Shown: positions 1 through 52,575 of the stretch, in pieces | Position numbering within the stretch: the stretch's first letter is position 1 | Layout of the letters: each line of letters begins with the position of its first letter | Source of the DNA: Methanobacteriota archaeon | GTDB taxonomy: Archaea > Halobacteriota > Syntropharchaeia > JAUWIL01 | Length of the DNA stretch: 52,575 bases | Reading direction: 5' to 3' | NCBI GenBank assembly: GCA_030605385.1 | Contig: JAUWIL010000001.1 | Span: 1-52,575 of the forward strand | The notes under the pieces: generated by a model | What the model was told of the DNA's origin: nothing | The model's database searches: none | What the model saw: only the letters and a program-made list of their open reading frames with translations | Program-made: the position numbers and the translations under genes

Positions 1-116
1 AAGAGACTAGATCCAGAGGATACCGAAATCAGGTCAAAGAAATCAAGATAAAATTCATCATCCACAACATAGACAGATATATAAAACAAAATATTCAATT
101 TATTCTGGGAGGATTT

Positions 117-2102
117 CTACGGAGCCACTGTAGTTGTTCCTTTTAAACACTCATCTATCTGTCCATCGCAGTCATCATCTATGCTGTTGTCACATACCTC
201 TGTAGTCGGTTTAACTTCGCCAACGCAACTTCCCCATGATCCTGCAGAACAAGTTTGCGTTCCAGATGCACAGGCACCAACATCACTGCCACAGGATTGT
301 GTCAGACCCTCATCTGTGCTGCCATCGCAATCATCATCTATACCGTTGCATGTTTCAGTGGTTGATCCTACTTCACCAGCACAGCTACTCCATACCCCAC
401 TTGAGCATGTTTTAGTTCCTGCTACACAGGCACCAACATCGCTGCCGCAGGATTGCGTCAGGCCCTCATCTGTGCTTCCATCGCAATCATCATCCTTGTT
501 GTTGCAGGTTTCTGTTGCACCGGGATGAATGCTTGCATCGGCATCATTGCAATCATCTCCCCCAGACGACAGAGCATAGTATCCGTCTAAATCGGCATCC
601 TGAGCCCCCAGAGGAAAACCAACAAATGTTCCATTTTGCTTTATGAGTGAGTGGGATACGCTTGCTTCAAGCTGAACCTTAGACCAAACATACAAAGCAT
701 CAAACTCATAATCCGTGCTGACTGAGAATACTTCACCTGCACTTGCAGTGAATGCGTGACCTGTGTCGGGACTGCTTGGACCTCTTGTGTTAAAGGTTCT
801 GCCGTGCGGACCTGAAACAACTACTGCATAGCCGCATCCACTTTTATCTACACCTGGCTCTATTTGAACCATAATATCACCCGACTCTAGGGCAGTAAAC
901 GTTCGTGTCACAGTGCACTCGGCACCAGTATACATATACATATACTTGACCCAATCTGGATAGCTAGAGCACACCCAGTCCGTCCCGTCCCATACAACTT
1001 TCTGGTATCCAACATATGTTTCAGGACAGGTTGAAGGCGGAGATTTATATGTTTGCGTGCAAGTACTCTGGCAGCACCTATCAGAATCAGAAGCCGCTAT
1101 AAATGCCCCACTACAATACTCAGTATTAGGGCACACATCCCCTCCCTGACTGGAACAGGTAGGATTCGGAGATGGTAACGTTGCGCTTAGTATCCTGTAA
1201 TAGCCTCCATCATAGCCTGAATAGTACATTCTCTTAGAGCCATCGTCCAATGTTATTGTATTTGATGCATATGCAGTACTGTCGTATGTTCCGCCTTTGC
1301 TTATTCTTGTTCCGCTCTCCTTGGTCAATGTCAGCCCATCTGAGGATGTAGCACTTAGTATGTTCCCACCAGATTTTGAGTAGTACATCCTGTAAGATCC
1401 ATCTGATAGTCTTATGACATCAGGATAGCATACTTGATCCGATGTGCTATCACGCTCTATACGAACGCCGCTCTCCTTGGTCCACGTGAGACCATCAGAA
1501 GATGTGGCACTGAGGATTCGGTATGCACTGCTACCCGATTCCGAGCCGAAATAGTACATTCGATACGTGCCATCATCAAGTTTTATTACCTCGGGATTGT
1601 GCACTTGCCCGCTGTCATAGGTTCCCCCAGTTGTTAACCTGTATCCACTCTCTTTCGTCCATGTTAATCCATCAGAAGAAGTTGCACTGAGGATGTAGTG
1701 GTTGGGTGCACCTCCAGCAACCCCCATATAATACATCCTATAGGATCCACTATCGAGCTTTATAACGTCTGGAGAGGCTATAGCGTCAACATTAAACTCC
1801 CCACCAGGGCTAAGCCTCACACCACTATCCTTAGTCCATGAAACACCATCTGAGGAAGTTGCACTCAATATACGCAGTGTTGAGCCGTCATAGCCTGTGT
1901 AGTACATCCTGTACCCGCCGGATATCTTCACAACATCTGAGATGTATGCATAGTTGCTGTCGTATGTTCCGCCTACATCTATCCGGATTCCACTTTCCTT
2001 CGTCCATTCTTCGCTGGCTGATGCAGGATATGCTGATATCGCCAGCATTAGCAGCAGCATCAATACCATTCCAAGTTTTATCAAACCGTACTTTTTATTC
2101 AT
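117..2102 (-). CDS. Secreted multidomain protein: signal peptide, about six Asp-box beta-propeller blades, Cys-rich linker, beta-rich domain, three C-terminal Cys-rich CxxxDDDCDGxxDEG repeats
   Basis: ORF 117..2216. Start moved to M39 because MNKKYGLIKLGMVLMLLLMLAISAYPASA is a typical signal peptide with a G-rich RBS upstream. About 45-50 aa blades repeat, each ending RILSATSSDG(L/V)(T/S)WTK (SxDxGxTW Asp-box). The C-terminus repeats CN..DDDCDG(S/Q)(T/I)DEG three times. Confidence 0.7.
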   Translation of the reverse strand: MNKKYGLIKLGMVLMLLLMLAISAYPASASEEWTKESGIRIDVGGTYDSNYAYISDVVKISGGYRMYYTGYDGSTLRILSATSSDGVSWTKDSGVRLSPGGEFNVDAIASPDVIKLDSGSYRMYYMGVAGGAPNHYILSATSSDGLTWTKESGYRLTTGGTYDSGQVHNPEVIKLDDGTYRMYYFGSESGSSAYRILSATSSDGLTWTKESGVRIERDSTSDQVCYPDVIRLSDGSYRMYYSKSGGNILSATSSDGLTLTKESGTRISKGGTYDSTAYASNTITLDDGSKRMYYSGYDGGYYRILSATLPSPNPTCSSQGGDVCPNTEYCSGAFIAASDSDRCCQSTCTQTYKSPPSTCPETYVGYQKVVWDGTDWVCSSYPDWVKYMYMYTGAECTVTRTFTALESGDIMVQIEPGVDKSGCGYAVVVSGPHGRTFNTRGPSSPDTGHAFTASAGEVFSVSTDYEFDALYVWSKVQLEASVSHSLIKQNGTFVGFPLGAQDADLDGYYALSSGGDDCNDADASIHPGATETCNNKDDDCDGSTDEGLTQSCGSDVGACVAGTKTCSSGVWSSCAGEVGSTTETCNGIDDDCDGSTDEGLTQSCGSDVGACASGTQTCSAGSWGSCVGEVKPTTEVCDNSIDDDCDGQIDECLKGTTTVAP

Positions 2103-2561
2103 TCTTTTGCCCCCCCATTCCAAAGGTTTTGCTCCATATTTCATTTTCATCAGAGTTTGCTTTGATTGGCTGGACATCTTGAGTTTCTTCACCGTAGGAT
2201 TTTGTTCATGCGGCATGGTATATTCACCGACATGCTCTCAGCGCCGACAGCTACGCTAAAACAGCCAAGAATTAGAATTATGATGAGTGCTGTAAGTGCT
2301 ATCTTTCTGTGTGCTTTATCTGCCATATGTAACCTATCCATTTGGAAATAGTGAACATAATATATTTTAGTTTGATGATGTATATGTGATTAGTAGCTTA
2401 TGGAGCTTTATCCTACATAGTTGTTTAGGTGCTTCCACATTAACTTGCAGATCCGTCTTTGCCCGCTCACATTGTAATTATGGTACAATCGGATAAAAAT
2501 GTTACCCATAAATTAAGTGTGCCTCATTAAGCTTTTTTCTGTAAGGCATGAGTAAGCTACT

Positions 2562-2720
2562 ATGTCAAAAAAAAGATACAGGACAGTCTCACTGCCAGAG
2601 GAACTTTTTGAAAAAATAGAAGCTGTAATCGAAAGCAAAGAATATGGGTACAGTAGTGTTACTGAGTTCATTAAGGAATTAGTAAGGGAGCGGTTGAGGG
2701 AGTTGGGGTATAAGGTTTAG
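2562..2720 (+). CDS. Ribbon-helix-helix (CopG/Arc-like) small DNA-binding protein, 52 aa
   Basis: ATG at 2562 to TAG at 2718-2720, below the ORF-track length cutoff. MSKKRYRTVSLPEELFEKIEAVIESKEYGYSSVTEFIKELVRERLRELGYKV fits the beta-strand (RTVSLP) plus two-helix RHH pattern. Confidence 0.6.
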   Translation: MSKKRYRTVSLPEELFEKIEAVIESKEYGYSSVTEFIKELVRERLRELGYKV

Positions 2721-2776
2721 GGGTGTAAAACTCTTTCTCCAACCTTCTATTTCTCCACTTCAAACCGGAAAATAGG

Positions 2777-2815
2777 CACGTTATGTTTATGTGTGAGTGG
2801 TGGTATAAAATAAGG
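2777..2815 (+). promoter_or_regulatory. Copy 1 of a ~40-nt conserved motif with TATA-like box, directly upstream of the TIR-like gene
   Basis: CACGTTATGTTTATGTGTGAGTGGTGGTATAAAATAAGG. A TATAAAATAA box lies about 25 nt before the GGAGGTGA RBS and the ATG at 2832. Confidence 0.45.
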
Positions 2816-2831
2816 GGGAGGTGAGTCATCC

Positions 2832-3314
2832 ATGCCATACACAGTTTTTCTAAGCCATTGCACGAGTCCCGAGGATATGAAATATGTGAATTGGTTCGAT
2901 TCTACACTTAGAAATCAATGTATTGGGTGCTATGTTGCTGAATGGTATCGAGAGCCAAACAACCTTATAACAGACAAAATAAAAAACGCAATTAATGATA
3001 GCCAATGCGCTCTAGTATTATGGACGAAAAAAGGAAGAGGATCCCAATTCGTCAATCAAGAAGTAGGTTATGCTGAAGATAAAAAACTAATAATACCTCT
3101 TGTAGAAAAGGGAGTTCCATTAGGAGGGTTCCTTTATGGAAGGGATTGTATTGAATTTGAAAGAAACAATCCAACAGGAGCATTAAATAGTACCGTTGAA
3201 TATATCAATCAACTTAAGCTTGCCAAAGAGCAACAGGATATGGCAACGGGCATGGTTACTCTTCTCATTAGCCTTTTTACACTCGGAGGTCTACTTGCTG
3301 CAGCATCAAGGTAA
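2832..3314 (+). CDS. TIR-like domain protein with C-terminal transmembrane helix
   Basis: The N-terminus YTVFLSHCTSPED, then SQCALVLWTKKG...FVNQEVGYA...KLIIPLV, matches the TIR/DUF1863 layout (strand-SH start, conserved W/E helix). The last ~25 aa (GMVTLLISLFTLGGLLAAA) are hydrophobic. GGAGGTGA RBS lies 8 nt upstream. Confidence 0.6.
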   Translation: MPYTVFLSHCTSPEDMKYVNWFDSTLRNQCIGCYVAEWYREPNNLITDKIKNAINDSQCALVLWTKKGRGSQFVNQEVGYAEDKKLIIPLVEKGVPLGGFLYGRDCIEFERNNPTGALNSTVEYINQLKLAKEQQDMATGMVTLLISLFTLGGLLAAASR

Positions 3315-3326
3315 GAAACCTTCTTC

Positions 3327-3593
3327 CTAATACTTATTTTTACAGTATTGCTCTATTTGGTTCAACATCCCCTCGCTACCCGCAACGACCTTAATGTCTC
3401 GCAAGTCCTCCACTATCTTTTCAAAGACCTTGCATTTTCCTTTGAGGTGGGCGAGAGGGTGAAGATAAAAATCGACCCGGAGGGAGAAAGACTGATCGTT
3501 GAGAAACGGTACTCGTTTTGTCTCTCTTTTGTCTCTCTGCACTCTATTAAAGATTGTCAGAGGGTGCGACTCAGATAAAGTTAACTTTGTCAT
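3327..3593 (-). CDS. Hypothetical protein, last gene of a four-gene minus-strand operon
   Basis: ATG start with a GAGG RBS. It overlaps the stop of the upstream gene by 23 nt. No recognisable domain. Confidence 0.4.
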   Translation of the reverse strand: MTKLTLSESHPLTIFNRVQRDKRETKRVPFLNDQSFSLRVDFYLHPLAHLKGKCKVFEKIVEDLRDIKVVAGSEGMLNQIEQYCKNKY

Positions 3594-4401
3594 CTTTTAC
3601 CGCCTCTAGTTTATCCTCCCATATGTTATACTGGGTCATGTATTTCTCCCTCCTCTCGGCTAATCTTGTATCTAATTGAGTGGATTGTACGAACTCCTCT
3701 ATTTCGTTTGCCATCCTTCTTATCGTATCTATATCGCTTTTTATTTCCTCGCATTCCCTTATTTCCAATAGTTCTTTCTCGAATCTAGGAAAGATATCTT
3801 TAATGTAAATATGGCTATGTTTTTCCCCCAATATTGATCTTGTTAGTTTTGGGACGCCATCTCTTTTTAACCATTGTTTGCCATCTTTCATTCCAAATTC
3901 CGCTTCAAATTTGGGGATGTATCGTTCAAGTTCCTCGGAAGTCTCTATCCACCCTTCAACTTTTTCTTTGATATCCTTTTCTACTTCTCCTAGGTTAGAG
4001 TTATATTCTCCAACCTGTTTTCGGTATTCTGCTACGTCCTCAACCAGCTCCTTATGTCTTTTAATAAAATCTTTTTCAGCACCCGTATCGCCTTTTAAAC
4101 TCGGCCCCCAATATCTTAAAGAATCTATATTCCCACTCTTTATTTCAGATATAGTTTCCCCATTCATATATAGAGTTCTCATGATGGGGTCTATTATCTT
4201 GGCTATCGCGATTACTACACTGTCTCTTTCTCTGTCTTTACGTAGTTCATCTACCTGCTCACTTACCTTTTTGACACACACCCAAGTTATTATTGCTAAG
4301 AGTGCTGTTGCAACTGCAGTGACTGCTGCTGCGAGATTATTTGTTATTCCCTCTACCGCCATCACTACTATTTCTTCTGCTACCATTACCACTGTTTGCA
4401 A
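3571..4401 (-). CDS. Membrane-anchored helical/coiled-coil protein, unknown function
   Basis: N-terminal hydrophobic helix (AAAVTAVATALLAIITWVCV), followed by about 230 aa rich in E/K with heptad-like character. No known catalytic motif seen. Confidence 0.55.
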   Translation of the reverse strand: MQTVVMVAEEIVVMAVEGITNNLAAAVTAVATALLAIITWVCVKKVSEQVDELRKDRERDSVVIAIAKIIDPIMRTLYMNGETISEIKSGNIDSLRYWGPSLKGDTGAEKDFIKRHKELVEDVAEYRKQVGEYNSNLGEVEKDIKEKVEGWIETSEELERYIPKFEAEFGMKDGKQWLKRDGVPKLTRSILGEKHSHIYIKDIFPRFEKELLEIRECEEIKSDIDTIRRMANEIEEFVQSTQLDTRLAERREKYMTQYNIWEDKLEAVKDDKVNFI

Positions 4402-4461
4402 CCCTCCTATCTATAACAGGAACAGTTGTCAGCCAAATGAAAGGGCTGAACGTCTAAACTC

Positions 4462-4977
4462 CTAGTTCCTCCCTCTCTCTTTTGCAATAGCTTCTTGTAT
4501 CATTCTTTTAACCCTATCTTCATCCTGATTAATATCATCTTCATTGAACCACAGAACCTTCCACCCCCTCTCATTTAGTGCGTTCTCCTTCCCCGCATCT
4601 CTTTCTTTTGCATGCCAGTAGTCAGCGCCAGGCTCTATAGCAACTTTTTCGTTTACAAATGCGAAGTCGATCCAATATCTTGAAACATTGTACTGCTTTT
4701 CGTAATCCTCATGTTCTTTGAAGCACAGTTCGTTTAGATATTGCTCAGTCCTTTTTTCCAAGTCTGTGTCTTTTTTTGATGGCGGCACTACTTCTCGTTC
4801 AAAACGAACTTCATCTACTACAAAATTTAGTTCACAGTCTTGACAAGTTACTATGAAAGGAGGCTTCTGCTTAAGATAAAGGTTAAAGATGTTATAATAT
4901 CTCATACATTTTGGACATTTTGTCCACAGGTTCGTCCCACCGCCTATGTACGCAATACTTTTCATCATCTCTACCAT
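4462..4977 (-). CDS. Zinc-ribbon plus DUF559 (Vsr-like endonuclease fold) protein
   Basis: CPKC...CQDC zinc ribbon at the N-terminus. The C-terminus YWIDFAFVNEKVAIEPGADYWH...RDAGKENALNERGWKVLWFNEDDI matches the DUF559 pattern (Y.vDF...IE.DG..H...D..R...L...G..vlRf). Confidence 0.6.
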   Translation of the reverse strand: MVEMMKSIAYIGGGTNLWTKCPKCMRYYNIFNLYLKQKPPFIVTCQDCELNFVVDEVRFEREVVPPSKKDTDLEKRTEQYLNELCFKEHEDYEKQYNVSRYWIDFAFVNEKVAIEPGADYWHAKERDAGKENALNERGWKVLWFNEDDINQDEDRVKRMIQEAIAKERGRN

Positions 4978-4978
4978 A

Positions 4979-5521
4979 TTACCGCAGCTCCAACAATTCT
5001 ATCCCATATTTTTCCAATGTGGACAGCAACTCTGGATCTCTCTGCTTGCAGATTATCAGCTTCTGTATCTCGTTGACAGGATAGTTTTCTTTAACAAGAA
5101 CTTCGTAACTCAGCACTTGCCCGATTGCTTCGAAATTCAGTTTATCTTTGATTTCCGCTAAAACAATATTCTTATCCTTTATCATGTTAAGGAATCCTCT
5201 TTCAATATCTTCATCAGGAGACTTAGATCTCTTCCTGAATTTCACTATTCTTACATTATAAGAATCAGGAGTTTGAGCGCCAGTTTTTCCTTCAGGAATA
5301 AATATAGCATCAACTCTTTTTATTTCAGTTGACACGGTCTCACTCTCAAACACAGGTTTAACATGTACTTCTGCATAAATAGTTCCCCTAATTTCAGGAT
5401 CTTCTAACATCTTTTTATAATATTTATGCAACAATATGTCTTCTTTCCCCTTTGTCTTATTAGGTGGCCAAGGATCAGTATATGTTCCCATCACCAGGCC
5501 TACTGCTGACTTTTTAGCCAT
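4979..5521 (-). CDS. Putative PD-(D/E)xK nuclease-fold protein
   Basis: ORF 4979..5563. Start set to the ATG at 5521, which has a GGTGAT RBS 6 nt upstream. VDAIFIP ... VLAEIKDK gives a D...E-x-K arrangement. One nt separates its stop from the next gene's start. Confidence 0.45.
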   Translation of the reverse strand: MAKKSAVGLVMGTYTDPWPPNKTKGKEDILLHKYYKKMLEDPEIRGTIYAEVHVKPVFESETVSTEIKRVDAIFIPEGKTGAQTPDSYNVRIVKFRKRSKSPDEDIERGFLNMIKDKNIVLAEIKDKLNFEAIGQVLSYEVLVKENYPVNEIQKLIICKQRDPELLSTLEKYGIELLELR

Positions 5522-5625
5522 GTTCTTATCACCTTGCCATACTAACTTAACTATCAGGTGCAACCAACTTAAATGTACTTCTAGACATTTCTATACGCTT
5601 TCATGCTCCCATCAGAATAACAGCT

Positions 5626-5665
5626 CACGTTATGTTTATGTGTGAGTGATAGCATAAGAATAATG
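5626..5665 (+). promoter_or_regulatory. Copy 2 of the same motif, in the spacer between the minus-strand operon and the PIN gene
   Basis: CACGTTATGTTTATGTGTGAGTGATAGCATAAGAATAATG. The first 23 nt are identical to copy 1. Confidence 0.4.
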
Positions 5666-5822
5666 ATAGCTTTGATCTCAGGAAGATTGAAGTTCAAGCA
5701 TGAAGGTGTGTAAGCAAAATAGATTTCGTATGTCGTACCAAGATGATAGAATATATGGCATTAATGTCTGGTATGCCTAAGTTAGGCGACACACATATAT
5801 GTGAAGTAAACACGTAGGGATT

Positions 5823-6293
5823 ATGATGAAACGGAAGTTTAGAGTATACATAGACACGTCGGTCATCGGGGGATATTTAGACGAGGAGTTTAAAGATGCT
5901 TCAACGATGCTTGTTGGAAGATTTAAGAGAGGGGAGCTTGGAGCAGTAATCTCAGAGATCACCAAACTTGAATTGAAAAAAGCACCCAGCGATGTGCAGG
6001 GTGTGCTTAAAGAAATACCAGAAGAAAATATAGAGTATGTTGAACTAACCGATGAAGCAACAACCTTGGCTAAGGGATACGTATCTGACGGTGTATTGGA
6101 TGAAAACAAAATTGCAGATGCACAGCATATAGCCATCGCTACAGTTCATAATGTAGATCTGATTGTGAGTTGGAATTTTAAACACATAGTCAACATTAAT
6201 AAAATCAGAGGCTTCAATGCGGTAAACTTGAAAATGGGCTATCCACTAATAGATATAAGAAGCCCTCAGGAGGTGATATCCTATGAAGAATAA
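5823..6293 (+). CDS. PIN-domain protein (VapC-like toxin)
   Basis: YIDTSVIGG (first acidic residue), ISEITKLE, ADAQHIAIA and the SWNFKH C-terminal motif follow the PIN-domain spacing. Confidence 0.6.
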   Translation: MMKRKFRVYIDTSVIGGYLDEEFKDASTMLVGRFKRGELGAVISEITKLELKKAPSDVQGVLKEIPEENIEYVELTDEATTLAKGYVSDGVLDENKIADAQHIAIATVHNVDLIVSWNFKHIVNINKIRGFNAVNLKMGYPLIDIRSPQEVISYEE

Positions 6294-6414
6294 AAAATTT
6301 GATGCAGTGAAAATGATGAGGGAGATAAGGGACGAATTAAGTAAAAAATTTATACACATGACTTTTGAAGAGCAGAAAAAGTTCATCAAGAAAAGTCTAG
6401 AGCAGACAGCATAG
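6283..6414 (+). CDS. Small 43-aa protein overlapping the PIN gene stop, possible cognate antitoxin or partner
   Basis: ATG at 6283 overlaps the PIN gene 3' end by 11 nt. MKNKKFDAVKMMREIRDELSKKFIHMTFEEQKKFIKKSLEQTA is helical and charged. Below the ORF-track cutoff. Confidence 0.35.
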   Translation: MKNKKFDAVKMMREIRDELSKKFIHMTFEEQKKFIKKSLEQTA

Positions 6415-6482
6415 GGGGCATACACGTCGCATGAAAGGCACCGGTAGCATATATGGGCATGTGAAGGGCAGGATAATGATTT

Positions 6483-6881
6483 ATGTCACAAAAAGGTTGG
6501 TATTATAATCCCCCCAAGCCAAAGGTTCCTGAGGTAGAAAAAAACAGGATTAAGAGCATTTGTGGTGAGTATATTAGGACTGTTTTAAAACCTAAACATA
6601 TAATCCCCAGCCCCTCACATAAAGAGTATTATCATATTGAAGATATGTTTACAAAATGGTGGCGGAATTACTTTTATTTTTATGCCAAATACCATTATAC
6701 AGATCCAAATGCAATTAAGGAGTTTTTAGATCATGGCTTTGCCAGATTGGAATATGTTAATGAACACAGGTTCAATTTATCGTATATGAGACATACAGGA
6801 CAATGGTGGGAGGTTTTTTCAGAATTATCATTGGAAGAATGCTTAGACACCATCGAAGAAATGCCACATTTTAATCCATAG
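6483..6881 (+). CDS. Hypothetical protein, DUF3024-like
   Basis: Clean 132-aa ORF. The W/Y-rich core and the C-terminal GFARLEY...W.L.YMRHTGQWWEV...L.E.L..IEE resemble DUF3024 as I recall it. Not verified. Confidence 0.4.
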   Translation: MSQKGWYYNPPKPKVPEVEKNRIKSICGEYIRTVLKPKHIIPSPSHKEYYHIEDMFTKWWRNYFYFYAKYHYTDPNAIKEFLDHGFARLEYVNEHRFNLSYMRHTGQWWEVFSELSLEECLDTIEEMPHFNP

Positions 6882-7053
6882 AAAAGGCTAAATAAAGCAT
6901 ACTATTTACATGAAAGCTAACGGACTCGCATAACAGGTGGGCATGCGGTTCGCTGCATTCACCAAAATGCTCGGCTTGATCACATAATGCTCTCCTCTTC
7001 GTATTGAATATTACCGATGTTACAGGCTGTTGTAATAAGTGTAATGTTGGTGA

Positions 7054-7200
7054 ACTATAACGGTTAACCCGTTTAAGCCGGGATCTGGTTTGTATCCGCC
7101 TTATTTTGCTGGTCGTGTGAGGGAGATTGAAGTCTGGGCAGGTGGATGTATTACGCAATTGGCTTCATGGCACTTCTTTGAAAATGATGATTGTACTTAA
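7054..7200 (+). pseudogene. N-terminal fragment of an archaeal-type AAA/STAND ATPase (no start codon, truncated after ~45 aa)
   Basis: The frame reads TITVNPFKPGSGLYPPYFAGRVREIEVW... The NPF.PG....PP.F.GRE.E motif is the usual N-terminus of the archaeal ATPase family. There is no P-loop downstream and the frame stops at 7198-7200. Confidence 0.3.
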
Positions 7201-7277
7201 ACTCATGTTGTTCAATTGGGTTTAATCGAGAAACATTTAAACACAATTATATTCATTATTATAACTGAGGTGATAAA

Positions 7278-7421
7278 ATGGAAAAAAGACAAGTATGTTT
7301 TACCATTGAGGAGGATATAGTGAAAAACATGGAAGAACTAAGGGACAAAACCGGCGTGCCAGTGAGCAAGCAAATTGAGTTAGCTCTGAAAGGATACAAA
7401 ATCGAAAAAGTAGAGCAATAG
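7278..7421 (+). CDS. Ribbon-helix-helix small protein, 47 aa
   Basis: MEKRQVCFTIEEDIVKNMEELRDKTGVPVSKQIELALKGYKIEKVEQ shows the strand-helix-helix pattern. GAGGTGA RBS upstream. Confidence 0.5.
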   Translation: MEKRQVCFTIEEDIVKNMEELRDKTGVPVSKQIELALKGYKIEKVEQ

Positions 7422-7518
7422 TAAATTTCGGAGCATTTTAATGACGTATATTGAATTGAGTTTGGGTATCGTTATTGGTATTATTTTATCTTTAGTAGTG
7501 GATGTCGCCACAATACGC

Positions 7519-7863
7519 CTATATCTTAACCGATATCGTATCTTGATCTTCAAGAAAAACCTCTGCCACTGAATGGTTCGCCAGATCCAGTGCGTCTGCA
7601 ATTGCTTTTGGTATGGTTATCATGTATGAGTTGCCTCTTTTCGAGATTTTCACTTTCTCGTGTTTCTTAGCTTGCAGGAACAGGTAGGCTTTTTCCAGCG
7701 CTCCTGGGCTGAGCAGCTCATACTTGCACTTGGCGCATTTCCAACCACGTACTTTCAATCCTTCCACATCGATCTCGGTGCGCTCACACAGGTTGTTGCA
7801 CTGAGGGCACTTTAATCCCCCCTCTTCAAGATTCTTTAGTTCATCTATTTTTGATTCCGACAT
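7519..7863 (-). CDS. Antitoxin-like protein: YgiT/MqsA-type zinc ribbon fused to an AbrB/SpoVT domain
   Basis: CPQC...CAKC zinc ribbon. The C-terminal VKISKRGNSYMITIPKAIADALDL...VAEVFLEDQDTISVKI is a SpoVT/AbrB swapped-hairpin signature. Confidence 0.6.
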   Translation of the reverse strand: MSESKIDELKNLEEGGLKCPQCNNLCERTEIDVEGLKVRGWKCAKCKYELLSPGALEKAYLFLQAKKHEKVKISKRGNSYMITIPKAIADALDLANHSVAEVFLEDQDTISVKI

Positions 7864-8110
7864 GTTTTATTAACCACACTTCCTCGTCCAGAGAGTATGA
7901 GTAGCTGGGCACGAGCTTGGTGAAGACGATCTGATTCTTCCGATCGATTGCCCGGCCAACCTCTCCCTTCGTCATTCTTGCATCCTCGTAGTCGTATCCA
8001 TCCTCAATTATCTCCTGTAGTTTCCAGGGCGAGATGTCATGCCTCACCATATCTTTCAGCGCGTCTTTGCTGGGAATGCATAGTTTGCTTCTGAAGCGAA
8101 CATCAAACAT
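7841..8110 (-). CDS. Small toxin-like protein (possibly DUF4258/RelE-fold), upstream partner of the AbrB antitoxin
   Basis: Overlaps the antitoxin gene by 23 nt. The ATG at 8110 gives MFDVRF... An in-frame TTG at 8158 would add 16 aa encoded by the family A repeat. Family assignment is tentative. Confidence 0.45.
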   Translation of the reverse strand: MFDVRFRSKLCIPSKDALKDMVRHDISPWKLQEIIEDGYDYEDARMTKGEVGRAIDRKNQIVFTKLVPSYSYSLDEEVWLIKHVGIKNR

Positions 8111-8162
8111 GTCTGAAAACCTTTGGTTTTCATACTGTTGCGGAACTGCGTTCCGCAAACAT
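8105..8162 (+). repeat. Family A double-hairpin unit, solo copy
   Basis: AAACATGT CTGAAAACC TTT GGTTTTCA TACTGTT GCGGAAC TGC GTTCCGC AAACAT. Confidence 0.85.
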
Positions 8163-8317
8163 CTCTGGCTCCTGTATAAACAGTATGTTTAAACACCCTA
8201 TTAAAACTTTTTGTTACCAACGTTGTTTTTATCTTCCTTATACTTCAACCGCTATGTTATTCTTTCTCAAGCAACCTTGCTGTATTATAAAGTACAACTT
8301 TGTAATACAGAGAAAAA

Positions 8318-8669
8318 TCATTTGATTTTTCTCGCTGTTTCCTCGCTTATCTCTTGCTGCTCGCTGGTTGCGCCGGTCTCTATTCTGCGCTCCCTGGCCA
8401 TCCTGATCACGTCATACACGCTCTTGTTCAGCATGACTGCAGCATGTCTAAAACACTGCGTGTTTTATACGGTTGAAAAACTACGTTTTTCAAACACTGC
8501 TGAGAGATATCCTGCCGCGCGCGTATAAGTCCATCACGTACTCTGCAGCCCCCATGTAAAAAAGCTGTCTCATTGTAGTGCTTTTGTCCACGTACATCTC
8601 CCCGGTGCGCAGCTCCACCAGTGGAAGAATGTCCTCCGGTATTCGTAGTGGATATGATACCATGCCCAT
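8318..8669 (-). pseudogene. UPF0175-family (antitoxin-like) gene split by a family A hairpin unit
   Basis: The 5' part, 8669..8490, encodes MGMVSYPLRIPEDILPLVEL...AAEYVMDLYARGRISLSSV and stops inside the repeat. The 3' part, 8443..8318, encodes AAVMLNKSVYDVIRMARERRIE... Joining the two flanks gives an in-frame ...GRISLSSAAVMLNKS... typical of UPF0175. Confidence 0.6.
8444..8497 (+). mobile_element. Family A double-hairpin unit inserted inside a coding sequence
   Basis: CATGT CTAAAACAC TGC GTGTTTTAT ACGGTT GAAAAAC TAC GTTTTTC AAACA, flanked by CA on both sides. Confidence 0.75.
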
Positions 8670-8799
8670 TTACATCACCTCCATCAGTTTATTTTTTGCT
8701 TTTAGATAACTTGACCTGTTTACGTACACCCTGACGTTTTCCAGCGCCGCATACAAAGTATGTGAAGCGCGCAAAGAACGAAACGCCACTTCCATCCAG

Positions 8800-9777
8800 C
8801 TATATCTTATCTATCTCGCGCATCTCGTTATAGTTAATGGCGGCGCCCATGGCGTATATCTCCGCAGATGAATTATCCTCCAGGACTGCGGCAATCATGT
8901 TAATTCCAGTGCACATGGTTATGCCGGCATGCCGTCCACTCACACGTATTCCAAGGTTTTCTTCCTCGCTGATCTTTATGGTGCCGTCGATACCTATACC
9001 TGCCATGTTTTCGATTATGCGCTTTGCATCATCGACTGCTGCGGAAGGTATTTCTCTGTAGTTGGCGAGAATCTTGCCGCTGCCCGTTCTGGCTGCACTT
9101 AGTATTGACGTCATGCCCCTGCTTATGAATATCTCGGTTGGATTCATTGATGTGCCGCTGTATCCTATCAGATCTGTGAATGCGGTTGGGCTGCTGCCAA
9201 GTATCTGTAGCGTGCCCGAGTATTTCATATCTACTGGTATTCCGCTTCTGATCAGCGCGCCGTCCACCGTCATGCTGCATATTGTTGCTATGCCAACCCT
9301 CCCGAAAGGTATGACAATACTGCCCCCAGCTCCTTCTTCCAGTATTTTCACCCGATTGCTCACAGCGTACCCTGCCTGTATAACCTCCTTTATTATGCCA
9401 ACGGCACGGTCAAACAGGCCTTTATCTACTATAAGTACGTCGCCGATCACCATGCCGCCGCCCTCTTCCAGATTGAATACCGTGTTGTAGATGAGTTCCT
9501 CTATCCTTGTTATCGTGAAGCCGAGACGGTCTTCCACAAGAGCGTCCTCAAGTTCTTTCAATCCGAAACTGGTTATGCTTCTGCCGTAGTTCCCGTGTTT
9601 GACGGTAAGCGTAGCACTGTCGAGTGAGGCAAGGTGGTACCTCACAGCGCGTTCGGTCACATCATACCCCCTCTTCATCAGTTCTTCTGCGATAGCCCTG
9701 GCTCCAAGCGGATCAGTGCTGTTACTGAGTATCCGCAGTATCTCTATCAGCATCCGCTCTGTCTTTTTTCTTGCCAT
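8800..9777 (-). CDS. nrpR: NrpR-type nitrogen regulatory repressor (wHTH plus DUF128 domain)
   Basis: The N-terminus ILRILSNSTDPLGARAIAEELMKRGYDVTERAVRYHL is a winged HTH. The remainder matches the DUF128/NRD layout of short Methanosarcina-type NrpR. Confidence 0.7.
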   Translation of the reverse strand: MARKKTERMLIEILRILSNSTDPLGARAIAEELMKRGYDVTERAVRYHLASLDSATLTVKHGNYGRSITSFGLKELEDALVEDRLGFTITRIEELIYNTVFNLEEGGGMVIGDVLIVDKGLFDRAVGIIKEVIQAGYAVSNRVKILEEGAGGSIVIPFGRVGIATICSMTVDGALIRSGIPVDMKYSGTLQILGSSPTAFTDLIGYSGTSMNPTEIFISRGMTSILSAARTGSGKILANYREIPSAAVDDAKRIIENMAGIGIDGTIKISEEENLGIRVSGRHAGITMCTGINMIAAVLEDNSSAEIYAMGAAINYNEMREIDKI

Positions 9778-9840
9778 AGCACCAATACTCCAACTGGGGT
9801 GTCATTCTGTATCTATTTTTCTGCACGTATTTGCACACTG

Positions 9841-9895
9841 CTTGCGGAGCAAAGCTCCGCAACCGTATAAAACACGCAGTGTTTTATACATGTAT
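9841..9895 (-). repeat. Family A double-hairpin unit, solo copy in inverted orientation
   Basis: The reverse complement reads ACATGT ATAAAACAC TGC GTGTTTTAT ACGGTT GCGGAGC TTT GCTCCGC AAG. Confidence 0.8.
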
Positions 9896-9934
9896 CTGGC
9901 AAACGTGAGATATTTCACCCACATATCGAATAGT

Positions 9935-10729
9935 TCAGCCCACGCAGTATATGATATTTGATATTTCTGCCAGCTTATCGGCGGGTATCTGTTCTGCACG
10001 CAGTTTAAGATAGTCCTCAGGTATATCATCAAGCGCTTTTGTTATATCTAACTGGGGCAGCATATGACCCGTCTTAAGAAGCGCCTTTCGCAGGGTCTTG
10101 CGGCGCTGTGTGAATATCGCAGTTATAAAATCCATGAAAAAATCCTCATTCCTGACGCTGTACGGCGGCTTGCGCGGTTTTAGTTCAACCACGGCAGACG
10201 TTACCTCTGGCATCGGATAAAAAGCGCTCCGCGGCACTACCTCAAGTATTCTTGGCGTCGTATAGTAGTTCACGGCTATTGACAATCTGCCGTAGTTCTT
10301 TGAGCCAAATTCTGCGGTCATGCGCCTGGCAAACTCGTACTGGTACATCAGAACTGCCAGCCTGAAGCCCAGCCCGATTAGCCTGAATGTAATCCTGGAC
10401 GATATGGAATACGGCAGGTTTGAAACTGCTTTATCCACCTCAGGCAGATCTATTTTCATCGCGTCGGCATGTATTAACTCAATATTATCTCTACCACGGT
10501 ACTTGTTTTCCAGTTCTCCGAACAAATCCTTATCCACTTCTATCGCTATGACTCTTCCAGCCTTCTCAACCAGCTTATCTGTCAGGTTTCCATAACCTGG
10601 TCCTATTTCGAGTATGGTCTCTTCACTGCCTATACCAGCATACTCCACGATGCGCTCTATTACCCGCTCGTCTCTGAGAAAATGCTGACCTCTACTGCGC
10701 CTGCGCATGATACCACTGCCACCGGTCAT
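9935..10729 (-). CDS. ksgA: 16S rRNA (adenine1518/1519-N6)-dimethyltransferase KsgA/Dim1
   Basis: GQHFL, the SAM motif ILEIGPGYGNLT, and NLPYSISS. Confidence 0.9.
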   Translation of the reverse strand: MTGGSGIMRRRSRGQHFLRDERVIERIVEYAGIGSEETILEIGPGYGNLTDKLVEKAGRVIAIEVDKDLFGELENKYRGRDNIELIHADAMKIDLPEVDKAVSNLPYSISSRITFRLIGLGFRLAVLMYQYEFARRMTAEFGSKNYGRLSIAVNYYTTPRILEVVPRSAFYPMPEVTSAVVELKPRKPPYSVRNEDFFMDFITAIFTQRRKTLRKALLKTGHMLPQLDITKALDDIPEDYLKLRAEQIPADKLAEISNIIYCVG

Positions 10730-10744
10730 ATTTTTTATTTGCCT

Positions 10745-10869
10745 GTCGAACTTTCAGTTCGACTGTCTTGCGAAAGATCTGATTTCGCAAAGTCTTGCAA
10801 AACATAGTTTTGCGGGATATCTGAAGGCTCTGCCTTCAGAGATATCTTGCAGAACGAAGTTTCGCGGGA
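10745..10869 (+). repeat. Family B hairpin array (5 hairpins of 19-27 nt)
   Basis: GTCGAACT/AGTTCGAC. Then TCTTGCGAAA..TTTCGCAAAG, TCTTGCAAAAC..GTTTTGCGGGA, TATCTGAAGG..CCTTCAGAGATA and TCTTGCAGAAC..GTTTCGCGGGA. Confidence 0.85.
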
Positions 10870-10963
10870 CATCGTCATCCGCCCGGAATCCAGATGTTTC
10901 AGATAAAATGATATTATGAGAAAAGCTGTAGTTATTATCTTTGGTGAATGGTTTGGGAGCTTT

Positions 10964-11572
10964 TCAGGGGCTGCCTGTCCTCGGCGTGAATATACGGTAT
11001 TTGCAGTTCTCGTCCTGCAGCTCCTCCTCTATTCGGTTCGCCACTATCTTGTCTGGATTGTGTATTGTCTTGACTCTCTCTGAGAGTTCTTCGAAGCTCT
11101 TGAATGGACCCTTCTTCCGTTCATCAAGTATCTCCCGCAGCGTTTTTTTACCTATGCCTGGCAGAAGGCTCAGCATGTGAAGGCGCGTTGTTATTGGATA
11201 CGATTCGTTGTATACTTTGATGAATCGTTCCCCGTTTTTGTCAACAATTGTCTTGAGTATGAATGGGAGTTCTATCTGGGCATTGTGCGTAAGTTCATCA
11301 TACCTGAGCCTGCGCTTGACGTGGTCTATCACATCGCGCTCTCCGTCTCCTATATACGCCCGGTCGTACTGCTGGGGTACCGTATCCTCTTTGGGAGCGA
11401 GTTCCATTAGAATGAAGTTTTCTTCTCCAACCGCCTGCAACAGCGGGTGCTTCTGGTAGAGCGGTCTGGTGTCATCCGGATGCCCGTGCGGCAGGTAATC
11501 AAGAATCCATACGTAGAGTTCTCTCGCTCTTCTGGCATTACTGTACGGCATCAGCAGATCCCCAAAACTCAC
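10964..11572 (-). CDS. DUF655 family protein (OB-fold plus HhH, predicted nucleic-acid binding)
   Basis: Conserved archaeal neighbour of rpoF and ksgA. Motifs: LDYLPHGHP...YIG...R, and a C-terminal HhH LPGIGKKTLREIL. Confidence 0.7.
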   Translation of the reverse strand: MSFGDLLMPYSNARRARELYVWILDYLPHGHPDDTRPLYQKHPLLQAVGEENFILMELAPKEDTVPQQYDRAYIGDGERDVIDHVKRRLRYDELTHNAQIELPFILKTIVDKNGERFIKVYNESYPITTRLHMLSLLPGIGKKTLREILDERKKGPFKSFEELSERVKTIHNPDKIVANRIEEELQDENCKYRIFTPRTGSP

Positions 11573-11922
11573 TTTATGTATTTGCCTACAATATCAAGTA
11601 TTTCTTCAAGTTCTTTATTATTCAGCGTGAACCGTTCCTTGGCGTATATTGATCTAACCTCATCATTCGATTGGGGCATTATATCGGCTATCCTTACGGC
11701 TATGTCAGGGCGCACCTTATCCAGCTTGCTTAGTTCTCCAACGAGCTTCCTGGCGGATTTGGCATCGATCTTTGCGAATGTCTCGACGTGCTCTATCACC
11801 CTTCGCATGCCGTAGGGCAGCTCCCCCTCATCCTTGCTTCGTCCCTTCTTAACTTTGCTCAATATGTTCTTGACTTCAGCATATGTGAGCATATCTTCGG
11901 CAAGAACTTCTCTGACTATCAT
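11569..11922 (-). CDS. rpoF: DNA-directed RNA polymerase subunit F (Rpo4)
   Basis: Size, the start ...LTYAEVKNIL..., and its position between rpl21e and the DUF655 gene. 4-nt overlap with the downstream gene. Confidence 0.75.
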   Translation of the reverse strand: MIVREVLAEDMLTYAEVKNILSKVKKGRSKDEGELPYGMRRVIEHVETFAKIDAKSARKLVGELSKLDKVRPDIAVRIADIMPQSNDEVRSIYAKERFTLNNKELEEILDIVGKYIK

Positions 11923-11929
11923 AGCGTAT

Positions 11930-12220
11930 TCACCTCTGGGGTATCAGGTGTACCGGTCGTGATATTACTTCCTTCCTGGCATTGCCGTCGGTTACCTCAA
12001 CTATATATGCCCTGCCTCTCTTTCCAACAATCTTGCCGGTCTTACCGTGGAACCTGGGGTTGGGCATGCCCTTATGAATGCTTGGTTCTATATTTATGTG
12101 CACACTTTGACCCATATCAAATTCCCTCACGTGGCGGGTTATCGGTAAGAGTCCCCTCTCACGTATGCTCTTTTTCAGTTTGTATCGCGTTTTCCGGCGT
12201 TCGCCTCTAGACCTTGCCAT
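11930..12220 (-). CDS. rpl21e: 50S ribosomal protein L21e
   Basis: [15 protein letters not shown]...[18 protein letters not shown], typical of L21e. Confidence 0.9.
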
Positions 12221-13500
12221 TGCCGTTCACCTGTTAGATCCATACTTACTTCGATTACGTCCAATTCCTTGACTGCCGCATCGATTCCAAGCAAGCTACT
12301 GATGCTAGGCTCCGTACGACCCATATCGCCATTGACGAACTCTTTTACGTAGAGTCCTCCTTCACACCGCAACTGTATGACTGCCTGAGTGCCGGTGATA
12401 TCGTCAAATGATATTAATGCAGCCTCATGTATCTTTCTGTTGCGCTGCAGGTCGGCACGTCTGTGCATTACCCTTGTTGGGGTCTGCTGTCTGATGATAA
12501 TCCCTGATAATGCTCTCAAGGTCGATTTAAGTTTTTCTTTGTTTACTTTAGACTTAAATGTGGCTGAAATGTTATAAACCTTATCCGATTCGGTGCTCTT
12601 TATGTGCCTGACGACCTCTTTGTCAGCGTATCTGGCGTCCAAAACTTCCACACGACCTTTATTATCTTCATTTATTCTGGACACTACTTCTACAAGGTCT
12701 GCGTGACGTATCAGCGGCGATATAATCTCCATTACAAATGGGCGCCCGCTCCCGAGCATTCGCGCATCTATATCTTCACGCCCCGCGCCGTGCAGTATCA
12801 TATCTTCTCCTTTGAAAAAATCCAGGACTGATGACCTTATGAGTTCCTCGACAGATTCACTATACTGTTTGCCAGTGTAATTGCATTTCTCGCATCCCTT
12901 GCCTCTGCACTCCCTGCACGGCCAGCGCGTCTGCGGAATCCCCCGTTCAAGCTTTCTGTACCTGCCGTATATGAACAATGAGTTTATGTCCAGCCTGACC
13001 TGCTCCCGTTCTATGTCCATGATAACGACTACATCGGGGCGCTTGAATTCGACTTCCTTTTTGGTGATGCTGCATATCCGCTTGCCAACCTCGCGATTGA
13101 GTTCTGACTTTAGCAACTCGGCAAACGTCGTTCCCGACAGAGTCCACAACACCTCCTCGTTCTCAGCCAGCAAACCGGTTATCATTGTGCCTACCAGAAA
13201 CGTATCGAAGTCCACGCTCTCAAGCTCTTGAACCGCACGCTCTGCCCACACATCGAGTTCCGTGAACAGCCCGTTGCAGACCCAGCAGTCTTTACCATGG
13301 TCTAACGCCAGCGCTTCATTCCGCTGCATCGACAGCATGATTCTTACTGCGCGCCCCCGCTCATCGTTGCTCATACCAGTGGAAAGGTTTGCGAACTGGC
13401 GCCCAAGGCAGTGGTCACATATAGGGCCCTCGCTGACTGTTTTCCGTGCTATCTCCAGTATTCCGTCCTCATCAGCCATTTTCTGCGCCATCAGTTCCAA
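12175..13500 (-). CDS. pus10: tRNA pseudouridine(54/55) synthase Pus10
   Basis: N-terminal zinc CDHC...CWVC, a THUMP-like middle region, and the catalytic region [16 protein letters not shown]. The 3' end overlaps rpl21e by 46 nt in another frame. Confidence 0.85.
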
Positions 13501-13705
13501 TACCTCTAACGTATTATCCTTCTTTCTCTCACGTATTACCCTTCATTAATACTTCTCGCATCATGATACCTTATGTCCTGCATCGTTAACCTGTTTTTCA
13601 GTATCCGATTGAAGATGGTATGTATCCGATTGAAGATAGTGTCACTCATTTATGTACCACCTTTACCAATCCAGCATCGCTTATTACTCCACCCTTATGT
13701 TGCAT

Positions 13706-14404
13706 TCAAATCTCCACCTTCAGATCCTGCGAAACGGAGTTTCGCGGGACAGGCGAAAGCTTTGCTTTCGACAAGGTCCTGCGAATGTCAAGCTCGTTAT
13801 GTACTACTATCATGCAGTGGTCCACATGCAGTGATTTTTGTCCGACGCTTACATTTCTTGCACAGGCATCTGCAAGGAGCCGCTCATATTCTTCACCAAG
13901 TCCCATATGGTCGCCAAGCACGAAAATCAGTTTATCACCCATCTCAATTTCTCTTATCCACTCGCCTGTTTCAACAAGATATATTATATCTGTGCCGTCA
14001 CCGCACCCTTCCAGCACATCCTTCATGTCCCCTTTACGTATGTATACGCCAGGAGTTGACAATATTTCATGCTCGGTGATGTTCTGCCTTCCAAGCGCCT
14101 TGCTTATCAGCGAGGCTGCGCTTCTTTCATCCGGGCTGAGATATCTCAGCTCACTGCCTTCAAAGCGTATCAGGATCGGGGGATTTGGCTCTCCGAGCAG
14201 CAGAAGCCAGAGTCTTGTATCTCTCCGTATATCGTGCGACAGAAAGAACGCTGAATTGACGCACCTGCATACTATATCCATCCTGCCGGCTGAACCTGGG
14301 AGGTCTTTCAGGCTGAAACCGCCGGTCGTAGTAGCTGTGCTGCTAACCACCAGAAATTCCCTTCTAACGCCCTCTCCCCTAACACCCATGTTGATCTCAC
14401 TCAC
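13706..14404 (-). CDS. trmY: tRNA (pseudouridine54-N1)-methyltransferase TrmY (SPOUT)
   Basis: GRMDIVCRCVNSAFFLSHDIRRD...LSPDERSAASLI matches TrmY/DUF358. The last ~28 codons are encoded by family B repeat sequence. Confidence 0.7.
   Translation of the reverse strand: MSEINMGVRGEGVRREFLVVSSTATTTGGFSLKDLPGSAGRMDIVCRCVNSAFFLSHDIRRDTRLWLLLLGEPNPPILIRFEGSELRYLSPDERSAASLISKALGRQNITEHEILSTPGVYIRKGDMKDVLEGCGDGTDIIYLVETGEWIREIEMGDKLIFVLGDHMGLGEEYERLLADACARNVSVGQKSLHVDHCMIVVHNELDIRRTLSKAKLSPVPRNSVSQDLKVEI
13725..13790 (+). repeat. Family B hairpin array (2 to 3 hairpins) overlapping the trmY 3' end
   Basis: TCCTGCGAAAC GGA GTTTCGCGGGA, then CAGGCGAAAGC TTT GCTTTCGACAAG, then a truncated GTCCTGCGAA. 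Confidence 0.8.
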
Positions 14405-14622
14405 TTAAACCGCTTAAATCCACCGCACTGCACAGCTCGTATGCAATATGTGCAATATCACAGTATTATTATGTGTGGCTGACCTCTTTTTAACCCACAA
14501 CAAGTATATAGGTTATCATATAGCCCATAGATTGGCACATAGACTAACATATAAACGGTATTTTGTTAAGATTTTGATACACCCCTGAACATTTAGTATT
14601 CGGATGAGCGCTTGATGTTAGG

Positions 14623-16110
14623 ATGATTATGATGGAATTTGAAGAGAATGCTACCATTCCATGGCAGGATGTTATCGCATCAAATGTCATGAAGCGCCAT
14701 AAGAAGAATGTGGTAGCCACGGGCATAACACCTTCGGGTCATATACACATCGGCAACCTGCGAGAGGTGATAACAGCCGAAGCGGTGCATAAGTCCCTTC
14801 TGAAGCTGGGGGCAGAGTCCAGACTGATATATGTGGCAGATACATACGATCCGTTGCGCAGGGTGTATGATTTCCTTCCGGGTTCATTCGAGAAGTATGT
14901 CGGGTGCCCTATCTCGGAAATACCCGACCCGTTCGGATGCTGCAGCAGCTATACGGAGCATTTCCTGCACCCCTTCCTGAAATCACTTGAAAAAGCTAAA
15001 ATCAATATCGAGCCCTACAAGGCTGACGAGCTTTACAAGAGCGGTGCCTTCGATGGTGCAATAAAAACGGCGCTCTCCGCGAGGGACAAAATTGCAAATA
15101 TAATCGATAGTGTTTCCGGCAAGACTACGCCTGCTGACTGGTATCCCTTCAATCCTATATGCGAAAACTGCGGGAGACTTACAACCACCAGAGTCACTGG
15201 ATTCGACACTGAGAGTGAGATTGTAGAGTATGCCTGCGAATGCGGGCAGAGTGGAACAGTACCCATACAGGGAGGCGGCAAGCTTACGTGGCGTGTTGAC
15301 TGGGCTGCGCGCTGGGGCATACTTGGCGTTACGGTGGAGCCTTTCGGTAAGGATCATGCAGCAGCAGGAAGCTCGTATGACAGCGGCAAGCGCCTTGCCA
15401 GAGAGATCTTCGGATACGAGGCGCCCTACCCGATACCTTTCGAGCATATACTGCTGAAGGGTAAGGGCAAGATGAGCAGTTCAAGGGGTGTGACGATATC
15501 AGTTGAGGACATGGTGGAGGTGCTCTCGCCCGGTGCCCTGAGATACTTAATAACCCGCGTGAAACCCGAGAAGCACATCGAGTTTGATCCTGGACTTGCG
15601 ATGCTGAAGTTCGTTGATGAACACGACGAACTGCACACCGGCGAAAGGGGCTTCGTGCCCTTCAGGCACATGGTCAATGCCGTTCAGATTGCAAGGGGAG
15701 ATTTCAAGCAGTTGAAAGGGGTTCTCCAGAGAAGCGGATATGATACCAGTGATGAGGAGGATATCATGAGAAGAGCTGGTAACGCAGAGGAGTGGTTAAA
15801 GAAGTTCGCGCCAGACATTGTAAAATTCAGCGTGCAGGAAAAGATGCCCCCCTCTGCAAAGTCGCTGACAGACAAACAGAAGACTGCTCTTGGAGAACTG
15901 GCAGAGAGTCTGGAGAAGGAGTGGACCGCCGAAGACCTGCATGATGAGATATACAGAATAGCAGAATCCACTGGTATGGATGCAAAAAACCTGTTCAGGG
16001 CAATATACATATCTCTGCTCGGATCTAAATCAGGACCCAGAGCCGGCTGGTTCCTGGTATCGCTGGACATGGATTTCCTCATAAAGCGTTTTAATGAAGT
16101 ATCACGGTAA
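14623..16110 (+). CDS. lysS: Lysine--tRNA ligase, class I
   Basis: The class I signatures HIGN (PSGHIHIGNLRE) and KMSSS are both present. Length is consistent with archaeal LysRS-I. Confidence 0.9.
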   Translation: MIMMEFEENATIPWQDVIASNVMKRHKKNVVATGITPSGHIHIGNLREVITAEAVHKSLLKLGAESRLIYVADTYDPLRRVYDFLPGSFEKYVGCPISEIPDPFGCCSSYTEHFLHPFLKSLEKAKINIEPYKADELYKSGAFDGAIKTALSARDKIANIIDSVSGKTTPADWYPFNPICENCGRLTTTRVTGFDTESEIVEYACECGQSGTVPIQGGGKLTWRVDWAARWGILGVTVEPFGKDHAAAGSSYDSGKRLAREIFGYEAPYPIPFEHILLKGKGKMSSSRGVTISVEDMVEVLSPGALRYLITRVKPEKHIEFDPGLAMLKFVDEHDELHTGERGFVPFRHMVNAVQIARGDFKQLKGVLQRSGYDTSDEEDIMRRAGNAEEWLKKFAPDIVKFSVQEKMPPSAKSLTDKQKTALGELAESLEKEWTAEDLHDEIYRIAESTGMDAKNLFRAIYISLLGSKSGPRAGWFLVSLDMDFLIKRFNEVSR

Positions 16111-18363
16111 TTGCAGCATCGATTTTATTTTGGGTGGAGTGTGGAAAGCACGAACTCGCCAAAAATATCAGAGGACTTCCTGAAGTACTTCCCAAAGGAG
16201 GAGTTCTATCCCAATCAGCTCGAAGCGATGCAGAGAATACATTCTGCGCTCATTGAAAGAAAAGTGGTTCTGTTTGAGGGTGCCTGTGGTACCGGAAAGA
16301 CTCTGAGTTCTCTGGCTCCGGCGCTTGATGTAGGTAAAAAACTCAACAAACTGGTAGTTATAGCCACAAATGTGCATCAGCAAATGCTTCAATTCATAGA
16401 GGAGGCGCGTGAGATAAGGGCTGCAGTGCCCGTAAAGGTAATTGTTCTGAAGGGTAAACTGCACATGTGCCCGGAGAACAAGGGCTACGACGAGTGCGAC
16501 GTGCTCAGAGAGAATACTTACGAGGCAGTGCAGCTTCAAAATGATATCGAGCGAAACAACGCGCAGATAGGGCGGTTAGAGAGGGAATACCGCGAGACGT
16601 CGGATGAGAGTAAACTCGGGCTGCGCGACGGACTCAGCGCAGAAACAGAGATGATGCAGCGCAAACTCTCTCAGACTGAGAGGCGAGAATGTAAAAGCCT
16701 CCGGGCAGTTCTCAGCGCAGACGAGAAGTTTATGAGTGAGTTTAGAAGATGGCTTTTCGCTGATGTACGGACCGCAGAAGAGGTCAGCGCAAAGGCGGAA
16801 GAACATGGAATGTGCGGGTACGAACTGCTAAAAAGGGAGATGCGCAGCGCAGATCTCCTGATATGCAATTACCATCACGTGCTGAACTTTGAGATACTGC
16901 AGTTCATACTGAACTGGGCTGACAAGAGTATCGAAGATGTCATACTCATATTCGATGAAGCTCACAACGTGGAATCTTCGGCAAGATCGCATGCATCCAG
17001 AACTATATCTGAGAAGGTAATTGAAGGCGCTCTCAATGAGCTTGAAAGCATGCGGTCTGAGATGCCAAATGCGATTGATGTAGATGATGTCAGGAGATTC
17101 GTAGAGGCTTTGAGAAATGCCCTGCACGACGCGTACATATCGCATCTGGAGTTTGGTGAACTGGAGCGCGTGGGCAGTGACTGGCATGACATCATAATAC
17201 GGGACCCGAAAGATACCGAGGATATGGTAAGCAAGAGTCTATACGGGCAGATCGATTCCAGTGAGGCAAGGGAATTTCTCAAGAAGACGTACATCATTGG
17301 AACAAAGATCGAGGCAATCTTCAGGGATCGATTCAAGAAAGGGGAGACCGAGACAAGGCGCACCTCCTCCACACTGGCTGTAGCAAACTTTATGCTGGAA
17401 TTCATTAAATTCGCAGGCACAAAAGCATATTATCCTGTCATAAATGTGAGGAGGGAGCCGGGCGGAGACATAACAGCAAGACTGGAATTGTTCATGTGCA
17501 TACCCAAGAATGTTACCTATCCGCTGATAGAGAGCGTGCACAGCGCAGTTCTGATGTCTGCAACCCTGCAGCCGTTCGATGTAATGAGGAGTACGCTGGG
17601 AATAACGAGAGGCGCGACAGAATTCAGCTATGGTCCCAGCTTTCCCGAGAATCGCAGACTCACCTTGACCGTGCCCACACCCCCTCTTTTCGCAAAGAAC
17701 CGTGAGGATTCCGATATCATACGCATCACATGTAATGTACTCGGAGAGATTGTAGACAAGTCACACGGAAACGTGCTCATAATATTCCCAAGCAACGCTG
17801 AGGCTGCACGGTATCATGAGATATTTTTCAAATCCGATGAGTATAGGGGAATTAAGATTTTCCTGGACGAAGCAGGGAAAAGAGCAGAGGAGATACGAGA
17901 TCAGTTTTTCCAGATCGGTGAGGAAGGGGGCAAATCAGTGATGTTTACATACCTCTGGGGAACGCTGTCCGAAGGCCTCGATTACAGAGACGGGCGCGCC
18001 AGAGTTGTAGCTGTAGTTGGGGTTGGATATCCTGCACTGAATGAGAGAATGCGCGCCATCCAGGTAGCATACGACCATGAATTTAACGGCAATGGGTGGG
18101 AATATGCAATAGAGATACCAACCATACGCAAAGTGAGGCAGGCATTGGGGCGAATAGTGCGCAGCCCCACCGATTATGGTGTGCGCATCCTTGTAGATGC
18201 GAGATATACGGGCCCTGCTGAGCAAATACTCGGCAAGTACTCGGTGGCAGGATTGTTTCCGTACGAAGAGCGTCACGAATTTATCGATGTTGAGCCGGAA
18301 CGTATTGGATATTCGCTGATGAACTTCTTCAATGACACCGAACGAGCAGATGAATCAATGTAA
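16111..18363 (+). CDS. xpd: XPD/Rad3-family ATP-dependent DNA helicase
   Basis: Walker A GACGTGKT, DEAH box (FDEAHN), and four Cys of the FeS domain (HMCPEN..ECD..., RRECKS, HGMCGYE). The start is uncertain: TTG at 16111 or GTG at 16141. Confidence 0.8.
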   Translation: MQHRFYFGWSVESTNSPKISEDFLKYFPKEEFYPNQLEAMQRIHSALIERKVVLFEGACGTGKTLSSLAPALDVGKKLNKLVVIATNVHQQMLQFIEEAREIRAAVPVKVIVLKGKLHMCPENKGYDECDVLRENTYEAVQLQNDIERNNAQIGRLEREYRETSDESKLGLRDGLSAETEMMQRKLSQTERRECKSLRAVLSADEKFMSEFRRWLFADVRTAEEVSAKAEEHGMCGYELLKREMRSADLLICNYHHVLNFEILQFILNWADKSIEDVILIFDEAHNVESSARSHASRTISEKVIEGALNELESMRSEMPNAIDVDDVRRFVEALRNALHDAYISHLEFGELERVGSDWHDIIIRDPKDTEDMVSKSLYGQIDSSEAREFLKKTYIIGTKIEAIFRDRFKKGETETRRTSSTLAVANFMLEFIKFAGTKAYYPVINVRREPGGDITARLELFMCIPKNVTYPLIESVHSAVLMSATLQPFDVMRSTLGITRGATEFSYGPSFPENRRLTLTVPTPPLFAKNREDSDIIRITCNVLGEIVDKSHGNVLIIFPSNAEAARYHEIFFKSDEYRGIKIFLDEAGKRAEEIRDQFFQIGEEGGKSVMFTYLWGTLSEGLDYRDGRARVVAVVGVGYPALNERMRAIQVAYDHEFNGNGWEYAIEIPTIRKVRQALGRIVRSPTDYGVRILVDARYTGPAEQILGKYSVAGLFPYEERHEFIDVEPERIGYSLMNFFNDTERADESM

Positions 18364-18409
18364 AGCTTCCTCACACTTCTGTTTGACTGCATAGGTCGAT
18401 CAGGTTATA

Positions 18410-18814
18410 TCAACTGCCCCCTCCGTCAATTCTGTTTACCGCCAGCCCGGACTTATCGAAATTGCGGTATGCATTGAACAGCGCATCGGTGGGGCATGCT
18501 GTCATGCAGAACTGGCATCTACGGGTGCTTGGACATGCGCTCCATGTTTCGTCAGTCAGCGCAGGCATCATCATGCTATTATATCTTATGGCGTCGAACG
18601 GGCAGGCGCTGACGCAGACGCCGCAGCGCGAGCATGATGCAAGAAAAGCATCAAGGTCTATGTTGGCTATGTCAGAGGCCCGCATGTTCCCGCAGCCTGG
18701 AACGTTCATATTTGTGAAGCCACCGCTGAAAATCTTCTGCAGACCGAGCGGGAGAATGCTGAACAGCGCGGTGAATCCGATGAACTTCAACACTTCCCTG
18801 CGAGTCAGATCCAT
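18410..18814 (-). CDS. 2x[4Fe-4S] ferredoxin-domain protein with N-terminal twin-arginine-like hydrophobic leader
   Basis: CSRCGVCVSACP and CQFCMTACP cluster motifs. The N-terminus is MDLTRREVLKFIGFTALF. Confidence 0.7.
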   Translation of the reverse strand: MDLTRREVLKFIGFTALFSILPLGLQKIFSGGFTNMNVPGCGNMRASDIANIDLDAFLASCSRCGVCVSACPFDAIRYNSMMMPALTDETWSACPSTRRCQFCMTACPTDALFNAYRNFDKSGLAVNRIDGGGS

Positions 18815-18839
18815 AGTATGATGCCCCTACCGATATGCT

Positions 18840-20066
18840 TCAACTAGTTGTTCTATATCCCTTGTCCCTCAACCATGCCTTAACAAGGCTCTTGAAAACG
18901 GCAGGACTGCTCCTGTGCATAAGCAGCTTCCTTATCAGTATGGATGGATGGTCCATATCTCCATATTCAACTATCAGCCTCATCAGACTCTCGTCGCCGA
19001 GCGCTTCGATTGCCTTATCGAGTTCCCTGTCACTTAAATTCCTGAATATGTCGTGGAGCTTCAGACCGATAGAAAGTTCACGTCCAACGGCATTACGCCA
19101 GCCCTGCTCATAGCCTGCCAGAGCCTTCGCACTGCTGTCACCTTTCCCGACAGCGTCAGCGGCAACCTCTCCCGCAATCTTTGCACATGTTGCGCCCATG
19201 TAAACACCGCCGCCTGAAGTCGGCTTTACATGCCCTGCCGCATCGCCGACAATCATAATTCCATCTCCCACCGTCTTTCCCGGCGGCTCAAGCGGTACGC
19301 CCCCCATATTCAAACCAAGTACTGAGTCCCTGCAGCGCCCTGAAACTACAGGGTGCGTTTCGATGAGATTCCTCAGATTTTTAACCGCCTCACCCTGAGT
19401 GGTGCTGTAGCAGCAAATGCCAACGCGTGCTATGCTGTCCGTGAGCGGTACACTCCATGCAAAGAACCCTGGAGCGAATTCGCTGCCCAGAAAAACTTCC
19501 ACAAAATTCTCATCACGCACATCATAAGCGACCTCGAACTGTACGCCCGAGAGCATGCGCCCGGGAGCATCAAGACCTGCAAGTCTGCCAACCGTGGACT
19601 GCGCCCCGTCCGCCCCGATGACGACCTTACTGCGAACGTACTGGATTTCTCCTCCGTTGTTGAATTTGACTACGCGGGCACCGCCGTCATACTCACCGAC
19701 ACCTGTGACGTGTGATTTTAGTATAATTTCTGCGCCGGAATCAAGGGCGCGGTCTGCCATCAGCCTGTCGAGCAGGCACCTTTCTACGACATATGCGATG
19801 TCGCGGTGGCTGTCAATGCAAAGTTCCCTTCCGCCGGGAGAATATATGAATGCACCTCTTATGGGGTGCACAATGCACCTTTCACTCTGCTCTATGTCAC
19901 ATGCCTTCAGCGCGTTCTCGCTGAACAAGCCGGCACACTGCACGGGCTCACCAACCTCTGCATGCTCCTCATGGAGAAGAACGCGTGCACCTCGCACTGC
20001 CGCATATCTTGCAGCAGTGCTCCCGCTGGGTCCTGCACCCACAACAACCACATCGCATTCCTGCAT
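18840..20066 (-). CDS. Geranylgeranyl reductase family flavoprotein (digeranylgeranylglycerophospholipid reductase-like)
   Basis: FAD fold DVVVVGAGPSGSTAA, with the length and motifs of archaeal GGR. Confidence 0.8.
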   Translation of the reverse strand: MQECDVVVVGAGPSGSTAARYAAVRGARVLLHEEHAEVGEPVQCAGLFSENALKACDIEQSERCIVHPIRGAFIYSPGGRELCIDSHRDIAYVVERCLLDRLMADRALDSGAEIILKSHVTGVGEYDGGARVVKFNNGGEIQYVRSKVVIGADGAQSTVGRLAGLDAPGRMLSGVQFEVAYDVRDENFVEVFLGSEFAPGFFAWSVPLTDSIARVGICCYSTTQGEAVKNLRNLIETHPVVSGRCRDSVLGLNMGGVPLEPPGKTVGDGIMIVGDAAGHVKPTSGGGVYMGATCAKIAGEVAADAVGKGDSSAKALAGYEQGWRNAVGRELSIGLKLHDIFRNLSDRELDKAIEALGDESLMRLIVEYGDMDHPSILIRKLLMHRSSPAVFKSLVKAWLRDKGYRTTS

Positions 20067-20172
20067 GACATCAATACCGCTAATTTCTTATGAATACCAC
20101 AACATATTTGGAGTATAGCTAGATAAGACATATGAAATAACTGGTTATAAAGAGTGTGGGAGTGATTTGGTG

Positions 20173-20538
20173 ATGGGCATACTGGGCGGCGGTGAGGAGT
20201 ACAAACAGTGCATAGTCGTCAGAGATGATATAAAACTCTCTCGCGGCAAAACAGCGGTTCAGGCAGCTCATGCGGCAATACTCGCATACAACAACGCGGG
20301 CAGAACTGAACGTTCGAGGTGGATGAACAGCGGTCAGAAGAAGGTCGCACTTAAAGTAGGCACGCTGGAAGAGCTGAGGGGGCTTGAGAGGAAAGCAAGA
20401 AAGGTGAAAATCCCTTGTGCAATTGTTGTGGATGCAGGTCTTACCGAGGTGCCCCCTGGCACGGTGACGGCTCTGGGCATTGGACCTGCGAAATCATCGC
20501 AGCTTGATGCCGTGGTTGGGCACCTTAAACTTCTGTAG
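20173..20538 (+). CDS. pth2: Peptidyl-tRNA hydrolase, archaeal Pth2 type
   Basis: KQCIVVRDDIKLSRGKTAVQAAHAA...AIVVDAGLTEVPPGTVTALGIGP. The ATG at 20173 is chosen inside the TTG-initiated ORF. Confidence 0.85.
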   Translation: MGILGGGEEYKQCIVVRDDIKLSRGKTAVQAAHAAILAYNNAGRTERSRWMNSGQKKVALKVGTLEELRGLERKARKVKIPCAIVVDAGLTEVPPGTVTALGIGPAKSSQLDAVVGHLKLL

Positions 20539-20688
20539 ATTTCTGTGTTGCTGTGGTGCCCCACAAAGAGGAGGAACTTGGGCAGAGTATAAATGCTATT
20601 ACAGCAAGAGATATATTTCGCCACCATAATAGAGGGGGCATAATAAATAGAGGTACAACTAGGATAAATAGGAGTGTGAGATAAAGTT

Positions 20689-20994
20689 ATGAACGATAAG
20701 CAGGATGATGCACAGCAAGGTCCCATAAGCACCATACTTAAAGGCGTCGACGAGATAGGTACGAGGCTCGACAGTCTGACCGAAAAAGTCGTGGATCCCA
20801 TAAAGGAAACTGTTGACCTCGCGATTAAAGATGTTAATGAAATGCTAAAAGAAGTGATCGCTAGAGTGCCTAGTCTGTCCGATCTTGTCAGTGAGATTGC
20901 AGACAAAGAGATGGAGGCTGAACTCAGCTTCAATGACCTGACGTTATCAGGGAGCGTATCATTCAGGGCGGCCCCACTGAAAAAGATGAAATAA
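20689..20994 (+). CDS. Hypothetical protein
   Basis: Clean ORF whose stop abuts the next start (TAA then ATG). No domain recognised. Confidence 0.45.
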   Translation: MNDKQDDAQQGPISTILKGVDEIGTRLDSLTEKVVDPIKETVDLAIKDVNEMLKEVIARVPSLSDLVSEIADKEMEAELSFNDLTLSGSVSFRAAPLKKMK

Positions 20995-21414
20995 ATGGAT
21001 ATGGATCCAATACGATTTCTGGATAATATAAGCAGTGGCTCCGTAAGTCTGACGCTCAAGGAGGATGGAGGCAGCCTTGGCTCTATAACCATATCTAGAA
21101 ACGATATATCCATTGATATACGGAGTGCACGCAGGCTTTACAGGTATGCAAAGATTTTCGGCGGCGCGCCGCAGCTCCACCATGATGGAGAGAGTGGTGA
21201 TGAGGAGGGACGGCAGGCAATCAAAGAAATATCAGCGCTAATGGAAATACACGGCAAAACGCTGCGTCTGAAATACCGGGGATACGAGGTCCTGGAGCTT
21301 GGAAAGGAGTCAAAGCCCGGTCTGGTTGGAAAAGTTATGAAAAAGGTTGTGGTTGACGCGCCTCCCGAGCTGGACAGAGTTATCAACATCATACTGTCAA
21401 AGTTCAAAGTATAG
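20995..21414 (+). CDS. Hypothetical protein
   Basis: Starts at the nucleotide after the stop of the upstream ORF. No domain recognised. Confidence 0.45.
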   Translation: MDMDPIRFLDNISSGSVSLTLKEDGGSLGSITISRNDISIDIRSARRLYRYAKIFGGAPQLHHDGESGDEEGRQAIKEISALMEIHGKTLRLKYRGYEVLELGKESKPGLVGKVMKKVVVDAPPELDRVINIILSKFKV

Positions 21415-21641
21415 CAGAGCACAGAGCTCGGGATAAATGCAAAAATCATGATGCCGTATGATTCATTCATAGAAGCGTCAATAACTAATTATGCTTGTAG
21501 CGGCTGCCAATAGCCAATCGTACTGTGGGCATTGCCAATAGCCATGTCCAATAACCGATTCTAATATGATATCCTAAAGCAATAACTTAAAATAGCGTTG
21601 GCAACAACACGGAACGAAGAATAAATGCCACCATATACAGC

Positions 21642-21774
21642 GCTCCGGTAGTGTAGGCCGGCCAATCATGCAGGACTCTCAAAAACTTTGAAGTTACGGG
21701 TTTTATCATAAAAAGGAGGTAATGCTCGGGTTTGGGGCACTCCTGCGACTGGGGTTCAAATCCCCGCCGGAGCA
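21642..21774 (+). tRNA. tRNA-Glu(CUC) with an intron of about 58 nt in the anticodon loop
   Basis: Acceptor GCTCCGG/CCGGAGC plus discriminator A. D-arm GTGTAGGCCGGCCAATCAT as in archaeal tRNA-Glu. Anticodon stem CAGGA (21671-75) pairs with TCCTG (21741-45). Loop is CT-CTC-A. T-arm is TGGGG TTCAAAT CCCCG. No encoded CCA. Confidence 0.8.
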
Positions 21775-21813
21775 TACTTATTTTTATGCCCTGCCTCACC
21801 AAATTACGGAGTG

Positions 21814-21847
21814 CCCTATTTTCCCAGCCTCCCTATTTTCCCAGCCT
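21814..21847. repeat. Perfect tandem duplication, 2 x 17 nt (CCCTATTTTCCCAGCCT)
   Basis: Read directly. It spans the crotonase-family stop codon. Confidence 0.9.
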
Positions 21848-22585
21848 GTTGGTATATATACAAATAACCTGATTGCGGTCCTCCATGTTAAGTGCCTGCT
21901 CCAGTCCAGCTGCATCAAGATTCTGATTTATCGCTTCCTTGGTCAGCCTCAACCCTATTGGATTCTTTGATACCATTATTTTGGCAATCTCTTTCGCAGT
22001 TTCCATGAGTTTGTCCCGCGGCACGATCCTGCTCACAAATCCGAGATTGCATGCATCATCTGCGCTCATGAATTCGCCGGTAAGAAGAAACTCGTATGCT
22101 CTGCCCGCTCCGATCAGGCGCGGTAGAAGGTAGCTGCTTCCCATGTCCGCGCCGCCGAGCCCAATGTTCAGGTATGCCGCGTTGAATCTTGCGTCAGGAG
22201 TTATGATGCGCACATCTGATGCCATGGCAAAGCTGAATCCTGCGCCTGCTGCAGATCCGTGAACGGCGCATATAATCGGCTGGGGCACCTGCCGCATGGC
22301 AAGTATCAGTCTCGAGAACTTCATCTGAAACCTGTACACCTCACCTGGGCTGAGACCAAATGTGGCAGGCCCGGTCTCCTTCATGTCGAGTCCCCCGCAA
22401 AATCCTTTCTCACCTGCACCGCTGAGTATTATCACTCTTGCCCTCAAATCATATTTCCGTTCATACCAGAATGCCTCGAGTTCCTCTATCATCCTATCGT
22501 TAACTGCGTTCAGGCAGTGCGGTCTGTTCAGTGTCAAATACCCAATCTTGTTTTTGGTCTCGTAGAGTATTGTTTCATATTGCAT
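21833..22585 (-). CDS. Enoyl-CoA hydratase/isomerase (crotonase) family protein
   Basis: Start set to MQYETILYETKNKIGYLTLNRP. Oxyanion-hole region FCGGLDMKE, and AVHGSAAGAGFSFAMASD. Confidence 0.8.
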   Translation of the reverse strand: MQYETILYETKNKIGYLTLNRPHCLNAVNDRMIEELEAFWYERKYDLRARVIILSGAGEKGFCGGLDMKETGPATFGLSPGEVYRFQMKFSRLILAMRQVPQPIICAVHGSAAGAGFSFAMASDVRIITPDARFNAAYLNIGLGGADMGSSYLLPRLIGAGRAYEFLLTGEFMSADDACNLGFVSRIVPRDKLMETAKEIAKIMVSKNPIGLRLTKEAINQNLDAAGLEQALNMEDRNQVICIYTNRLGK

Positions 22586-22680
22586 GTGAAGGGTCCCCCT
22601 AATGCGCTCTAAAATTGTGTGCAAGCAGTAATATAATGCTTGCCATTTCTTGTCTGCCAATAGCTCCTAATCAGCCGCCA

Positions 22681-23748
22681 TCAAGCCTGATCCGCCATCA
22701 AGCCTGATCTCCCGGCCCCTTTTATCGCACCTATGTGCGGAGAATGTCTTATCTGCGTGTCATCTGACAGCGCGGATGAATATGATGCAAGTCTCCGTAT
22801 ATTCCTACTCACCTTGGACAGTATTATCGCCATCTGGGCATCATTCACATCACGGAATATGGCTTTATCAACTTCCCTCTGCATGGCCCTCATATCCTCC
22901 ATATGACTTATGACGTTGTCAGCAAGCGAGAAGTTATCATTGAAGAATGCCCGAAGAGCATCTTCCTGCAGCTCCTTCGCAAGCCTGGACATGTTCAGCA
23001 GCCCCTCCTTTATCTCGCGGCTGAACTCCCTGTTGTTTAATTCCAATGTTTGTATGGCGATATCTCCGGAGTAGTATGCCATCCGCGCGATGTCCCTTGA
23101 TGCGAGTACTACTATGACGCAGTCCCTCAGGTTGCGTGATGAGCATATGTCCATGGCCACATCCCTATTGATTGTGGTGATGGTCAGCTGCCTTATAGTA
23201 AGCCTGTACAGCTTGTTCACGTCATTTGATCTGTTGATTACGTCCTGCGCAAGCGCCATGTTGCCGCCAAGCAGCGCATCTATGGCGTCCTGATGCATTG
23301 TCACCGCCAATGTATGCATCCTGCGCAGTATTGTCTTCATCGGGAACTTGCTGGGGTCCACGAGCGTTCTTATCGTCACTCTGTTGGAGAACTCCTCCAA
23401 TATTTCAGTGCCAATCAAGTCAACTATGGAGTTTTTGATCTGCCCCTTCCATTCTGGTTGGATGACCTTCTTTGATACCACATTGATTATGTCGCATCCC
23501 TGCATATAGCAGCTCTTTATAGCCCTATCTATCAAGGTGGGGCTGAAGTATTCCTCTAATAAAAGCACACATTCCCGTCTGGCTTCCTCTTTCTTATATG
23601 TCGGTGGGTATATCTTGACTGTCCCGTCATTTTCGATTGATAGGCTGACAGTATCCCCATTATCAAGTCCCTCCCGGTTGACCCATTGCTTTGGCAGTGT
23701 AATCATATAACTTCCGCTTGCGCTTTTCTGTATTTTTCGTGAATCCAT
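22681..23748 (-). CDS. AbrB/SpoVT-domain plus PhoU-domain regulator (archaeal phosphate uptake regulator-like)
   Basis: Start at the ATG at 23748 with a GAGGTGGTG RBS. The N-terminal SGSYMITLPKQWVNREGLDNGDTVSL is AbrB-like. Helical PhoU-like repeats follow. Confidence 0.65.
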   Translation of the reverse strand: MDSRKIQKSASGSYMITLPKQWVNREGLDNGDTVSLSIENDGTVKIYPPTYKKEEARRECVLLLEEYFSPTLIDRAIKSCYMQGCDIINVVSKKVIQPEWKGQIKNSIVDLIGTEILEEFSNRVTIRTLVDPSKFPMKTILRRMHTLAVTMHQDAIDALLGGNMALAQDVINRSNDVNKLYRLTIRQLTITTINRDVAMDICSSRNLRDCVIVVLASRDIARMAYYSGDIAIQTLELNNREFSREIKEGLLNMSRLAKELQEDALRAFFNDNFSLADNVISHMEDMRAMQREVDKAIFRDVNDAQMAIILSKVSRNIRRLASYSSALSDDTQIRHSPHIGAIKGAGRSGLMADQA

Positions 23749-23931
23749 ATATAAACACCACCTCAAAAATCATAGTTTACATACTTCTACGGTTGAATGT
23801 ATATTAAACTTACTATATGTATGTCCTACTTACTATATATATGTTCAACCTACACTACATACGTACTTGGTAATCAATATACGTAAACTATATATTTCCT
23901 GTTGTTAAGTATGTAGTTGGAGGTATAAAAT

Positions 23932-25614
23932 ATGGAAGTCCTAGAAATAGAACCTCTTAAAGACAAAAAGCTGCAGGTGGTGCTTGTAGCCAGGGAATAT
24001 GATGAGAAATGGATGTTTCATCCAACCAAGAAGTCACCTTTCAAGAGCTTCTCTAGGGAGTACTGTGACTTTGTCAGCGGTGTTGTGGCAAAATATGAAC
24101 CCAGCGTGGTTACGGAAGAGCTAGGAAACCGCAGCATGAAGGAATTCATGAAGAGCGATCGGCTTGTAAAGTACATGAAGAAAAACAAGATAATGGTTTT
24201 GCCTGTGGATATACCTGATGCTGCCAGAGCGTATATCGAGTCCACGATAACTCCAAAACTGGAGGTGCTCGATACGATTACCAAAGAGGTCAACAGTATC
24301 CTCACCAAAAACCCGGAGAGGGCAGACGAACAGGACGTTCAGAACATGATTGCTTGGGGGCAGTACCTGGAGGATGAGATATGCAGGGAGGAGAAATACG
24401 TCGGAACAACCGTCCGAGAAGGATGGATGGTTAGCGGAATACTCGATAACGCCAGAAAGCACAATGGTAAAAAAGTGACTTGCGTCCACATATGCGATCT
24501 GCAGCACTTCGAGGGATTGACGAAGTTATTCAAAGAAGTCGGCGCTGATGTTGAAGCAATAGCAATTGAGAAGAAAGTTGCACAACCAGCGGATGCCAAC
24601 TATATGGCAGATGTTCTTAAGCCGCTCAACATCACGATAAAGCCCATCAAGGGAGGTAAAGGTGGAAGCGAGAAAGAGTATGTCCTGTACATGCTCGACA
24701 CAGACGAGCAGGCAAGCCCTTTTGATATCAACATGGCCATAGATGCCGGGTTTGACCACATCATACCTTATGCCAGCATGACACCAGATAAAGTAACCAG
24801 GCTGGTGCAGGATATGATATTCTCCAGAGGGCACAACGGCGTGAAATATACCAGCATCTTCGTAGGCGGGCAGGATATGGCCATGGCAGATGCCATAGTT
24901 GACAAGATAAAGGAAACCATGTTCCCGCCATTCCAGGCGTCGGTAGTGGTTGATCCAAGGGGAGCCAACACAACGGCAGCCGCATTGGTGGCGAAAGTTA
25001 TAGATGCCATGAGATCGGTTGAAATTGGCGATGTGATTGGTAGAAAAGTAGTAGTACTCGGCGGCACAGGACCCGTAGGGAGCACTGCAGCAGTGATACT
25101 TGCAAAGGAAGGGTGCGATGTAGTCGCCGTTGAAACCGATTCATCCAGCGATCAGGAGATGACAGAGATCAATGTGGGTAGAATTGCAAACGCCAATGGT
25201 GTTACATTACAAGCAAGACACCTCGGAAAAACTACGGACGTAAAAGATCTGATTGCAGATGCTGATGTTGTATTGTCGACCGCAAAACCTGGAGTGCAGA
25301 TAGTTCCCAAATCGATCGTGAATACGCTCGCGCCGATCAAGATAATGGCAGACATAAACGCGGTACCGCCAGCCGGCATCGAAGGGGTGGAAGCGCGGCA
25401 CGACAAGGTCGAGATTGCACCCGGAATATATGGCATCGGATCACTTGCCATAGGAGCCCTCAAATACAATGTTGAGATGAAACTGCTCCGCAACGCGAGA
25501 AGGGTTGGCGACACTGGCATATACGACTCAATGGCTGCCATAGAGGTTGCCAAAGAACTGCTGGGGCCTGCCAAGAAGGTGACCATAACATCAAACGGAG
25601 CGATACCTGCCTGA
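23932..25614 (+). CDS. Fusion protein: unknown ~235-aa N-terminal domain plus MtdA-like NAD(P)-dependent methylene-H4MPT dehydrogenase domain
   Basis: The C-terminal ~320 aa align by eye along the whole length of Methylobacterium MtdA: LDTDEQASPFDINMAIDAGFDHIIPY, IFVGGQDMA, DPRGANTTAAALVA, VVVLGGTGPVG, ADINAVPPAGIEG. Confidence 0.65.
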   Translation: MEVLEIEPLKDKKLQVVLVAREYDEKWMFHPTKKSPFKSFSREYCDFVSGVVAKYEPSVVTEELGNRSMKEFMKSDRLVKYMKKNKIMVLPVDIPDAARAYIESTITPKLEVLDTITKEVNSILTKNPERADEQDVQNMIAWGQYLEDEICREEKYVGTTVREGWMVSGILDNARKHNGKKVTCVHICDLQHFEGLTKLFKEVGADVEAIAIEKKVAQPADANYMADVLKPLNITIKPIKGGKGGSEKEYVLYMLDTDEQASPFDINMAIDAGFDHIIPYASMTPDKVTRLVQDMIFSRGHNGVKYTSIFVGGQDMAMADAIVDKIKETMFPPFQASVVVDPRGANTTAAALVAKVIDAMRSVEIGDVIGRKVVVLGGTGPVGSTAAVILAKEGCDVVAVETDSSSDQEMTEINVGRIANANGVTLQARHLGKTTDVKDLIADADVVLSTAKPGVQIVPKSIVNTLAPIKIMADINAVPPAGIEGVEARHDKVEIAPGIYGIGSLAIGALKYNVEMKLLRNARRVGDTGIYDSMAAIEVAKELLGPAKKVTITSNGAIPA

Positions 25615-25620
25615 TGGTGT

Positions 25621-25647
25621 TTGAGGATTTGAGGACGATATCCTCAA
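25621..25647 (+). terminator. Hairpin TTGAGGAT...ATCCTCAA downstream of convergent genes
   Basis: 8-bp perfect stem immediately after the stop at 25614. Confidence 0.3.
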
Positions 25648-25676
25648 CAATTAGAATTGATTAACAACATCCGTAC

Positions 25677-25705
25677 CTGCCACCCGTCCATACGGCGGGT
25701 GGCAG
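25677..25705 (+). terminator. GC-rich hairpin CTGCCACCCG...CGGGTGGCAG
   Basis: 10-bp perfect stem with a 9-nt loop in the convergent spacer. Confidence 0.35.
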
Positions 25706-25975
25706 CCTACACTAATTTTAAAGACTCGTTCTAAAAACAATACTTATTTTCCCGCAGGATGGAATTTGCTGCTGAACCACTACATCAATCTGAAAAAATC
25801 CCCTTGAAAATGTTAGAACCGCTGACTATTCAACAAAGATGCTACATTACTTCAATGGTATTACTGCTGCACTGCGTTTGCACTGCACCATCTGGTTGTA
25901 ATCTGGTTATACCGGTTACCTTCTGCGCCACTATTTTATAAGAAAATGAGATGTACCTGAATGGTTCGACTTTAT

Positions 25976-27268
25976 TCATAAAAGCCATTCATCACGCGTA
26001 CTCCCTGTGATCTCGCCGGCTATGTTGGTGCGCATCACGCGTGCTATCTCATCCCCATCCTGCGTCTGCGCCAGCGTCCACATCAGCTTGACAAGCGCAG
26101 TCTCGGGCAGCATGTCTTCTCCCTCTATTACACCAATCCTCAACATATCCCTTCCCGTGTCGTAGACGCGGTCGCACACCCTCCCATACAGGCACTGTGA
26201 GGTTGTCACAACCGTCACATCATTCTTTACGGCATCCTCTATGCTGCAGAGCCATTCAGTTGACACGTGTCCCAGTCCCGTACCCTCAATAACTATTCCC
26301 GGGTAGCCCTTTGATACATAGAAATCGATAATATCCGGTGATGCACTCGGGTAGAATTTTATCAATGCGCATCTTGATTCCAGCTTGTCATGTAATCCCA
26401 GTTCTCTTTCTCCCCTCTTGACATGGTTTTCCGCTAGTGTTATCCTGCGCGTTTTATAATCTACTTCACCTATTGGCGGTACGTTTATTGATTTAAATGC
26501 ATCCCTCCTGGACGTGTGCATCTTCCTTACTTTTGTACCCCTGTGTATATGGCATGTTGTATCAGATGTGCCAGAGTGCATGACAACTGCCACTTCTCCA
26601 AGATCGCTCGTGCACGTTATCGCGGCACATACTGCATTGACCACATTGTCGCTGCTGGGCCTGTCTGCGCTTCGCTGCGATCCTACCATTATCACGGGTA
26701 CAGGAGTTTCAAGCATGAAGGATAGCGCCGCTGAAGTGTAGCCCATGGTGTCCGTGCCGTGGGTTATCATAATGCCATCTGCACCGTTTTTGATCTCTTC
26801 ATGTGTTTTTCTCGCCAGTTCCACCCAGTATTCGGTTTTCATGTTCTCGCTAAGTATGCTGTATGCTACCTGTGCGTTGTATTCTGCTATCTCTGCCAGT
26901 TCGGGTATTGCGTTAAGTATGTCCTCTGCGGTGAACTGGCTGGTCACTGCTCCCGTGCGGTAGTCTATCTTACTGGCTATGGTTCCGCCTGTTGAGATTA
27001 TCGATACCTTTGGCAGGTCTTGCGGAAGCCCTCCGGAGGGTTCTATCTGTTTGGATTCTTGTTGTTTGGACTCTTGTGATAGCGCTTCGGCTGACCCTTC
27101 TTGTTTACTCTCTAGAATAGTTATCTGGATTTCTTCTGACCTGAAGCCTATATTATAGCCATTATCCAGCTTTATTACGGTTTGACCTGTAGTCGAGGGC
27201 ATCAGTATTCCCTCATACCTACTAGAGCCTTTCCCTACTACTACCCGGTCTCCATCCCTTACTGACAC
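25976..27268 (-). CDS. gatD: Glutamyl-tRNA(Gln) amidotransferase subunit D
   Basis: N-terminal AD1 domain (GDRVVV...YEGILMP), then an asparaginase domain (ISTGGTIAS..., HGTDTM). Confidence 0.9.
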   Translation of the reverse strand: MSVRDGDRVVVGKGSSRYEGILMPSTTGQTVIKLDNGYNIGFRSEEIQITILESKQEGSAEALSQESKQQESKQIEPSGGLPQDLPKVSIISTGGTIASKIDYRTGAVTSQFTAEDILNAIPELAEIAEYNAQVAYSILSENMKTEYWVELARKTHEEIKNGADGIMITHGTDTMGYTSAALSFMLETPVPVIMVGSQRSADRPSSDNVVNAVCAAITCTSDLGEVAVVMHSGTSDTTCHIHRGTKVRKMHTSRRDAFKSINVPPIGEVDYKTRRITLAENHVKRGERELGLHDKLESRCALIKFYPSASPDIIDFYVSKGYPGIVIEGTGLGHVSTEWLCSIEDAVKNDVTVVTTSQCLYGRVCDRVYDTGRDMLRIGVIEGEDMLPETALVKLMWTLAQTQDGDEIARVMRTNIAGEITGSTRDEWLL

Positions 27269-27333
27269 AAATCTAAACGTTTACTTGGATTTGTTATAAT
27301 TGTTTGGGTTCAATGGTGATCCCATCTGGAAGA

Positions 27334-27615
27334 TTACCCCATGGTTATTTCCGATGCAATCCTTTCAGCTAGCTCCTGCATTCTTACCGACGTCCTCCCG
27401 ACACCCGAATTCTTATCATCGGTTATTATTGATGCAAGCTCGTTCCCAAGCATGAATATTGCTTGTTTATGTTCAGCCTTGCTCCTGTGTATGTGTGCCG
27501 GGCTTATGTTGAGAGTTGCATAGCTTCCAAACCCTGATTCCATTCCCTTATCTTCAAAATACTTCTTTAGTTGTGCCAGCAATATGTGGAGATGTATCAA
27601 TTCTTCCTTTCGCAT
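27334..27615 (-). CDS. UPF0058 family protein
   Basis: MRKEELIHLHILLAQLKKYFE... is the conserved archaeal UPF0058 N-terminus as I recall it. Confidence 0.55.
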   Translation of the reverse strand: MRKEELIHLHILLAQLKKYFEDKGMESGFGSYATLNISPAHIHRSKAEHKQAIFMLGNELASIITDDKNSGVGRTSVRMQELAERIASEITMG

Positions 27616-27929
27616 AATCTCTCCCCCATTTACCTATACCTTCTTCACCTTGCTGAAGATGATAAAAATAGTATTCAAATATATACTAAGTAATATAGTA
27701 GGAAGGTAACTTCCTACAATCCCATATATAAATTATATACTTAATATGCCACGATTTATCATGGCAATTTAATACTTCGACTACTCTTACCTTAATTTAC
27801 AAAATTGCTTGCAGAACGCTCCGCCTTTAAAGACGGGGATGAATGCAGCACATCATCAAGCAATTTTGTAAACGCTACAAACTTTAGTTTGTAGTAGTTT
27901 ACCATGACATATAACACCTAATAACGCAT

Positions 27930-29390
27930 TCAATTAGCGAGAAGCTCCTTACTGGCAATTATTTTGAGCGATACCGGCATCTTTGCAACGTTACCAATCT
28001 TTATGCCAATCAGGTAGTCCAACCTCTTCTCAGCAGCAATATCTATGATTCTCTGAGTGATTACGCCATCGAATACTACACCTTTGGTGTCATTATTAGA
28101 TTCTTTGAGCGTTTCTACGAGGTCCCGCACAGCCACCTCCTTGACTGTCTTCTTATCGCTGTCCAGGAGCCTTGCGTTCAACGTGCTGTTGAGTTCCTCA
28201 GCATGAATCCTTAACTTACTATCAGCCCCAACAGGCTTGATCATCATACTCTGGGTGTGCTCTGCATTCACATGCCCTCGCGGGACTGCATTGTCCCGCA
28301 AGACCTTTGGTCTAGGTCTATCTGGACTCTGAGTGCCGGCAACAGGTTCTACCCGTTCAACCCTGCCCTTTCTCCGTATTGATAGAATTCTCTTGGATTG
28401 GCTACCATATTGTTTGCTATCCTGCTTCCGTGTCTCATCCCTACCCAATGCCTGCCTTGAGTCTTGATGTCTTGTGGGGGGTTGACGTCTTGAATCACGT
28501 GGGCTGCTGGTGTCACGCCTTTGCTGTTGATACGGGCGTCTTCCACCATTCTTCAACGCATACATATCTCTAGCCTGTTCTATGGGAATCTTGTTGCGGA
28601 GTGACTTTATGATCTCCTTCTGCGTCAGCTCCTCGACCCCTTTGCCATCCGGCGCTCTTGCAACATAATCCACATCTGCAATCTGTATTAACTCCTTCAG
28701 TATAAGTTCGCCCCCGCGGTCGCCGTCAGTAAAAGCCGTAACCGTCTTCCTCTTGCTCAGTTCCACTACTGAATGCGGTACATTCGTACCCTCCACAGCA
28801 ACAGCATTCTTGATGCCGCATCTGAGAAGTTTGAGTACGTCAGCCCGGCCCTCAACTATCAGGATCGCATCTGAACTGATTACGTTCGGACCTGCAGGCA
28901 GCTTCTCGCTACCAAAGTATGTTATCTCCTCTACGCGTATTGCCTGTTTTACCTCACCCATAATCTCCTGTGTTTCGGGAATGGCTTCATCAAACATATC
29001 CTGAACTATGTTCTTCGCGCGATCGATGATGTGCCTGCGCTTTGATGCGCGCACATCCTCAACACTGGCCACTTTTATATTCGCTACACATGGTCCAACT
29101 CTATCTATCGTCTCAAGTGCTGCCGCAAGTATGGCAGTCTCGGTCTTGTCCAGACTGGAAGGTATCTGAACTGTTCCCCTTGACTTTCCGGCACTGGACT
29201 CTATGTTAACTTCTATCCTGCCTATGCGACCCGTTTTCTGCAGGTCGCGCAGGTCGAGATCGTCACCTAACAAGCCCTCTGTCTGCCCAAATATGGCGCC
29301 CACTACATCTGGACGCTCCACAATTCCTTCCGCAACTATGTTAGCGCAAATGACATACTTTGTTGTATCATAATCCTGCATTATATTCAC
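27930..29390 (-). CDS. dnaG: Archaeal DnaG primase (Toprim)
   Basis: KYVICANIVAEGIVERPDVVGAIFGQTEGLLG, the Toprim motifs ILIVEGRADV and FTDGDRGGE. An R/Q/S-rich disordered insert of about 95 aa lies before the C-terminal domain. Confidence 0.9.
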   Translation of the reverse strand: MNIMQDYDTTKYVICANIVAEGIVERPDVVGAIFGQTEGLLGDDLDLRDLQKTGRIGRIEVNIESSAGKSRGTVQIPSSLDKTETAILAAALETIDRVGPCVANIKVASVEDVRASKRRHIIDRAKNIVQDMFDEAIPETQEIMGEVKQAIRVEEITYFGSEKLPAGPNVISSDAILIVEGRADVLKLLRCGIKNAVAVEGTNVPHSVVELSKRKTVTAFTDGDRGGELILKELIQIADVDYVARAPDGKGVEELTQKEIIKSLRNKIPIEQARDMYALKNGGRRPYQQQRRDTSSPRDSRRQPPTRHQDSRQALGRDETRKQDSKQYGSQSKRILSIRRKGRVERVEPVAGTQSPDRPRPKVLRDNAVPRGHVNAEHTQSMMIKPVGADSKLRIHAEELNSTLNARLLDSDKKTVKEVAVRDLVETLKESNNDTKGVVFDGVITQRIIDIAAEKRLDYLIGIKIGNVAKMPVSLKIIASKELLAN

Positions 29391-30012
29391 ACCTCCGAAT
29401 CAACAAATAGAATAGCTAGATAATCAGGGGTTTTGATCCCCCAATTCGGAGATTTATATTTACCTAAATCCACTCACTGCCATGTATCAAAGCAGTATAC
29501 TGTCATTCAGGCTTTTTCTGGTCCTCAAGTGCAAACAAAGCACTTGGCAGCCACCAAAAGCACTTAGCAGCTATAAAATGCCTTTATAAAACTTCCTTTA
29601 TAAGGCCCTTATAAGATATTGCGCTGCATCAAGCTTACCTATAGCGGCAAATTCCTCAAGTGTTCCTTACCCCCGAGGGGTCGTACTACCGTTATAAAGC
29701 ACATATAAGAATGGTTGAATCAAACTTGCTGCAACCCTACGTGCAGTCCCTTATTCAATCCCTTCCCTACAATAGCCTTACCAGAATATTACTCCTGCTA
29801 ATTTCTCACAATATACATGATGATGAATATGATTCGTGATTATCTAGCCATCTATGTAACCATCTATGCATTTCGGATGATTGTTGATATTGTTGTAATA
29901 TGCTACACATTTAGCCAAGCTATGCTTTAATAAGTTTGCGGTGTTGATATTAATTATTGTGTTAAAATATTGTGTTAAAAAAACAAAAGTTGGTTTTATA
30001 ATTATGCGCTTC

Positions 30013-30495
30013 CTATTCACTCCATACAGTCTTTGCACCAACAGCTAATCTCAGCTTCTCAAGATACGAATAGAGACTTTCAACGTCATATACTTCCTTC
30101 CTAACAAGAGAAGCAATTCTCATCCTAATGGAGTCTTCGACCCGTATGCCCCTGTGCCTTAAATAAATCCCTATGCGTTCGGCAAGTTCGTCCCCTTTTG
30201 AATCCCAGTCTGTAAGAATTACTGCAACAGCGCTAAAACCAGAATTAGCAGTCGCTCCCGAGATATCTTTACCTCCCCTACTGGAAAGTTCATCATGTAT
30301 TCTGTCAGCAAGAGGGAAGAGCGCGTGATGGGATACCATAAGAATATTGCCGTGTATACCAAGTTCCTCCAGAGAGGCTTTGTCCTTCATACCCTCAACT
30401 ATCAATACAGCTCCGGACTCGCAAAGACTGCGTATTTCGTCTAAAGCCTGTTCAACCCGCTCCAATCTCTTAAGGTCATTCATGGCAGGGTACAA
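30013..30495 (-). CDS. Small Toprim-domain protein (UPF0292/RNase M5-like)
   Basis: LIVEGMKDKASLEELG and VILTDWDSKGDELA form the Toprim E ... DxD pair. Confidence 0.65.
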   Translation of the reverse strand: MYPAMNDLKRLERVEQALDEIRSLCESGAVLIVEGMKDKASLEELGIHGNILMVSHHALFPLADRIHDELSSRGGKDISGATANSGFSAVAVILTDWDSKGDELAERIGIYLRHRGIRVEDSIRMRIASLVRKEVYDVESLYSYLEKLRLAVGAKTVWSE

Positions 30496-30651
30496 TCTCC
30501 AACAATCTATAAAAAACGCATTCGAAGTAAGTAGGTGCCTCAGAACTCATAGGGTCTGTCATCACCCTTTAAGGGGCTCAGCTATTATCTTCTTCATCAT
30601 CGGCACCTGTAGAAATATCGGGAGTCAAGTGCCTTAATAGTTCTTACCACA

Positions 30652-30767
30652 TCTTGCGAAGCACAGCTTCGCGGGATATCTGAAGGGTGCGCCTTCAGAA
30701 ATATCTTGCGAAATCGGAGATTTCGCGAGACAACCGAATACGAAGTATTCGTTAAGTCTTGCGGGGG
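30652..30767 (+). repeat. Family B hairpin array (4 hairpins plus a truncated fifth), abutting the pyrF stop
   Basis: TCTTGCGAAGC..GCTTCGCGGGA, TATCTGAAGG..CCTTCAGAAATA, TCTTGCGAAATC..GATTTCGCGAGA, CAACCGAATAC..GTATTCGTTAAG, then TCTTGCGGGGG. Confidence 0.85.
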
Positions 30768-31427
30768 CTACCTGCTTCTACCTATCTCGTCTATGATTCG
30801 TTCGGCAGCCACCCTTGGATTATCAGATTTGTATATGCTGCGCCCCACTATGATATGATTTGCACCGTTAATGATGGTTTCGCGCACACTCCCACCCTGC
30901 GCACCTACGCCCGGGCACATAATCTCCATATTAGGTCCGACTATGTCACGTACAACGGCGATGCGCTCGGGCCGTGTCGCAGGCGCTATTATTCCGTCTG
31001 CGTTGCAATCCACTGCCATGTGCACCATGCGCTCCATGCTTGGCTGTAGAAACTCAACCGCACCTGGATGACTCATTTCCACTACCACATATACCATACC
31101 ATTATGCTCGCGAGCGCTGTCCACACACGTCATGAGGCTGTCTCTACCTGTGAATGCGTGCGTTATGATTGCACCGGCTCCTGCCTGAAATATCTGCTGA
31201 CATATCAGGCGATTGGTGTTAGGTATGTCAGCCACCTTCAGGTCTGCTATGACGTGTATGCGTTTGCTGAGTTCACTTATGACGGTTTTACCAGTCGATA
31301 ATATTAGTGGATACCCCACTTTCACCGCGTCAATCAAACCCTGGAGCTGATCGGTTATGCCTAGCGCTTCATCTCCAGAGGTTACATCGAGCGCTAACAC
31401 AAGTCCCGTGCTATTAGGTATTCTCAT
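30768..31427 (-). CDS. pyrF: Orotidine 5'-phosphate decarboxylase
   Basis: LVLALD, ADLKVADIPNT, IVGRSI. Confidence 0.9.
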   Translation of the reverse strand: MRIPNSTGLVLALDVTSGDEALGITDQLQGLIDAVKVGYPLILSTGKTVISELSKRIHVIADLKVADIPNTNRLICQQIFQAGAGAIITHAFTGRDSLMTCVDSAREHNGMVYVVVEMSHPGAVEFLQPSMERMVHMAVDCNADGIIAPATRPERIAVVRDIVGPNMEIMCPGVGAQGGSVRETIINGANHIIVGRSIYKSDNPRVAAERIIDEIGRSR

Positions 31428-31460
31428 TTTCCTTCCTCATCTAATTCATATTTTTTACAT

Positions 31461-31838
31461 GTATGAAATGCGAAGCATGTCCGAAAACCTTAGGTTTTCG
31501 TACTGTTGCGGAACTTCGTTCCGCAAACATGTCTGGAAGCGAAGCTTCCATACGGTTACAGAGCTCCGCTCTGTAAACATGTTTAAAAATCTTTGATTTT
31601 TAAACGGTTGAAAAACTACGTTTTTCAAACATGTCTAAAAGTGGAACTTTTAGACTGTTATGGAACTTTGTTCCATAAACATGTCCGAAAACCTTAGGTT
31701 TTCGTACTGTTGCGGAACTGCGTTCTGTAAACATGTATGAAAAGCTCTGCGTTTCATACGGTTATGGAGCTGTGCTCCATAAACATGTTTAAAAATCTTT
31801 GATTTTTAAACGGTTGCAAAACTACGTTTTGCAAACAT
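31461..31838 (+). repeat. Family A double-hairpin array: one truncated plus seven complete 50-52 nt units
   Basis: Units start at 31476, 31528, 31578, 31630, 31680, 31732 and 31784. Every junction reads AAACATGT. Confidence 0.9.
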
Positions 31839-31873
31839 TCCAATCTCTCACTTTTTACATTCCAATCTCTCAC
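31836..31873. repeat. Direct repeat CATTCCAATCTCTCAC x2 separated by TTTTTA (part of a 22-nt tandem duplication)
   Basis: Read directly. It covers the dys stop codon. Confidence 0.9.
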
Positions 31874-32834
31874 GGGTAGCAGCAATTATTATCGGCAGCG
31901 CTATGGTGATGTCCGCATATACCGTTACGTAGCTGCCGCTCCCCTTCACCTTACCCCACGACTTGGCCTCATCGAGTGTGGCACCTGAGAGTCCGCCTGT
32001 CTCTGGACGGTCCATTGTAATCTGTATACTATAATCCATGCCCCCTCTCGGTATGGCTATCATACTCTGAAGTATGTAGTTCTTCGGAAGACCGCCGCCA
32101 AGTATGAATGCTCCAAGGCTCCTTGCCTCATAGCATATGTCCATGAACTCCTTCATATCCTCAAAAACGTCAACGTTTAAACTTAGGGTCTGTTTGTGAA
32201 GCCATGCCTGGAGCCCTATTGCCGAATCGGCTATGCCGGGGCAGTATATGGGCACTTCCATCTCATAGCATGCCCCGAGGATCGAGTTCTTGCAGTCTAT
32301 ATTTTCACCCAGTGCGGTTATCAGCTCACGTATGCTAAGGGTTCTGCCCTCCAGACCTGCAAAGGCGTTCAGCATGTGCTCCTCAAAGGTCGTGAAGTGT
32401 TCTTCGGGCAGAAAAACATCGAATATGCGGTTTATCTGCTTATCCCTAAGTTCAATGTCATTTACCGCCGCAGTGCCGTGATAATGATGTCCGCCAAGTG
32501 ATTCTATGATGTCGTGCACGATGTTCGCACCAGTGGTAACCAGTACATCCACATACCCATCATACACCATGTCAGATAGTATCCTGCGCATCCCTGCCGG
32601 TACCAGCGCTCCTGCCAGCCCGAGAAACTTGGTGGTATCGCTGAGCATCATCATCTCCATTATATCCACAGCTTCAGCGATTCTTCCTGCGCCGAATGCG
32701 CATCCGCCCAGCTCATTGACAAGTTCGTTAACGGTCATTGGGGTCCTGATCTGCGCGTGACGTATGATCAGACTGCTGTCGAGCATACCTTCAGGGCCGC
32801 CGCCAGGATTTCGTTCATCTCGCTCTTCGTTCAT
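31848..32834 (-). CDS. dys: Deoxyhypusine synthase
   Basis: Start set to MNEERDERNP at the ATG at 32834. The upstream extension looks non-coding. Conserved regions: TGANIVHD, GGGLPKNY, and the SWGK lysine region. Confidence 0.85.
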   Translation of the reverse strand: MNEERDERNPGGGPEGMLDSSLIIRHAQIRTPMTVNELVNELGGCAFGAGRIAEAVDIMEMMMLSDTTKFLGLAGALVPAGMRRILSDMVYDGYVDVLVTTGANIVHDIIESLGGHHYHGTAAVNDIELRDKQINRIFDVFLPEEHFTTFEEHMLNAFAGLEGRTLSIRELITALGENIDCKNSILGACYEMEVPIYCPGIADSAIGLQAWLHKQTLSLNVDVFEDMKEFMDICYEARSLGAFILGGGLPKNYILQSMIAIPRGGMDYSIQITMDRPETGGLSGATLDEAKSWGKVKGSGSYVTVYADITIALPIIIAATRERLECKK

Positions 32835-33059
32835 AGTTGTAGTTAGGATTATTGCACTATGTATAATATGAATATTGCGGAAACAGAGTTTTCGCCGGAA
32901 ATTGTGTATGCAGTTTGATGTCGGTTGCATCAAGGGAGACGCGATTGAGGGATATAACCAAATATTCATAAATACTTAAGTGGATGACGATTATACCTCT
33001 ACCAGAAAAAACATGCCCCTCTAACATTCTCTCTAACACCTACTGTATGTGGTGCTGTT

Positions 33060-34037
33060 ATGCGTGACATAGCTGATATCATAATGGGGAAGGTTGATGT
33101 TGCATCATACTCAACCCGCCTGCTGATAGGTTTGCCTCTAACCGTACTGATGCTGGCGCTCATCATCATAGGCGCCACATATGCCGACTGCGGTGCACCC
33201 GTGCAGATGGGGGTTGATTTTAAGGGCGGCACGATTATCACACTTAACACCAGTGAAGGAACTGCTGCACTCGCTGAGAAGTTTTCCTCATATCCAGATG
33301 TGTCCATACGCGAGGGTGGGGGGCGCATGATGGTTCATCTCGGTCCAATGAACGAGAAGTTGATGGATACTCTCGTAGAAAGTGTGAACCATGATTACCC
33401 CGGCAGTGAGATTCGTACTATGGGCGAGGTATTCGGCCATGAACTTCAGTGGCAGGCAGTTCAGGCAGTTGCCTATGCATTTATCGGAATGGTAATTGTT
33501 ATCTTCATAATATTCCGCACCATGGTGCCGTCATTCTCGGTTGTGTTTTCGGCAATGTCAGACATGATAATAGCTGTGGCAATTATGGATGCGGTCGGGA
33601 TGCAGATGTCTCTGGCAACTGTGGCTGCACTTCTAATGATCATAGGATATTCTGTGGACAGTAATATTCTTCTCAGCACGCGTATGCTGCGGACAGGGAA
33701 AGGGAGAGTTGAGGACAAGATCAGGGGTGCTATGCGCACCGGACTTATGATGTCAACTACCACGATGTCGGCTATTCTCGTAATGCTAGTAGTGTCAAAC
33801 TCGTTCTATCTTATCCCCCCATACACAAGTATTCCAGTACTCCGGGACATATCTCTTGTGCTGCTTTTCGGCATGTGTGCCGATATGATGAATACATGGT
33901 TGCTTAACGCGGGTATTATGCGCATGTACCTCGAGTACCTCGAGCGCATGAAAAAGAAACGAAGTAAAAAGAAGAGGACGAAAAGCACCAGAAGTAAGGG
34001 AGATAAGAGTGGTAAAAGAGGGGGCGGCCGCAGATGA
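33060..34037 (+). CDS. secF: Protein-export membrane protein SecF
   Basis: GVDFKGGT motif, six-TM C-terminal half (IGYSVDSNIL), and a K/R-rich tail. Confidence 0.85.
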   Translation: MRDIADIIMGKVDVASYSTRLLIGLPLTVLMLALIIIGATYADCGAPVQMGVDFKGGTIITLNTSEGTAALAEKFSSYPDVSIREGGGRMMVHLGPMNEKLMDTLVESVNHDYPGSEIRTMGEVFGHELQWQAVQAVAYAFIGMVIVIFIIFRTMVPSFSVVFSAMSDMIIAVAIMDAVGMQMSLATVAALLMIIGYSVDSNILLSTRMLRTGKGRVEDKIRGAMRTGLMMSTTTMSAILVMLVVSNSFYLIPPYTSIPVLRDISLVLLFGMCADMMNTWLLNAGIMRMYLEYLERMKKKRSKKKRTKSTRSKGDKSGKRGGGRR

Positions 34038-35704
34038 GCGGAGAGTACGGTATCATGATCAAAGACTGGAAGGTAATCCTGTTGGTAGCGCTGGTGCTCC
34101 TCAGTCTTATCGCCATACATCCTCATTATTCGCCATCTGATGGTTTTAGCTCCAACCTGCATTACGGTCTTGACCTCGAGGGAGGTTCGTGGTTCCAGCT
34201 TGGGCTTCAGGGCGCAATCGTTAACGTAACTCCGGATGCCGGAAGTATTGTCAAGCACTTTGTTGAGAGCGGAATTAATGACACTGTAACAATCACCGAA
34301 GTGAGTCCCGACACTGTGAAATTTACCACCAATACAATTGTCAGCGAGAAGATAATTAACGGTCTGGGGTTAGGCAATGCGCGTATAAGGCGCTATGACA
34401 ACTACAGTGTCGTTACACTAGATACAGATGAAAGTATTCTGATTCGTAAGTACATTTCCAATGCAACCGACTCTGAAGTAACACCTGTACTCTACAATAA
34501 CAGGCATATGTATGAAATACGCGGCAGTGTGAATAAAAGTAAGCTCGAGGAAATACTGGCCGCCGTCAACTCAAGCATATCCATTGATAATGGCGAGCCC
34601 CAGTTCTTCGATAGCGTATCCCCTGAAACATTTGAGCTCACCATGAAAATATTATCAGATAAAATTAATGTGCTCGGTCTGATGGATGCTCCTATCAGGT
34701 CTATAGGTGATAAGTTCCTGCTGATTGATCTGGCTGGCGTAGATATCTCCACCGCAAGGAATATTATCGGAAATCCTGGTAAGTTTGAGATACGCATACA
34801 GACTGTCGACAACGAGAGCGCGCATGTGCTATATGGCGATGATATCTCAAGAGTTGACATACCGCAGAAAGCTGATAGGAGCAAATATTCTCCATGGGGC
34901 ACGCCGTTCCAGCTCAGCGAGGTTGGGGCTGCCAAGTTCCGTGAGGCTGCAATCAATTATGGGGCTGTGGATGCACCCAAAGCGCACAACCTGATTATGC
35001 TCCTCGACGGTAAAACCATTTATGATGCGCCATTATCACTTGATCTGGCAAAATCCATCAAGAGCAGTTCCGTAAGCAGCCTGGTAGCATCCACGGGCGT
35101 TGGTGATGAGAGTTTAAAGGCAGCCAGAGAGCTGCAGGTGCACCTGAGTGCAGGTGCACTGCCTGTTAATGTCGATATTGTGGGCTCGGGTCAGGTACCG
35201 GCACCCCTGGGTGCCATGTTCAAACAGCAGGCAGGTATTGCCGGGCTGCTGGCATTAGTGGCTGTATCAGCAATGGTTTCCATGCGTTACAGGCGCAGGG
35301 AGATCATACTTCCTATGCTCGCCACATCTTTCAGTGAAGTTCTTATACTTCTTGGCTTTGCCGCAGCAGTCGGCTGGGAACTGGACCTGCCAAGTGTTGC
35401 AGGTATCATTACAGTAATTGGCACGGGCATAGATCAGCTTGTTATTATTACGGATGAAACCATGTGCATGGAGGTTGCACCGTCAACCAAGCTTTATTCC
35501 ATGCGCCTTGGCAACGCCTTCAGAATCATATTCGGTGCTGCCGCCACCACGATTGTCGCAATGTGCCCACTCATCTGGATGGGGCTTGGCGTACTGGGGG
35601 GTTTTGCCATCGTAACAGTGGTCGGCGTCCTTGTAGGTACTCTGTTCACCCGCCCTGCCTATGCAAGAATCCTAAGAGCGCTCCTCATAGAGCATGCACG
35701 ATAA
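34034..35704 (+). CDS. secD: Protein-export membrane protein SecD
   Basis: 4-nt overlap with secF. LGLDLEGGS motif, a large periplasmic-type loop, and a C-terminal TM bundle (GIDQLVIITDE). Confidence 0.85.
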   Translation: MSGEYGIMIKDWKVILLVALVLLSLIAIHPHYSPSDGFSSNLHYGLDLEGGSWFQLGLQGAIVNVTPDAGSIVKHFVESGINDTVTITEVSPDTVKFTTNTIVSEKIINGLGLGNARIRRYDNYSVVTLDTDESILIRKYISNATDSEVTPVLYNNRHMYEIRGSVNKSKLEEILAAVNSSISIDNGEPQFFDSVSPETFELTMKILSDKINVLGLMDAPIRSIGDKFLLIDLAGVDISTARNIIGNPGKFEIRIQTVDNESAHVLYGDDISRVDIPQKADRSKYSPWGTPFQLSEVGAAKFREAAINYGAVDAPKAHNLIMLLDGKTIYDAPLSLDLAKSIKSSSVSSLVASTGVGDESLKAARELQVHLSAGALPVNVDIVGSGQVPAPLGAMFKQQAGIAGLLALVAVSAMVSMRYRRREIILPMLATSFSEVLILLGFAAAVGWELDLPSVAGIITVIGTGIDQLVIITDETMCMEVAPSTKLYSMRLGNAFRIIFGAAATTIVAMCPLIWMGLGVLGGFAIVTVVGVLVGTLFTRPAYARILRALLIEHAR

Positions 35705-35739
35705 AATCCTGCACATTGCAATTCAAACCCGTCTTTGTG

Positions 35740-35775
35740 GGTGGTAGTTGACCCAGAGGTGGTAGTTGACCCAGA
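35740..35775. repeat. Perfect tandem duplication, 2 x 18 nt (GGTGGTAGTTGACCCAGA)
   Basis: Read directly, in the convergent secD/trkH spacer. Confidence 0.9.
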
Positions 35776-35826
35776 ACAAGACCGTGCAGCAACCTCATTC
35801 TGCCCAACCCTGCCCGGAACATCTGC

Positions 35827-37248
35827 TCAGAATGGCTCCATGCCCTTGAACAGGGATCTCACCAGCATCAGTACTGGTATAATCTCAAGTCTGCCTATCC
35901 ACATGTTGAATATGAGTACTGTCTTTGCGATGGGGGACATATCCGGGCCCGTTATGCCTGTAGAAATGCCGACGTTTCCCTGTGCCGATGCTACCTCAAA
36001 TATCACATCGCTTAGCTCATACCCAGCCGGGACCGTGTGCAGAAGCACTATAACTCCAAAGAACAAGAATATTATCCAGAGGACCGTTATAAGCGATGTC
36101 TCGGCTATCAGGCTGTTCGCCTCCTCCTCACTCAGAGATTTGTCACCCAGCTTCAAGGTTAAAACGGCGCTCCTTGGAAGAAATACTTTCTTGAACCACA
36201 ATCCTACTCCCTTGTATGCCAGTATCGTTCGTATAAGCTTGACACCTCCCGCAGTAGAGCCTGCTGCACCACCCACTACCATTGCCAGAGCTACTATGAG
36301 CTGTGCCGTGGACGACCACTGGTGCACATTGGCTGTCTGGAAACCTGTGCATGTGATTCCGGATATAAACTGGAATACTGAGTATCGTATTGAAGCCAGG
36401 AGGTTTGAGCCCGTGATATAATTCTCAAGTGCCAGCACGGTGCACCCGGTAAGCACAGCCAGGAATAGCGCTTTGCACTGCTGATCACGTATGAGGGCCT
36501 TAAAATCTCCCATGAGGAATCTGTAGTGTATGAGAAACGGTATTGCACCGAGTATCATTATCGGTATTATCGCAATTTCTATCAGGTAATTGTTGTAATC
36601 TGCTATACTCCCATCTTTTACCGAGAAACCTCCAGTCGCAATGCCCGTCATAGCATGGTTTATTGAATCCCATAAGGGCATCCCTGCAAATAAGAAAAGC
36701 AGTATCCCTATCAGGGTGAACAAGAGGTATATCCACCATATGGTGCGCACTGTCGAGATGATGCTTGGGTGTATTCTCTCCTCCCGCCCCTCGGACTTGT
36801 AGAGTGCATATGCACCGGTACCGGGACGTGTCAAAATCGATACCATGAGCACTATCACTCCAACACCTCCTACCCACTGCATGAGGCTTCGCCAGAACTG
36901 TAAGGTTTGCGGAATGGTGCTTGGTCGGGCTATCATTGTCAGTCCTGTACCTGTCCAGCCCGACATACCCTCAAAGACGGCGTCAAGCGGGGGCATACCC
37001 AATATCATAACAAATGGAATTGAACTCAATCCTGCTATTACTAGCCATGAAAGTGCCGCAACCACCATCGCATGCTTCATTTCTGGCGGTTTTGCATTCC
37101 TGCAAAGAAGTACAAGCATCATCCCTGCCCATATCGTAATGGAGGCAGGTACTATGATGCCCCTCGCAAGGTACTGCTCGCGGTATGCCCACGTAACTGC
37201 CAGCGGCAGGAGCATTACGATGCCTGCTATTACTAACAGACTTCCCAT
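35827..37248 (-). CDS. trkH: Trk-type potassium uptake protein TrkH
   Basis: Multi-TM protein with the repeated GTGL/TGGF selectivity-like motifs (GWTGTGLT, ATGGFS, TCTGFQ, GNVGIS). The start is uncertain: ATG at 37248, or TTG at 37278. The longer ORF overlaps trkA. Confidence 0.8.
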   Translation of the reverse strand: MGSLLVIAGIVMLLPLAVTWAYREQYLARGIIVPASITIWAGMMLVLLCRNAKPPEMKHAMVVAALSWLVIAGLSSIPFVMILGMPPLDAVFEGMSGWTGTGLTMIARPSTIPQTLQFWRSLMQWVGGVGVIVLMVSILTRPGTGAYALYKSEGREERIHPSIISTVRTIWWIYLLFTLIGILLFLFAGMPLWDSINHAMTGIATGGFSVKDGSIADYNNYLIEIAIIPIMILGAIPFLIHYRFLMGDFKALIRDQQCKALFLAVLTGCTVLALENYITGSNLLASIRYSVFQFISGITCTGFQTANVHQWSSTAQLIVALAMVVGGAAGSTAGGVKLIRTILAYKGVGLWFKKVFLPRSAVLTLKLGDKSLSEEEANSLIAETSLITVLWIIFLFFGVIVLLHTVPAGYELSDVIFEVASAQGNVGISTGITGPDMSPIAKTVLIFNMWIGRLEIIPVLMLVRSLFKGMEPF

Positions 37249-37354
37249 ATCCCTCAGTATCGTCTTTATGTTGGAGAGCAAGTCCTTGCACTTCCTGTTG
37301 CCATGACCCTTTAAGCTAAAATTGCCTTCCGATTGATTGCCTTCAGATTTGTGC

Positions 37355-38059
37355 TTATTTGTTGGCCTTGTTACCGTTGTTGGTATTATCAACGCCGTTA
37401 TCCTGATTTGAGAAGAATAGTTTAGCAGTCTTGTCCACCAACTTTGAGGCTGCAAAAATCGTGACGCGGTCGCCAACCTTGAGTTCAATATCGCCTTTAG
37501 GCACTACTATGTCGCCGTTTCGCTCTATCGCCACAATGAGTACATCGCTGCCGAGTGGGAGCTTTGCTATTTGTTTTCCCGCAGCCTTTGAATGCTCTGT
37601 TATGGTGGTCTCGAATATCTCTGCGCGTCCACTGGCAACACTGATATACTCTTTTATGCTTGGACGTATCATGACTCTCCTGAGACTCTCCGCCACAGCA
37701 AGATCCGGATTCTCCTGCACCCGCACACCTGCGCGTTTGAACATATCCACATGATCCTGCTGGTTGACGACCGATACAATGTTGGGTACGCCTACCTCCT
37801 TCCCGACCAGTGCAGTCATAAGATTCGTTGCATCGTCAGAGGTTGTGATAAGTATTGCATCGGCGCTTTTTACTCCTGCCTGCTCCAGTATGCTCCGGTC
37901 AGTGGAGTCTCCAACAATTGCCAGAAGGTCATATTTGGCAGCAATATCCTTACACCTCTCAGGATTCTTGTCTATTACTGCAATGTTGTCCTTCTTCTTT
38001 GATATCAGGTACACCAGATTCTGTCCGATTCCCCCGAGACCCACAATTATAATATACAT
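37355..38059 (-). CDS. trkA: Trk system NAD-binding protein TrkA (RCK-N plus RCK-C)
   Basis: MYIIIVGLGGIGQNL Rossmann motif and a C-terminal TrkA-C domain. Confidence 0.85.
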   Translation of the reverse strand: MYIIIVGLGGIGQNLVYLISKKKDNIAVIDKNPERCKDIAAKYDLLAIVGDSTDRSILEQAGVKSADAILITTSDDATNLMTALVGKEVGVPNIVSVVNQQDHVDMFKRAGVRVQENPDLAVAESLRRVMIRPSIKEYISVASGRAEIFETTITEHSKAAGKQIAKLPLGSDVLIVAIERNGDIVVPKGDIELKVGDRVTIFAASKLVDKTAKLFFSNQDNGVDNTNNGNKANK

Positions 38060-38414
38060 AATACTAAGTCACTTCAAGAGTCTGTTTTACTGTTGAGCTA
38101 TTCTTACCTCATTCGAGTATACTGAATATAAGGATTTCCCTACTAACTAAGAAAATATAATATGTTTTAACCTGTTTAAACCGTTATCAGGATTTTTAAT
38201 GCTGCCCTTTTTAATATTACTTGCTGAAAAATCGCTTTAATTTCATTATAGTCGATTAAATGCCCATTAATGGCGTTATATCCTGATTTGCCCTGTTTCA
38301 GCATGTATTTGGCCAATGCCTTTATAAAAAAGTTTGACTAAAGACTGAATTAGAATTATATGGTGCGCCCATATGGCTTTTAATTGGCTAATCCAGTCAT
38401 TAACACGAATCACA

Positions 38415-38450
38415 GGCACTTTTAGGAATATCGGCACTTTTAGGAATATC
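38415..38450. repeat. Perfect tandem duplication, 2 x 18 nt (GGCACTTTTAGGAATATC)
   Basis: Read directly, upstream of apgM. Confidence 0.9.
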
Positions 38451-38515
38451 TTTAATACTCCTCTGCTATCCCTATACTTGGGTACTTGGGAGGTACCTGG
38501 GAGGTTGCCCTAGGT

Positions 38516-39721
38516 TTGAAGTACGTTGTTCTTGTTGGAGATGGAATGGCAGACGAGCCAATAACAGAGTTGGGTAATAGAACGCCTCTTCAGGCTGCCG
38601 ACAAGCCAAATATGGACTATTGCGCCGAGAGAGGTGTCAACGGACTTGCACGCACGGTACCGCACGGCATGGGTGCCGGTAGTGATGTGGCGAATCTGTC
38701 CATCATGGGGTATGACCCTGCGGTCCGCTATACCGGCCGGGGGCCCCTTGAGGCTGCAAGCATGAACGTGCCGCTGGAGGATGATGACCTCGCATACAGG
38801 TGCAACCTGATAACCGAGGACGGCGGCATGATTGTGGATTACAGCGCAGACCACATAAGCAACGAGGAGGCTGCAGAGCTGATACGATTCGTTGACGAAC
38901 GGCTCGGCAGCGAGAATGTGAAGTTTCACCCTGGAATCAGCTACAGGCATCTGCTGGTTTTCAAACATACCTGTGAAGATCCGACTGATATAACCTGCAC
39001 CCCGCCGCATGACGTGCTCGGGAAGCGCATAAGTGAGTATATGCCCGGAAGTGCAGCCAATAGCAGAATAGCTGAAATTATGAGGAATATGATAAATGAC
39101 TCTAAGAAAATCCTCGAAACGCACAGAGTCAATGTCGATAGGGTGAACAGGGGGCTGCATCCCGGCAACATGATCTGGCCGTGGGGCGGGGGGCGGCGCC
39201 CGGAGATGTCCACTTTCAAAGAACTCTACAACGTAACTGGGGGTGTGATATCCGCAGTTGACCTGATCAAAGGCATTGGCATATGTGCCGGACTAAAGGT
39301 TGTGAACGTTTCTGGCGCAACAGGCTATCTTGATACCAACTACGCGGGCAAGGTGGATGCCGCACTAAACGTACTTGAAAAAGATGATTTTGTGTTCGTG
39401 CATATTGAGGCGCCGGATGAGGCGGGACACTCGGGAAAACTGGATTTGAAGATGCAGGCTATTGAGGATTTTGATCGCAACGTTGCGGCACCCATGCTCG
39501 GTGCATTGGAGGCAAAGTACAGCGAGTATGCCGTTCTGGTAATGCCTGACCACCCAACGCCTCTGAGAATCCGTACGCACTCCAGCGACCCTGTGCCGTT
39601 CACAATATTCCGCACCGACTGGAGGGCGGATGACGTTAAATTATTCGACGAAGTGTCGGCAAAATCTGGAAGCATGGGTGTCGTTGAAGCGCATAAGCTC
39701 ATGGGCATGCTTTTGGGATGA
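38516..39721 (+). CDS. apgM: 2,3-bisphosphoglycerate-independent phosphoglycerate mutase, archaeal ApgM type
   Basis: (M)KYVVLVGDGMADEP start (TTG at 38516), ...HIEAPDEAGH..., MPDHPTP. Confidence 0.85.
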   Translation: MKYVVLVGDGMADEPITELGNRTPLQAADKPNMDYCAERGVNGLARTVPHGMGAGSDVANLSIMGYDPAVRYTGRGPLEAASMNVPLEDDDLAYRCNLITEDGGMIVDYSADHISNEEAAELIRFVDERLGSENVKFHPGISYRHLLVFKHTCEDPTDITCTPPHDVLGKRISEYMPGSAANSRIAEIMRNMINDSKKILETHRVNVDRVNRGLHPGNMIWPWGGGRRPEMSTFKELYNVTGGVISAVDLIKGIGICAGLKVVNVSGATGYLDTNYAGKVDAALNVLEKDDFVFVHIEAPDEAGHSGKLDLKMQAIEDFDRNVAAPMLGALEAKYSEYAVLVMPDHPTPLRIRTHSSDPVPFTIFRTDWRADDVKLFDEVSAKSGSMGVVEAHKLMGMLLG

Positions 39722-39967
39722 TGCTGGCATCTTTAGGATAATGCTGGCACCCTTGGGAGACTACTGACACCCTTGGAAGACTACTGGTACCATCTCCTGG
39801 GTCAGTACTACTAGTACCATAGAGATTAAACAAAAGTCTAAACAAAAGTCAAATATGAGTATTGAAGGTGGTGCTTAATGCACTTTAACATACCCTCCAG
39901 CAATCGTATTCAGTCAGGAGTTTTTGGTGCAATATGAATGTGATATAGTGTAGTGTGGTGTAATTGT

Positions 39968-39995
39968 AATATGGGTGTAGCAATATGGGTGTAGC
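39968..39995. repeat. Perfect tandem duplication, 2 x 14 nt (AATATGGGTGTAGC) covering the cofE start codon
   Basis: Read directly. Confidence 0.9.
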
Positions 39996-40743
39996 CGAGA
40001 TTCGCTTATTTGCTCCTGAGGAAGTCCCTCTGATAAAAGAGGGGGACGACATAGTCGATATCATACTCGACGCAGTGGAACTCAAGAGTCATGATATAGT
40101 AGTAATTGCATCAACCATAATGTCCAAGTCTGAGGGTAGAGCTATTTCCCTCGATAGTATCAGACCGTGCGCCAGAGCGGTTGAGCTTGCATCGAACCTG
40201 AACGAAGACCCGAGATTCATGGAGCTTGTTCTGCAGAACAGCCGCAGAATAATAGTCGAGCGCCCCATACTTCTGACCGAAATGCCGAACGGGTACATAT
40301 GCATCAAGGCAGGTATAGACAGGTCCAACGTCAAGGATGGTAAGGCACTACTGCTCCCCGCTGACCCTGATAAGAGCGCGAAAGGTATACACGACCGGAT
40401 TCTCGAGCGCACCGGAAAGAGGGTGAGCATAATAATATCAGACACATCAGGCAGAGCCTTCCGCATGGGTCAGACCGCAGTAGCCGTAGGGTGTGCGGGC
40501 ATTGGTCCGCTGCTGAACTGGGTCGGAATGAAGGACCTTTACGGGCACGAGCTTGAAATAACAGAGGAAGCCGTGGCTGATGAACTTGCAGGCGCATCAA
40601 ACCTGCTCACAGGCGAGGGCAACGGCGGTAAACCCATAGTAGTGGTGCGCGGATTAGACCTGTACTCGGATTCACATGGTGTTGCGGCACTACACCGCAA
40701 AGACGAGGATGATGTAATAAAGAGGGCTTTGCTGCATGTTTAA
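39985..40743 (+). CDS. cofE: Coenzyme F420-0:L-glutamate ligase
   Basis: IKEGDDIVDII..., IKAGIDRSN, IISDTSGRAFRMGQTAVAVG. The stop codon lies inside the first family A repeat unit. Confidence 0.85.
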   Translation: MGVAEIRLFAPEEVPLIKEGDDIVDIILDAVELKSHDIVVIASTIMSKSEGRAISLDSIRPCARAVELASNLNEDPRFMELVLQNSRRIIVERPILLTEMPNGYICIKAGIDRSNVKDGKALLLPADPDKSAKGIHDRILERTGKRVSIIISDTSGRAFRMGQTAVAVGCAGIGPLLNWVGMKDLYGHELEITEEAVADELAGASNLLTGEGNGGKPIVVVRGLDLYSDSHGVAALHRKDEDDVIKRALLHV

Positions 40744-40966
40744 AACGCAAGGCATTTTAGACGGTTGTGAAATCTCTGATTTCACAAACATGTCTGAAAA
40801 AGCAACGCTTTTTCATACGGTTACAGAATCTTCGATTCTGCAAACATGTTTAAAATGCAAGGCATGTTCGAAAACCTTAGGTTTTCGTACTGTTGTAGAA
40901 CGTAGTTCTACAAACATGCCTAAAACACTACGTGTTTTATGCTGTTGCAAAACGTAGTTTTGCAAA
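40735..40966 (+). repeat. Family A double-hairpin array: four complete units and one truncated unit
   Basis: Units start at 40735, 40789, 40845 (18-nt stub), 40863 and 40915. Confidence 0.9.
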
Positions 40967-41007
40967 CAGGAGAAAAGATGAAGTAAAAAAAAGTGGTGAT
41001 AATATTC

Positions 41008-41541
41008 ATGAGCGGCGCCAGAGCCAGACGTCTTGAAAGCGACTATAAGCGCATGTGCGAACTCGATAAAAGCAGTAATTTCATCTCTTTTGCCTGCGAG
41101 GGGGACCCGCCAGAGAAATATGCAGTCACCTTCAGATGCAAGGGCATTATGAAGCGCGACGACGGCAGTCTAGCGAATTCCGTCCGCCATACTCTCGAGA
41201 TCTACCTGACGATGGATTATCCGATGCGCCAGCCCCAGTTGAAGTGGATGACTCCCGTATTTCACCCGAACATACTGGGCGCCACGCACCCATACAACCC
41301 GGGTACCGTGTGCCTCGGAAGCTGGGTGCCTTCCATGTTTCTCGACGACCTCTGCATAAAGCTGGGCGAGATGATTCAGTACAAAAATTTCAGCCTGAAC
41401 AGCCCACTGGATGCCGAGGCTGCGGTATGGGCAAACAAGTTCAAGCTTTCGATGCCAGTCGATGATCGACCTCTGCTGTTAGGCAGCGCCGAAAAATGCG
41501 ATGGTGAGGGCGATGATGAGTTTGACATAATAGTAGAGTAA
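41008..41541 (+). CDS. Ubiquitin-conjugating enzyme E2 (UBC fold)-like protein
   Basis: N-terminal ARRLESDYKRM helix, ...PEKYAVTF..., YPMRQPQLKWMTPVFHPNI......GTVCLGSWVPS: an HPN triad, a catalytic-position Cys and the following W.P, in the canonical E2 order. Confidence 0.7.
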   Translation: MSGARARRLESDYKRMCELDKSSNFISFACEGDPPEKYAVTFRCKGIMKRDDGSLANSVRHTLEIYLTMDYPMRQPQLKWMTPVFHPNILGATHPYNPGTVCLGSWVPSMFLDDLCIKLGEMIQYKNFSLNSPLDAEAAVWANKFKLSMPVDDRPLLLGSAEKCDGEGDDEFDIIVE

Positions 41542-41911
41542 CGGGTAATTATTTGATATGATGTTTGATATGGTAATGGAGTAACGAGTAATTAATAAAA
41601 TGATGAAGTGAGCCAATAGAGTAGGCTGTATGAGTGGAATGAGCGCCATAAGCAGAGTTCATGATGCCTTCCGTAATCTTTTTTAAATATTTATTGCAAA
41701 TGAGAACCAATATAAGTGAATAGTTTGGTAATTGATGGTCTGGATAGTATGGTAATGGTAATTGGTGGTTTGGTATTGTCTGGTATTATTTATGCTGTGG
41801 GGTATGCAGTTGATTAATCTGACCTGCAAGCGTATGCAATTGATTGACCTGACATGCAACTGATCGAGTGCTATGTGCTTGTAAGGGCAAAAATAAAGGT
41901 GAAACGCAACT

Positions 41912-42802
41912 ATGGCTAAAAATACAGGGGAGTTCAAGGGAACCGATAAATACTATCTTTCACCCGAGCTTGGCGACATAGTCAACATAGCGCTTGCAAT
42001 GGAGAAACCTCTGCTCCTGATGGGTGAGGCCGGAACGGGTAAGACGCAGCTGGCTTTCGAAGTGGCGAGAGCGCTTAACATGCCCATAGAGGTTGCCAGA
42101 TGCAAATCTACAATGAAAGGGGAGGAGCTGTGCTATACCCACGACTCTGTACTGCGCCTGTACGACTCGCGGTTTGGGTCAGGGGAGACGGGACGCGTGG
42201 TTGATAATTTTGATGATTACTCGATATACGGTCCCATAGGCAGGGCATTCATTTCAGAGGAGCGGTGCGTACTGCTGCTCGACGAGATTGATAAGACCGA
42301 GTCAGACGTGCAGGACAATCTCCTTGACGTGCTGGAAGAATGTGAGTTTACCATACGCGAGGTGAACCGCACCATCAGGGCAAAACACCGTCCATTCATA
42401 TGTATAACAAGCAACGCCAAACGCGAGCTCTCTGACCCGTTCCTGCGAAGGTGCTACTGCCATTACATCGACTTTCCCACGGTCGAGCAGATGAAAAAGA
42501 TTATCAGGCTTCACTACCCGGTGGTGAACGAGGGAGTTGTAAACACCGCCATAAGCCTGTTCTACGACCTTCGGGACCGCGGGTTCGAGAAGCCGCCAGC
42601 AAGCAGCGAGCTTCTGGATTGGATAGGTGCGCTCGATAGATCCGGAATTCGTGCAGATAAGCTTGCCTCTGCCAAGAATGACCCCAAAAAACTGCCGTTC
42701 TCTGGCGTACTGCTGAAGCGGGCTGGCGATATCAAGATGTTTCGCGAAGGGCGCTCTGGAAGTGCCTCTGATGGCTACCGCCGTATGCGATATAGATATT
42801 AA
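41912..42802 (+). CDS. MoxR/CoxD-like AAA+ ATPase
   Basis: Walker A GEAGTGKT, Walker B LLLDEIDK, sensor and arginine region SNA..ELSDPFLRRC. Confidence 0.8.
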   Translation: MAKNTGEFKGTDKYYLSPELGDIVNIALAMEKPLLLMGEAGTGKTQLAFEVARALNMPIEVARCKSTMKGEELCYTHDSVLRLYDSRFGSGETGRVVDNFDDYSIYGPIGRAFISEERCVLLLDEIDKTESDVQDNLLDVLEECEFTIREVNRTIRAKHRPFICITSNAKRELSDPFLRRCYCHYIDFPTVEQMKKIIRLHYPVVNEGVVNTAISLFYDLRDRGFEKPPASSELLDWIGALDRSGIRADKLASAKNDPKKLPFSGVLLKRAGDIKMFREGRSGSASDGYRRMRYRY

Positions 42803-42864
42803 TGGTATGGGCATTAAATATTGAATCAATTTTAATTTAGACCGGTTGCTGTTGAGGCGGTTCC

Positions 42865-44076
42865 ATGCTGTTCACTGATTTCTTCTACACAATGAAAGAG
42901 TACGGCGTACCCATTACGACGCAGTATATCCTCGAATTTCGGGAGGCTGTGGAAAAGGGACTTGCCAGCAATCTGGAAGAGCTGTACCTGCTGCTCCGCC
43001 TCATATGCGTGAAGCGCATAGAACACATGGATAGCTTTGAAAGAGCGTTCGCAAAATACTTCTACAATCTGGAGCTGCCAGCACCCGAGGATACTACGAA
43101 CCTCGGCAAACTTCTCGAGAACAAGCCGTTTCAGGATTGGCTGAACCGGGAACTCAAGAAGGGCAACCTCACGTGGGAAGATATTCACTACAGGATGCCT
43201 CCAGATGAACTATTCAAGCGCTTCATCGAGACCGTGATGAAACAGATGGATGCGCATCACGGCGGTGATAAGTGGATCGGAACGAACGGAAGTTCGCCAT
43301 TCGGTCATTCCGGTACCAGTCCATACGGCATCCGCGTGTACGGAGATTCAGCCTATCAATCCGCAATAAAGATGATAGGTGAGAGGCGGTATGCAGATTA
43401 TTCAAGCAAGGCTGAACTGCGCGCAGAAAACGTGCGCCAGGTACTTGGAACCCTGAAGAATATGGTACCTGCAGGACCCGTGACTGAACTCGATCTGGAC
43501 GAGACCATATACCGCACCGCCCGCAACGGGGGTGAGATAGAGATGGTTTTCACGGGTGAACTGCGTGATAAAATCAAGGTAGCCCTGCTTATGGATAATG
43601 GCGGTTATTCGATGGACCCATATATGAGACTCATAAAGCTGGTTTTCTCAAAAACGGCAGACCGCTTCAAGGAGTTAAGCACATATTATTTCCACAACTG
43701 CATATATGGTACCGTGTTCACAGATGCCGCGCGGAGCAAGCCATATCCCATGGAGAAGTTTCTCACGCATAATGCCGAGACGCGCGTTATCATCATCGGC
43801 GATGCGTCAATGGCTCCCGAGGAGCTGATGATGCCAAACGGCGCGATAGATTATGGTGTTGATGACGGGGAGCCGGGACGGGTGTGGCTTGAGCGCATGC
43901 GGGATAGATTCAGGTACTGCGTGTGGCTCAACCCGAAACTAAAAGAAGATTGGTACATGACGCACGGCAGCCATACAATTGACATTATCGGCAGGATCAT
44001 ACATATGGAAGACCTCACTCTTGAGGGCATAAAGAACGCTGTAGAATATTTGAATGCCCAGAAGCAGGCGGTATGA
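42865..44076 (+). CDS. VWA domain-containing CoxE-like protein
   Basis: N-terminus MLFTDFFYTMKEYGVPITTQYILEF, typical of the CoxE-like family. C-terminal VWA-like region (LLMDNGGYSMDPY...IIIGDA). Canonical partner position after MoxR. Confidence 0.65.
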   Translation: MLFTDFFYTMKEYGVPITTQYILEFREAVEKGLASNLEELYLLLRLICVKRIEHMDSFERAFAKYFYNLELPAPEDTTNLGKLLENKPFQDWLNRELKKGNLTWEDIHYRMPPDELFKRFIETVMKQMDAHHGGDKWIGTNGSSPFGHSGTSPYGIRVYGDSAYQSAIKMIGERRYADYSSKAELRAENVRQVLGTLKNMVPAGPVTELDLDETIYRTARNGGEIEMVFTGELRDKIKVALLMDNGGYSMDPYMRLIKLVFSKTADRFKELSTYYFHNCIYGTVFTDAARSKPYPMEKFLTHNAETRVIIIGDASMAPEELMMPNGAIDYGVDDGEPGRVWLERMRDRFRYCVWLNPKLKEDWYMTHGSHTIDIIGRIIHMEDLTLEGIKNAVEYLNAQKQAV

Positions 44077-44275
44077 AGGGGGCTGTCTGCGCTGCTGTTG
44101 TTGTGTTATTGTTTGCGAATGGGAGTTTTAGATTTTGGCGTATAAGGTGCATGCAGTTCCGCCGTATATGTTATGTTCCATGTTAGATTAATTTTTTATA
44201 ACAATACAACCATGGGATTATACAGCATCAAACCAACTGGTGAAACGGTATTAAACAATCAATGAAATGCATTCG

Positions 44276-44360
44276 GTTAGTATCGGGTTGTTAGTATCGG
44301 GTTGTTAGTATCGGGTTGTTAGTAGTAATGAAAATCGGTTCCTGGTAATCGGTTCCTGGT
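44276..44360. repeat. Two adjacent tandem repeats: about 3.5 x 14 nt (GTTAGTATCGGGTT), then 2 x 14 nt (AATCGGTTCCTGGT)
   Basis: Read directly, upstream of the CorC/HlyC-family gene. Confidence 0.9.
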
Positions 44361-44397
44361 AATACAATGAACACCGCATTCGTGTGGGAAAACTGAG

Positions 44398-45693
44398 ATG
44401 AATATGGGGACTTTTGAATTAGTCGAGATAATTGCGCTGATAATACTTCTTGCTCTGTCTGCATTCTTCTCCAGCTCCGAGACTGCCTTCATCGGGCTGG
44501 GCAAACTGCGCCGTGCCAAGCTCGCCGAGAGCGGCAAGCCGCGGGCAATGACTGTCAAGCACTTACTTGAGTACCCCGACCGGCTGCTGGTAACAATACT
44601 CATCGGAAACAATGTTGTTAATGTTGCGGCTGCGGCAATTGCTACCTCACTGGCAATAGAGGTCTTCGGCAACACGGGCATAGGCATAGCCACCGGTGTG
44701 ATGACCTTTCTCATACTGATATTCGGCGAGATTGCACCAAAAGCGTATGCATCGAAAAATACCGAGAGACTTGCCCTATCCTTCGCCCCAATCATACGGT
44801 TTCTGGAGTGGGTGCTCTATCCGGTTGTTGTCGCCCTATCGCATATAATGGATGCTCTGTTCCGTGCTTTTGGCAGTGATGCTACAATCCAGCACGCCAT
44901 ATTCAGAAGTGATGAGGACTTTAAGGCTCTGATCGCTGTTGGCAGCGAAGAGGGTATCATCGAGGAAGATGAGAGGGAGATGATTCACAGTGTCATCGAG
45001 TTTGGCGATACTATCGCAAAAGAGGTTATGGTCCCGCGCATGGATGTGGTGAGTATCGAGGACAGCTCCACCATAAAGGATGTGCTGGAAGTTGCCACAG
45101 AAAGCAATTTCTCGCGCATACCTGTTTACAGAGAGAGTATGGATAATATTGTGGGTATACTGTACGTGAAGGATCTGCTTAAGCACCTGAAAGATGGTGA
45201 AGGGAACAAGATGGTGAGCGACATAATGAGAGAAGCCTACTATGTGCCTGATACCAAGAAGCTTGATGACCTGCTGCATGAACTCCAAGACCGGCGCATA
45301 CATATGGTTATAGTGCTCGATGAGTACGGCGGTACAGCCGGAATCGTTACCATTGAGGACCTGCTGGAGGAGATCGTGGGCGAGATATACGATGAATACG
45401 ACTCGCAGGCAGCTCCTGTAAAGATTGTTGGTGATAATGCCGCGATTGTGGATGCACGTACGCACATTGATGATGTTAACGAAGAGCTATGCATCGGACT
45501 TCACGAGGAAGAATCATTTGAGACAATCGGAGGGCTGGTGATAAGCCGCCTTGGTCGTACTGCGCGAGTCGGCGATGTCGTGGAAGAGAATGGTGTGCGA
45601 ATCGTTGTTGAGAAGGTTGCCCGCAACCGCATCCTCCACGTGCGCGTGGCATGGGGCGGGGACGTGTCCGAACACGGACCGCATAAAGGATAA
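44398..45693 (+). CDS. CNNM/HlyC/CorC family transporter (DUF21 plus CBS pair plus CorC_HlyC)
   Basis: N-terminal 4-TM DUF21 (FFSSSETAF), CBS pair (VMVPRMDV...), and a C-terminal transporter-associated domain. Confidence 0.8.
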
Positions 45694-45714
45694 CTAATTT
45701 GGTGGTGTTCTACT

Positions 45715-46470
45715 TTGGGGCGTCTTGTTATTCTCGGCTCTGCAAGCTGCATTCCCCAGCGCAGCCGCTCAAGCACCGCGTTGCTGCTGGACGTGGATGA
45801 CGGTATATACCTCATGGACTGCGGCGGCTGCACGCCCCGCGATATCGTGCGCGCAGGTTATGAGCTGAAGGATATTGGTGCCATACTGCTGTCCCACACC
45901 CACGGAGACCATATCCTCGGCATGCCCGACCTCCTGATGAGTATGCACCTGCTCAAACGCGAAAGAGAATTGCAGATATTCGGTCCGGGCGGTACCGAAG
46001 ATACGATAATCAGCCTGTGTGAGATATCATACCATGGGTTCATGAAAAAAGATGACCTTTTCCGGATCGAGTTTAATGAGCTTGATGGTGAGCGGATAGA
46101 GTTTGACTCCAGTCTGGGCGCAGCAAGCGGAGACCACTCCGTACCCTCCTATGGCTTCAGGGTCGGAGACGTTGTGTATTCCGGCGATACCCGTCCCTGC
46201 GAGCGAATTACCGCACTGTCCCGTGGTGCAAGAGTTCTGGTGCACGAGGCATCTGTAACATCCGAGCTTGAGGAGCTGGCGAACCGGCACGGACACTGCA
46301 GCGCAAGACAGGCGGGCATGGTTGCGCGTGATGCTGGCGTCGAGATGTTGATTCTGGTTCACATTGAGAGCATGTACGAGGGGCGCGAGAAACTGCTGGC
46401 AGACGAGGCAGGCAGGGTTTTCCATGGTGAGGTATTGGTCGGGGCGGACCTTGTGAACATAAAGATTTAA
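45715..46470 (+). CDS. MBL-fold metallo-hydrolase, RNase Z/ElaC-like
   Basis: ILGSAS..P...R, MDCGG, LSHTHGDH. TTG start. Shorter than canonical RNase Z. Confidence 0.6.
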   Translation: MGRLVILGSASCIPQRSRSSTALLLDVDDGIYLMDCGGCTPRDIVRAGYELKDIGAILLSHTHGDHILGMPDLLMSMHLLKRERELQIFGPGGTEDTIISLCEISYHGFMKKDDLFRIEFNELDGERIEFDSSLGAASGDHSVPSYGFRVGDVVYSGDTRPCERITALSRGARVLVHEASVTSELEELANRHGHCSARQAGMVARDAGVEMLILVHIESMYEGREKLLADEAGRVFHGEVLVGADLVNIKI

Positions 46471-46639
46471 GCCAGAATGCGAATATTACGTTTTAACAAA
46501 AATCTTATAGCTTAGTTAGTTAAACCTGTAATAAAAGTCCAAAATAAAAATCCAAAGGCGATTTATGGGTGGACCGCTCCATCATTTACACGGTCCCCGA
46601 TTTAGTTCGTGCCTTAATTCCCACAGAAGGTGTCAGGTA

Positions 46640-47584
46640 ATGGTAGACGGTTTTGGAGGCGTTGAGAAGATCTGGATGAACGGCAAGATAATCGACTGGA
46701 ATGATGCCAAGGTCCATGTCCTATCACATGCACTTCACTACGGCTCCGGCGTCTTTGAAGGCATACGATGTTACAAGACCGATAAGGGCTCCTTCATATT
46801 CAGGCTGGATGAGCACATAAAGCGCATGTACAACTCAGCCAAACTATACCTGATGGAGATTCCCTTCGAGCCTCGGGAGATGAAAGATGCGGTTAAAGAC
46901 GTCATTCGCGCGAATAAGCTTGAAGCATGCTACATCCGCCCCCTGGCATTTTACGGCTACAGCACTCTTGGGGTGCATCCACGCCAATGTCCTGTCGAAT
47001 GTATCGTGGCTGCATGGCCGTGGGGCACTTACCTTGGAGAGGATGCGCTTGAGCAGGGCATAAGATGTACCTTCACCTCATGGGCAAAAATACATCCAAA
47101 AATGATGCCAGTATCTTCCGCAAAGGCTGTTGGGCAGTACCTCAACGCGATGTTGGCTGTGATGGATGCGCACAGCAAGGACTTTGATGAGGCAATCATG
47201 CTGGATAACTACGGCTATGTTTCCGAGGGGCCTGGCGAGAATATCTTCATAGTCCGCGATAATGTTCTATACACACCGGGACTCGAGTCATCCATACTGC
47301 CGGGAATAACCAGAGATGCCATCATAACAATCGCAAGTGACCTTGGCTACAAGGTATGCGAGAAAATCGTAACCCGCGAAGAGGTTATGAGCGCTGATGA
47401 GGCTTTCTTCAGCGGAACGGCTGCAGAGGTTACCCCTATACGCGAAACTGACGGGCGCATCATAGGGGAAGGGCGCAGAGGAGCTGTTACTACAGAGATA
47501 CAGCGCAAGTTCTTCGATATCGTGAATGCCCGCGACAATGCATACATGCACTGGCTGGAGCCGTGTACGATCGAGAAGAAGTAG
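46640..47584 (+). CDS. ilvE: Branched-chain amino acid aminotransferase
   Basis: Start set to MVDGFGGVEKIWMNGKIIDWNDAKVHV. Motifs: SHALHYGSGVFEGIR, PGITR, SGTAAEVTPI. Confidence 0.9.
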   Translation: MVDGFGGVEKIWMNGKIIDWNDAKVHVLSHALHYGSGVFEGIRCYKTDKGSFIFRLDEHIKRMYNSAKLYLMEIPFEPREMKDAVKDVIRANKLEACYIRPLAFYGYSTLGVHPRQCPVECIVAAWPWGTYLGEDALEQGIRCTFTSWAKIHPKMMPVSSAKAVGQYLNAMLAVMDAHSKDFDEAIMLDNYGYVSEGPGENIFIVRDNVLYTPGLESSILPGITRDAIITIASDLGYKVCEKIVTREEVMSADEAFFSGTAAEVTPIRETDGRIIGEGRRGAVTTEIQRKFFDIVNARDNAYMHWLEPCTIEKK

Positions 47585-47655
47585 GCTTTTTATTATGCCA
47601 ATAACGGCGAGTGGCAGCGGAGCATTCGCAGAGATATCCTGATTTGTTCAAGCAG

Positions 47656-48681
47656 CTACAGGCACCTTTCGAGCAGCTTTGCCACCGCGAATGCTGGAAA
47701 TACCTTTGAAATATCGGGATTGAACAGGTCCGATGCCGAAGCGCAGGGCAGCCCGATTCTTGCTGCTGCTTCGAGTGCTAAAAATTCCCCCTGACCTGCA
47801 GCAAATACCCTTTCAAGGGCATAATGATCTGAAATCTTCCTTATGGTACTGCTCAGTTCCTCTACCTGCACGTTATATATCTGCCTGGCAATGTCGAGTA
47901 TTCCATCATCTCCAAGTTCTTCCACATCACAGCACAGAACCCGCGCAATACGTTTCATCGCAGCCTCATGCGTTATGGCGTCGCTGAGTTTTTCATATGC
48001 ATAATGGTCTGGAGGCATGCACTGATAATCCTCAGCCGAAACTTTTTCGAGCAGCAGGTACACATCACCGGTGATGGCGAATGACTCAGATGCAATGCCG
48101 TACTCGGTACCGTATAGAATGACGCTCTTTGTCAGCGCAGCAACGTTGGTTCTAAGCACGCCGCGATACAGGAGCCGCCCCATCCCAAGTCGTTGGAAGT
48201 CTGTGACGAAACCGCCGGGCACCTCTCCGCTCACAATGGGTATTACATCTGTTGTGGTACTCCCCACGTCAACGAAGATTGCGTTGTCTGTCACATCCCC
48301 GGCGATCATACCGGCAGAGGCAAACCAGTTAACTGCCGAGAAGGAGAGCGTGTCAACCCTGACTTTATGCTTGAATTCGCCATCTGACCTGTAGAACGTG
48401 GGATTCGGAAATACCTTTTCGACCGTGTCCGCGATCTTTACAACGCCCTCGCTCTTGGAGCTGAATGAGTCTGCCTCTTCCCCTGTCATCACAACCCCCA
48501 CTCCCGCGATATCCCTCCATTCGCACCCGAGTGCATCAAGAGCGATGCTCCGCAGGCTCCCAAGACCGTCGACCAGAGAGGTATCGGTCCACAGCGGGTG
48601 GTGATACGATAATGCAACCCTTCCGTCAGAAGATGCCAGCTTGGTATTTGCGCCTCCAACATCCAGGCCGAGTGCTACCAA
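47656..48681 (-). CDS. Hydantoinase/oxoprolinase-like ASKHA ATPase (H4MPT-linked C1 transfer pathway protein family)
   Basis: LGLDVGGANTKLA phosphate-1 motif and VDVGSTTTDVIPI phosphate-2 motif. Confidence 0.65.
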   Translation of the reverse strand: MVALGLDVGGANTKLASSDGRVALSYHHPLWTDTSLVDGLGSLRSIALDALGCEWRDIAGVGVVMTGEEADSFSSKSEGVVKIADTVEKVFPNPTFYRSDGEFKHKVRVDTLSFSAVNWFASAGMIAGDVTDNAIFVDVGSTTTDVIPIVSGEVPGGFVTDFQRLGMGRLLYRGVLRTNVAALTKSVILYGTEYGIASESFAITGDVYLLLEKVSAEDYQCMPPDHYAYEKLSDAITHEAAMKRIARVLCCDVEELGDDGILDIARQIYNVQVEELSSTIRKISDHYALERVFAAGQGEFLALEAAARIGLPCASASDLFNPDISKVFPAFAVAKLLERCL

Positions 48682-48839
48682 ATCTAACCCACACCCCCAT
48701 CAAATCTAATCCACACTCACATCAAACCTAACCTACACCCAAACCAGTAATTGAACTTATAACATTATTGGCATTATCATTGGCATTATTAGCATTATTA
48801 TTGGCATTATCATTAACATTACTAGCATTATTATTGACA

Positions 48840-50042
48840 TTATAACATTATTAGCCCCAGAGCCATGGCGATGAGCGCGCCTGACATGGTTCCAAGGAGA
48901 TTGACTCCATTGTTGGTAAGAATGCCCTTCCGCTCCAGCGTCGCGCCCAACAGACTGTCAACATTGGTTCCCAAAAATCCACCGAGCACTACAAAGCACA
49001 GAACGAACGGATTGGATATTATGCCCATCAATACGGCAAGCAAGCCGATCAGGATAGATGACAGCAGTGCTGCGAATTCGCCAAGTGGCGAAATACCGCC
49101 GTCAGTTCCGGGCGGTACCTGTTCGAACGTCGTGATGAGGACTGTCCTTTTCCTGTATGTTTCCCCCACCTCAGTGGCCATCGTATCACCCGTTGCGGCG
49201 GCAACAGCCCCGAGATATCCTATCGTGAAAATCGGCATATGTAAAACCACCCCTGCAACAGCCGTTATCAAAGCGACCATTCCATTGCCAAAGACGTTGT
49301 GGTAGTTGCGCACACCCTCCTGGGCGATACCCAGAGACTGCTTGTAGCTATACTTGTATCTAGTTGAAGCTCCGCCCAGCACAAGGAATGTCATCATGAT
49401 AAAGAACCACCATATATTCTGGAATATGATTATTAGCAGCCCGAGTATGGCGCCGCTGAGCATCCCACTTATCTCAAGAACGCCTTCCCTGTAGGATATA
49501 TAACCTACGACCAGAACTATCGCAAGTACCAGCGCGGTATATTCAGCCGGAACTGTATAATTGAAGGTGCTGAATAGCCACATTAGCATCCCTGACCCGA
49601 TTATGACCATCATGTTGTCGTCTACCTGAAATGATACAAAGCTGAGGAGGGTGCCGCCGAGAGCGCCTATGACAACGAGCAGGAAGCAAAGTTCATAGTC
49701 CAGCGCCCCATAGATGTTGGTTCCTATTATCAGACATGATATGAAGGATACCAGTATTCCCGAGATAAGATACAACAGCGTTCCATTGAAGGTTTGAAGA
49801 CGCTCGAATTCATCCTGATATCCTATCTTTGTTGAGAATTTACCTGCGACGCAGATCATTACCGCGCCAGCCACAAGATAAAACGGCATGCCCAGAAACA
49901 TATTGAACATGAGCAATACGAGTGTTGAGAAAAAAAAGTGGAACATGCGCGGCATATCCTTGAACCCGAATATCCCGACAAGCGCGATATTAAGCGCTAA
50001 TAATACCCACAGCGCGTCCTCCAATACAGTTATCAAAGCCAA
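48840..50042 (-). CDS. Polytopic membrane protein with C-terminal DUF92 (TIGR00297) domain
   Basis: Ten or more hydrophobic segments. GTDGGISPLGEFAA and DSLLGATLE match DUF92 signatures. Confidence 0.6.
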   Translation of the reverse strand: MALITVLEDALWVLLALNIALVGIFGFKDMPRMFHFFFSTLVLLMFNMFLGMPFYLVAGAVMICVAGKFSTKIGYQDEFERLQTFNGTLLYLISGILVSFISCLIIGTNIYGALDYELCFLLVVIGALGGTLLSFVSFQVDDNMMVIIGSGMLMWLFSTFNYTVPAEYTALVLAIVLVVGYISYREGVLEISGMLSGAILGLLIIIFQNIWWFFIMMTFLVLGGASTRYKYSYKQSLGIAQEGVRNYHNVFGNGMVALITAVAGVVLHMPIFTIGYLGAVAAATGDTMATEVGETYRKRTVLITTFEQVPPGTDGGISPLGEFAALLSSILIGLLAVLMGIISNPFVLCFVVLGGFLGTNVDSLLGATLERKGILTNNGVNLLGTMSGALIAMALGLIML

Positions 50043-50187
50043 GTTTACCAGCTCCGTGCAAGTCTTCCCAGTTCAGTCCTTAAGGATTCCCAATTCCCTT
50101 CCCAATTCAGTACTTTATACTTCTACAATTACTTACTGCACCCACTTATATCCCATTTGCCTCTTTTCTCTTATATCCCCCTCTCTA

Positions 50188-51429
50188 TTACTTGAAGAAA
50201 TCAGCAAGCTTCCGCTGGGCAAGCAGGTCGGAAAAAATTCTGGAACTCGGATACCATTCTTTTCTGGGCGTATGGATGCGCAAAGCGGCATCTGAGAGGG
50301 CTTCCTCAACTGTCTCGAATATCAGCGGTCTGGAGTTCATCGTCATCCTCGCAACCTCCCGCACCACCCACACGCCTAGCGGCGCCCAGTAATCAGAGGT
50401 TATCTCGCGCAATGCCAGTATCATTGCCTGACGGTTCATTGTGCGCATATGTTCAAGTATACTCACACGGGCGGCATAATACCCACCTCCAAGCGGCGAG
50501 TAGCCGCGCTTTGCTATGTAAACTTCATGGTCAGCGCAGACCCATGAGCGTTCAGTATTGCCGGACCATGCGGAGCGCGGCATCCAGATCTCGATGAGTT
50601 CGAAGGCGAACTCCCTGGGAATGAGCAGTACCTCAAAATGATTGCCAAACCTCTCCCCCGAGTACAGCTGCACGGTGTCTATCACGGGAAGATCTCTAAC
50701 CCGTTCCTTGAGCTGCTTTCCGAGCATGTCATCCACGGCGGTAATCGACCATCTGGTTGGAACGAGCCTTCTGCGCCGCTTCTCTCCAAGCAGTCCCACC
50801 GATAACAGGCGAGTTATATGGTACGGGGATATGTCAGACGCGTGCAGTTCTTCTACCGCATTGTATGCCCTTGCATCCGTGTCACTCACAAGGCGGTCCA
50901 CTTTGCGCGGAACAGTCGGGTTCTCTGTGATGCGCATGCTCTTTATCTCGCCGGAAGGTGCCATGGGCATGAGCACCCCGTCAAAGCGCAGTTCTCCCTT
51001 GATGGGCCTCATGAACTTCATTTCGGTGTCCACAGGCATATCAGAAAGTGCTATTTCCTGCGTCTTCTCAAGGTTCCTGGTCGGCCATCTGGCATCCGTT
51101 ACCCTCATACCGCTTCTACCGCGCACAAGGGCGGTGCGGATGTTTATAATGTCCTGTATGCTCAAATCCAGCCATCTATCAGGCCGGTCGTATTTCAGTG
51201 CATCATCCATCTCCACAAGCGGCGGCACCATCGGGCCGGTTGATACCCTCGGATAATCGTGCGTACCCACAAAAACCGCCGGAGGAGAGGCGCCGAACAC
51301 GCTGTCTCCAAGCTCCCTTAAGCCGTGTGACTTCATGGACTCGAAACGGCTCAATATGGGGCAGTGGGGTCTACCGCACAACCCGCGCCCCTTGCATTCC
51401 ACACAGGATACTTTATTCTTCCAGCCCAT
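50188..51429 (-). CDS. nreA: DNA repair protein NreA
   Basis: N-terminal CVECKGRGLCGRPHCPIL zinc motif, the length, and a C-terminal PIP box. Confidence 0.75.
   Translation of the reverse strand: MGWKNKVSCVECKGRGLCGRPHCPILSRFESMKSHGLRELGDSVFGASPPAVFVGTHDYPRVSTGPMVPPLVEMDDALKYDRPDRWLDLSIQDIINIRTALVRGRSGMRVTDARWPTRNLEKTQEIALSDMPVDTEMKFMRPIKGELRFDGVLMPMAPSGEIKSMRITENPTVPRKVDRLVSDTDARAYNAVEELHASDISPYHITRLLSVGLLGEKRRRRLVPTRWSITAVDDMLGKQLKERVRDLPVIDTVQLYSGERFGNHFEVLLIPREFAFELIEIWMPRSAWSGNTERSWVCADHEVYIAKRGYSPLGGGYYAARVSILEHMRTMNRQAMILALREITSDYWAPLGVWVVREVARMTMNSRPLIFETVEEALSDAALRIHTPRKEWYPSSRIFSDLLAQRKLADFFK
50194..50217 (-). other. C-terminal PCNA-interacting peptide (PIP box) QRKLADFF
   Basis: Canonical QxxLxxFF one residue before the stop codon. 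Confidence 0.7.
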
Positions 51430-51592
51430 GGGTCAATTCTGCCCTCCCGATTTGATTAAAGCGTTTTGCAGTAGTGCTGTATTCATTATCTAATTATCTC
51501 AGACAGCAAGAGTATATCGGTGGGCGCCCACACTCGCTCTAACGTAGAGCATCACGTTTGGTGTGCGCTGATGTGCAGTTATCTGTACAACC

Positions 51593-51628
51593 GCAGTGTC
51601 CGTAGCAGTGTCCGTAGCAGTGTCCATA
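51593..51628. repeat. Tandem repeat, 3 x 12 nt (GCAGTGTCCGTA; the third copy has one mismatch)
   Basis: Read directly, in the divergent nreA / SCP2 spacer. Confidence 0.9.
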
Positions 51629-51728
51629 CAACATCTGGCGATAATAATCAAATGGATAATCGAATGGTAATAATTGAATGATAACATATATATCTTAGAT
51701 AATACCACATGATGCTGAGGTGAATATT

Positions 51729-52235
51729 ATGGGAATACCTTTTCCTTCAAAAGAGTGGATGTCAGCAGGCATGGAAGCTATAAATTCTAATGCAGAATAT
51801 GCAGAATCAGCCAAGAACTGGGAGGGAGACTTTCTGCTGGTGATTGAACCTGATGAAGAGCTACAGATGAAAATAGAAGCAGCTGAGAATGATCCTGAAC
51901 TCAAGAAGCTGAAGGATTCTATGTTGGCGGACCTGGGGTTCAGCGAAGATGACTTACAAACGACATATGCACACCTTGGCTTATTCCATGGTAAATGCAC
52001 TGCCTTGAACTTGCTGAGTGAGAGTGAGAAAGACAACGTGGAGGTAGCATACAAATTAAAGGGTCCATACGCATCATGGGAAGCTCTGGTTAAAGGCGAG
52101 ATAGGTGTGATAGCAGCGGTCATGCAGGGCAAGCTGGAACTCGAAGGTGATATGACCCAGATCGTTGCAGATGCAGATGCAGCCGTAAAGGTGATGGAAT
52201 CACTCCAGAAAGTCGAGACCGACTTCTTGTCATAA
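51729..52235 (+). CDS. SCP2 sterol-binding domain protein
   Basis: C-terminal AAVMQGKLELEGDMTQIV is the SCP2 hallmark. The ATG at 51729 is chosen inside the GTG-initiated ORF. Confidence 0.6.
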   Translation: MGIPFPSKEWMSAGMEAINSNAEYAESAKNWEGDFLLVIEPDEELQMKIEAAENDPELKKLKDSMLADLGFSEDDLQTTYAHLGLFHGKCTALNLLSESEKDNVEVAYKLKGPYASWEALVKGEIGVIAAVMQGKLELEGDMTQIVADADAAVKVMESLQKVETDFLS

Positions 52236-52380
52236 AAGTGAACGACAGACCAAGAATCAGACTGAGACTTATTAAGGTGCACTTGTCCTGCAAACGGAAC
52301 GTGGGCCAAGAGCGCCCCCATAATATTTGAATGGCATTTTTTCTTACGACGCGTGAGACGTTGCGAGTTCCAATTTGATT

Positions 52381-52575
52381 CTATGATTTTTCCAAAGCAG
52401 CCGCATCGATCATAGCCATTATCTGCCCGTCCTTGAATCCTCTCTGCTGCATGGCACCGCTCGGGCATGCGCTCACACAGGTGCCGCATCCCTTGCACAT
52501 AGCAGCGTTGACGCTGGCTGTGCGCATGCCGTCATCTTTAACATCCACGGTTATCGCAGAGTATGCGCACACGGG
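52381..52575 (-). CDS. C-terminal part of an iron-sulfur protein running off the window (HdrA-like 4Fe-4S tail)
   Basis: [15 protein letters not shown] cluster motif followed by GF.DGQI..MI. The 5' end lies beyond 52575. Confidence 0.4.

Follow-up and report, generated by a model that had tools for sequence, protein, structure and literature searches.

An array of alternating palindromes overlaps the 3' end of cofE in a divergent ANME-1-like archaeon

REP sequences are extragenic, imperfect palindromes of 20-40 bp, present in more than 100 copies per genome and carrying a GTAG or CGTC tag at one end. REP, BIME and REPIN elements are mobilised by RAYT (TnpA-REP), an IS200-like Y1 HUH transposase whose gene is usually flanked by REPs. 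MITEs have terminal inverted repeats and a target-site duplication of fixed length and are related to a known transposon, and the double-hairpin elements of organelles (repetitive hairpin or palindromic repeats of fungal, sponge and Volvox mtDNA) are pairs of neighbouring short hairpins that have spread into intergenic DNA and gene ends, with compensated stem variation and no known mobilising mechanism. BIMEs are defined as clustered palindromes that are regularly spaced and alternate in orientation, and a role in transcription termination has been suggested for bacterial REP/BIME (PMC2817692). A contribution to mRNA stabilisation has been hypothesized as well (PMC3733652). The literature examined describes REP/BIME/REPIN from bacteria only; no report of REP/BIME-built elements in archaea was found, and a survey from 2018, covering 172 genomes of archaea, recorded TnpA of the IS200 type only and none of the REP-associated subclasses (PMC6006769). 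In the archaeon Haloquadratum walsbyi, PATEs are 52-bp, terminal-only derivatives of IS605-type transposons with two near-terminal palindromes, and they may be mobilisable (PMC3119063). A literature search on intergenic repeats of ANME-1/Methanophagales found nothing relevant.

The repeat family described here, family A, was found in a stretch of 52,575 nt (the window, to which all positions refer). Its gene content is that of an ordinary archaeal chromosome (class I LysRS, Pus10, KsgA, NrpR, XPD, GatD, DnaG, SecDF, TrkAH, DHS, PyrF, ApgM and CofE), and its lineage is a divergent, Syntropharchaeia/ANME-1-like one: the best non-self LysRS is 65% identical and the best named one ('Ca. Syntropharchaeia archaeon') 61%. 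The reading that we favour, with a probability of roughly 60%, is that the array behind cofE is a cluster formed by a non-coding repeat of the DNA level, specific to its lineage and analogous, in archaea, to REP/BIME/REPIN or to terminal-only PATEs of the IS605 type, and that insertion of this non-autonomous, selfish or mobile palindromic element would incidentally have rebuilt the 3' end of cofE. The features of the locus are:

39985-40743, plus strand: cofE, F420-0:gamma-glutamyl ligase (PF01996, E 1.4e-77)
40735-40968, plus strand: family A array, 234 bases, with four doublet units (eight alternating palindromic half-elements) and one 18-nt stub, ending ...GCAAACA
40735-40788, plus strand: unit v1, 54 nt, block split at CATG
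40789-40844, plus strand: unit v2, 56 nt, block split at CATG
40845-40862, plus strand: 18-nt stub, CATGTTTAAAATGCAAGG
40863-40914, plus strand: unit v3, 52 nt, block split at CATG
40915-40966, plus strand: unit v4, followed by CA up to 40968
40735-62+, 40764-92-, 40789-818+, 40820-48-, 40863-90+, 40892-918-, 40915-42+, 40944-70-: matches of the half-element model (R2) within the array
40979-40981, plus strand: in-frame TGA, a hypothetical ancestral stop that would end cofE (...ALLQEKR*) if TGT...AAACA (40737-40968) were missing
41008-41541, plus strand: E2/UBC-like gene (PF00179), with the likely ATG at 41008 behind GGTGAT (40995-41000); the ORF lister placed the start at GTG 40993

An earlier note, made from the letters alone, had described four full units and an 18-nt stub at 40.7 kb, in the same orientation as an array at 31.4 kb. 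A direct reading of the sequence bears this out, with both this array and the larger one at 31458-31837 in plus orientation. The stub corresponds to the 5' two-thirds of a half-element resembling that of unit 1 and is joined to a CGAAAACC-type unit. A covariance model built on the 52-nt unit (R1) gives the four units scores of 54-70 bits (E 4e-10 to 1e-13), and the region folds with z of -7.1 on the plus and -8.6 on the minus strand. A T4-5 run had been ascribed to each hairpin of this array; on direct reading it is present in 5 of the 8. Tandem Repeats Finder did not detect the array because its copies are less than 70% alike. A 73-aa ORF inside it (40736-40957) was rejected as coding, the 52-nt period not being a multiple of 3.

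The gene cofE ends CTG CAT GTT TAA, and CAT GTT together with the stop TAA (40735-40743) lies inside the head of the first unit, CATGTTTAA, which is the canonical head of the aligned family A units. The present His-Val-stop codons of cofE are element sequence, as the earlier note had proposed. Its prediction for the uninterrupted gene was likewise reproduced: deleting 40737-40968 in silico gives ...CTG CAG GAG AAA AGA TGA, i.e. ALLQEKR* with the TGA at 40979-40981. The hypothetical empty-site junction reads ...GCTTTGCTGCA/GGAGAAAAGATGA (also written ...CTGCA/GGAGAAAAGATGA), and this removal of the insert suggests that an ancestral CofE may have ended ...LQEKR*. Past the conserved ...DVIRRAL, the tails of CofE homologues have 2-5 variable residues (KSRSA, KNY, KLM, ISR and others), and since they are so short and variable, both LHV* and LQEKR* are compatible with them. 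None of the 120 listed homologues ends in ...LLHV, and a database search for an identical CofE sequence returned no record. In the databases, the nearest relatives lie at 57-65% protein identity: 57% for the best CofE homologue, which is not syntenic, 61% for the closest E2-like protein and 65% for the closest LysRS. Without the inserts, the spacers would measure 26 nt between cofE and the E2-like gene and about 40 nt between the deoxyhypusine synthase gene (dhs) and pyrF at the larger array, both ordinary gene spacers. The effect on cofE itself is probably minor, because the change is limited to the non-conserved C-terminal tail.

The internal structure of the units was resolved by cutting them at the variable base of ACNGTT and comparing the first half with the reverse complement of the second. 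The two halves are versions of one element of about 27 nt, colinear and with a mean column identity of 67%. Each half-element is a palindrome of 26-30 nt that runs CATGT, 0-2 nt, a stem of 8-11 bp with a triloop, and AC; in the alignment of the halves, its form is CATGT-NN-stem-triloop-stem-NN-AC. A unit (52-56 nt) is composed of two diverged half-element subtypes, arranged tail-to-tail about a central base (AC-N-GT), and successive doublets abut head-to-head and share CATG, so that the junction AAACATGTTT is itself palindromic. In every array, matches of the R2 model alternate between the strands about every 26 nt, with heads overlapping by 4 nt. At E<0.01, R2 detects no isolated singlet half-element in the window; every solo locus is a doublet. 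The invariant bases are those of the palindromic junctions (CATG and GTT/AAC), while the stems vary. At the left ends, all five loci read CA/TGT, with TACA, AACA, TACA, AGCA and TGCA as left flanks; the right ends (n=5) are AAACA, once AAGCA, and the next base is T, G, T, C or G.

Variation in the stems is compensated. In 15 aligned units, 93% of cells pair, compared with 31-50% in slid controls; both-sided changes affect 14 of 21 stem pairs, and G-U pairs occur in 3 cells. The mismatches have no strand bias (3 G.T and 2 A.C cells), folding is equally good on either strand, and single units treated as ssDNA have fold z values of -4.4 to -7.5. Near-exclusive Watson-Crick covariation combined with equal folding of the two strands is the signature to be expected of DNA palindromes, not of a strand-specific RNA. 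On the reverse strand of the arrays, R1 gives weak matches of 17-46 bits, as against 54-77 forward; the arrays are quasi-symmetric with a residual polarity.

An unfiltered search of the window with R1 placed family A at 5 loci in 52.6 kb, with 11 full units in the two arrays and 3 solo units, the latter being new relative to the earlier note. The loci outside the cofE region are:

31458-31837, plus strand: larger family A array, a stub and 7 units, flanked by the deoxyhypusine synthase stop (31848, minus strand) and the pyrF start (31427, minus strand), antisense to both genes
8108-8161, plus strand: solo doublet, 77.2 bits; the CAT of its head is a possible minus-strand ATG of a small ORF (7841-8110)
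8443-8496, plus strand: solo doublet, 69.6 bits; its tail TCAAAC gives the GTT TGA (Val-stop) of a minus-strand ORF (8490-8669)
9839-9892, minus strand: solo doublet, 66.1 bits, between the start of nrpR (9777, minus strand) and the stop of ksgA (9935, minus strand), sense to both

Together with three units of another contig, JAPWVK010000149.1, the 11 array and 3 solo units form a set of 17 full units with R1 E-values of 4e-10 to 4e-15. The window holds 28 half-elements, and each copy is either intergenic or in contact with the end of a gene. The pattern AAACATGTNTNNAA..ACNGTT has 7 matches in the window against 0.00 expected, a second family A pattern has 5 against 0.00, and hairpins with an 8-bp stem and a triloop number 26 against 0.4. 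The GTT TGA contributed by the 8443 unit parallels the GTT TAA at cofE. All loci lie in spacers of co-directional genes, and the element occurs in either orientation relative to those genes: the 40.7-kb array is sense to cofE and the E2-like gene (both on the plus strand), and the elements at 8108 and 8443 are antisense to the two small minus-strand ORFs. The earlier suggestion that orientation is not tied to transcription holds in so far as two loci are sense (the 40.7-kb array and the minus-oriented 9.8-kb solo unit) and three to four antisense, but orientation is itself a weak property here, because the array is quasi-symmetric and its palindromes alternate.

The distribution of the family was examined with a strict two-hairpin pattern in one genome per species. 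Among 185,579 species there was one real match, JAPWVK010000149.1, a contig of the Methanophagales (ANME-1) MAG SB_Co_68 (JAPWVK01), in which the array lies 3' of an unrelated membrane-protein gene and runs into the contig end. Its three-unit block is 89% identical to 31676-31838 and has different gene neighbours; the species may be the same as that of the window, and if so, the argument from a comparison between genomes shrinks to one within a genome. The 36 kb around the cofE and lysS homologues of the nearest relatives are free of family A copies and of 8-bp triloop hairpins, and BLAST searches of phage and plasmid collections gave no family A match. A single match in JGI metagenomes was set aside as chance, in eukaryote-like DNA, and three single matches in IMG/VR were also taken as chance, one of them having been inspected and found to be without hairpins. 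By these searches, family A is lineage-specific. No transposase of any kind, including Y1/HUH, was present among the 47 ORFs of the window that were scanned, and no IS605-type transposon (tnpA/tnpB) occurs in the window.

Comparison of the copies with each other is informative about how they spread. Mean identity is 66% between adjacent units, 71% between non-adjacent units of the same array and 72% between units at different loci. The best matches of units of the 40.7-kb array lie elsewhere: that of v3 at 31476 (87%), that of v4 in the 8443 solo unit (87%) and that of v2 in a unit from the other genome (80%). A 70-nt composite of the stub and the CGAAAACC-type unit, which opens the 31.4-kb array (31458-31527), is common to both arrays of the window. 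The larger array has a four-unit higher order, with u0 and u4 94% and u2 and u6 96% identical and a reported 102-nt period. First halves of the type TAAAACAC are paired with three different second halves, and identical stems occur with complementary loops (TAC and GTA), an indication that palindromes have recombined with one another or internally. The modules that the earlier note had seen in both arrays do recur, CGAAAACCTTAGGTTTTCGTACTGTT at 31482 and 31686 and GCAAAAC..GTTTTGC at 31816, the positions given previously having been one off. That the two arrays belong to one family is supported by these results, and so is the modular reassortment proposed before: half-elements recur in varied combinations and multi-unit blocks reappear elsewhere, as would be expected from either reassortment or copying. 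As judged from these relations, units and blocks were copied between loci rather than duplicated locally, since adjacent units are the least alike, blocks recur beside unrelated genes and the 70-nt composite is found in both arrays.

Family A shares with REP/BIME/REPIN the short, extragenic stem-loop palindromes with regular spacing and alternating orientation, the restriction to a species or lineage and the position between or after genes, and, as in REPINs, an inverted doublet is the apparent unit. It differs in its archaeal host, in its head CATG(T) with neither GTAG nor CGTC tag, in AT-rich stems that carry triloops, are much more diverged and show compensatory changes, in doublet heads that overlap by 4 nt and have no linkers, and in that no RAYT was seen among the 47 scanned ORFs of the window (52 kb). 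With PATEs it has in common an archaeal host, a non-coding length of about 52 bp that consists essentially of two near-terminal palindromes, heterogeneous copies and, putatively, insertion beside a short target oligonucleotide with no obvious target duplication. PATEs have no terminal inverted repeats and insert 3' of a specific 4-6-nt oligonucleotide, which they do not duplicate; the left flanks of family A all end in CA while the right flank is variable (n=5). Unlike the palindromes of PATEs, which are direct copies at unequal distances from the ends, the halves of family A stand in inverted orientation, have symmetric heads and, within the arrays, produce inverted termini of 7 nt; family A also forms long tandem arrays, and a parent IS605-type element with matching ends is not known. 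Like MITEs, family A copies are small, non-coding, interspersed and intergenic and have inverted termini (CATGTTT...AAACATG) inside arrays, but the right terminus is truncated (...AAACA) at each array end, a target duplication, if present, could be no more than CA, and no related transposase or IS is known. Finally, the double-hairpin elements of organelles resemble family A in their paired short hairpins, stem compensation and spread into gene ends; they differ in residing in organelles instead of an archaeal chromosome and in their unrelated sequences, and head-to-head ordered arrays are atypical of them. By analogy, family A works like REP/BIME or PATE, although membership in either is not established.

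Several familiar classes of repeat or structured sequence do not apply. In a CRISPR array, direct repeats that are identical to one another alternate with unique spacers of similar length, whereas family A has no spacers and its units abut and are variable. Integron attC sites were rejected for want of cassettes, and C/D-box or k-turn structures for want of a GA.AG k-turn. In the entire window, Rfam gave no match at the gathering threshold, and in the arrays only sub-threshold, chance look-alikes of miRNA and sRNA.

Mobility of the family and its insertion at cofE are inferred from the pattern of the ends, the distribution and the relations among copies. The spreading unit would be a doublet or a block of doublets, which would insert 3' of a short ...CA target either with no real target duplication or with a 2-bp duplication of CA. 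As the element ends in ...AACA, it would recreate its own target, and new copies would pile up head-to-tail as arrays; gap-free head-to-tail arrays of dissimilar neighbours would follow from such a self-recreated target, and any sub-array of the form TGT...ACA would be free to move as one block. At 40.7 kb the insertion would have fallen within the last codons of cofE, with the element head then giving His-Val-stop. The proposed mode of insertion and array growth resembles the single-strand 'peel-and-paste' chemistry of IS200/IS605, and also the terminal-only PATEs of Haloquadratum. A single-strand-DNA enzyme (HUH/Y1, IS200/IS605-like) acting in trans is a tentative guess at the mobiliser. Alternatively, the conserved CA could be a plain part of the element. 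The divergence of the stems, far above that typical of recently active MITE or REPIN families, could mean that these are old, selectively maintained structures.

A rival explanation is that the array is a selected cis-acting RNA element. Its hairpins between the cistrons would serve to end or attenuate transcription, with archaeal oligo-T signals, or would act in protecting or processing the cofE-E2 mRNA, and the repeats would be kept for that function. The arrays always lie between co-directional genes and form very stable structures on both strands, T4-5 runs follow the pattern given above (5 of 8 hairpins at 40.7 kb), and for bacterial REP/BIME a role in termination has been suggested (PMC2817692) and one in mRNA stabilisation hypothesized (PMC3733652). 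The explanation is nevertheless unlikely, given that the element stands in both orientations relative to genes, G-U pairs are nearly absent, mismatches are unbiased by strand (3 G.T and 2 A.C cells), no Rfam family was matched and family A likewise extends over the start and stop codons of small ORFs. The hairpins and T-runs probably do affect the cofE-E2 transcript, and these would likely be side effects and not the element's raison d'etre; we judge any RNA role to be secondary because there is no orientation or G-U bias.

The invariance of the junction palindromes beside variable stems, the symmetric covariation restricted to Watson-Crick pairs and the regular spacing of about 26 nt would also suit DNA-binding or cruciform sites of a host protein involved in chromosome organisation, supercoiling or regulation, functions that have been proposed for BIMEs, with CATG and the AC-N-GT junctions as recognition sequences. 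This is very unlikely in view of the absence of a candidate binding protein and of promoter enrichment. The operator of NrpR has GGAA..TTCC at N6 spacing; in family A, GGAA..TTCC is found in a minority of hairpins and at N5 or N7, and an NrpR operator was rejected on this ground. There is an equally slim chance that nothing was inserted. In that case cofE would already have ended in ...LLHV*, a hairpin present downstream of it would have been expanded into the array on the spot through slippage or unequal crossing-over, and the other loci would have become alike by gene conversion. The higher-order periodicity of the 31.4-kb array (u0/u4 94%, u2/u6 96%, 102-nt period) is in accord with such growth, and GTA and TAC loops on identical stems suggest recombination between arms. 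Against it, cofE finishes with 9 nt that are the canonical head of a unit, a coincidence very improbable in a gene end of independent origin. Neighbouring units also resemble each other least, three other sites carry solo doublets whose ends are identical, and the same blocks stand beside unrelated genes in JAPWVK010000149.1. The mobile, DNA-level palindromic element remains the reading that we prefer.

Taken alone, the second array and its rewriting of the cofE end are real and of modest importance, and it is the picture at the level of the family that is moderately interesting. We consider, tentatively, that family A may be the first archaeal system of the REPIN/BIME type. A single-strand-DNA enzyme (IS200/IS605-like or domesticated) would then act in trans on an inverted doublet of about 27-nt palindromes, which would insert 3' of ...CA and assemble into arrays by itself. 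If this were true, the multi-unit blocks shared among loci and genomes would be explained, and gene termini would be routinely remodelled (the cofE stop, the Val-stop at 8490 and the possible start at 8110). An archaeal family that shares the alternating-palindrome architecture, although its head motif is another and no transposase is known for it, would carry REP/BIME biology over to ANME-1-related archaea, and it would offer a clean case of an element end that recreates its own target. The arrays also have practical consequences: they interrupt the assembly of MAGs, the only other copy being located at the end of a contig, give rise to spurious ORFs (that at 40736-40957, for instance) and rewrite gene termini, which matters for the annotation of uncultured methane-cycling archaea.

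Besides forming arrays, the palindromic repeat family A (units of 52-56 nt, each a tail-to-tail doublet of two ~27-nt half-elements) was found as three solo doublets that were absent from the finding of the earlier note:
8108-8161, solo family A doublet
8443-8496, solo family A doublet
9839-9892, solo family A doublet

The Val-stop (GTT TGA) of the minus-strand ORF 8490-8669 comes from the doublet at 8443, and the doublet at 8108 contributes a possible ATG to ORF 7841-8110. The stretch separating these two doublets holds, at 8310-8340, a degenerate hairpin that resembles a half-element (GAGAAAAATCATTTGATTTTTCTC, then GCTGTT). The region 2832-8669 is a gene cluster resembling defence or toxin-antitoxin loci, which also includes DUF3024 and small ORFs:
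2832-3314, TIR-domain protein
4462-4977, DUF559/REase-like protein
5823-6293, PIN protein
7519-7863, MazE/AbrB-like Zn-ribbon protein

The end of the deoxyhypusine synthase gene also looks remodelled. Directly to the right of the 31.4-kb array (the larger family A array), a 17-nt direct repeat, ACATTCCAATCTCTCAC, is present in two copies 22 nt apart (31835-31873), and the stop codon of the gene (TGA, 31848-31850) lies within the array-proximal copy, the TGA of the other copy being out of frame. The ORF (31848-32969) encodes 373 aa with the Pfam DS domain beginning at residue 82; the preceding residues are either an N-terminal extension or the result of an upstream start taken by the ORF lister.

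Perfect tandem duplications (units of 11-18 nt, 2-3.5 copies) were identified at 11 positions in the window (3516, 21814, 22675, 29955, 35740, 38415, 39827, 39968, 44276, 44333 and 51593), compared with none in 20 shuffles, and 10 of them are intergenic or touch gene ends. At 39968-39995, the start-codon region of cofE is duplicated (AATATGGGTGTAGC x2). Two different imperfect tandem repeats, each with a 30-nt period and ~2 copies, fill the intergenic stretch (41726-41859) that separates the E2-like gene from the MoxR-like gene. The gene order across 41008-44076 is:
E2/UBC-like gene
41912-42802, MoxR-type AAA+ ATPase
42865-44076, 403-aa protein with no Pfam match

Only 45 database homologues of the E2-like protein were found (≤61% identity), one of them labelled Chloroflexota, and no E1, ubiquitin-like or JAB genes were noticed close to its gene.

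The window also carries a second hairpin-repeat family (B):
10742-10870, family B
13725-13785, family B
30652-30765, family B

As in family A, two triloop hairpins alternate (TCTTGCGAAnn..nnTTCGCGGGA and TATCTGAAGGn..nCCTTCAGAnATA). Family B occupies spacers other than those of family A, namely ksgA/DUF655 and one 3' of pyrF, and one of its stretches lies within a doubtful ORF.

The sole other family A array found is located at 2058-2294 of contig JAPWVK010000149.1, from a Methanophagales (ANME-1) MAG, and extends to the contig end. Its inner end, 8 nt past the stop codon of a gene for a 306-aa membrane protein, is cut off inside a hairpin loop. Arrays of the family A type probably fragment MAG assemblies.

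Follow-up and report, generated by a model that had tools for sequence, protein, structure and literature searches.

An unlinked UBC-fold E2 gene in an archaeal chromosomal segment and the operons of its relatives

Discussion of eukaryote-like tagging by E1, E2 and E3 enzymes in archaea usually centres on Aigarchaeota and Asgard, and SAMP with its E1-like enzyme UbaA was established from Haloferax. The stretch of DNA analysed here, called the window throughout, comprises 52,575 nucleotides of contig JAUWIL010000001.1 from an archaeon placed by GTDB in Halobacteriota, Syntropharchaeia. A first-pass annotation, made from the letters alone, had described in it a stand-alone gene for a ubiquitin E2-like protein with an intact active-site motif. 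The locus raises the question of whether the product is an E2 at all and, if it is, what such a protein would do in a place where none of its usual partners is encoded.

A UBC-fold E2 with HPN and cysteine intact

The reading frame is open from 40993 to 41541 on the forward strand, and its ATG gives a protein (MSGARARRLESDY...EFDIIVE) whose N-terminus, MSGARARRLESDY, aligns with the N-termini of its relatives in an alignment of 46 sequences. The GGTGAT upstream of this start is, judging by its letters and position, a candidate ribosome-binding site (Table 1). Every landmark listed in the first-pass annotation, from the RRLxxDY motif and the HPN block through a cysteine 14 residues further on, W.P and a helical C-terminus to an acidic tail, was found in that order in the sequence or in the predicted model. 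The RRLxxDY motif of helix alpha1 (R7-R8-L-E-S-D-Y13) is common to the aligned relatives; in eukaryotic E2s this helix is the one that binds E1 and E3. Within the HPN block (Y71-P72...P76...W80-x-T-P-V-F-H86-P87-N88-I89), Y71 is nearly invariant, and P72, P76, W80, H86, P87, N88 and I89 are identical in 46/46 sequences. Cys102 follows in GTVCLGSW, 14 residues past Asn88, and is itself followed by W106-V-P108.

Table 1. Coordinates of the E2 gene, its sequence landmarks and its neighbours in the window
Feature	Position	Strand	Remarks
cofE, 5' neighbour of the E2 gene	39985..40743		265 nt before the E2 gene
Hairpin-repeat array, cofE-E2 interval	40735..40970	.	Surroundings only; no part of the E2 system
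Recurrence of the same hairpin-repeat family	31444..31840		9 kb away on the same contig
Shine-Dalgarno-like GGTGAT	40994..40999	+	8 nt 5' of the ATG at 41008; read from the sequence
E2 (UBC/UQ_con) coding sequence	41008..41541	+	177 aa and stop codon; ORF, Pfam and model
Helix alpha1, about residues 5-22, RARRLESDYKRMCELDKS	41020..41073	+	DSSP helix at residues 3-22 of the model
YPxxxPxxxWxTPVFHPNI block with HPN triad	41218..41274	+	H86 at 41263-41265, P87, N88 at 41269-41271
Loop L90-V101 between HPN and Cys, LGATHPYNPGTV	41275..41310	+	6-residue insertion, specific to the archaeal clade
Codon for Cys102, predicted catalytic thioester-forming cysteine	41311..41313	+	Invariant in 46/46; aligned with 4gpr
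EFDIIVE motif, end of the acidic tail	41518..41538	+	Alignments; low model confidence
MoxR-type AAA ATPase gene	41912..42802	+	370 nt after the E2 gene
CoxE-like VWA protein gene	42865..44076	+	

The first-pass annotation had made its reading depend on a UBC fold and on conservation of the cysteine and the HPN triad. Both were borne out. None of H86, P87, N88 and C102 varies across the 46 aligned family members, and these four belong to a set of 12 invariant positions (Y38, P72, P76, W80, H86, P87, N88, I89, V101, C102, W106 and W141). An AlphaFold2 model of the window E2, built with 46 homologues, had a mean pLDDT of 90.5 and a pTM of 0.83, and its secondary structure runs in the UBC order (helix at residues 3-22, strands within 26-66, helices at 112-123 and 136-144), with the N-terminal helix, four-stranded antiparallel sheet and C-terminal helices that define the fold. 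When the model was compared with the PDB by Foldseek, the top 50 matches were all E2s (among them UbcH5, Ubc13, Rad6 and Ube2K) at a probability of 1.0, and target-normalised TM-scores to stand-alone E2 chains were mostly 0.62-0.71.

Sequence-based searches gave the same assignment. Pfam UQ_con (PF00179) matched with 36.4 bits against a gathering cut-off of 27, covering residues 40-140, and was the sole Pfam match at E<=1, with no Prok-E2 family reported. A phmmer search against PDB sequences returned E2 enzymes only (best E = 4.8e-6); the catalytic cysteine of the solved E2 4gpr aligned with Cys102, and the PDB sequence had a gap opposite the loop between HPN and Cys. The loss of the catalytic cysteine that marks a UEV, the catalytically inactive variant of an E2, is not seen here, Cys102 being retained and identical throughout the family. 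These analyses confirm that the window protein is a UBC-fold E2 with HPN and Cys intact. By analogy with the E2s of eukaryotes and of Caldiarchaeum, Cys102 would accept a ubiquitin-like modifier (Ubl) as a thioester in an E1-dependent manner.

Eukaryotic class I E2s (UbcH5/UBE2D, Ubc13/UBE2N, Rad6/UBE2A and Ubc1) share with the window protein not only the fold but also a YPxxPP-like motif, HPN, the cysteine and Trp-x-Pro. They differ from it in sequence (16-24% identity) and in the distance from Asn to Cys (8 residues as against 14), and the window E2 has shorter C-terminal helices and an acidic tail that ends in a hydrophobic motif. This tail is modelled with low confidence (pLDDT 48-61 in the last two 10-residue blocks, residues 161-177). 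Equivalent motifs close the tails of relatives (EIDVQILE, DFGINIL and EFDIVLS), and EFDIIVE may be a partner-binding peptide.

Relatives of the window E2 and their operons

A word-indexed protein search yielded 45 homologues, with E-values down to 1e-62 and UQ_con in every one. Among 1.84 billion cluster representatives, 1486 clusters matched at E<=0.001, 669 at E<=1e-10 and 15 at E<=1e-30, many of them with N- or C-terminal extensions; the family count of 669 refers to clusters at 50% identity and E<=1e-10. When one genome per GTDB species was scanned with the pattern T[PD]IFHPNI, outside which the TPVFHPNI of the window itself falls, at least 541 relatives emerged. The best match in that scan was Candidatus Methanoperedens sp. 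(57% identity) and the second an 'uncultured Halobacteria archaeon' (51%), and the rest were nearly all Chloroflexota, mainly Anaerolineae, Promineifilaceae and Ardenticatenaceae. A scan of JGI metagenomes for close orthologues gave none above 46% identity.

Most of the family comes from Chloroflexota, and a small clade, to which Candidatus Methanoperedens belongs, is archaeal. The window E2 is 53-57% identical to the operon-encoded E2s of this clade and 40-48% identical to those of Chloroflexota. The first-pass annotation had reported an insertion between HPN and Cys, and the alignments agree: the spacing from Asn to Cys is 14 residues in the window and the archaeal clade as against 8 in the Chloroflexota relatives and in eukaryotic E2s, because all archaeal-clade E2s have an insertion where the Chloroflexota members show a 6-residue gap. 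In a neighbour-joining tree the window E2 paired with P0002, its closest relative (62% identity), in 82/100 bootstraps. The two branch from within the operon-encoded archaeal E2s, beside P0003 and P0004, and the branch of the window E2 is slightly longer than those of its nearest relatives.

That prokaryotic E2-like genes normally sit in operons with their partners, as the first-pass annotation had stated, holds for this family. A YukD-like Ubl gene adjoins the E2 in about 120 related loci, and a ThiF-type E1 is usually present as well. When partner proteins were used as tblastn queries, a Ubl was found beside the E2 in 90/90 loci, with an E1 in 83/90 and a JAB protease in 78/90. In 37 further JGI loci, a YukD-like gene was seen in every locus with enough flank on the relevant side. 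The third type of partner is a JAB protease in bacteria and a RING protein in the archaeal clade. One distant member, on a 3.65-Mb contig, has a UQ_con paralogue, YukD, ThiF, UQ_con and JAB in succession, then two Prok-RING_1 proteins. Some bacterial E1s are fused to a GntR domain, and in the one bacterial case looked at (L001) the Ubl is extended at its C-terminus.

Within the archaeal clade, each of the closest relatives whose contigs are usable (P0003, P0004, P0006 and P0007; 53-57% identity) belongs to a ThiF-YukD-E2 cluster. Most of these clusters are followed by a gene for a protein of about 500 aa with a beta-propeller, PEGA and a C-terminal Prok-RING_1 finger, which is presumed to be the E3. 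By eye, this protein looks membrane-anchored. The archaeal-clade loci (L002-L012) are without JAB. In the four loci from which the Ubl was extracted, it is a YukD-like protein of 89 aa that terminates exactly in ...AG. Natural fusions of Ubl and E2 occur at two loci (P0004/L007 and L012), and a second E2 paralogue lies on the opposite strand at the Methanoperedens locus.

The operons of Candidatus Methanoperedens sp. (DATCUE010000129, L011) and of metagenomic contigs (L002-L010) encode E2s of the same subfamily as the window E2, with the same 6-residue insertion and tail motif. In them the E2 directly follows Ubl and E1 and mostly precedes the RING protein, unlike the window, where none of these partners lies within 52.5 kb. 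The window gene is not an isolated oddity; it has its place in a sizeable class of prokaryotic Ubl/E1/E2/RING/JAB systems that had been described before. Of the roughly 125 loci examined, just two have an unlinked E2, that of the window and that of P0002. Neither the complete operons of its own subclade in Methanoperedens-type archaea nor the unlinked state shared with P0002 could have been known to the first-pass annotation.

An unlinked gene in the window and in its sister lineage

Pfam scans of about 55 window ORFs, 10 small ones included, found no ThiF, YukD, JAB, beta-grasp or RING domain and no SAMP or UbaA gene. We also searched the 52.5 kb by tblastn with 23 partner proteins (E1, Ubl, RING, JAB and accessory proteins) from five operons, and apart from the E2 itself nothing scored better than E = 0.3. 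An Rfam scan of the window gave no match. The gene accordingly stands alone, as first described, and the adjacency of Ubl and E1 seen in its relatives is absent from the whole of the window. The remaining content is that of an ordinary archaeal chromosomal segment. The archaeal genes recognised by Pfam (CofE, an Mpt_N domain, NrpR, class I LysRS, Nre, Pus10, GatD, archaeal DnaG and deoxyhypusine synthase) agree with the earlier description of the genome as methanogen-type, and they are accompanied by KsgA, an XPD-type helicase, PyrF, SecDF, TrkAH, ApgM, a MoxR ATPase, a CoxE-like VWA protein and CNNM. Five window proteins were found among protein clusters, all five of them as singleton clusters.

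On its 5' side the E2 gene has cofE and then an interval filled with hairpin repeats (Table 1), the arrangement given in the first-pass annotation. Repeat-rich intergenic DNA beside a gene whose family is mostly from Chloroflexota could point to an artefact of assembly or binning, with a Chloroflexota E2 stitched into an archaeal contig. We consider this extremely improbable. The GC content (52.8%), GC3 (0.655) and codon-usage score (z = +0.8 against the other window genes) of the E2 match those of the neighbouring archaeal core genes, the gene falls within the archaeal clade and has the insertion of that clade, and the upstream repeat family occurs again elsewhere in the contig. Because its composition and codon choice are host-like, the gene is a long-term resident and no recent arrival.

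On the 3' side, the genes for a MoxR-type ATPase and a CoxE-like VWA protein lie next to the E2 on one strand, an arrangement that might be taken for a new functional unit of three genes. This is very improbable, given that the MoxR-VWA pair occurs without an E2 both in the closest relative of the ATPase (80% identity, L091) and in another archaeal genome (L092). Among the best 120 homologues of the ATPase, some of them from named archaea and bacteria, identity is 65-80%, and its best named matches are from Halobacteriota, Syntropharchaeia and Methanolliviera (68-71% identity). Moreover, a gap of 370 nt separates it from the E2, and the sister E2 P0002 has different neighbours. We therefore rejected the three-gene unit; the MoxR-VWA pair is an independent module that recurs without E2. 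A synteny check for an insertion between cofE and the MoxR gene found that the closest MoxR relative has different neighbours.

The state of the gene itself bears on whether it is still in use. One alternative is that it is an orphan relic, left over from a broken-up or partly transferred E1-Ubl-E2-RING operon, with its partners gone and no function in conjugation, and now in slow decay or drifting to another role. We regard this as possible but unlikely. All other relatives examined have the Ubl gene beside the E2, which suggests selection for co-location and makes an unlinked copy suspect; the lack of any partner gene inside 52.5 kb, the slightly long branch of the window E2 and a possible disruption of the 5' frame in P0002 point the same way. 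Set against this, the 177 codons are intact, all invariant residues are present and the partner-type C-terminal motif is retained, all signs of maintenance. Departures from conserved columns number 1/29, 3/40 and 4/52 at conservation thresholds of 90%, 80% and 70%, respectively, within the normal range of the family, and host-like codon usage implies long residence without decay. Purifying selection has acted overall: dN to relatives is 0.35-0.41, a measure in which the unlinked period is not separable from the operon period, and with dS saturated for all pairs, dN/dS carries no information.

The sister lineage provides a further argument. The E2 of P0002 (locus L093) is also unlinked, with no Ubl in the 250 nt upstream of it on a 1.4-kb contig and a convergent amino-acid-kinase gene downstream. 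That two lineages both keep an unlinked E2 counts against a relic. P0002 comes from metagenome run SRR25383458, which also yields the closest homologue of the window MoxR and an archaeal-clade E1 that is 57% identical to the E1 of Methanoperedens. This E1 retains the conserved upstream coiled-coil membrane gene of the operon, and neither a Ubl nor an E2 follows it in the 166 nt to the contig end; the presence of an unlinked E1 of the clade in the metagenome of the sister E2 is likewise at odds with a relic. With E1 (contig _441695), E2 (_245570) and MoxR (_66918) on three separate metagenome contigs, the pattern in this run is the one to be expected of a system that is complete but dispersed. 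The grouping of the window E2 with P0002, the unlinked state of the latter and the E1 and MoxR homologues in the same run thus argue for dispersal of the system rather than its loss.

P0002 has no canonical in-frame start 5' of the alpha1 helix, and an ATG with GGGAG lies in another frame. This anomaly could be a frameshift or an assembly error, and it could hint at decay in the sister lineage. A short fragment upstream of P0002 looks tRNA-like by eye, with no support from ARAGORN or Rfam.

A proposed cascade and its place among known systems

We hold, with moderate confidence, that the window gene encodes a working E2 and that the Ubl cascade to which it belongs has its genes dispersed, the partners being encoded elsewhere in the genome. 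These partners would presumably exist outside the window, and the E2 gene would presumably be expressed. Going by its archaeal relatives, the system would comprise a ThiF-type E1, an 89-aa YukD-like Ubl ending in ...AG, the E2 and the propeller/PEGA/Prok-RING_1 protein. The E1 would adenylate the C-terminal glycine of the Ubl and pass the Ubl on to the E2, where Cys102 would carry it as a thioester and the asparagine of HPN would support catalysis; the RING protein might then steer transfer of the Ubl onto lysines of target proteins. In the lineage of the window the linkage would have been lost, which would leave the E2 alone between cofE and the unrelated MoxR/VWA pair.

The mechanistic model for such a gene is the system of Caldiarchaeum subterraneum (Aigarchaeota) and Asgard, since a cascade of this type has been reconstituted biochemically. 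These archaea have an operon of ubiquitin, E1, E2 and a small RING protein together with Rpn11 (Nunoura 2011, PMC3082918; Hennell James 2017, PMC5654768), and the E1/E2/RING cascade of Caldiarchaeum has been rebuilt in vitro (PMC5654768). The likeness, by description, lies in a eukaryote-like cascade of three enzymes with a UBC-fold E2 that has HPN...Cys. The modifier differs: that of Caldiarchaeum and Asgard belongs to the true ubiquitin family and has a C-terminal pro-peptide cut by Rpn11, whereas that of the relatives of the window E2 is YukD-like and already ends in ...AG. The archaeal-clade operons also lack a JAB protein, unlike the Rpn11-carrying systems, and the phylum is different.

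Operons of the Ubl-E1-E2-JAB(-RING) type in Chloroflexota and other bacterial phyla were described by Burroughs, Iyer and Aravind (2011), according to the passages of PMC11601603 and PMC5654768 that cite that work. Their E2s belong to the same family as the window E2 (40-48% identity) and have the same invariant residues, and the Ubl is likewise YukD-like and the E1 of ThiF type. They differ in that the E2s lack the 6-residue insertion, a JAB is carried and, unlike the window gene, all are operonic. Conjugation of a Ubl in prokaryotes is also known from bacterial defence modules with E2-like proteins (CBASS Cap2 E1-E2 fusions, Bil and Bub). The archaeal-clade E1 matches the PADLOC 'E1-E2' (Cap2-type) models through its adenylation domain. 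The window E2, by contrast, matched none of the PADLOC or NCBIfam models and, as noted above, no Prok-E2 family, and no known defence context was seen around it.

The sampylation of Halobacteriota by SAMP and UbaA uses neither an E2 nor an E3 (PMC11354881, PMC12660748). Because archaea of this group have been reported to have SAMP and the E1-like UbaA (PMC12660748), and because no dedicated partner lies near the stand-alone E2, the protein might have been rewired, either co-opted into this otherwise E2-independent system (or a Urm1-like one) or kept as a non-catalytic, UEV-like binding module. Such a change of role seems to us improbable. The window offers no sign of SAMP or UbaA, sampylation works without an E2 (PMC11354881), a UEV-like binder would have no need of the cysteine and HPN that are kept, and the sequence is still typical of the operonic family. 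In the literature searched we found no published description of the archaeal E1/Ubl/E2/RING clade, and for these organisms only SAMP-type tagging and JAMM proteases. We consider the complete E1/Ubl/E2/RING operon subclade in Methanoperedens-type archaea, and the unlinked arrangement, to be mildly new.

A UBC-type E2 system with a YukD-like modifier and a propeller/PEGA RING protein is thus also found in Methanoperedens-type and related archaea. We would go further only with marked reserve. It is conceivable, though we think it rather unlikely, that a complete E1-E2-RING cascade is scattered chromosome-wide, as in eukaryotes, in a methane-cycling lineage of Halobacteriota or, more boldly, that the unlinked E2 is charged by the SAMP-activating E1 of the host. 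Were either the case, this would be a second archaeal setting, beyond Aigarchaeota and Asgard, for escape from operon organisation, and charging by the SAMP-activating E1 would link E2-independent sampylation with E2-dependent ubiquitylation. If the unlinked copy is a relic, it illustrates the decay of an operon and nothing more. An active copy would be an instance in nature of a cascade losing its operon linkage, and would also provide a small and tractable E2 with which to test the E1 and Ubl that it accepts.

Relatives of the window E2

In the sister E2 P0002, the closest relative of the window protein, the alpha1 helix KRRLENDY is encoded in the E2 frame (locus L093, 200-260), and upstream of this helix we found no ATG, GTG or TTG in that frame. 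The ATG preceded by GGGAG at this locus falls in a frame other than that of the E2 and is followed by a stop after 10 codons. This 5' end of P0002 reflects a frameshift or, alternatively, an error in the assembly.

Elsewhere in the archaeal clade, the Methanoperedens locus L011 encodes an additional E2 paralogue in convergent orientation to the operon. This paralogue shares 45% identity and the TPVFHPNI motif with the window E2. Two other loci encode natural fusions of a YukD-like Ubl to an E2 (Table).

Table. Features of the window and of related loci
Feature	Location	Strand	Remark
TIR/ThsB-like protein	window 2832-3314		low-GC island
DUF559 restriction-endonuclease-like protein	window 4462-4977		low-GC island
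PIN protein	window 5823-6293		low-GC island
DUF3024 protein	window 6483-6881		low-GC island
Long ORF	window 13620-14408	+	synonymous codon usage z = -3.0
Long ORF	window 20334-21113	-	synonymous codon usage z = -3.2
Long ORF	window 51695-52498	-	synonymous codon usage z = -2.0
Hairpin-unit array	window 31444-31840
Hairpin-unit array	window 40735-40970		between cofE and window E2
Tandem duplications	window 21814, 22675, 35740, 38415, 44276, 51593		also at other window positions
MoxR-type AAA ATPase and CoxE-like VWA protein	window 41912-44076		conserved two-gene module
Second E2 paralogue	L011 12030-12587	-	Methanoperedens
YukD-Ubl-E2 fusion	L012 9506-10444		natural fusion
YukD-Ubl-E2 fusion (P0004)	L007 2044-2856		natural fusion
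Coiled-coil protein	L132 1558-2184		hydrophobic C-terminal segment; upstream of E1
Coiled-coil protein	L007 114-581		hydrophobic C-terminal segment; upstream of E1

Repeats in the window

The hairpin-unit arrays have a period of 26/52 nt, with conserved linkers (AAACATG and ACGGTT/ACTGTT) and stems of 10-12 bp whose sequence varies from copy to copy while complementarity is kept. The window holds 12 occurrences of their core motif, where 0.87 would be expected by chance, and none of the 133 retrieved loci contains it; the arrays had no match in Rfam. They may represent a lineage-specific REP-like or structured-RNA repeat.

The window also contains numerous perfect short tandem duplications (unit 12-20 nt, 2 to 3.5 copies), several of which sit at gene ends or directly past them; one example is 3.5 copies of GTTAGTATCGGGTT at 44276-44324.

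A low-GC island and doubtful ORFs

Between ~2000 and 7200, GC content is 35-39%, compared to ~48-52% in the rest of the window; the segment probably represents a mobile or defence island. The three long ORFs listed in the table display aberrant synonymous codon choice, have Ser/Leu-rich translations and gave no match to Pfam. Probably these are not genuine genes, or the genuine gene lies on the opposite strand.

Genes neighbouring the E2 and E1

Across its best 120 homologues, among which both archaea and bacteria are represented, the MoxR-type ATPase downstream of the window E2 shows 65-80% identity, and the MoxR/VWA module matches MadB and MadC weakly in NCBIfam. At the locus of its closest relative (L091), a JAB/MPN gene lies directly downstream of the pair.

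Upstream of the archaeal-clade E1, the coiled-coil proteins of L132 and L007 are conserved relative to each other (33% identity, E = 1e-15) and belong to no Pfam family. The archaeal system may include this protein as a hitherto unrecognised accessory component.
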